From assembly GCF_963853765.1 (NCBI RefSeq), contig NC_088855.1, positions 7,812,001-7,876,000 of the forward strand: a stretch of 64,000 nt of DNA. Direction: 5' to 3'. The notes beneath the pieces were generated by a model. It saw only the letters and a program-made list of their open reading frames with translations, had not been told where the DNA came from and ran no database searches. Position numbers and translations under genes: made by a program. Each line of letters starts with the position of its first letter. Position 1 is the first letter of the stretch. The stretch comes from Magallana gigas (taxonomy: Eukaryota). This document shows positions 1 to 64,000 of the stretch, one piece after another.

Positions 1-258
1 TTCTTCCGCCATCTTTAAAAACCTTGACCAAAGTCTCTCTGCTGGTTGAACCATGGTTTCATTTTAGTCAGACTAAAGTGAGTTTGATTTCATTTTAATT
101 GAATTACAGCAACCTAATTTGTGATCGAACTCGCTAATGGTTGAGCACAACAACTTCTATAAATGTAATATTAATAGTCCCTAACAGTCATGTACAATGC
201 TAGTCATACTGTTCTTTTCTTGTTCGCCTTTATAAAAATTCCAAACAAATGGGCTTAC

Positions 259-3200
259 CTAAGGAATATATAAGCTGTTTCTGGTAATCGATAGACCTGA
301 AATAAAATATTTCATTTCAGGTTTTTTGTTTTCTCATTGTGTTACATCACAAATCAGAAAATCAATGCATGAGAATCAACATTGGCTTAAGAGAAAAAAA
401 ACAAAAAACCATTATCTAGTTCATGATTACACTGAAAGCATATATTATATACTAGATAAAATATTGGAGATTTCACAGAAAATGCACAGAGACCAAATCC
501 TTATCCAATGTGCAGTACTGATTAAATGAAACTAATAAGGTACGTGTTGACATTAATGCTGACATTAATCAGATGTCATTGCTCTTCGGGATAAAAGTGC
601 AATTAGTTTTGGAGTCATGTTCAATATCTGGTGTTCACTTCTCTATCTGTTTTCTTTTTGTGCAGCAATCTGATACACTTTATATGCATAAAGGAGGCTT
701 TTTCTCTGGTATGTTGAATCAAGAAGAGATTTTTTTTTTTACATAGTCAGACATTTGACATCCGTGCCGGACAATCACACCAATGCCTGATGATGATAAT
801 AAATGGATGGTTGCTGTGAACTCTGATCTCAATATGTCTCACCTTCCAGTTCATGCTCTCAAAAAAGGAGCTAAGTCTGGCCTGGCCGGTGGTTTTCCCT
901 CCACATGGCCCTGAAAAACAAACACAAATGACAACCAACACCGACAAGTACATCCATTGCCATCAAAATAACTCCACACATACATTCCTGACCCCATGGG
1001 GAGACAGAAAACTGACAGTCACCACTAAACAGCCTGTCCATCCCCTGTTGATTTCAGAAATAGAAACCAACTAAACCATTTAACTCCCAGACATTTTTTG
1101 GCATACCATCATAATGTCATTTTTTTCCCTTCCCCTCCTACATATTTGATTACAGTACTTTTTATGCTAATTTAGCTTCATTGACAAGATACAAACATTT
1201 AGGGCTTGATTAAAAAAAAAAAAATTTAAACTGCATATGCTTCTCCATATGATCAAAAGTGTCAGGATTTGAGGTAAATTAGATACCTGTATATTTGAAT
1301 TTCTAACATCTGCTTAAAAGCATTTCTCACTTGAAGCATACACAATGTCTTTTCTTATGAAATATTGAACAAAAATATTGAAATATAGTTTGCATCTTTT
1401 ATATACATTTGAAGTTGTAACTGGTTTATATACTACATGCATATCAGAAGTAACATCTTAAAATAGGACTATTTTCAGGTTAAACCTTATCAACAACAAA
1501 CTTCCCTCATATCAGGTCCTATATCAAATTCAGCACTCTGATTTCATGTTTTAAGGAGAAGGAGTAAAAAGTACAAATGAATAATTATCAATTAATGATA
1601 TTAATGATGCATCAATGACTTTAAATGAGCTCTCGCTCCGACTTGCATTGTCAGGCCACAGAGATCAAATGAACATGATTGACTTACGATAATAAAAGTG
1701 TCGTGATTATTCATAAAATCTAAAAACATCCTGGAAACCAGGAGATAATAAGTAGAAGGGGGCTATCTAATATTCCAGATAGTCTGAAGAAGCTATCTAG
1801 GGCACTAAAAATAAAATGCAAAAAAATTGTTCAATGTAATGTAAAACGCATAACGCAATCCAGTACAATTTTAATTGCATTATTTGAGGTAGGTGAAATG
1901 CTGTGTATGGATGGCAAAATCACACAAAAGAGTTCATTAATCAACTATCTGCAAATTCTTCATTTGCTTTGTCAGTTTGGAGCATTATAATATCAAATAT
2001 ATAACATTGAGATAGCTAGCTGCACCAGTTTACAAAGCTCTAGCAGTTTCTAGAAAAATTATTTCAAGGACACACGGGGAAGTTGTTAACGCTCTATAGC
2101 TACTGGTGTATTATAAAATGTTTGTGTAATGTAAATACATGTATTGATGATGGCTAACAAAACAAACAGGTCAACAATTTATAGATCTTGCATTAGTACT
2201 GTGAACATTCGAATTTGTCACTTCTTGCAAAATGAAAATTCATGTAACAGGATATACATTTGCATACCATAGGTAAAGGCAAAGTGCTACTTGTTAAGGG
2301 TATTCCTTGGTGATGGGAATTATGTCTTTCTACATTCTTTGAAAGATGCTTGATAAGACTGACATAATTCACACTACAATACAGTCAAAATTTCAATAGC
2401 TGTGGATCAAAATTGAAGATTTTTAAGCCTTCTATACAGTGAACTATGTAGAAGCTTTTAAAAGGCATTAACTCCAGAAAAGTTTTAACGTAATGTTTTG
2501 ACTGACCCTTGTCCAATCAGATCAAAGAAGTGGAGTTGAGACATAACTGCTTGTGACTTGAATGAGAGAGAGTGGGGGAAAGAGAGAGTTTTTCAAAAGA
2601 GTTTTTAATGGAGTAAATTAGAAATGACAAAGATGATCAGGAAAAATATCTATCAATAGTTATAAGTGACAAATCAAGGTTTAGTATATCTTATAAATAT
2701 GTAACTTTGAAAGTGATTTGAAACTCTTTCACAAGGGAACAACGATGTCTATAATAGATAGAGGGATGAAGTAATATCAAACATCAAAGAAATAATGAAT
2801 ATTAAGTCATGAGTGACAATGTCTTAACTTCGCCCTACTACAATCCGATTGGACAAAGGTCGGTTAAAACATTATTTTGAAACTTTTCTGGAGTTACCAC
2901 CAATTAAAAACTTCTACATAGTTCACTATAGATACAGAAAGAATATTCTACCATGTTCCTACATGTAAATTTATTTCAAGAGACAGATTTTTAAAACAAT
3001 CTTCTAATATAATTGAAACTACTGAAATTAAAGGAGAGTTTTTAACCTTCTATTTATCATATACTTACTCAAAAGCATTGCCTGTGATTTTTTTTTCAAA
3101 AGTGAACATAACATGTCATGATGTAATGTTTTTACCATTGAAAATATATCACTTTTTACATGTATTAAACAGATAACTTCTGATACTTAAGTAACTTCAC

Positions 3201-3752
3201 CACTATATAAGTACTTAATTTAAAAGGTGGGGGAAATATGCAATTGCTACTATAATCTTTGCCATAGGATTAATTATTTTGCACTGAACAGTTATAATTA
3301 TATAATAATTAAGACGATGTCTCTGAAGGTTAAAGACTATGTAAAACTTCGTTGACAAGTAATTTAACTTAAGGATGCTTCACATGGAATCTAAATTAAT
3401 TTATAATGATCATGTGTCATTTGTTAATGTTAAAACCAACTATATAATAAAATTGAGGATTAATTTTTTATTATTGTTTAATAAACATAACAAAAGAATT
3501 AGTGGACGAGAAAATAAAGATAAATAATCATAAGATACTGATACTACTACTAAAGAATATCGTTCCAGTTTATCTTACAGGATCAGCATCAATATTATGT
3601 TTCAATGACACACAAGAAGAACTTAGAGTTAATTGAGACCACGTGCTCTTCTCAGGTTTACAAACATTAAATGCAAGAAACAACGTGCACATACCTCCCG
3701 TTAACACGACTTTATAGACCTTGTTACGATTTTTGCCTTCTTCCTGCGACAT
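259..3752 (-). CDS. Ttd14: Ttd14-like (TRPL translocation defect 14; NadR/AAA_28-type P-loop NTPase) gene, 5' part only; coding exons 3752-3695, 910-843, 296-259; continues beyond window start
   Basis: Spliced translation [19 protein letters not shown]|[23 protein letters not shown]|[12 protein letters not shown]; Walker A GGPCGGKT split by a phase-1 intron; canonical GT-AG with consistent phases 1,0,2; recalled similarity to the Drosophila Ttd14 N-terminus. In-frame upstream ATG at 3854 is possible. Confidence 0.85.
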
Positions 3753-3934
3753 CACGAAGATCTGCCTGTGGACGTCTATGTAACGGTAACCTCGTGTCAA
3801 CTGAAGGGGAAAGTGCGATGCATACCTCCTAAACAAATGGCAGAAGTGTTTCATCCAATAGTAGGACCGCAAGTAATGAGAGAAATCAAAACAGAAAAAA
3901 AATATTTTGTAGAATCCTGAACCCGATGCATTTA

Positions 3935-3936
<2 letters not shown>

Positions 3937-4017
<81 letters not shown>
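3937..4017. repeat. (GA)n microsatellite
   Basis: About 40 uninterrupted GA units. Confidence 0.97.
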
Positions 4018-4019
<2 letters not shown>

Positions 4020-4244
4020 TACACATAAATCATGGGTAATTTTTAAAAAATACATTATGATTTTAAAAAAGAACTATGATGTTTTGAATGAACATAAAAA
4101 ATGCATATCTTTGTATTTATACATTTATATTTACATCTACATGATCCCCTCTATTTCTTACGGAAACTGGCTTATAGTTAATACATAGATAGAATGTTAT
4201 ATCGTTAAATGACAGATGTCCTACGGACACGGTTTAGCTCTACA

Positions 4245-4505
4245 TAGAACCATTCTAACAAGAGCTTGGACTTTGGGTAGTTAACGGGTGTGAAACAGCA
4301 ATATGTGACATAGGCTTGTCTATTTCATTGTAGGCCACTCAGCTATTGCTTTTTGAAATCAACAAGATTTGTCTGGCTTTTGAGCTAAGACCATGAAATC
4401 GGTGTATATTTCACTCGAAACCAGTATCATTTTAAACCTTTTTTTACGCAAGAAATAGATAGTAACGTCCTACTGAAAGTCCAAGGCCTTGTTAAAATGG
4501 TTCTA
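4245..4505. mobile_element. MITE with ~30-bp terminal inverted repeats
   Basis: TAGAACCATTCTAACAAGAGCTTGGACTTT at the left; AAAGTCCAAGGCCTTGTTAAAATGGTTCTA at the right. Confidence 0.7.
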
Positions 4506-4832
4506 GCTCTAAAGAATTTACCCTCTATCGATTGGTTGAAACCTATAGCGACTGAAACTGACAGGACTGAAATCTACACGCGCCGTTTCGTCGAAACCTA
4601 CAGCGATCTTTAAAAAATCACGGACCGCCTGCACGAACATCTTAAATGGGGAGCGAAGTGGACCGAAAACCCTGGGTTAGCGAAGATGCTGCACGAAATA
4701 ATCATGATGAAATTAGACTCAAATTTCCATAGGAAACGATTTGACTGTTTCTTTAAGCTAACGTACCAATAAGTTTTACTTACTTTTTACAATCAATTTA
4801 TCAATTTGTTAAAAGAAAGATGTAAATATAAA

Positions 4833-4983
4833 CAATAAAATGCTTTCTATGACGACTCATGCAGGTTTCAAGGTAGCGATCATTGCAGTATTTTTTTTCT
4901 GCAATATGATCGCAGAAATTTTTCTGCAATGTCGCCACCTTCATATCCCGCATGAATCACCTAAAGTGGAAAGGATTTTATTG
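4833..4983. mobile_element. Degenerate palindromic MITE-like element
   Basis: Imperfect ~55-bp arms (AATAAAATGCTTTC...GATCATTGCAG / CTGCAATGTCGCCACC...AGGATTTTATT). Confidence 0.55.
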
Positions 4984-5958
4984 TTTTTAAAATGTTTTTA
5001 TAATTCATAGAGCTAGATGACTTCCTATTACCACACCATATTTACATGAACTCACACAAGATTTGAACAGATTCGTTTATCTTAAATGTACGTGAAGTTA
5101 TCATTCGCTTAATTATGAAATAAACGTTAAAAATAGTTTTACTATGTAACCGTTTATTTACACTGTATTATTATTATACTATCATATATATAGGCCTATA
5201 AAAAAAAAGGTTACGGGAATCGAACCAGCGATGTATAATTATTGTATTGTATACGTATCGAACCATGCAGATATATATGGCATCGAAAGCAAATTTGAAA
5301 GTTGAGGCTTGACTTATTATACATGTACATTTATAACTTTGCCAAAAAAAGTTGGGGGGGGGGGTGTTAAGACACCCCCCCCCCACCGGTTCGTATAGGG
5401 TCGTATACTTATAGTGCAAAAATTTCGCTTTATTACATGTGTTATATTGCGAAAGTAACCTATTTATTTACGAAATATTTTCGTTTTTTCCCCCCGAGAA
5501 AGTTACACGCGTTATTCGCAAAAGTACCTTGCATTGCGAAAGATACGCGCCTTTTTTTCGCTATCAACTATTAATTAGCTATTAAAATAAACACCATTGG
5601 CTTTTTTAGTAACTCACTATACTGTATAGCTATTTTGATATACCTTAAAGCAGCCTTTATTATTATTATAAATCATTAATTATTATTAAGAAAATATCGA
5701 GGCAAAATATCGACATTTGGCGTATTTATCATAGGTATTCCGGAATAAATAAAAACAAAATTAGGAAAAAAATTAACAAATGTCATAACGGCGGACGATT
5801 TTTGCCAGTTGTGGTGTTGATCTGTTATTCATGTACGTGGCTAATTGCACTAAGAATTTAATGGACTTTCGTATTCAATCAAATTAGACCTGGTTCATAT
5901 TTATAAATGCAGACTATAAAAAAAATAAGGCTTTCAATCCCTATATATGGCGTTTCTT

Positions 5959-6319
5959 TAGAACCGTTTTCAACATGAGCTTGGACTTTCTGTGGGATGT
6001 TACTATATGTAGTTTGCTCATCAAAACAGCCCCTTTTTCTAATTCGCTAAGAGATGCTCATTAATATTCATATACTGTGAAAACCGGAAAGTTGTTTGCC
6101 AAGATCTGCTCTGCTGTGTGAAAATGACGCTGTTTCAGCGAAATATACATGTACATCCCTGTGTAAAAATCGGACGAGTGTCATTGCGTTCAAGTGTTCA
6201 ATATATTCAGTATCTATTAGCCAAAGACTGGGCAGTTAATCATGAGTAGACCCCGCCTTCATGAAATCGAAGTTTGTCACGTACTGCCTAAAATCCAAGC
6301 TCTTGTTAAAACGGTTTTA
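5959..6319. mobile_element. Second MITE with the same TIR family as 4245-4505
   Basis: TAGAACCGTTTTCAACATGAGCTTGGA ... TCCAAGCTCTTGTTAAAACGGTTTTA. Confidence 0.65.
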
Positions 6320-6471
6320 AATGTTTTGTGCAGTTAACCTTAGGTTTTTTGGTAAATTAGGGACACATCGTTTTACACGAAACACTTGAAAATTAAATAG
6401 TCCCGATTTAAATTAAAATGGTTGAACAGTTTACATTTTCTATATATAGGTGTTAATATGTGTAATAACTA

Positions 6472-6642
6472 CAGTGGCGTCGGAAGCAAATTGAAATTGG
6501 GGGCGGGCTAGACTAATCCTCAGAAATCTTGACAAGCAAGGGGGGGGGGGGGGGGGGGAGGGGGTAGTATACCTATAGTTCACCAAAGGAAAATTTTTAC
6601 CTACCAATTTTTTTTTTCACAAATCATGAAATTCCTAATCCG

Positions 6643-6673
<31 letters not shown>

Positions 6674-6859
6674 TGGTATACTTATGACCCTAACTTCTCA
6701 ATATTTTCATCTTTTCAAAGTAAATTTAGGAACATTTATCTTTGCTGCGAGAAACAGTGTTGGGGGGGGGAGGGGGGCTGGACCCTTCTGATGCTATGTG
6801 TCTATTGCTTAGATTTAACTTTGCAAAAAAACTGGGCCCCTCCGGTTCCGACGCCTATG
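6472..6859. mobile_element. G-tract-rich non-autonomous DNA transposon, CA..TG ends, 5-bp TSD
   Basis: Imperfect TIR CAGTGGCGTCGGAAGC / GGTTCCGACGCCTATG; AACTA directly flanks both ends (6467-6471, 6860-6864); long poly-G runs inside. Confidence 0.7.
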
Positions 6860-7516
6860 AACTAACACCAAGAAAATATACAGTGCAACCAGACAATAGA
6901 GTATATTACCTGCAAAATGACAAAGAATGCAAGAACAAGTTGTTTGTAATTCGCACGACTTACTCTAACACGACTTGTCTTGCATCTGCGACATTCCTGT
7001 AAACAAACGAAGGCTTAACTTTTTGTGGTATTTGAAATGACGTTTTCAAATTAAAACGGTAATATTTTGTTTAGAAAGAAATCTGTGTTTATAAATAATG
7101 TCCATAATTACGAAATCGTGAAGAGAGAATATACAACTGAAAAACGAATGAAATAATTGACCAGATGTTTCAATCATGTATAATTAGATGAATTGTCTTT
7201 TGTTAATGTAAAAGAAATCAGTATAGCGATATTTTGAGACAACGGTATACCCCATGAATGTGAAATTCATTTCTTATTTTAGATACTTTTTATAGATCTT
7301 TGTTAGGGACAAAAATATATTGAAATTTTTATTAAACTGTACTCAGTATAGTACACAGCTGGTACAAGCATGATAAATTGATAGCCATAAATCCCAACTA
7401 AAATTGACATCCCTCCTTTTATCAGAGACATAAATAATATTGTGTTATTTACGTTTCTGCTTTATATTCTATTATATTTTTATGTATCCAGCTCCAGCAG
7501 TATATAACGTCTAGGT

Positions 7517-10500
7517 ATGGCAGAGCTGTTGGGAGGGGAGGCGATTCTTGAGAGTCTACGCACAGATGTGTCAGACATTCAGTGGGCCATAAGTGGAATC
7601 ATATCCCGGGCAGGCCCAGTGGAAGTTGCCTCATGGAAATTTCCTGACAAGCAGAGTGCAGATTTAAACATAGAGGAGCTTCTTGATCTTTACAGTTACA
7701 GTGATGATGCAGAAGATAACCAAGTGGCCCACATTGCCTTGTATGAACTCGTCATAGACAGGTACAGGTTGCAATTTATGAAACACATAATCATAGATTA
7801 GTCACTCATAAATTATTTAGCATCCACATTTAATTCAAAACTTGCTGTAAAGATATTTTAAACATGTTATATGACATAAGATTATTCTGCACATTAAATA
7901 TTAAAATGTATGGGTCAACGTAATTATAAACATGTGGGATAATTACTATACTTCAAGTAGCTGAAAATAATTTGCTTTGATTGGAATGTGTCTTTAATAG
8001 AAATAACAATTTTGAATTTTTCTGTGTATTACTTGAAAATGTAAATTACTTGTACCTTGTTCATGTACTGGTTTGTATTTTATTACTAATTAGATAATTA
8101 TAGAATATGAAGTTCAAAAATATTTACTAAGTTTGTTGATTTGCAGATTTGTGTACCTGCTACAAGCTCTGTCTGCCCTGACCCAGCAGATGTTGGTCCG
8201 TGCAGGGGAGGATGTTATTGACCAGCGGACCTCTTCTATTGGACTTGTGGTCAAACAGTTCTGTAACAGACAAGTACAGCTCAACACAGTCGTCCAGCAG
8301 ACCATGTCGGATGTAAGTCAGTATGCTACTAATCTTACAGTAACTATCTACCTTTATGAAGTTAAACTACCATACAATAGTTCATTCACACTCTAAGAAA
8401 TACCCGGTATGTACATGTACAAACATAGACACAGAAGAGGCAAGCATCAAATTTAAAAAGAGATTTTGATCAAAGTTTAAGGTATCTATTAATCTGTAAA
8501 TAAAGTTTTCAAAATCAAACTATTGGTACCTTCATGTACCTGTATGTTGATATGGAATTTGATGAGCATAATGGTTATTGTAGATCAAGTCAAAATCAAG
8601 AAAGATGGTTGACTTGGAAAACAACATGAAACAGATGGCAGAGGAGCTCAGTCAACAGAGTGAGACAAGTTCCCAAAGTGGACAGAAGCCATATCACTTC
8701 AGTCCTCACAAAGTGGGATCAGCCATGACTGGCTTTATCACCCCTAGTAAGATGGAGGAAATTGCCCGTGATGCCTGCACAAAGTCTTGTCAGACAGTGG
8801 AAACTGCTTTTGTACCTTGTGAGGGTTGTCATGTTGTGCAGAAGAACTTCCGCAGTGCTGGCGATGTTATTGTCAATATGTGTCAGTCACAGAAACTACC
8901 CTCCTCTCTTCAGAAGTACCGCCCCCTGGTGGCTGAGGTGAAGTGGTTGTCCCCGAACGATGTCATAAGATGGTCCACTGAACAAGCCAAGGATCTGGGG
9001 CGGATCAACAAACACATGGAAAACCTTATGGCCACCATCAACCCTCTCAAGGAGGATCTGGAAAACTGTGAACAAAAGTGTAAAAAGCTAGAGAGGAGAG
9101 TAGCAAACTTTGATGCTGAAATGAGAAAAGAGAGAGAAATTCAGACAACCTTACAGAAACAGTTTGATGTGAAGTTAACGGAAATTGAGGCTGAACACAA
9201 ACAGACAGTGTCCCTTGTGACTAGAAAGATGGAGGAGGTGGTGTCTAATAAGGAGACTATAGAAAATCAGCTCAAGAAATACAGGGCAGAGTTAGACTCC
9301 CAGCAAAGACTGCTGACAGAGTTAGGTTCGTACAGAATTATGAGGAGTAATTTAAATTGTACAAATTAATTGTACAAAATGCAAAAGTAATTAATTGTAT
9401 AGAATATCAGAAGTTCATTGTACAGAATGTCTGAAGAGTTATTAATTGTACAGTTTTTCAAAATTAATGCATTGCAGAAATCACATGTATTACAACACGA
9501 TTCAAAATTTGTATGAATATAAATTATACCAGGTATATGTAATTTTGTATTGGTTTTAATTAAACTACAGAAGATACAAAGAAAGCTTTAGTGGATGAAT
9601 TAAAAGTAAAGCATGCAGACACCTCAGAAGTCAATAGACTCCAGCATCATCTGGACGGCGTACAGAGTCGTCTACAGGAAGTGGAGGGAAAACTAGAGAA
9701 ATCGACCAAAGATCTGTCCAAAGAACAAGCCAGGAACAAAAGTGCTGCCAAACATAATCAAGTAAATAACATTTTAATGTGATCAATATTGTCAATCAAG
9801 ATAATAGACAGCAATGGAATTTTTATTTTTTTTCTACCAATCAGGACAGACCAGGGTGTCAATTTTAGGAGTCATACTTTTAATAAAAAATACATTGAAG
9901 AATGTCTGATATAAATTTACCGGTATATTTTAATTTTTATTCTGAATAAAGAAGCATTATGCAGAGGTTAATTAATATGACAAGTATATATATTATATAT
10001 GAACAATGGATGGACTATCTGATGACGTACAAATATCACTTCACCAAAAATGTACTCAAATTTAAATGAAAAGTCACTATGGTTGCCAGTCAAAAAACAC
10101 ACAATCCCAGGTTACTGTAAACTCAGCAAAATCATACACATGCACCTATGTACATTTTTTTCCCGAATTCATTGGATTTACAAATAAAGTTTGCATCTGA
10201 ACAGAGTCTGCAGACAAAGCAGGACTCACTGCTGCTGAGGATAGATGACCTTGATCAGGAGAACAGAGAGCTGAAAGACCAAGTGTCAGAGATAGAGGAG
10301 GAAAAGGACAGGATAGAGGAAACTCTGGAGAAAGTGCAGAAACATGTCAAGCAGTACAAGCAAAAACTGAAGGACAACCAGGTACAAACTGATAATACAT
10401 GTATCTTTAATATGTGATGTTTACCTTACAGGTACATGTATTAATGATGAGGTTTAAAATCTTTTTAGAGCTTGTTTGTTAGTATGTGAATGAATCTCAG

Positions 10501-13294
10501 ACCATGGCCTTGTTTGAAAAAAGAATTTTAACTTAAATTTTGAAACTTATGTCAGTAATACCATTGTTCAATTATTTTCAGACCTTGATCGATGAGTTAA
10601 GTGCCCAAAAAGAAGAACTCCAGGGTTCAATTACAACATTGAAATCCGATATACAACAACTGGAAAACAAACTGGAAGAGGCTGTGGAACGAGAAAAACT
10701 CCTAATAGAATATCCAGACCTCCATGGACCAGTGAATCCAGACATGCAAGGTAATGTTGCAAACTCATGATAGAATACCCAGACCTCCATGGACCAGTAA
10801 ATCCAGACATGCAAGGTAATGTTACAATCTCATGATAGAATACCCAGACCTCCATGGACCAGTGAATCCAGACATGCAAGGTAATATTACAATCTCCTGA
10901 TAAAATATCCAGACCTCCATGGACCAGTAAATCCAGACATGCAAGGTAATATTACAATCTCCTGATAAAATATCCAGACCTCCATGGACCAGTAAATCCA
11001 GACATGCAAGGTAATGTTACAAACTCATGATAGAATATCCAGACCTCCATGGACCACTAAATCCAGACATGCAAGGTAATATTACAATCTCATGATAGAA
11101 TATCCAGACCTCCATGGACCAATGAATCCAGACATGCAAGGTAATATTACAATCTCATGATAGAATATCCAGACCTCCATGGACCAGTGAATCCAGACAT
11201 GCAAGGTAATATTACAATCTCATGATAGAATATCCAGACCTCAATGGACCAGTGAATCCAGACATGCAAGGTAATGTTACAATCTCCTGATAAAATATCC
11301 AGACCTCCATGGACCAGTAAATCCAGACATGCAAGGTAATGTTACAAACTCATGATAGAATATCCAGACCTCCATGGACCAGTCGATCCAGACATAATAT
11401 TGAATGGAATAACTTCAATATTCCAGATTCTGAATCGAACTTGTATGATTTAAAATAACGCCCTTGTAGTTTGCAAGTTGAGGCAAAAAAATTGCAAATA
11501 AACTGGATCCCACATACATGTAATTTAAAATAAAATATAGTTGTGTCAAAGTATATGTTCCTATTCATGTTATGTGTTTTAGCTCTCTATTTTTAGACAC
11601 ACACAGTGTACATACAGAACATAAACATTTACCAGATAGTCAGAAAACTAGAATGACTCATACAATATTTCACATAATATTCATAATTAAGAAATGTCAT
11701 ATTTCCGGTTTATGAAACATTCATTCATGATATGTATGAACTCTCTTTAGGAACTGGAGACATTGTGTTTGACATGGAGAATCAGGTCAAGGCCAACACT
11801 ATCCGGATCCAGGTGTTGGAGGAGCAGAACGAGACTCTCAGGAACTCGGTCAGCAAAGTCCTGAACCTGCAGCAGGGCAGGGCGCCTCCCAAAGTGGCCT
11901 GGGAAAATGTAAGAGTCAAATACAGCCAAACTTTGTAATTTGAACTTTAATGTCATATACCTTACTGTGGATATGTTGTCTCAATGTGAGTTCATGAGTT
12001 TGAAAAATACCAGCCTACTTTTTCTTTATCATTATTCTTTTAAACTTAATATCTCAAAATCCTCCAATATCATGTTTTTTTCTTGGTCCCATTGAGTTTT
12101 AAATGACTGAGATTTACTAGTTTACAACATACATTTCATACAGAGAATATATGGTCATCCTTAAGTATTACCGTTAAATAGCAACATCGGTATAAACATA
12201 CATAACGGTCAAAGTGTTTCTAAAACCTGTGTTTTTTTTTAGAAAGAACCAATGCATCTATGGTCTGATGAAAACCTCACAAATGCGAGACAAGAAGAAA
12301 AAGTAATGAAGAAAGATATTTGGATGCCAGACAGGTTTGACTTTTTATAAACAAAAAATATTGATGTTGGCCAATATCTAATGCACAAGTCATTGATGGT
12401 TCAATTCGATGCTATCTCTTGTTTCTAATTTAGTTCATATCATGAAAACAAGAATGAGAATGCCAGAACAGAACACGAGAGACCAAGAACCAAGCCCTCC
12501 TCGGGAAAGCCCCCCAAATCCTCACCATCAGCCTATGGGGTGAGACTTATAAAGCAGGGTGTCTTCTTTTATCTCGCTAATTTTGTTTATTATTAATAAT
12601 TTAACCGATGATTAATTATATGAATCAAATATAAGTCTATTTATGTTCAGAATTAGAATTTATTCTTAAACTCTACAAATTTATTATGTAGTAATACAGT
12701 AATTTTATGTGAATCAAATGTATGTCATTATACATATCAGCAGTCAGCCGCAGTGTTATAATAACTTATTTTAACAACTAACCACATTATGAAGCTTTTG
12801 TTATGAATTGACATGATTTAAATGTTCACAGATCCCTGTTTCTGATGAGTTCATCGTTGGAAGAGGAAGCAGACCCTCTAGTGCAGCGAAGAAAGCAGAA
12901 CGCCCAGCCAGCGGCAAAAAGATGATCATGGCCCCGGCTAACACAACCAGTATCAGTGCCTACATACAACTGAAAAGATCAGGAAAACTAAACATGGAGG
13001 ATCATCCTAAATGTAAGAAATCTTGTCCTGTAAAACTGTTGTATTAAAGAGTTACTTCCCTTGCATTGCAAAACTATCTAAATGACTCTCATTTTAGCTG
13101 CAGTGCCCCCTTCAGGGAGAGAGAAGAAAAGGTCCCCATCCCAAGAAAAACATCCTCAATCAGCGGACACTTATTCCAAGTCGAACAATGACCACCATTA
13201 CCGGAAAAACGAGATGTTCTCTTGTACTCAGTGTGATAAAATGTATTCACGAGCCAGGGACTTGGAGATACACAAGTCTTACTGCACAGGATAA
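7517..13294 (+). CDS. CCDC157: Coiled-coil domain-containing protein 157-like, 11 coding exons (7517-7761, 8147-8312, 8584-9325, 9571-9761, 10205-10381, 10582-10750, 11751-11908, 12243-12334, 12434-12539, 12832-13012, 13098-13294), ~807 aa
   Basis: N-terminus [44 protein letters not shown]...LYELVIDR resembles vertebrate CCDC157 (SLRxD, SRAGPV, SWKFPD, ELVIDR); long heptad-rich middle; all junctions GT-AG and in phase; total 2424 nt. Confidence 0.88.
10705..11395 (+). repeat. 65-bp tandem minisatellite (~10.6 copies) derived from the CCDC157 exon 6 3' end plus its donor
   Basis: GCAAG|GTAAT recurs at 10746, 10811, 10876 ... 11331 with exact 65-bp spacing. Confidence 0.97.
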
Positions 13295-14189
13295 TGAAAC
13301 CTTCACACGTAGTTTTAAATCAGGTTGAAGCAAAAGGAAAGTAGATTGTTTTTTAATCTCCATGCCACATTTTTATACACAACAGCAAAGTACAGTAAAA
13401 TGTCAATATTAGAAAAGGCAGATACTGTTTTTAACCTCTGTAAAGACTAGCAATCACTTAAACATTGCAGTCTTAATTCTAGAATTCCATAGACACTGCA
13501 GTTCTTTTAGTAATAATTGTAAACTGACAGCTTATTGATAATACAGCATTCAATTGTGGTTTTTGTATAGAAATTTTATTTGTATGATAACCAAAAGCAA
13601 AGCACTGTATAATTGTTACATCAATATTTATATTATTTCCATCCAAGTGAAAGACTAATTCACTGTACATATAATTCAATGCATAATTCATGTTTCGCAT
13701 GATAAATTTCTACAAGTTTCTTTGATATAATTATGTATCTTAGTACATACCAAGTCTTGTGCTAGCATTTTTTTTTTTATAGTTGTTGAACATGTTGTGA
13801 TGTAACATTACATTAATTGTTGCAAGGTGCTCTATATGTGGAATAAATCAACATAGCTATAATAAATATCCCCTGATTTTCTTGTCATTACAATTTAGAA
13901 TTACAGTACAGATGCACAAACAGCACCAAATACATCACCTATACAACACTGTCCTCAAATCTACAACACCAGTATTAATAAGCATACTTTTTCATTCACT
14001 TTGGGTAATTAGTCACAATAATTGAGCCTGGAAGGTGGTGTTTCTTGTCTTATACACAGATGAAAATGATGCATATCTGAATTAAGCACATCACATCTCT
14101 CTGGGAACAACCTCTCTCTTGTTGAGAATCACAGCCTTTGTGATGTTTCCTGTCACACACATAGGTCTGGGAAAAGTCCTGAATCGTCC

Positions 14190-17100
14190 TCATTTCTTCT
14201 TGTCCTCCTTGCAGCAGATGACATACCTCTGGGCGACCAGGAGGGGCGGGGAGTAACCGTCAGGGTAGGAGGTGTCCTCAAACAGCACCGAGTAGTCATC
14301 CTGGGGCTGAGTAAAAAAAAAAGATTGCAAACATTAGGGTAACATATTGGTCAGTTCATGTAACACTTCACAGGGGCATACATGTAAACAGATACATAGG
14401 ACCTTTCTACTTTTGTAATGGGATAGGTATTGTAGGATCTTTCTACTTTTGTAATGGGATAGGTATTGTAGGATCTTTCTACTTTTGTAATGGGACAGGT
14501 ATTGTAGGATCTTTCTACCAAATAGATAACGTGGGGCTGGGTAAAAAAGACAACAAAATTAATTGGCTAGGACATTTCTTTCTACATTTGTGTTGGGATG
14601 GGTCTTTTTGTCCAATGTATTGTGTGAAGGGAGAGAAAACAAGCAGGATAAAAATCGTTCTCAACCATAAAATTGTAAGAGATTGAATTGTTTTTGAAAG
14701 CCTTTTGAATTATGAAAGATACAAACTTCATAGCAATGTTATGTAAAATACATTATGATCATCACACTGATATATAATACAATATACAGTGACATTGATA
14801 ATACATTCATGTATACATGTTCATATATAATCAAAATGTCACAGGATTTCAAACCTGCTACACAAACATTACCTTTTTGGGGGGTTCGTGGATCAAGGCT
14901 CTGTAAAAACAAGTGGTTTGTGGGTACAGGGCAAGAACAAGCTGAAATACAAAATCCAAGAATCTCTATTAAATAAAGACATCCATAAGATGAACGTTCA
15001 TTCTCTGCTTAAGATTGTTTTTGCCAAGTTTTTCTTTATATAACACATAGAAAATTTAAAAAAAACAACCATTTTTAACAAAAGAATATATATTTTCTTC
15101 AAATTAATAATATTGACTTAGACCTCTTTAATATAATGTATAATATATAAAAAGTCTAGGAAACTGTTTAGAATTGGAGCACAAGCTCCATGCTTGTTCA
15201 GACAGTTTAGAATTGGAGCACAAGCTCTTGTGGTACTAAAGATAGATACTTACTGTGTCCTTCATGAACAGGGCATCTGGATCTGTCTCCGGATTTGCTT
15301 TCCAGATGGGAAGTGGAACAATTCGCCTCTTGCTGAGGGTATGTCTCCTTAAAATTAAATACAAATTACCAGTAACCAAAAACCTACCTCAAACAACAGA
15401 ACTAATAGTCCTAAATTAAAGATGCAGGTTACTACAAGTATATTTATAGGGATCCAAGGACCATTATATTAAAAATAAACTAGGTTTCAAGCTGCTTGAT
15501 CATCATATTATTTTACCAAAGGGTAAAAGTTAATTAACTCTTTAAAAAGATTCACCCTAATGTGGAAGTCAAAACATTTTCCATGGGACCTTGGCTTTTG
15601 ACAACATCACAACCTAATGAGCTTTTAAAAGTGTTTTGGTGAACCAAAAATAAATTTTGTGTTCAATTTTCATAGTAAAGTATAAGTTAATGATGTTTTC
15701 GTAATTTAACCCAACAATTTTTTTTTTCATATACATTGTAACGTAATGATATCTTTGAAAAAAGCACAGTTATGATGATGTAATTTGATGAATGGTTATT
15801 TGTGGGGTTTAAAATTAATGGAAAAATATAAAACCATACAGCTTTGAGGTTTTAAATTTTAAATTGCTATAACTTTATTGCTGGAGTCAACACCACATTC
15901 GGGATTGTTTGATCATCAATCCAAATTAAACTTGGTAAGAAAAAACTCTTTCTAAATTTTCATAAAATTTCCCTACTGCCTGAATAATTTTCAATAAATC
16001 CCAAAATTTGATTGATAATAGTGAAACCACATTTTTATTACTATCTGTCACAAATATCTGCCTATTTTCATTGAAAGTCAAACTTTTTGTCTTCATTTCT
16101 TGGTTTGGTTAAAAAAAAATACCACAATGTGCACATCATCTTGACAATTCATAAACAGAATAATAATTTCATTGTGGCCTTTCACCATGGGAACATGTCA
16201 TGGAAATATATGTACCAGGAAATGTAATACGAACACACACACACATACCTCAAGACTATGTAGAAGTATGAAATGAATATATAAGAAAATTTTTCATGTT
16301 GAATTAATTGCTTCTACATCTATTTCACAAAGTAAATATTCATTTTCTTCTCTCTTTTTTCAACACCATTTTACAAAATTACACCCACTCCTACTGTGGC
16401 CTCTCTCTGGGATTATGGTTAACTTAACTATCTGTATACATGTAGGGCGCCTGTAAAGTGCGAAACGAAATCGAAACGAAACGAAACGAGATCGAACGAA
16501 ACGAAACGAAACAAAACCAATCGAAACGAAACCAATCGAAACGAAACGACATCAAACGAAACGAAACCAAAAATCGAAACGAAACGAAACGGAATTTAAA
16601 CAAAACTAATATCGATTTTGACTACATAAAAGTGAAAATAAATTCATTGAAATAAATTTTTGAACCATAAAATATAACTACCTGTATTTTTCAGATTGTC
16701 GCTGTAAGTTTTTAAGCCGATTATCCGAAATTTGCAAAAATTATATAATTATGTAAATAAGTGATGTACATTCCTCTACCTTTTAATGTTTCTAATTTGT
16801 TTCATTAAATGATATTCAGACGTTTAGAGAGAGAGAAAGATGCCTTAAAACTTATCAGCTACATCACATAGCAAAGTATATACGCAATTTTGGGAGAGAG
16901 AGAAAGAAAGAAAGAGATAGAGATATGATGATGATACTGAAGGGGGCATTCTAACAACAATTTTCTTTCTATCGATTTGAAATATTGTAAAAATAAAACG
17001 ATCGAATACAATGTGGTTTAGAGCATACTGGTTGGTTACCAGTTTCTAACTTATAATAAGAATTGTTGTAATATGTATAGCATTAATTTGGACCTCGTAA

Positions 17101-20100
17101 TTTGACAAAATTAACGTGCAAGATAAAGAGGTTTTTTTTTTTACTTGTGTTTTACCTTAAATCAAACATAATCCCCTCTTTCTCTCCTTTCACACGCACG
17201 CACGATGTATTTGAATCCTTTTTACAATATTTCATTTCGATATAAAAATATCGTGTAGTTGGAATGTCTCCGTAAATACTGTAAATTCACTATATTTAGG
17301 GTGTACAATATTTGGTGGAATATAATTTTTCAACAAGTTAGCATGGATTTGATTTAGCGCATTTCTGAATTTACCTTTTTTATCTAGTTATATATTTTAC
17401 ATTTGGCAATGTACTAAGTCTTGATTTTTGCGGACGCCGTTTTCCGCCAAAAACGCAAAATAGAATACACAGCCAAAGGGGTAAAGACAGTTTTTTAATA
17501 CGTTTACAGTATAATCATCTTTATATTGCACGTTAATTTTGTCAAATTACGACGTCCCAATTCATGCTATACATATTACAACTGTTACAATTCTTATTAT
17601 ATGTTCGAAACTGGTAACCAACCAGTATGCTCTAAATCACATTGTATTCGATCGTTTCATTTTAACAACAATATTTCAAATCGATAGAAAGAAAACTGAT
17701 TTTAGAATGTCAAGGTAGAGGAATGTACATCACTTATTTACATAATTATATAATTTTTGCAAATTTCAGATAATCGGCTTAGAAATTTTCAGCGGCAATC
17801 TGAAACATACAGGTAGTTATATTTTATGGTTCAAAAGTTTACTTCAATGAATTTATTTTCACTTTTATGTAGTCAAAGTTGATATTATATTAGTTTTGTT
17901 TAAATTCCGTTTCGTTTCGATTTTTTGATTTTTGGTTTCGTTTCGCTTGATTTCGTTTCGTTTCGATTTCGTTTCGCACTTTACAGGCGCCCATACATGT
18001 ACTAGATTGCTTCTCTTCATCATACCGATATATGATAAGAACATAGTAAGTTGTCAGAACTTGTGCTCAAACCATTTTATATAATAAAATATGTTCAAAC
18101 CACTAATGTACAGTAACATCTATTTCACAAATTATAGCTTTTATGTATTTTTTTAAAAGAAATGTTTATCACATATTTTCTATTTAAAATAAATATATAT
18201 CTCTAAATAGTGGCCCTTTCTCATCCCCAGGGGTTACTGAGTGTCTAAAAGTGAAAATAGTGTTTTACATATAATTCTACAAGTTACAGCCTTCAATTTT
18301 CTTCAGAAGGATTCTTTTTTGTTGTTGTAAAAACTGCACTACTTCCCTTGAACCCTCTCATTGCCAGATCACTCATGGCTTCCTTTTACATGTATGTTGA
18401 TTACATTTATTCACAGCTTCTATTTACTTCAAAAGAATTTGTGAAATCGATACTCACTCTTTGCCTTCATCTGCATCAATGTCATCAACGTCGTATTTAT
18501 TTGAGCTCTGATTGAAGTTGACAACTTCTGCCAGGATCCAGTTCTCCTCCTCGTCGGACTTGACCCGTGCTGCCACCTTGTCGCCAGGCTTTGCCACGTA
18601 GTTACTGTCCGCCGACATAGCACCGCATAAAGGCGGGGGTCTACAAGAGGAACAGATCTGTAGAACCTAGTGTACCATAGTGCATGCACCACATGGAGGC
18701 TTCCATCAGATTTATACATACAAGACTGTCAAACTCATTATGAATGCAAAATGTTCGTTGGACAAGATTTCAAAATAAAAATGCACAATATCCAATCTTA
18801 CTAGAGGTACACTACATTGTTAAGTTCAGGCGGATGTAATGGATTCTAAATTTCAGTTACTACTAGTATATGTAATGAGCAAAATGGGTTGAATTCTGTA
18901 AACTAACTTTATTCGCTATTTACTTCTGATAAACAGACTTGTGACGACTAATGTTCACGACCAAGCCTTATTCAGACATGTGTTGTTACAACAAGGACTG
19001 GTTTGGGGCAAGAAATATTCATAACAATGAGGCTCTCGCTAACCTAGCAAAATTTCTTGCACACGAATAATAGTTGGTTAACAGTAACTACTCCCCAAAA
19101 CTTAGATTTGCCAATTCTGATACAATAACAAACATTTTGCATGTGTAAAGTTTGCTTTGCTAGTGAAAGCTGTTAAATACAAGTATATAGCGAGCAACAC
19201 CCATTTGATCATCTATTGAATAGCACCTTGACCCACCTCTCTCCTGGCTTGCTGACCCACAGGGGCAGAGTCTGGGCATTCTGCTGCAGCATAGACATCA
19301 GAACTCCACGCCTCATGATTGGCTTGGGTCGGTCCGAGTCTGCAAATGTAGGATTTGTTTTTATATACTGACCATTCAATCTCTCTCTAAATATGGGGAA
19401 AATGAGACTGGAATGTACAGACCTAGCCTTCTGTTTTCTCTTATGCTTTTCACTTCAGTAATCTTATCAAGAGCTTTCCTCAGTAGTCTACAAATCAGAA
19501 AAAGATGTAATAAATAATTAAAGGCTCTAAGGGAGGCATAAGATACCAAATAGCAGTACATATGTATATGTAATATGTCAGAATCATTATACAATGATGT
19601 GTTGATGAATATAATTCAGAGAATAGTGATTAGCTTCATTTCTCCCTAAATCAAATACAAAACATCGTACTCAGCCTCTAACTCTGCATCCTGCATGGCT
19701 GTCTTGTATAATCCTTTTAGTTTGTTCTTGTAGTATGGTGTTACTAAAAAGGAAAAAATAAGACTATATATGTACTGTATATCAATTACATGTATATCAA
19801 CCGATTCCTAGTGTGATTTCTTTATTCCAGAGCAGTAAACAATGACATTAAACCGTTTCAAGAGGTTAAAAATACAAAATCCTTTAGAAGATACACATGT
19901 ACGTGTTATCTCAAAATCTTGGTTGAAGGCAGACTTAGTAACTCTTAGTACTGTATAAATGCACTTAATGGGGAAAAACTAAAATTACATTCATCATTTA
20001 AAATCATCAAAGCAATTATAATATTTATAAATGAGATAGAAATTAAGGATAAAAGAAATGGGCTTACTTTCGTTCTTACTTTTTTGTTCCTGCTGCATCC

Positions 20101-22945
20101 TTTCGTGGGTCTTAGAGATGTTGGTAAGATTGTGCTCACCTTGGGCTCTCTCATCCTATTGACCAAGATTTCAAGTTGTTTTTTTTATTTTAACATACTG
20201 TATTTCATTACATTGAAAATAAAATAATTCATAACTTAGTTTATGTTTCTGAGCAAAATGTTGATTACCAATTCAAAAGAATGAATAAATCTTACAATGG
20301 AAAATCGAATCAGCACAATCTGACTATGCCGTTAAGACAAGACAAGAAAAACATAGGTAATCACAGATTACAAAGCTCACCGAGACGAGGCATCAACTTT
20401 ATGAGGCATCACCTTTAAAACCACCTTTATCATATGATATGAAAATCATAGTTAATGATCTTGGATATTCATGGATACTGTTTTGACACAATATCGTATA
20501 TCATATGTAAAAAATTGTATGATAATCCTATGTTCATTTCATACATTATTATAAGATACAATGTTTATCAATACAGTAATATAAAATATGATATTGCATC
20601 CAATGATACTTACAATATATATCATTTAATACAATATAATACTGTAATAAATATTGATGCAATATGATTTTGTAACATATAATATGACATTGTATCGTGT
20701 TATACATTATTGTATTTAATCACATAATACAATATCATAATATCTAATATAAATACAATATAGCATTATTTGATACTATATCATATCACATAATACATCA
20801 CAATATTGTAACATATGATATTATATTGTATAATATAGTATAATTTTGTATTGTATGATATTGTATCATATTTGATACACAATATTGTATCATATGATAC
20901 AATATAATTTGATAAAACATTGTTTCATATCATATGATACAATATCATCTGATACAGTACGATATTATATAATACAATATCATTTTATACAATATCATAT
21001 CATATGATACAATATCATATTATACAATATCATATTATATGATATCTTATAATATCATATAATACAATTTCATGTATTATATAACAATATATTATATAAA
21101 CCAATATCATATTATACAATATTTTATCATACGATATGCTATAATTATAATATACAATATCGTATCATATGATACAATATCATATATTGCAATATAATAT
21201 GAAACAATATCATTCGATAAAATAATATATTATACAATATCATATTCTACAATATTGTATAATAATATACAATACTATACATAACAATATCATAATACAA
21301 TATCATATAATAATGTACAAAAAAATTGATACAATATCATATCATATCATATAACTTTTTACAATATAATGTATGATATTACATTGTATCATATAAAACA
21401 ATAGTGTATCATATCATAGAATACTATATCATAGGAATCATGTTAAATCATTTAACAACAAACACATCTATCAAGCAGGTTTGAGTGAGGTAGGAGAATT
21501 TTTAGCATCCTTGATAATGGAGATCAGGCTCTGCATCTGAAGCTACCTCTGCAATTCATTTATATTATAGTTAAATCAATTATGCAAGCTATTATCTATA
21601 AAACATGTAACCTGTTCCAAAAAACTAAACCTCATCCAGCATCCGAAACCTATGGCTCAGATTCAGCATTCAAGCCTGTCAGATGCATCAGTATCATGAG
21701 ATGCATCATCCCTGCAAGTTTGGTGATGTAAGGACCAGTAATAACTAAGATATAATCATCAGAGGGCACCTGCTCTAAAAACTTTAACCAGCTCTTAAAA
21801 CCTTAACCTCATCCAGCATCCGAAACCTATGGCTCAGATTCAGCATTCATGCCTGTCAGGTGCATCAGTATCGTAAGACGCACCATCCTTGCAAGTTTGG
21901 TGAAGTTAGGACCAGAAATAACTAAGATATATTTTTTAGCATCCTTGATAATGGAGATCAGGATCTGCATCTGAAGCTACCTCTGCCATTCATTTATATT
22001 ATAGTTAGATCATATATGCAAGTTTGAAATAGTGCTATTACCTACATATATTAAACATGTGACCTGTTCCAAAAAAACTAAACCTCATCCAGCATCCGAA
22101 ACCTATGGCTCAGATTCAGCATTCAAGCCTGTCAGGTGCATCAGTATCATAAGACACACCATCCATGTAAGTTTGGTAAAGTTAGGACCAGTAATAACTA
22201 AGATATGATCATCAGAGGGCACCTGCTCTAAAAACTTTAACCAGCTCTTAAAACCTTAACCTCATCCAGCATCCGAAACCTATGGCTCAGATTCAGCATT
22301 CAAGCCTGTCAGGTGCATCAGTATCATAAGATGCACCATCTATGCAAGTTTGGTGAAGTTGGGACCAGTAGTAACTTAGAAATGGCTATCAAAGGGCACC
22401 TGCAACAAAAACTTTAACCTGCTCGAAAAACCTAACTTCATCTAGCATCCGAAACCTTCGGCTCAGATTCAGCATTCAAGCCTGTCAGGTGCAAAAGTAT
22501 CATAAGACACACCATCCATGCAAGTTTGGTGAAGTAAGGACCAGTAGTAAGTAAGATATAATCATCAGAGGGCACCTGCTCCAAAAACTTTAACCAGCTC
22601 TAAAAACCTTAACCTCATCCAGCATCCGAAACCTATGGCTCAGATTCAGCATTCAAGCCTGTCAGGTGCATCAGTATCATAAGACACACCATCTATGCAA
22701 GTTTGGTGAAGTTTGGACCAGTAGTAACTTAGAAATGGCTATCAAAGGGCACCTGCAACAAAAACTTTAACCTGCTCCAAACACCTTAACCTCCTCCAGC
22801 ATCTGAAATTCATGGCCCAGATTCAGCATCCAAGTCTCTCAAGTCCATTAGTAGGTCCAGATGCATCATTCATGCAAGTTTGGTGAAGATAGGACAAGTA
22901 ATAAGTTAGATACAGGACCTGCAACAAAAACTTTAACCAGGTCCG

Positions 22946-22979
<34 letters not shown>

Positions 22980-23468
22980 GTATAGCATAAGCTCCCCCCG
23001 ACTTCGTCTCGGTGAGCTAAAAATTGTGGCACCTTTTCAAGTGTGTTAAGAATATCCTAATATTACAATCTGAGTGCAGTGACAATGTGATTACAGTGAC
23101 AATGTGACTCATTGATAATGTGACTACAGTGACAATGTAACCACAGTGATATGTGACAACAGCGACAGTGTGACTACAGTGACAATGTGACTACAGTGAC
23201 AATGTGACTCATTGATAATGTGACTACAGTGACAATGTAACCACAGTGATATGTGACAACAGCGACCATGTGACTACAGTGACAATGTGACTACAGTTAC
23301 AATGTGGGTGCCGTGTACATGTACCTGTATCTGATGAATGAGTTCGTACAGCTCCTTCAGTAGGTCTTTGATGCGCGTTTCTGCAGCAGCTGTGCTCGTG
23401 GAGTTGTCGGACGTCAGCGGACTCTGACTGGATCCCCCACCACCACTGTTTGTTTTAGTTCTCCCCAT
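14190..23468 (-). CDS. SGF29: SAGA-associated factor 29 (tandem Tudor H3K4me2/3 reader), 9 coding exons (23468-23325, 20155-20080, 19743-19671, 19487-19423, 19339-19237, 18640-18458, 15347-15254, 14941-14873, 14306-14190), ~307 aa
   Basis: Spliced product contains TPYYKNKLKGLYKTA, LLRKALDKI, MRRGVLMSMLQQ, PPPLCGA, KPGDKVAARVK, WILAEVV, RRIVPLP, LVLALYPQTTCFYRALIH, YSVLFEDTSYPDGYSPPL.VAQRYV, all hallmark SGF29 motifs; phases consistent; 924 nt. Confidence 0.96.
14397..14518. repeat. 36-bp minisatellite, ~3.4 copies, in the last SGF29 intron
   Basis: TAGGA(C/T)CTTTCTACTTTTGTAATGGGA(T/C)AGGTATTG at 14397, 14433, 14469 and a partial copy at 14505. Confidence 0.9.
16445..17992. mobile_element. 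Foldback / long-TIR non-autonomous DNA transposon with 9-bp TSD (Mutator-like signature)
   Basis: Ends GGGCGCCTGTAAAGTGCGAAACGAAA / TTTCGTTTCGCACTTTACAGGCGCCC; ATACATGTA at 16436-16444 and 17993-18001; arms pair over ~550 bp; subterminal (CGAAA)n. Confidence 0.88.
18894..19086. mobile_element. TACTGT..ACAGTA-type MITE (Tc1/mariner-like TA ends)
   Basis: Imperfect TIRs TTCTGTAAACTAACTTTATTCG / CGAATAATAGTTGGTTAACAGTA; related copy at 29600-29813. Confidence 0.55.
20450..21440. repeat. AT-rich degenerate simple-repeat block (ATATC/GATACAAT motifs)
   Basis: ~1 kb of ATATCATAT, GATACAATAT and complements; includes the perfect palindrome ATATTGTATCATATGATACAATAT at 20882-20905. Confidence 0.85.
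21628..22945. repeat. ~177-bp satellite-like tandem array, 7 monomers, plus a 434-bp-period segmental duplication
   Basis: Monomer starts (AACCTCATCCAGCATCCG or close variant) at 21628, 21805, 22081, 22258, 22434, 22611, 22788; TTTAGCATCCTTGATAATGG at 21501 and 21935. Confidence 0.93.
23075..23306. repeat. 17-bp minisatellite (GTGACTACAGTGACAAT) with a 100-bp higher-order duplication
   Basis: Repeated units visible; AATGTGACTCATTGATAATG at 23101 and 23201. Confidence 0.9.
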
Positions 23469-24564
23469 TTCTTCAAACAGAAATGTTTAAATTTCATACA
23501 AAAAGTAAATTACTTAAAACATTTCAAATTTGCTGACAACTTTATGCTTAGCATCAAATACACTGTATGTTTTAAAAAAGAATAATGATATGTAATAAAG
23601 GTATTCTGACCATCAGTATTTTCTCCCATCATATTACATTGTGACCAGCCCTTAGAATTATCATGTTAAGGTCAAGAGATAAATGGAAATCTAAAAGAAC
23701 CTCGATGTCACTGTATAAGGGCAGGATTGTTGCATTAAGATGGTATGGTAGAGAATCTATCTTAAGAGTTTGATAGAAAACCCCAGTCTTTAGTATTTTA
23801 TTGTGTCTCTTTACCAGATACATATAAATGAAACTGTACTTCTGATGGATATTGAACAAAAAGATCATGAGTATTAGCATCTATAATTTCAATGATAGGT
23901 TTAGCTATAAAGCTTGAAAAAGCTATTAAGTTTAATAAAGCTATTCGGAATAGCTTGATTTAGGTGTTTTGTCATACGTTTTTCTTAAATGGGTATTTTT
24001 TCATTATGTATAAACAAAATTGCACTTCGGTGCAGTGACAGTTTTTAACTTTTAACAATGCAAGATTATATAAACAAGGTAAAGATTACTTATCAAATTG
24101 GGTCTCTTTCAAAAACACAAAAGTTTAAGTTCTAAAAGTTTTTGGGCAATTGATTTGTGATCACACAGTTACTTCATGAATGAAATATAAAGAAGGTCAG
24201 TTGTTGTAAAAAAGATAATTGATCATGTTGATTGGAAATAATACAGCACAATGTGAAAAATCATACTGATCCACACCTCAGTGCACCCAAGGTGGTGGAC
24301 AGTAATATCCATTGTTTTCCCTTGGACTGAAATGTCACATTTTCATTGGTTTAAACATAGCACGTGATTGCCTCATATATCTCTATATTTGTTCTGTGAG
24401 AAATAATATTAGGCAATATATATGGCCATCATTGGTCGATGCTTCGCTTACTCATTTCGACATTTCATAGTATTTTATACGTAAACTTGTCGTAAGTTCT
24501 TAAAGTATTTGGAGTAGTTGCCCTTTGAATTTTTTAAAAATTAGAGTAGTTGCCCTTAGAATAT

Positions 24565-24606
24565 TGACGTCACATTGTTTTGTCTGGAGCAGAACAAAAT
24601 GGCAGC
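24565..24606 (+). promoter_or_regulatory. Candidate promoter motifs in the SGF29/TLCD3 divergent spacer: CRE (TGACGTCA) and YY1-like AAAATGGCAGC
   Basis: TGACGTCA at 24565-24572, AAAATGGCAGC at 24596-24606; plus-strand GTAAGT near 24677 and minus-strand GTAAGC at 24451 suggest UTR exons. Motif match only. Confidence 0.35.
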
Positions 24607-24861
24607 GTCGAAATTTGCTTAAATCTCTGCAGAGGAAAGGGAGAAAACATTTAAAATTGAATAGCAACAAAACATTGTAAGTAAACATGGGTGAAGCAAA
24701 GATTTTGAAAGAGTATTTGAAAGGTGAAATTGAAAATTTTGAAGAGTTTAAATGAGTTAAATTGGATGAGATGAAAGGCATCTTGTACATGGCTTTGCGT
24801 AGATCATCGCTATTTGTGAATAAATATGTCGCTTAATGATAGTCCTCGAGAAAACAAAACA

Positions 24862-24887
24862 CTTATCAGGTTAGTTACTGACTCACT

Positions 24888-24920
<33 letters not shown>

Positions 24921-24937
24921 AGGCTCGGCTTCGCCTC

Positions 24938-24974
<37 letters not shown>

Positions 24975-25000
24975 AGTGAGTCAGTAACTAACCTAATAAG
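24862..25000. repeat. Near-perfect 139-bp hairpin (palindromic MITE)
   Basis: 59-bp arms with one mismatch; 21-nt loop AGGCTCGGCTTCGCCTCGCCA. Confidence 0.92.
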
Positions 25001-25864
25001 TAATAATATATGGAAATATATATTAAATTTTAATAAGGTTTGCTTTTTAAATGGTCTATGGTATAAATATGAGTGGTAATTAACTTGCAGTTTTTTTTGT
25101 ATATTTTGGAGAATTAACATTTTTGTGAAAAATTGCATATTTATAGCTATATCAAGCTATTCTGAATAGATTTATTAAGCTATTTAGCTTTTTACAAGCT
25201 TTATAGCTAAATCAAGAGATTGTGCTGGACCTGCAATAACCAATTTTATAAAAACGATGATAGAGTCTGGTGCCTTAATCATATGGCATATCATTTAATC
25301 TTGATAAAAAGTTAATTGACCTTTAAAGCATTTTCATGATTATCACAATATTCGGATAAACGATGTATCGAATCAGCTGATTTAATGTGTAAACAAGCCC
25401 AACAACATTCTGACGTACAAATGAGCTGTCGGGTTTTCCTGCTGTAGATTCTTAAATCATAGCATTTTTACTTTATAAAAACATCTCTGACACAAATATC
25501 TAGATTTGAAACAAACTTGCCTGTCTCAAATTCGTTGTTCTTGCAACTGCAAGGCAGCGAAGGCTCCTTAGCTTTGTTCACCGGAAGTTAAGAATTAAGA
25601 ACTAAATGTAAACTTGCTCTAATATTTCGATCATCTGTGAATAGCTGCCTCCAATTTTTTACCATAAAGCCCTAAATACATTTATTTATAAATATAATTT
25701 CATTATTTGCTCTGTGTAAAGAATGAAACACCTTTCTACAATTGAATAAGAAAAATCGGGATCGATATACAGAAAATTGACATCTGATTTGCAACGATGT
25801 TTTTGATTCGTTGATTCGTATTCTTACGATACATTTGATTAGTCGATGGTAGGTATCAACAAAT

Positions 25865-28800
25865 ATGGAGGAGCTAGGCGTTTTCGTCTGCGGTTCCATA
25901 TTCTTTCCTGCATGTTTTATCATTATTCGATATCTTCTTTACGCGTTTTTTGGCTCCAGACTTACTGATGCTGACGTCCATAATGTAACTGAAAAGTATG
26001 TATAAGTGACATCAATATTTGGATTTTAATAGACATATTTGGTGATAGAGATAGACGGATGTCTAATTTTAGATGTCAAAGTTATTGCAAAATGTAGAAC
26101 ACCCTCCTGCCCCGAAATTTACTTTGTTAGTTTTTGATTTATGTGTTTCATTTATGTTTTGTGTATGTTTGCGTGTGTTGTTTAATATGTAAGAATGGGG
26201 TCAAAATATGGGTTAAAAACCATGTAAACTGTCGTGTTAAAAATAATTAATTGCACAAAATTTGTTATGTTTATGGATTGTTCAAATTGTAAGATGTTAA
26301 CATCCGGAACATGGCTACTATAACCTGTCTCAAGTTTCTTTTTATCTTATGTTAAACTATTGAAATCTATTGAAGCATAAAAGTACCTTACACCAGCTTT
26401 TTCCAGATATGCCTACACTCTGACATGTTTTCAGCAGCTTGATGTTAGGATCTCCAGGACATATTAAGAAACATTTTTTTAAATTCATGGCGTGCAACCA
26501 TTTATCGCACGTACCATTCCTCACCAGTGCATTGTTTGATATGTCATTTTATCAGCACTTAAAATTATACACGAAAAATGACGTAAATAACAATGCACTG
26601 GTGAGAAAGGGTACTCAGCAAGAACTGGTTGCATGCCAGTAATCGATAAATTTTATAATCTTGCTTGATATGTATTCTTTTTTCATAATTGTGTTTGGGT
26701 GCCATAAAATAAAAACCCAAGTTTTAATTTTAAATAAGCTTTATTAATGTCGGTATATGTATTTATTACTTATTGGCAAATATAAAAACCATTTGTTTTT
26801 TTTTTGATAGATGTGTATCAAGTATTCAAGCAGCCACAGCAACAGTAGTTGGTTTAATCATTGCAGTAAAATGTCAGAAAGATATCATGATGGACAGGTA
26901 AACTTTATATCGATGTCAGTTTCCTAAATTTGATTTACCAGAGTATTTATACTTAATCATGTTAATAATAGGTAAATTACTTACATGATATATTTTGTTT
27001 TGATGTTTTTAATAACAGACCAATGCACATAACAGATGAATGCTTATACCCATTAAGAATTGTTTATTTTGTTGTCCCTTCACAGACAAGGAAATCAAGA
27101 TTTCAAACTTGGTGACGTACTTTTCAGTTGATGGCAAAATCTGCATTTATTTTAGTCTTGCTACATGCATCTGTATAATAGTATGTGTGTATCATTAAGG
27201 GATTCAAGATGATTTGAGTATTTCACTGATAAATTTCCAGCCAGTGTACAGACTTTTTGTAGTACAATCTGCTTTGAAACAAAGAAAAAAAAATTGTTAT
27301 TACTTTCAATTACCCTGTAAGACATTTTTTAAATTTATGTATTAACTTGGCTGACAGCTGATTGAGGATGCCTCTCCATATATAATCTCGCAAAAAATAT
27401 GAATATGCTTTACTTGTTTCCTTGAATTAAATGATATCAGATTTCTGTAAAACATTGCTTACATCATGATATCAGCTTATTTCATTCTGCTGAAATAGGA
27501 GTTTGAATTTCTAGAATACAGGTGCTAGACAACAGGTTTGTTTTGTTGGTATTTTTTTTTTGCTCTTTTTTTCCCCCTCATTTAAATTATCATCATGTTA
27601 ATTTGCTAGACAAACAAATCATAAAATTGGAGAAGTCTACCAAATTTATTCACTAATTAAATTTTACAGAATATTTGTATGCCTGTATGGTAAATAATGA
27701 GTTAGGAGTGTACCTGTTAAGTTACTTCTATACCCAGCACATGGAAGAGTTTTGCCTTTGATGTAGAATAAACAAACTATTTTTAGACATGATATCTAAG
27801 CATTTTAAAAACATTTTATTTTGTTTGATGCAATATACAGTACGTTGAAATCATCGATGTCATGTACGGTAATAATTTTTTTATATTACACTGTGATGAG
27901 CCCTCCATGAATTTATGGCAGACATATCTTTTGCATCTGAAATCCAATCAAAATGTGATTTATTGATTAAACAGTGGGTTTAAAAGTTCAATATCTGGAG
28001 AAAAAACAAATTTAATACCCATTTTATTTTAATAGTACCCCATCGCTCCCGTTAAAAACGATATGAATGTCAATTTTTTTTATCATCAAGAACTTAATTC
28101 TTACAAGTATTACACTATAAATAGCATCCTAGTATATATTTTTTATTTATAAATAAAAAATATACACTGATTTTTGTTAATGTAAATTCCCATGCAAAAT
28201 ATTGACATGTTTATGTATAATTACGGATGAAGGATGGCATAAATTAACCTCCCTTCCCCAAACTATATAAATTTAGGGGTTTTTTTTTCGGACATTAGTC
28301 TTTGATCTCGCTTCTAACAATGAATTCTATTGAAGAGGCCCCTTGGTCAACAAATTAAGCATCAGATCGGTGCAAAACTTTTAGATATGATATTTTTGGT
28401 CATAGACTATCATTTAGTGAAGAAATAATTTATCCAAATAATTTTAGTTTTAAAAAAATTTGTACATTTTTCTTATATCTTTATACAGAGCTCTTCATCT
28501 AAAGAAAGTAAATTTTAGGCTAAAAATGGCCACAACCATCTAGCTCTCTTAATGTAGTAATGACTGTGGCATGGAAAATTTTACCATGGCCCTAGATACT
28601 TGACTGTGGCACTTAAAAAAGTGTACTTACTGTGATAGTCGCATGTACACAGTGAAAAGGCTTAAAATGAGAATACTGCGCATGTATTAAACTAAATAAC
28701 TTCTGGGGAAGTTCCCATTGACAGCATTTCTGTCCTTTCTTCATTTCCATATGTTATTGATCTATGAGTATACATATCTTTGTTATTTCTTCAAAATTTA

Positions 28801-31800
28801 TTTTATTTAGGAAGTTTAAATATTAAGATTGAATAATTTAATAAATGATGGAGCATTGATAATCATTAGTCAATTGTTTGCTTAAGAGGCTCCTGGTATA
28901 TATATATACATGTATATAAGTGTCTGAAAGTAAACTCAACAAATCTGGCATAATTTTACAAAATGAGGTTGGACAGTAATTAATTTGAATCAGTAACTTC
29001 TTGATTTCTTGTTTCAGACACTGGTTGACCAATACCTATGCAGTGTTTGGGATGCCCTACTTCTCCTATGATACTGTTGCTATGTACTATACTTATATTC
29101 ATACCAAGCCTGAGGTTCAAACCCAACCTTTCTTACATCGACTTCAGCATTTTGCTGTAAACTCCAAGGCTATGCTAGTTCATCATCTTCTTCTACCACT
29201 GATCTTGTTCCCTTCAATAATTGTAAGTATTGTAGAAAGATGATGATATACTGTAAATTCCTTATGAAATGTAAGGAATTTATATCTGCGTAAAATCACG
29301 AGAAGCACCCCTTGCGGATTATAAATCTCGCCATTATTTTCTAAGAGTTGGGAACTAAAAGAAAAATAGATAAAGGTTACCTGTTCAGGTTTTTATATTT
29401 TTGCGATTTGATACAAAACAGCGGGATCATGGAATTATATATAAGTACTCGCTTAATATAAGGAATTGACAGTATTCATAAATATTATTGTACATAGATG
29501 ATGATATAATTGTTCATATACAAGAAACATGCAAGTACATATAGTTGTTTTCTAACTTTCATCATGTAAGTAAAGACAGTAAGAAATTGAGATACATGCA
29601 GTACACCTTTATTCACGATAACTTTATTTCTCGATTTACTGGAGATTAACTGGTTTGCGGCAATTAGGTTTCATGTCAAAGATGTACATTATCTGGAAAA
29701 TAAAACACCACAGAAATTTGAGGACTGGTTCATGGGGAGAAATATTTGCAACGATGAGGCTCTCAAGAATCTGCAAAAATTTCTCGCACTTGAATAAAAG
29801 TTGCTTTACAGTATGCATACATGTACTGTACATTAATTACCTTGTAAGATATTTTCAGTAACTAGCATGCTTCATTTCTTTCAGTTTTTCCGTAGAGGTC
29901 TTGGAGACTTTTTTGTTGGAGTTTTGTATATGTGTGAATTTACCATTCCATTTATCTCGGCAAGAATGATTTTAGCTCAGGTAAGTCAGTCACCTGTGAA
30001 GCCATCAAATCAAATAACAGGAAGAAAGACAAAATTATAGAACTTTATGCTATATATAACATTTTCTGCTCACTGGAAAGGGATGTACAGCTGGTGTTAA
30101 CTAAAGACCACAAGGTATTATATAAATCACCGTTTCATATATGTTAAGGAATACAAGTGATGTAAATCAGCTGACATATTATCGAATGAAGTACAAATAA
30201 CATATAGTTTCTGTCATAGATATTGACAGGTGTTGAGGGCAACATAAATTTTGTGATTCCTTCAGGAGAGAATAATTTCCACTGCTTTCTTGGAGGGAGA
30301 TTATCAAACAGGCAGTAAACACAGAAATTATGATTAGGGTAGATATTATAAAGATAATGTAGTTTACTTACATGTATACCAAACAAGATAATGTACATGG
30401 GAAAACTATTGGTGCAATAGCACTGTATGGACCAGTATAGTTCATATGTACAAGAATTTTTTAATACATGTATTGTAAACCTGGAAATGAAAACTCCCTG
30501 ATCCTATATTGGTCTTTACCTTTATTTCTCAAACCACAAAATTTAAAACTCATGAAAGTAAATGATTTTATAGGCAGGGCATAAATCAATAGTTATTCCA
30601 TCACATTAATGAAGATGTCAAATTCTTGTACATTTTATCTTTTTTCTAATTTGGTAGCTTGTGGATAAACTTAATGAAAAAAAAGGGATTTGTCTCCATG
30701 GATATATGTGGCTTATTAGTCACTTCTCAATGATTGTCAGAGATTCATTCATTCTACTGAAATAGATAAGGTTCAATCCTATGTCTCTTATACTTGCTGA
30801 TCATTAATTAGAGAGTGATTGATCATGCTACATTAACCAAATTATAATCAAAGCAGCTGTTCTTTGTGTGTCATCAATAAGTGATCAATAATCAATCAAA
30901 ATTAGAATTAAAATTGAGGTTTGAACCGTATGACTTCAATGTCTTTATTAATGATTCAATAGAGGAAATCATGCTCGCACAGATATTATTTGGAAGACTC
31001 CAACATTTGAAGATATTGTGGACCTATAAATGACTAGCTGATACGTACAATACAATGCAATAATTAGATTATCCAATTTATACAGCCTTCATTTTATATA
31101 ATTACCTGCAGTTCAAAGAACATAATCAATCAATCATACAAGCATTTATAGAATGCATGTAAATCATGTATTCAATTGACAAAATTTGCAGCATTAATTT
31201 TTTTCTCATCATCATGATCATACTTTTCAAACTGAATAAGACACATGAATGTGAAGCAATGCATGCTATGTGGTATACATGTACATGATGTAAAGGATAT
31301 CACTATTTCTGTGGATTTTTTGGAAATTGTCATTACTGGTATTTGTTGTGCACCAACTTTTGTGGAGTTCATTGTTGGTCATGACAGCAATTTTAAGCGT
31401 TTATCAAAGTGAGATGTGACACAGATTTTAATGGGTAGGACTACTGTTGAATCATTAGAATTCGCGGTGGCTCAATTTTTGTGGTTTTCGTGGGTAGCCC
31501 TCCCCCCACAAATTTACGCCCTCCACGAAAACAAGTTTTGAAAGAGTTTTCTTACTAAAACTGAAAATCAACACATCCACGAAAAGACCTTAATAATATC
31601 CCAACGATTAAGCAAACAGCCAAAAATCCACGAAAATTGGCCCCCACAAATTTAAATGATATTCTACAGTATTCTCCATGGAATAAGGTATTCTCAAATT
31701 TGTGTATTAAAATTTCTTTTAAATCCACAAAAAATTGATGCCCATGTATGAATTATATTTATGAAACTACAGTACTGTGTTTCCATTGACTTGAGGTCTG

Positions 31801-32090
31801 CGTTCCTTGTTCTACAGCTACAGATGAAGCACACGTGGTACTACATCGCCGTGGGTCTCCTGATGATCGGCTCCTTCCTCGTCTCTAGGGTGCTGGTGTT
31901 CCCCTTCCTATACTGGAGGTATGCCGTGTATGCGGGCCTCCCCCTGGCTCAGGTGCCTGTACATATCCCCCTCAAGTGTAACCTGGGCTGTCTGCTGATC
32001 CTGGTCCCCCAACTATACTGGCTTTTTCTGATGGTGCGAGGGGCCAGCAAAGTGTTCTACAAAATTTACCTCAAGTCCAAACAACATTGA
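25865..32090 (+). CDS. TLCD3: TLC domain-containing membrane protein (TLCD3/FAM57-like), 5 exons (25865-25995, 26811-26897, 29018-29222, 29885-29980, 31818-32090), ~263 aa
   Basis: Spliced product MEELGVFVCGSIFFPACF...CVSSIQAATATVVG...DRHWLTNTYAVFGMPYFSYD...LVHHLLL...GLGDFFVG.LYMCEFTIPF...F.VSRVL.FP.LYW...PQLYW; TLC motifs (HH, GDFF.G, E, R) present; 792 nt in phase. A versus B paralog cannot be decided. Confidence 0.9.
29249..29474. mobile_element. TACTGT..ACAGTA-type MITE
   Basis: TACTGTAAATTCCTTAT at the left; ATAAGGAATTGACAGTA at the right. Confidence 0.6.
29600..29813. mobile_element. MITE copy related to 18894-19086
   Basis: Shares GAAATATT...ATGAGGCTCTC...CAAAAATTTCTCGCAC..GAATAAAAGTTG..TTACAGTA. 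Confidence 0.55.
31442..31671. mobile_element. TACTGT..ACAGTA-type MITE
   Basis: TACTGTTGAATCATT ... AATGATATTCTACAGTA with internal CCACGAAA repeats. Confidence 0.55.
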
Positions 32091-34239
32091 CCGATGAATT
32101 AGGTCCTTCAAACAACCATGTGTTACTGGCTAGTCATACAGATTGTGATGCATGTTATTAATTGCTCATTAACTTATTTAACTTTAATATCCATATACAT
32201 GACATTATACAATGTTGGGATGCCCCAAGATGTTGTGACATTCCTTGTTTGACAGATATGCAAGGGGTGTGTCGATCAATATAATGTGATTTAATTAATC
32301 ATGCCAAAAATAGGGGTTTTTTTGCCTTCAGAGTTATTAACCTTTTTATATTTGATATTGTGTGATTATATTATATAAACATCATGTTAAACATGCACCA
32401 GATGGAACTGTCTTACCAAGTGTTAACCAGCAATAACTCATTCTCAGTAGATGTTTGACCTAATTTGTACATTTATAGATATTTGACATTTTTGATTCAT
32501 TTTGTACATTTATAGATATTTGACATTCAAGTTTAGATGTGTTGTACCGCGTTAGTGAGATAATATGCGAGCAGCTAGGGCTTAATATTCCAGTCCATGC
32601 TCAATTTTTGCAATGTGTTAAAATTTATTATATAAGATCAAGGAAACTGTCAGATGAATGCAGTCGTTACATTCCGATTTCTCTGGATGTCAGAGGTGAA
32701 TTGCCAAAGGGATTAGAATTTCACAATCTCCTGTTGACAATAGAATTGTTTGTGCTCCAAATACATGCATTTATTATTGCAAACAAAAACGAAAAACAAA
32801 TATTTAAATACAGTTACAATTAAACATAAGTGACAATAGGTAAACATATAAGTAAGATGATTTGGTTGTTGAATATTCATAAGCTTATTATAAAGACATT
32901 GTTTGTTTTTAGAAGAATACTACATGTATTGTTTTGAGAAGTCTTTTGCACTGATTTTGTTTTTGTGTGGACATGTCAACAATCGGTACTGCTATTTACC
33001 CTACCACCAGGACTTTCTTTGTGTTCTGTTCGTTTTTTCTTTATGGTTGTTGTAGAATTCTTGAATGGTATTTATGTTTTCAATCTCTCATGTTGGCTTT
33101 ATTTTACTTATCAGTGCATGCATATTATCCATGAATTCCTGTTGACTACATCAAGTTTCCATTGCCTAGAATTGTTCAAAATAACTTAGGCTTACTGTAG
33201 TTAAAACTTATCTTAAATGACATTTTGTACACTAGATTCTGATCAAAGTGCCTATACATCCTGTTTTTCAGTATTTCCTTTACGAATTCCATTTGTGCAC
33301 TTGTACATTGTACTAAACTATACCAAATATATTTAAAAACAAAATAATTGACTTTACATAAGATGAAGTTGCATGTCTTGAAGTTTTCAAACATTAGCAA
33401 GGTCATTGTTTATTTAAGAATTTCACATGCAGTATTCCTTTTTTTTTTTTATCCTTATGTGAGAATATTGAAATATTTTGTGCAATAAATTCCATGCAAG
33501 TGGTTTTTTTTGTTAAAATAACGATTCTTAGTGTTTTGTTAATTTTTTTAAATAAAAAATTGTCCATAAATTTCATTTTTTTTACTGTGGAATTGAAGAA
33601 CATGTATAATAGAAGTAAAAGAAGAAATAGAAAGTAAACAACAAGTTGGAAATAAGAAATGCTGTTATTGGTTAGAGACAGTCAGTGTTGATTAGGTGCT
33701 TGATAAGTCACCTGTTGGCTTTGATGTGGTAAACAAGAATGGGAGAATAAATCATTGCTTGGAATACACAGCGTATTATGTATCAGAAAAGAACACAATT
33801 GACAGCATTTTTTTAAAAATTGAAACAATAAACATTTGACAGTGTGATAAATATTTCCCATTAATATGATAAGTGGATTCTTCGGAACAATGACTTGGGC
33901 TATAGACTCTTGGATATAAGGGGCCCGGTATCAGACCACAGAGAGCGGATTGGCTTGTAGACCATTTACTAAATCAAAGACTGATAAGTTTGAGAGCGCT
34001 GGAACTGTCGTAGTACTGTCACAAGTATAGGATTACATTATGTATATAGTTTTATTTTATAACGATTGTGCTATAGTTGAAGCCTACAATATAATGTTTA
34101 ATTAGTTGACTATTTATGGAAAAAAATTAAGAATTCTCCCATGCAGTAATCAATGTGTCGATTTTGATTTTTGTGGCTTTGATCTCAATTTCCTCATTTA
34201 GTGAACTAATGAAAGAGTATATATTAATATGTAAATACT

Positions 34240-34305
34240 TCAAAGATTTCTAAACTTATCTATATAACAATCTAGGTTGTTATAGATAAGTTTAGAAAGC
34301 TTTGA
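34240..34305. repeat. 66-nt AT-rich hairpin
   Basis: TCAAAGATTTCTAAACTTATCTATATAACAA / TTGTTATAGATAAGTTTAGAAAGCTTTGA; 6-nt loop, one 2-nt bulge, one mismatch. Confidence 0.75.
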
Positions 34306-61272: not shown

Positions 61273-64000
61273 GTCATTTAAAAATAAAAAACCCAAAACA
61301 AAAAACACACAACAAAAACAACCCCCTAAAATAATCAAACAAAAAACAACAACATTAAAAAAAACAAAAACAAAACCACAAACAACTACAACAAAAAGGT
61401 TTTAGGGTGAGAACCTAGTAAGTTGTTAGAACTTCTGTACAAACCCACTGTATAGTATATAGGTATATAATAAAATATGTTCAAACGAAACGGCTTGGGA
61501 AAAAAAGAGAAAAATAAGCATTTATATCCTCTCAAAGCGTAGGAAAGAGGGAAACAATAAGAAGAACAAAAGGATAAAAAGGGCATATCTAGTACATAAT
61601 TAATATCAAACTATGTGACATCAAAATGAAAAATTGCTTTCTCCTGTGTGTAAAAAAACTGAACAAGATCCCTACACTACATAATGTACAAAGCCTTTAA
61701 GCATTTCGATAGATCGCTATATAAATCAGCTCTGTATCTCTTAAATGATTAAATATAAAATGATGAAATTATTAATTTCATTATAGTTATCTCTGACTCA
61801 ATAGATGTTTGAGTTAGAGATTAGTTGCTGAAAACGAAACATTTTAAAATGCAGATAGGCACTCAATACCCATTAACAAACGATAATTTTTTTTTTTAAA
61901 TTCCATGCATGTAAATTCCTAATCAAATAAACGTCATCTTTTATTTCTTAACATCCCGATTTTGCCAGTTGAGGACATGGGATTGTTCGGGGACGAATGG
62001 AAATGATTGACACATTACTAATTTTATAAAAAAAATTATTTGTCATATAAGAAAAAAGAAAAAGATATTTAAAAATATTTGTTTAAATTTTACAGGGCTT
62101 TTTATTAGATGAAGTTAACTTAACTTGAGTACACATTCCTTGGAAACGGTAGAATGGGAAATGAAATATATCTGAGTTACATTTATATTTTAAAACCACA
62201 ATGAATAGATGATAAAAGTTCCGCCCTTCTAATTTATTACAGACTATTGTAATAAGTCGTGTAGTCTAATATACTGTGATTAGAGAAATTAAAATTCATA
62301 TCTATGTTCGCGCAACATTTACAATTAGATGGGATTTAGAGTTGATATGTCTCGAAAAGTATTTTGCATGAGTGAACGTATTTACGTTTCTTACATGAAG
62401 AAATCCTTCAAAATAAGGCTTATGCGAAACCTTGAACCATTGGGCTCCCAAACGCAAAAAATAAGCTGGAGGGATGACGATGGAGTCATCAACAAGAGAA
62501 ACATTTGCGAAACTTGATTACATAATAACTGATTCCATATTTGATGGACATTCACTAAACAAAAACGGTTTTCGTTTTCAATTTCAGTTGAACAAACACA
62601 GGCAGTTCATAAAAACAAAGCTCTATGACTGAAACTTTCTACAATTTGCTGGGAATCTTTTTGCCTCAGTTTTTGGGACTTTCTTGGTTGCACGTTTCAG
62701 GCAATTGCGCAGTAGAAAGTAGCATGATTTATTTGTCTGTGGTTCTTCTCCCAGACAAAATTCCCCACTACAGTAAACAACAGACATATCGAATGTAAAA
62801 AAAAAATTATAAACCGCTTTCGAGTAAATAAAACATTAGACAAAATAGATATTAAGAGCTACTCACATCACTGCATGCTTCAACTGATAAACGAGATTGC
62901 GAATTATAATTTTTGGAATTTTGAATGAACATACAGTGCATAGATAAATTATGAATATATTGTCGTTATATTATCTATGAAAACCATTCCTTTTGCACAT
63001 TAGTACGGTTATTTGATTGACAAAGAGACAAATGAAATGGCCAAAATTAATGTGGAATATCTTATTCAAGTACATATAGATATATGAAAGATGAGTAAGA
63101 ACAAGAAAATCTTGGCTTAGAAGTCTGGAAAATACCACGTGTGTCTTATGTAAGGCATGTCAGTTTAGATTAAAAAAGAAAATTGTTTATACTTTCACAC
63201 CAAGCTGATCTAAATACATATTGACTAGTTTTAGAGAACAGCTTCATGAGTTTCGTAGAAATATCTGATATTTGATACATGCATGCAGTGCATATAAAAT
63301 GATTGTTACAAATATATCTGAAAAAAGTGCACATCAAAACTGATTTAAAATCTCAAAATCGTTAGTATGATCAGGTAATAACAATTTTACTTCGTAAATG
63401 TCTTATTAAAATACAAAAAAAAAACCCCAAAAACCAAAAACGTGAGTGCTATTTCTTTGAAAAGTCCGTAAAAATATCTTTATTTTCATCTGAGAGTTAA
63501 GTTGATAATTTCAGATTGCATGGTACTGTTCTCCGAGTTCAGCATCTGTCGGCGCCATTGCACTGATGACATGGCGGTACACAGTCACATCCAATCATCA
63601 CAGTAGAGCACCTTGCTAAGAATGACACGACCCTAAGAGCCTCACGTACGGATATATCCTTCAACATTTTTAGGGTATTTTTTTTTTAATTTTCATAAGC
63701 TGTGTACAATTAAGTCATATGATTATCGGAAAAGCAATCATCTTGCAGCTGGTAAATAGCAGGTATATGGGGGCTCTTGTTATTTTGTTTCAAAATAAGT
63801 GCATTGCATCATGCTTTTTGGGATTTTCCTCAGTTTCAGAACAATAATGAAACGAAACACTCCCATCCTTTTCCCTTTTGTCTCTAAGAACATACTACGA
63901 GGGTTGTTCGGAAATAAGTGAGACAACACAAATATTTCCCTTTCTTAGTGACGAATTTAGATGAAAATTGGCATTTATAAACATTGAAGAAATTCAAACA

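What the first reader, a model, noticed from the sequence alone, without database searches (positions are those of the whole stretch)
23382..23468. SGF29, the H3K4me3 reader, begins with a histone H3-like tail: (M)GRTK
Seen: the predicted N-terminus is MGRTKTNSGGGGSSQSPLTSDNSTSTAAA, an extension ahead of the conserved ETRIKDLL helix, with an in-frame genomic stop 7 codons upstream of the ATG. Known: Met is removed before Gly, which would leave G1-R2-T3-K4, against histone H3 A1-R2-T3-K4; the SGF29 tandem Tudor binds the free H3 N-terminus in one pocket and K4me2/3 in an aromatic cage whose residues (YPQTTCFY, FED) are intact here; human SGF29 lacks this motif. Inference: a built-in histone mimic on a flexible Gly/Ser linker that could be methylated by SET1/MLL-type enzymes and compete for its own or another reader's pocket, an auto-regulatory switch for SAGA/ATAC recruitment that I do not know to be described. 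Caveat: a candidate UTR exon ending ...AAATGA|GTAAGC at 24452 joined to the AAG acceptor 2 nt before the ATG would give MKMGRTK and bury the motif unless leaky scanning occurs.
Basis: partly seen in the sequence, partly recalled or inferred. Interest (0 to 1): 0.75.

Follow-up and report, generated by a model that had tools for sequence, protein, structure and literature searches.

The report
Histone-H3-like tip on mollusc SGF29
The oyster version of SGF29, a protein that reads the histone mark H3K4me3, really does begin with Met-Gly-Arg-Thr-Lys; this histone-H3-like tip has been kept in molluscs and annelids while the stretch behind it drifted, so it is a selected motif, but what it does is still untested.

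Summary
A nine-exon SGF29 gene lies on the minus strand and encodes 307 aa, with intact Tudor cage residues.

RNA-seq junctions show a 5'UTR exon at about 25521-25596. It is spliced through a GC-AG intron to the acceptor 2 nt before the ATG. That exon has no ATG and carries an in-frame TAA, so MGRTK is the true start.

The motif is deeply conserved:
- M-G-R-T-K in every bivalve sampled, in Octopus and in caenogastropods.
- M-G-R-S/N-K in other gastropods.
- M-G-R-P/S/V-K in annelids.

Synonymous codon changes accompany this conservation. Mean pairwise identity is 0.86 for residues 2-5, against 0.39 for the linker and 0.67 for the coiled coil.

The motif fits the published class of "H3 N-terminal mimicry" proteins (M-Z-R-X-K). 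The proposed mechanism, methylation and self-binding, is untested. An AlphaFold model does not dock the tail. Cnidarians, amphioxus and a sea star have M-R-R-x-R/K, where Met should stay on, so the ancestral motif may not need a free H3-like end. Heterobranch snails shift the Lys by one residue.

Verdict: a real, selected, apparently undescribed motif. Histone mimicry is plausible but not shown.

The parts
25521..25596 (-). 5'UTR exon (minimum extent). It has no ATG and carries an in-frame TAA at 25590-25588.
   Evidence: Junction 23470|25521 in run X21 (4 reads, 4 starts) and in a run X2 contig with 76 nt on this side. The translated leader equals the prefix of P0229, a cluster of 89 member sequences.
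23471..25520 (-). 5'UTR intron of 2050 nt with a GC-AG boundary (donor AG|GCAAGT, acceptor ttgaag|AA).
   Evidence: skips 2050, ends CT..GC on the + strand; sequence.
23325..23470 (-). First coding exon: 2 nt of leader, then 48 codons (tail, linker and start of the coiled-coil helix).
   Evidence: Both of its junctions are seen in RNA. Genomic ORFs of the same exon occur in three species.
23454..23468 (-). ATG plus codons 2-5, GGG AGA ACT AAA: M-G-R-T-K, the H3-like tip.
   Evidence: Conserved with synonymous changes in L001 and L002 and across Mollusca and Annelida.
23382..23453 (-). Gly/Ser/Thr-rich disordered linker (codons 6-29) containing a conserved Ser-Pro.
   Evidence: AlphaFold pLDDT is below 50 for residues 7-19.
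20080..20155 (-). Coding exon 2 (coiled coil).
   Evidence: junction with exon 1 seen in all 4 runs.
19671..19743 (-). Coding exon 3.
   Evidence: GT-AG, frame kept, matches orthologues.
19423..19487 (-). Coding exon 4.
19237..19339 (-). Coding exon 5.
18458..18640 (-). Coding exon 6: first Tudor domain, including D207 and D209 (equal to human D194 and D196).
   Evidence: Pfam SGF29_Tudor E=3.7e-10. PDB 3ME9 and 3MEW, human SGF29, E about 3e-21. Numbering.
15254..15347 (-). Coding exon 7.
14873..14941 (-). Coding exon 8: cage residues Y252 and Y259 (motif YPQTTCFY).
   Evidence: these columns are invariant in A4.
14190..14306 (-). Coding exon 9: cage residues F278 and D280 (motif FED); stop TGA at 14192-14190.
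24452..24480 (-). No use of it is detected.
   Evidence: The sequence is present. The region 24130-25120 is covered on both strands by 90-95 % matching reads, as a repeat would be. The junctions that one search prints (15 of 144) and the transcript ORFs show only the 25521 exon.

Best explanation
The window encodes the SGF29 orthologue of an oyster. SGF29 is the H3K4me2/3-reading subunit of the SAGA and ATAC acetyltransferase modules. Its mRNA starts translation at the first AUG, giving M-G-R-T-K.

Shown:
- The start is real.
- The pentapeptide is a selected short linear motif. It is more conserved than the coiled coil behind it, across molluscs and annelids.
- It sits at the tip of a disordered Gly/Ser linker.

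Inferred from established rules:
- Met aminopeptidase removes Met before Gly. This exposes G1-R2-T3-K4 with a free alpha-amine, which matches the published definition of an 'H3 N-terminal mimicry' motif (M-Z-R-X-K).

Most likely mechanism (inferred, not shown):
- The tip acts as a pseudo-H3 tail that occupies a pocket built for the first four residues of H3.
- Three such pockets sit in the same complexes: SGF29's own tandem Tudor (needs the A1 pocket plus K4me2/3), the ZZ domain of ZZZ3 (needs the free amine, insensitive to methylation) and WDR5.
- Occupying one of them would tune or gate binding of SAGA/ATAC to real H3 tails.
- Modification of K4, T3 or the alpha-amine would act as the switch.
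For: Start:
- Junctions 23470|25521 and 20154|23324.
- The leader has no AUG and has an in-frame TAA.
- The 89-member transcript cluster P0229 has the same leader.
- The mussel locus L001 has an in-frame TAA two codons before its ATG.

Identity:
- Pfam PF07039 and human SGF29 structures.
- 64-67 % identity to vertebrate SGF29.
- Cage and Asp-x-Asp columns are invariant in 47 species.

Conservation:
- MGRTK in 11 named bivalves, Octopus, Pomacea, Batillaria and Babylonia.
- MGRSK or MGRNK in Patella, Haliotis, Littorina, Lottia and Gigantopelta.
- MGRPK, MGRSK or MGRVK in Paralvinella, Capitella, Dimorphilus and others.
- Synonymous changes in codons 2, 4, 5, 6 and 8 between three bivalves.
- Pairwise identity is 0.86 for residues 2-5, 0.39 for the linker and 0.67 for the coiled coil.

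Disorder: pLDDT is below 50.

Literature:
- The SGF29 Tudor needs only ARTKme3 plus the A1 pocket (PMC4589357).
- The H3TM class includes PRTK, VRTK and GRKK N-termini. These bind H3K4me3 readers when methylated, and some can be methylated in vitro (PMC8166343).
- The ZZZ3 ZZ domain in ATAC cages the free amine of H3 A1 and contacts residues 1-4 (PMC6138639).
Against: - No binding, methylation or N-terminal processing data exist for any mollusc SGF29.
- AlphaFold2 with a 47-sequence alignment does not dock the tail. This is a weak test, because it models a single chain with no methyl-lysine.
- Position 1 is Gly, not Ala.
- N-terminal Gly may be acetylated by NatA (general knowledge). Acetylation would block A1-type pockets, as acetyl or biotin on H3 A1 does for ZZZ3.
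- Outgroups such as Nematostella, Actinia, Branchiostoma, Acanthaster, Owenia and Lingula begin M-R-R-x-[RK] or M-R-K-x-K. Met is expected to be retained there, so the motif is probably older than its H3-like form.
- Heterobranch snails have M-[PG]-R-x-[SNT]-K-G-K, which breaks the R2-K4 spacing.
- Position 3 is free in annelids (P, V, S).
- In the H3TM array study the only Tudor protein reported to bind such peptides was SPIN1. Whether SGF29 was on the array is not stated.
Confidence: 0.35

Rival explanations
1. The tip is a generic, ancient basic N-terminal motif, M-x-R-x-[KR]-[GS], inherited from the cnidarian-bilaterian ancestor. It would work without a free H3-like end, for example as an arginine or lysine anchor on DNA or on the nucleosome acidic patch, as a contact to a partner in the HAT module, or as an aid to nuclear import. 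On this reading the exact match to x-R-T-K of H3 in molluscs is incidental.
For: - M-R-R-S-R-G in Nematostella and Actinia, M-R-R-G-R-G in Branchiostoma, M-R-R-A-K-S in Acanthaster, M-R-K-A-K-S in Owenia and M-R-H-K-S-G in Lingula align position by position with M-G-R-T-K-[SGT].
- Arg after Met blocks Met removal (MetAP rule as quoted in PMC8166343).
- Heterobranchs conserve a shifted version.
- Position 4 varies among T, S, N, P and V.
- AlphaFold shows no docking.
Against: - In molluscs and most annelids, position 2 is fixed as Gly (or Pro in heterobranchs and Trichinella). Both residues permit Met removal.
- Thr is invariant in all bivalves, Octopus and caenogastropods, giving exactly x-R-T-K.
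- Four residues are too few for a classical nuclear localisation signal.
- The motif sits on a protein whose complexes hold three pockets for this very peptide.
- No known acidic-patch, AT-hook (RGRP) or NuRD (RRKQxxP) consensus is met.
Confidence: 0.4
2. The conserved N-terminal Gly serves a Gly-specific fate rather than mimicry: N-myristoylation, or recognition as a Gly N-degron that sets SGF29 turnover.
For: - Gly2 is invariant in 33 non-redundant sequences chosen because they carry the motif, so this invariance is partly by construction.
- Residue 6 is mostly T, S, G or A (29 of 33), as in the myristoylation pattern.
Against: - Arg at position 3 is excluded by the PROSITE myristoylation pattern (from memory).
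- SGF29 is a nuclear chromatin protein.
- Heterobranchs and Trichinella replace Gly by Pro but keep Arg and Lys.
- Arg3 and Lys5 are as conserved as Gly2, which a Gly-only signal does not explain.
Confidence: 0.07
3. There is no function: a chance resemblance in a lineage-specific disordered extension, or constraint acting on nucleotides (splice acceptor and Kozak context) rather than on the peptide.
For: - The ATG lies 2 nt after the acceptor, and G at +4 is part of the Kozak context.
- In human, 48 of 20996 proteins carry M-Z-R-X-K at the N-terminus, so such tips do occur by chance.
Against: - The amino acids are kept through synonymous codon changes (GGG/GGT, ACT/ACC, AAA/AAG).
- In Mytilus the acceptor is not next to the ATG, yet the peptide is the same.
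- The motif is conserved across classes of molluscs and annelids while the adjacent linker is only 39 % alike.
Confidence: 0.03

Closest known systems
H3 N-terminal mimicry proteins (H3TMs; Chen, Horton, Sagum, Zhou, Cheng, Bedford, Biochem J 2021, PMC8166343)
   Same: - N-terminal M-Z-R-X-K with a small Z that allows Met removal.
- A disordered tip on a chromatin protein.
- Human members include HIVEP1 (PRTK), PCLAF (VRTK) and MEF2C (GRKK).
- K4me3 forms bind PHD fingers and the SPIN1 Tudor, and unmethylated forms bind NuRD.
- Some members are methylated by Set7/9 or MLL1 in vitro.
   Different: - Here the carrier is itself an H3K4me3 reader.
- The motif is absent from the human, fly and tick orthologues and is confined to lophotrochozoans and some other invertebrates.
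- No binding or methylation data exist.
- Even for the human H3TMs, K4me3 was not found in vivo.
Histone H3 N-terminal tail (ARTKQTARKS...)
   Same: - x-R-T-K at a Met-free N-terminus followed by a flexible segment.
- The first four residues suffice for the SGF29 Tudor and for the ZZZ3 ZZ domain.
   Different: - Gly replaces Ala1.
- Nothing corresponds to Q5-K9 or K14, so it cannot serve as a GCN5 substrate of the H3K9/K14 type.
- Thr3 is not kept outside molluscs.
FOG1, SALL and BCL11A N-terminal NuRD/RBBP4-binding motif (MSRRKQxxP)
   Same: A short basic motif at the extreme N-terminus of a transcription regulator. It competes with the unmodified H3 tail for RBBP4/7, as summarised in PMC8166343.
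   Different: The consensus RRKQxxP is not met by GRTK[TSG]. No link between SAGA/ATAC and NuRD is known to me.
Lysine-methylated histone mimics in chromatin enzymes and viral proteins: G9a ARKT automethylation, LIG1 K126, influenza NS1 ARSK
   Same: A short H3-like peptide on a non-histone protein, read by a histone reader when methylated (review PMC6028506, listed; the rest from memory).
   Different: Those mimics are internal or C-terminal and mostly copy H3K9, or H3K4 without the free amine. None sits on the reader of the mark it copies.
WDR5 WIN motif (A-R-[AST]), including N-terminal ART-type ligands
   Same: Arg flanked by small residues. WDR5 is an ATAC subunit and binds H3 R2 (general knowledge; reviews listed).
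   Different: The residue before Arg is Ala in the WIN motifs I recall (from memory). Here it is Gly, Pro or Arg.

Membership tests
SGF29 (SAGA-associated factor 29) orthologue | C-terminal tandem Tudor domain of the SGF29 type | tested here: met
   PF07039 hit at E=3.7e-10 on exon 6 alone. Human SGF29 crystal chains 3ME9, 3MEW and 3MEA match at E about 3e-21.
SGF29 (SAGA-associated factor 29) orthologue | K4me2/3 half-cage (human Y238, Y245, F264, D266) and the Asp-x-Asp of Tudor 1 | tested here: met
   Oyster Y252, Y259, F278, D280 and D207/D209. These columns are invariant in 47 species. The cage residue list comes from PMC4589357. The role of D194 and D196 in the A1 pocket is from my memory of Bian et al. 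2011, which could not be opened.
SGF29 (SAGA-associated factor 29) orthologue | N-terminal coiled coil and full-length collinearity with known SGF29 | tested here: met
   64-67 % identity over about 290 aa to vertebrate SGF29 and 64 % to tick SGF29. AlphaFold gives helices 22-70 and 75-119, then two beta-barrel regions.
H3 N-terminal mimicry protein (H3TM, M-Z-R-X-K) | Small residue after the initiator Met (A, G, S, C, T, P or V), so that Met is cleaved | tested here: met
   Residue 2 is Gly. The rule is as quoted in PMC8166343. Actual cleavage was not measured.
H3 N-terminal mimicry protein (H3TM, M-Z-R-X-K) | Arg at mature position 2 and Lys at mature position 4 | tested here: met
   G-R-T-K. 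R and K are invariant by construction in the 33 non-redundant sequences selected for M-G-R-x-K. Independently of that selection, the motif is present in all named bivalves, Octopus, non-heterobranch gastropods, Paralvinella, Dimorphilus and Capitella.
H3 N-terminal mimicry protein (H3TM, M-Z-R-X-K) | The motif is at the true translational N-terminus | tested here: met
   The spliced leader has no AUG and has an in-frame TAA. An 89-member transcript cluster has the same leader. Ribosome profiling or proteomics was not available.
H3 N-terminal mimicry protein (H3TM, M-Z-R-X-K) | Disordered N-terminus on a chromatin-associated protein | tested here: met
   pLDDT is below 50 for residues 1-4 and 7-19. 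The SGF29 identity is shown above.
H3 N-terminal mimicry protein (H3TM, M-Z-R-X-K) | Binding to H3-tail readers, and K4 methylation | not testable with these tools
   This needs peptide binding assays, in vitro methylation and mass spectrometry.
N-myristoylation signal | G at 2, an uncharged residue at 3, S/T/A/G/C/N at 6 | tested here: not met
   Residue 3 is Arg in all sequences. Residue 6 fits in 29 of 33. The pattern was recalled from PROSITE PS00008.
NuRD/RBBP4-binding N-terminal motif | RRKQxxP | tested here: not met
   GRTK[TSG]x[SG] has no RRKQ and no Pro at the required place.
AT-hook | R-G-R-P core flanked by basic residues | tested here: not met
   Molluscs have G-R-T/S/N-K. Only some annelids have G-R-P-K, without the preceding Arg.

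The most novel reading that the evidence does not exclude
In molluscs and annelids the H3K4me3 reader of SAGA/ATAC carries its own ligand. After Met removal the G-R-T-K tip is methylated on Lys4 by the H3K4 methyltransferases. It then folds back on its Gly/Ser tether into the tandem Tudor of the same or a neighbouring SGF29, using the A1 pocket and the K4me cage. The result is a writer-controlled auto-inhibitory or oligomerising switch that real H3K4me3 tails must out-compete. Phosphorylation of Thr3 or of the conserved Ser-Pro would act as a second input.
Probability: 0.12. Interest if true: 0.8.

Novelty: new member of a known kind. Interest (0 to 1): 0.6.

Why it matters
SGF29 directs the GCN5/PCAF acetyltransferase modules of SAGA and ATAC to H3K4me3 promoters. 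All mechanistic work on it uses yeast, fly and human proteins, and the fly-like and vertebrate sequences seen here lack this N-terminal extension.

The tip is more conserved than the neighbouring folded coiled coil. That gives a concrete, cheap test of whether histone readers can be gated by built-in tail mimics. The test uses peptides, recombinant Tudor, ZZ and WDR5 domains, and a mutant lacking residues 2-5.

It also adds an evolutionarily validated case to the H3TM class, whose in vivo relevance is still unproven. If the motif instead works through a free-end-independent basic contact, that would point to an unrecognised ancestral function of the SGF29 N-terminus, lost in vertebrates and most arthropods.

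Tried and rejected
1. The only junction onto the acceptor among the 15 of 144 junctions that one search prints comes from 25521. All transcript-derived ORFs carry the 25521 leader. The 24130-25120 region is a repeat covered on both strands by 90-95 % matching reads.

2. The 21-residue N-terminal extension in P0229 is rejected as an artefact. It comes from a bacterial-style gene caller starting at a GTG in the leader. Both GTG and the in-frame CTG have poor context.

3. Pfam on exon 1 alone gave no family.

4. Bian et al. 2011 (PMC3160252), the structural paper on SGF29 and H3K4me3, is not held. The roles of the A1-pocket residues therefore rest on PMC4589357 and on memory.

5. PMC10889360 and PMC10636195 were searched for tolerance of the SGF29 A1 pocket or of T3. 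Nothing useful was found.

6. AlphaFold2 of the Met-less protein with 47 orthologues was run to see whether the tail docks. It stayed at low confidence. The tool takes no peptide-plus-domain complexes or methyl-lysine, so the test is weak.

7. The bacterial promoter scan is irrelevant to a eukaryote and was ignored.

8. P0006 could not be traced to a contig. The species behind L001 was inferred to be Mytilus, from the identity of its exon with P0240.

9. The representative search with exon 6 returned mostly single-exon fragments. It still supplied the full-length seeds for the word search.
Full report
**What is in the sequence**

The finding lies on the minus strand. The ATG at 23468-23466 is followed by GGG AGA ACT AAA (Gly-Arg-Thr-Lys). 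A Gly/Ser/Thr-rich stretch runs through codon 29 (23382). The helix beginning ETRIKDLL follows, up to a GT donor after 23325.

I assembled nine coding exons, all with GT-AG borders. They give a 307-aa protein ending at TGA 14192-14190.

It is an SGF29 orthologue:
- Exon 6 alone hits Pfam SGF29_Tudor at E=3.7e-10.
- Exon 6 also hits the crystal chains of human SGF29 (3ME9, 3MEW, 3MEA) at E about 3e-21.
- The whole protein is 64-67 % identical to vertebrate SGF29.
- The methyl-lysine half-cage named in PMC4589357 (human Y238, Y245, F264, D266) is present as Y252, Y259, F278 and D280. The Asp-x-Asp of Tudor 1 is present as D207/D209. These columns are invariant in a 47-species alignment.

**Is MGRTK the real N-terminus?**

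I laid three poly(A) RNA-seq runs (raw reads) and one contig run of the same organism on 19950-25900.
- The exon 1 to exon 2 junction (20154|23324, GT..AG on the minus strand) is seen in all four runs.
- A second junction, 23470|25521, is seen in 4 reads with 4 different starts in X21, and in a 1242-nt contig of X2.
- It joins an upstream exon to the acceptor 2 nt before the ATG.
- The intron is 2050 nt with a GC-AG boundary (AG|GCAAGT).
- Read orientation is consistent with a minus-strand transcript.

The leader exon (at least 25521-25596) has no ATG. It carries an in-frame TAA at 25590-25588, 24 codons before the start. Any in-frame AUG further upstream would therefore be terminated. The start context is gaaATGG.

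Independent support comes from P0229. This protein cluster has 89 member sequences from public transcript assemblies. Its sequence is the window protein (one allelic difference, S112G) preceded by 21 residues that are the exact translation of this leader from a GTG. That prefix is an artefact of bacterial-style start calling, but it proves the leader sequence.

It lies in a stretch (24130-25120) covered on both strands by 90-95 % matching reads, as a dispersed repeat would be. No junction from it appears among the 15 of 144 junctions that one search prints, and no transcript ORF begins MKMGRTK.

It is therefore irrelevant, but the conclusion stands.

**Is the motif conserved?**

A word search with exon 1 alone found ORFs from genomic contigs:
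- Four alleles of the same species.
- A second oyster-like species at 86 % identity, beginning MGRTKTNSGGGGG.
- A third species at 60 % identity, beginning MGRTKTISGGGG, later identified as Mytilus through P0240.

At the DNA level the three differ by synonymous changes in the motif codons (GGG/GGT, ACT/ACC, AAA/AAG, ACA/ACC/ACT). In Mytilus the ATG is not even next to an acceptor, and it has an in-frame TAA two codons upstream. The constraint is therefore on the peptide.

Full-length orthologues came from the representative search with exon 6 and from two word searches.

| Group | N-terminus | Species |
|---|---|---|
| Bivalves | M-G-R-T-K | Solemya, Tegillarca, Mizuhopecten, Mytilus, Potamilus, Sinanodonta, Mactra, Mya, Dreissena, the window species and its relative |
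| Cephalopod | M-G-R-T-K | Octopus vulgaris |
| Caenogastropods | M-G-R-T-K | Pomacea, Batillaria, Babylonia |
| Other gastropods | M-G-R-S-K | Patella, Haliotis, Littorina |
| Other gastropods | M-G-R-N-K | Lottia, Gigantopelta (annotated with one extra Met) |
| Annelids | M-G-R-P-K | Paralvinella, Capitella (behind a spurious N-terminal fusion in the gene model) |
| Annelid | M-G-R-S-K | Dimorphilus |
| Unnamed sequences in the annelid-like group | M-G-R-V-K | P0243, P0294 |

I then compared 19 named mollusc and annelid species. Heterobranchs, the chiton, Owenia and Capitella were left out. Mean pairwise identity was as follows:

| Region | Mean pairwise identity |
|---|---|
| Residues 2-5 | 0.86 |
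| Linker up to the helix (optimally gapped) | 0.39 |
| First 60 residues of the coiled coil | 0.67 |

The tetrapeptide is thus kept better than the folded part next to it.

**Where the pattern breaks**

- Heterobranch snails (Physella, Bradybaena, Elysia and unnamed relatives) have M-[PG]-R-x-[SNT]-K-G-K. The Lys is moved by one position.
- The chiton Liolophura and two nemerteans lack the extension in their gene models.
- Outside Lophotrochozoa:

| Taxon | N-terminus |
|---|---|
| Nematostella, Actinia | M-R-R-S-R-G-P |
| Branchiostoma | M-R-R-G-R-G-P |
| Acanthaster | M-R-R-A-K-S |
| Owenia | M-R-K-A-K-S |
| Lingula | M-R-H-K-S-G |
| Scolopendra | M-G-R-A-G |
| Trichinella | M-P-R-Q-K |

- Vertebrates (MALVSADSRI), ticks and insects have no extension.
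- These outgroup forms align residue for residue with the mollusc form as M-x-R-x-[KR]-[GS]. The motif therefore looks older than Bilateria.
- In the presumably ancestral form, Arg follows Met. By the Met-aminopeptidase rule (quoted in PMC8166343), the Met would then be kept. No free small residue would sit next to the Arg.

**What is known that bears on function**

- For the SGF29 Tudor, the first four H3 residues (ARTKme3) and the A1 pocket suffice for binding (PMC4589357, citing Pieters 2013 and Bian 2011).
- Chen et al. 2021 defined "H3 N-terminal mimicry proteins" (H3TMs) as proteins starting M-Z-R-X-K, with Z one of A, G, S, C, T, P or V (PMC8166343):
  - They found 48 among 20996 human proteins, enriched in chromatin binders.
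  - Members include HIVEP1 (PRTK), PCLAF (VRTK) and MEF2C (GRKK).
  - K4me3 peptides bound PHD fingers and the SPIN1 Tudor, and unmethylated ones bound NuRD.
  - Set7/9, and weakly MLL1 and PRDM9, methylated some of them in vitro.
  - K4me3 could not be shown in vivo.
  - SGF29 is not mentioned in that paper.
- In ATAC, the ZZ domain of ZZZ3 cages the free amine of H3 A1 and contacts residues 1-4. It is insensitive to K4 methylation and is blocked by acetyl or biotin on A1 (PMC6138639).
- WDR5, another ATAC subunit, binds H3 R2 (general knowledge).
- The complexes that hold SGF29 therefore contain at least three pockets for the peptide that mollusc SGF29 carries at its tip.
- Full-text searches found no paper describing an H3-like N-terminus of SGF29.

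**Structure prediction**

AlphaFold2 was run on the Met-less protein with the 47-sequence alignment. It gives a confident model (mean pLDDT 86.5) with two long helices and the two Tudor barrels. Residues 1-4 and 7-19 stay below pLDDT 50, so no docking of the tail is predicted. This is weak evidence, because the model is a single chain without methyl-lysine.

**Reading**

Shown:
- The start is real.
- The protein is an SGF29 orthologue.
- The motif is present and is under strong peptide-level conservation in Mollusca and Annelida.
- It sits on a disordered tether.
- It formally fits the H3TM definition.

Inferred:
- Met removal and a free Gly amine.
- Any binding or methylation.

I give about 0.35 to the view that the tip works as a pseudo-H3 tail in an H3-tail pocket. 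I give about 0.4 to an older, free-end-independent basic motif whose H3 likeness in molluscs is incidental. Small weights go to a Gly-specific fate and to chance.

The fixed Gly (or Pro) at position 2 and the invariant Thr in three mollusc classes favour mimicry. The outgroup forms and the shifted heterobranch form favour the rival.

**Novelty**

As a kind, H3TMs and histone mimics are known. This would be a new member whose evolutionary conservation is shown, which the human study did not examine in this way. It has the unusual feature that the carrier is itself a reader of the mark it resembles.

No human contig was handled. Mammalian SGF29 proteins appeared only as database hits.

Noticed in passing
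window 23471-25520 (minus strand): The 5'UTR intron uses a GC donor (AG|GCAAGT) instead of GT. The junction is seen in raw reads and in a contig.
   Followed up: partly
window 20350-23130 (intron 1 of SGF29): High-copy repeat covered by hundreds to thousands of RNA reads at 90-95 % identity, mostly in one orientation. It contains at least four copies of an ORF piece of about 50 aa (starts near 22599, 22255, 21976, 21802). A 'goes back 354' joint at 22431>22078 suggests a tandem-copy-number variant or a circular or rearranged transcript.
   Followed up: no
window 24130-25120: A second repeat, between the leader exon and the ATG exon, is transcribed on both strands.
   Followed up: partly
window 23020-23320 (just after the exon 1 donor): Intronic minisatellite of CACTGTAGTCACAT-like units. 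The read-through ORF tails of P0001-P0004 differ in unit number, so it is length-polymorphic between alleles.
   Followed up: no
window 19950-20079 (intron 2): The run X2 contig that carries both 5' junctions runs on colinearly past the exon 2 donor into intron 2. This points to a retained-intron or incompletely spliced form in that run.
   Followed up: no
window 23420-23425 (codons 16-17, Ser-Pro) and orthologues: A Ser-Pro dipeptide is present in the otherwise variable linker of all 17 molluscs examined, and absent in the two annelids. It may be a proline-directed phosphorylation site.
   Followed up: partly
P0200 (Gigantopelta), P0293 (Capitella), P0202 (Liolophura): The public gene models look wrong or incomplete at the N-terminus. 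Gigantopelta has an extra Met before MGRNK. Capitella has about 90 unrelated residues fused before an internal MGRPK. The chiton model starts just before the helix.
   Followed up: partly
P0259, P0263, P0296, P0254, P0261, P0298 (heterobranch gastropods and relatives): A distinct, conserved N-terminal form, M-[PG]-R-x-[SNT]-K-G-K, is followed by a much longer Lys/Ser/Glu-rich linker of about 80-100 aa.
   Followed up: no
window 23388: A>G on the + strand in 13 of 13 reads of X21 and in the X2 contig. It is a synonymous change in Ala27 (GCT>GCC), so an allelic difference from the assembly.
   Followed up: yes
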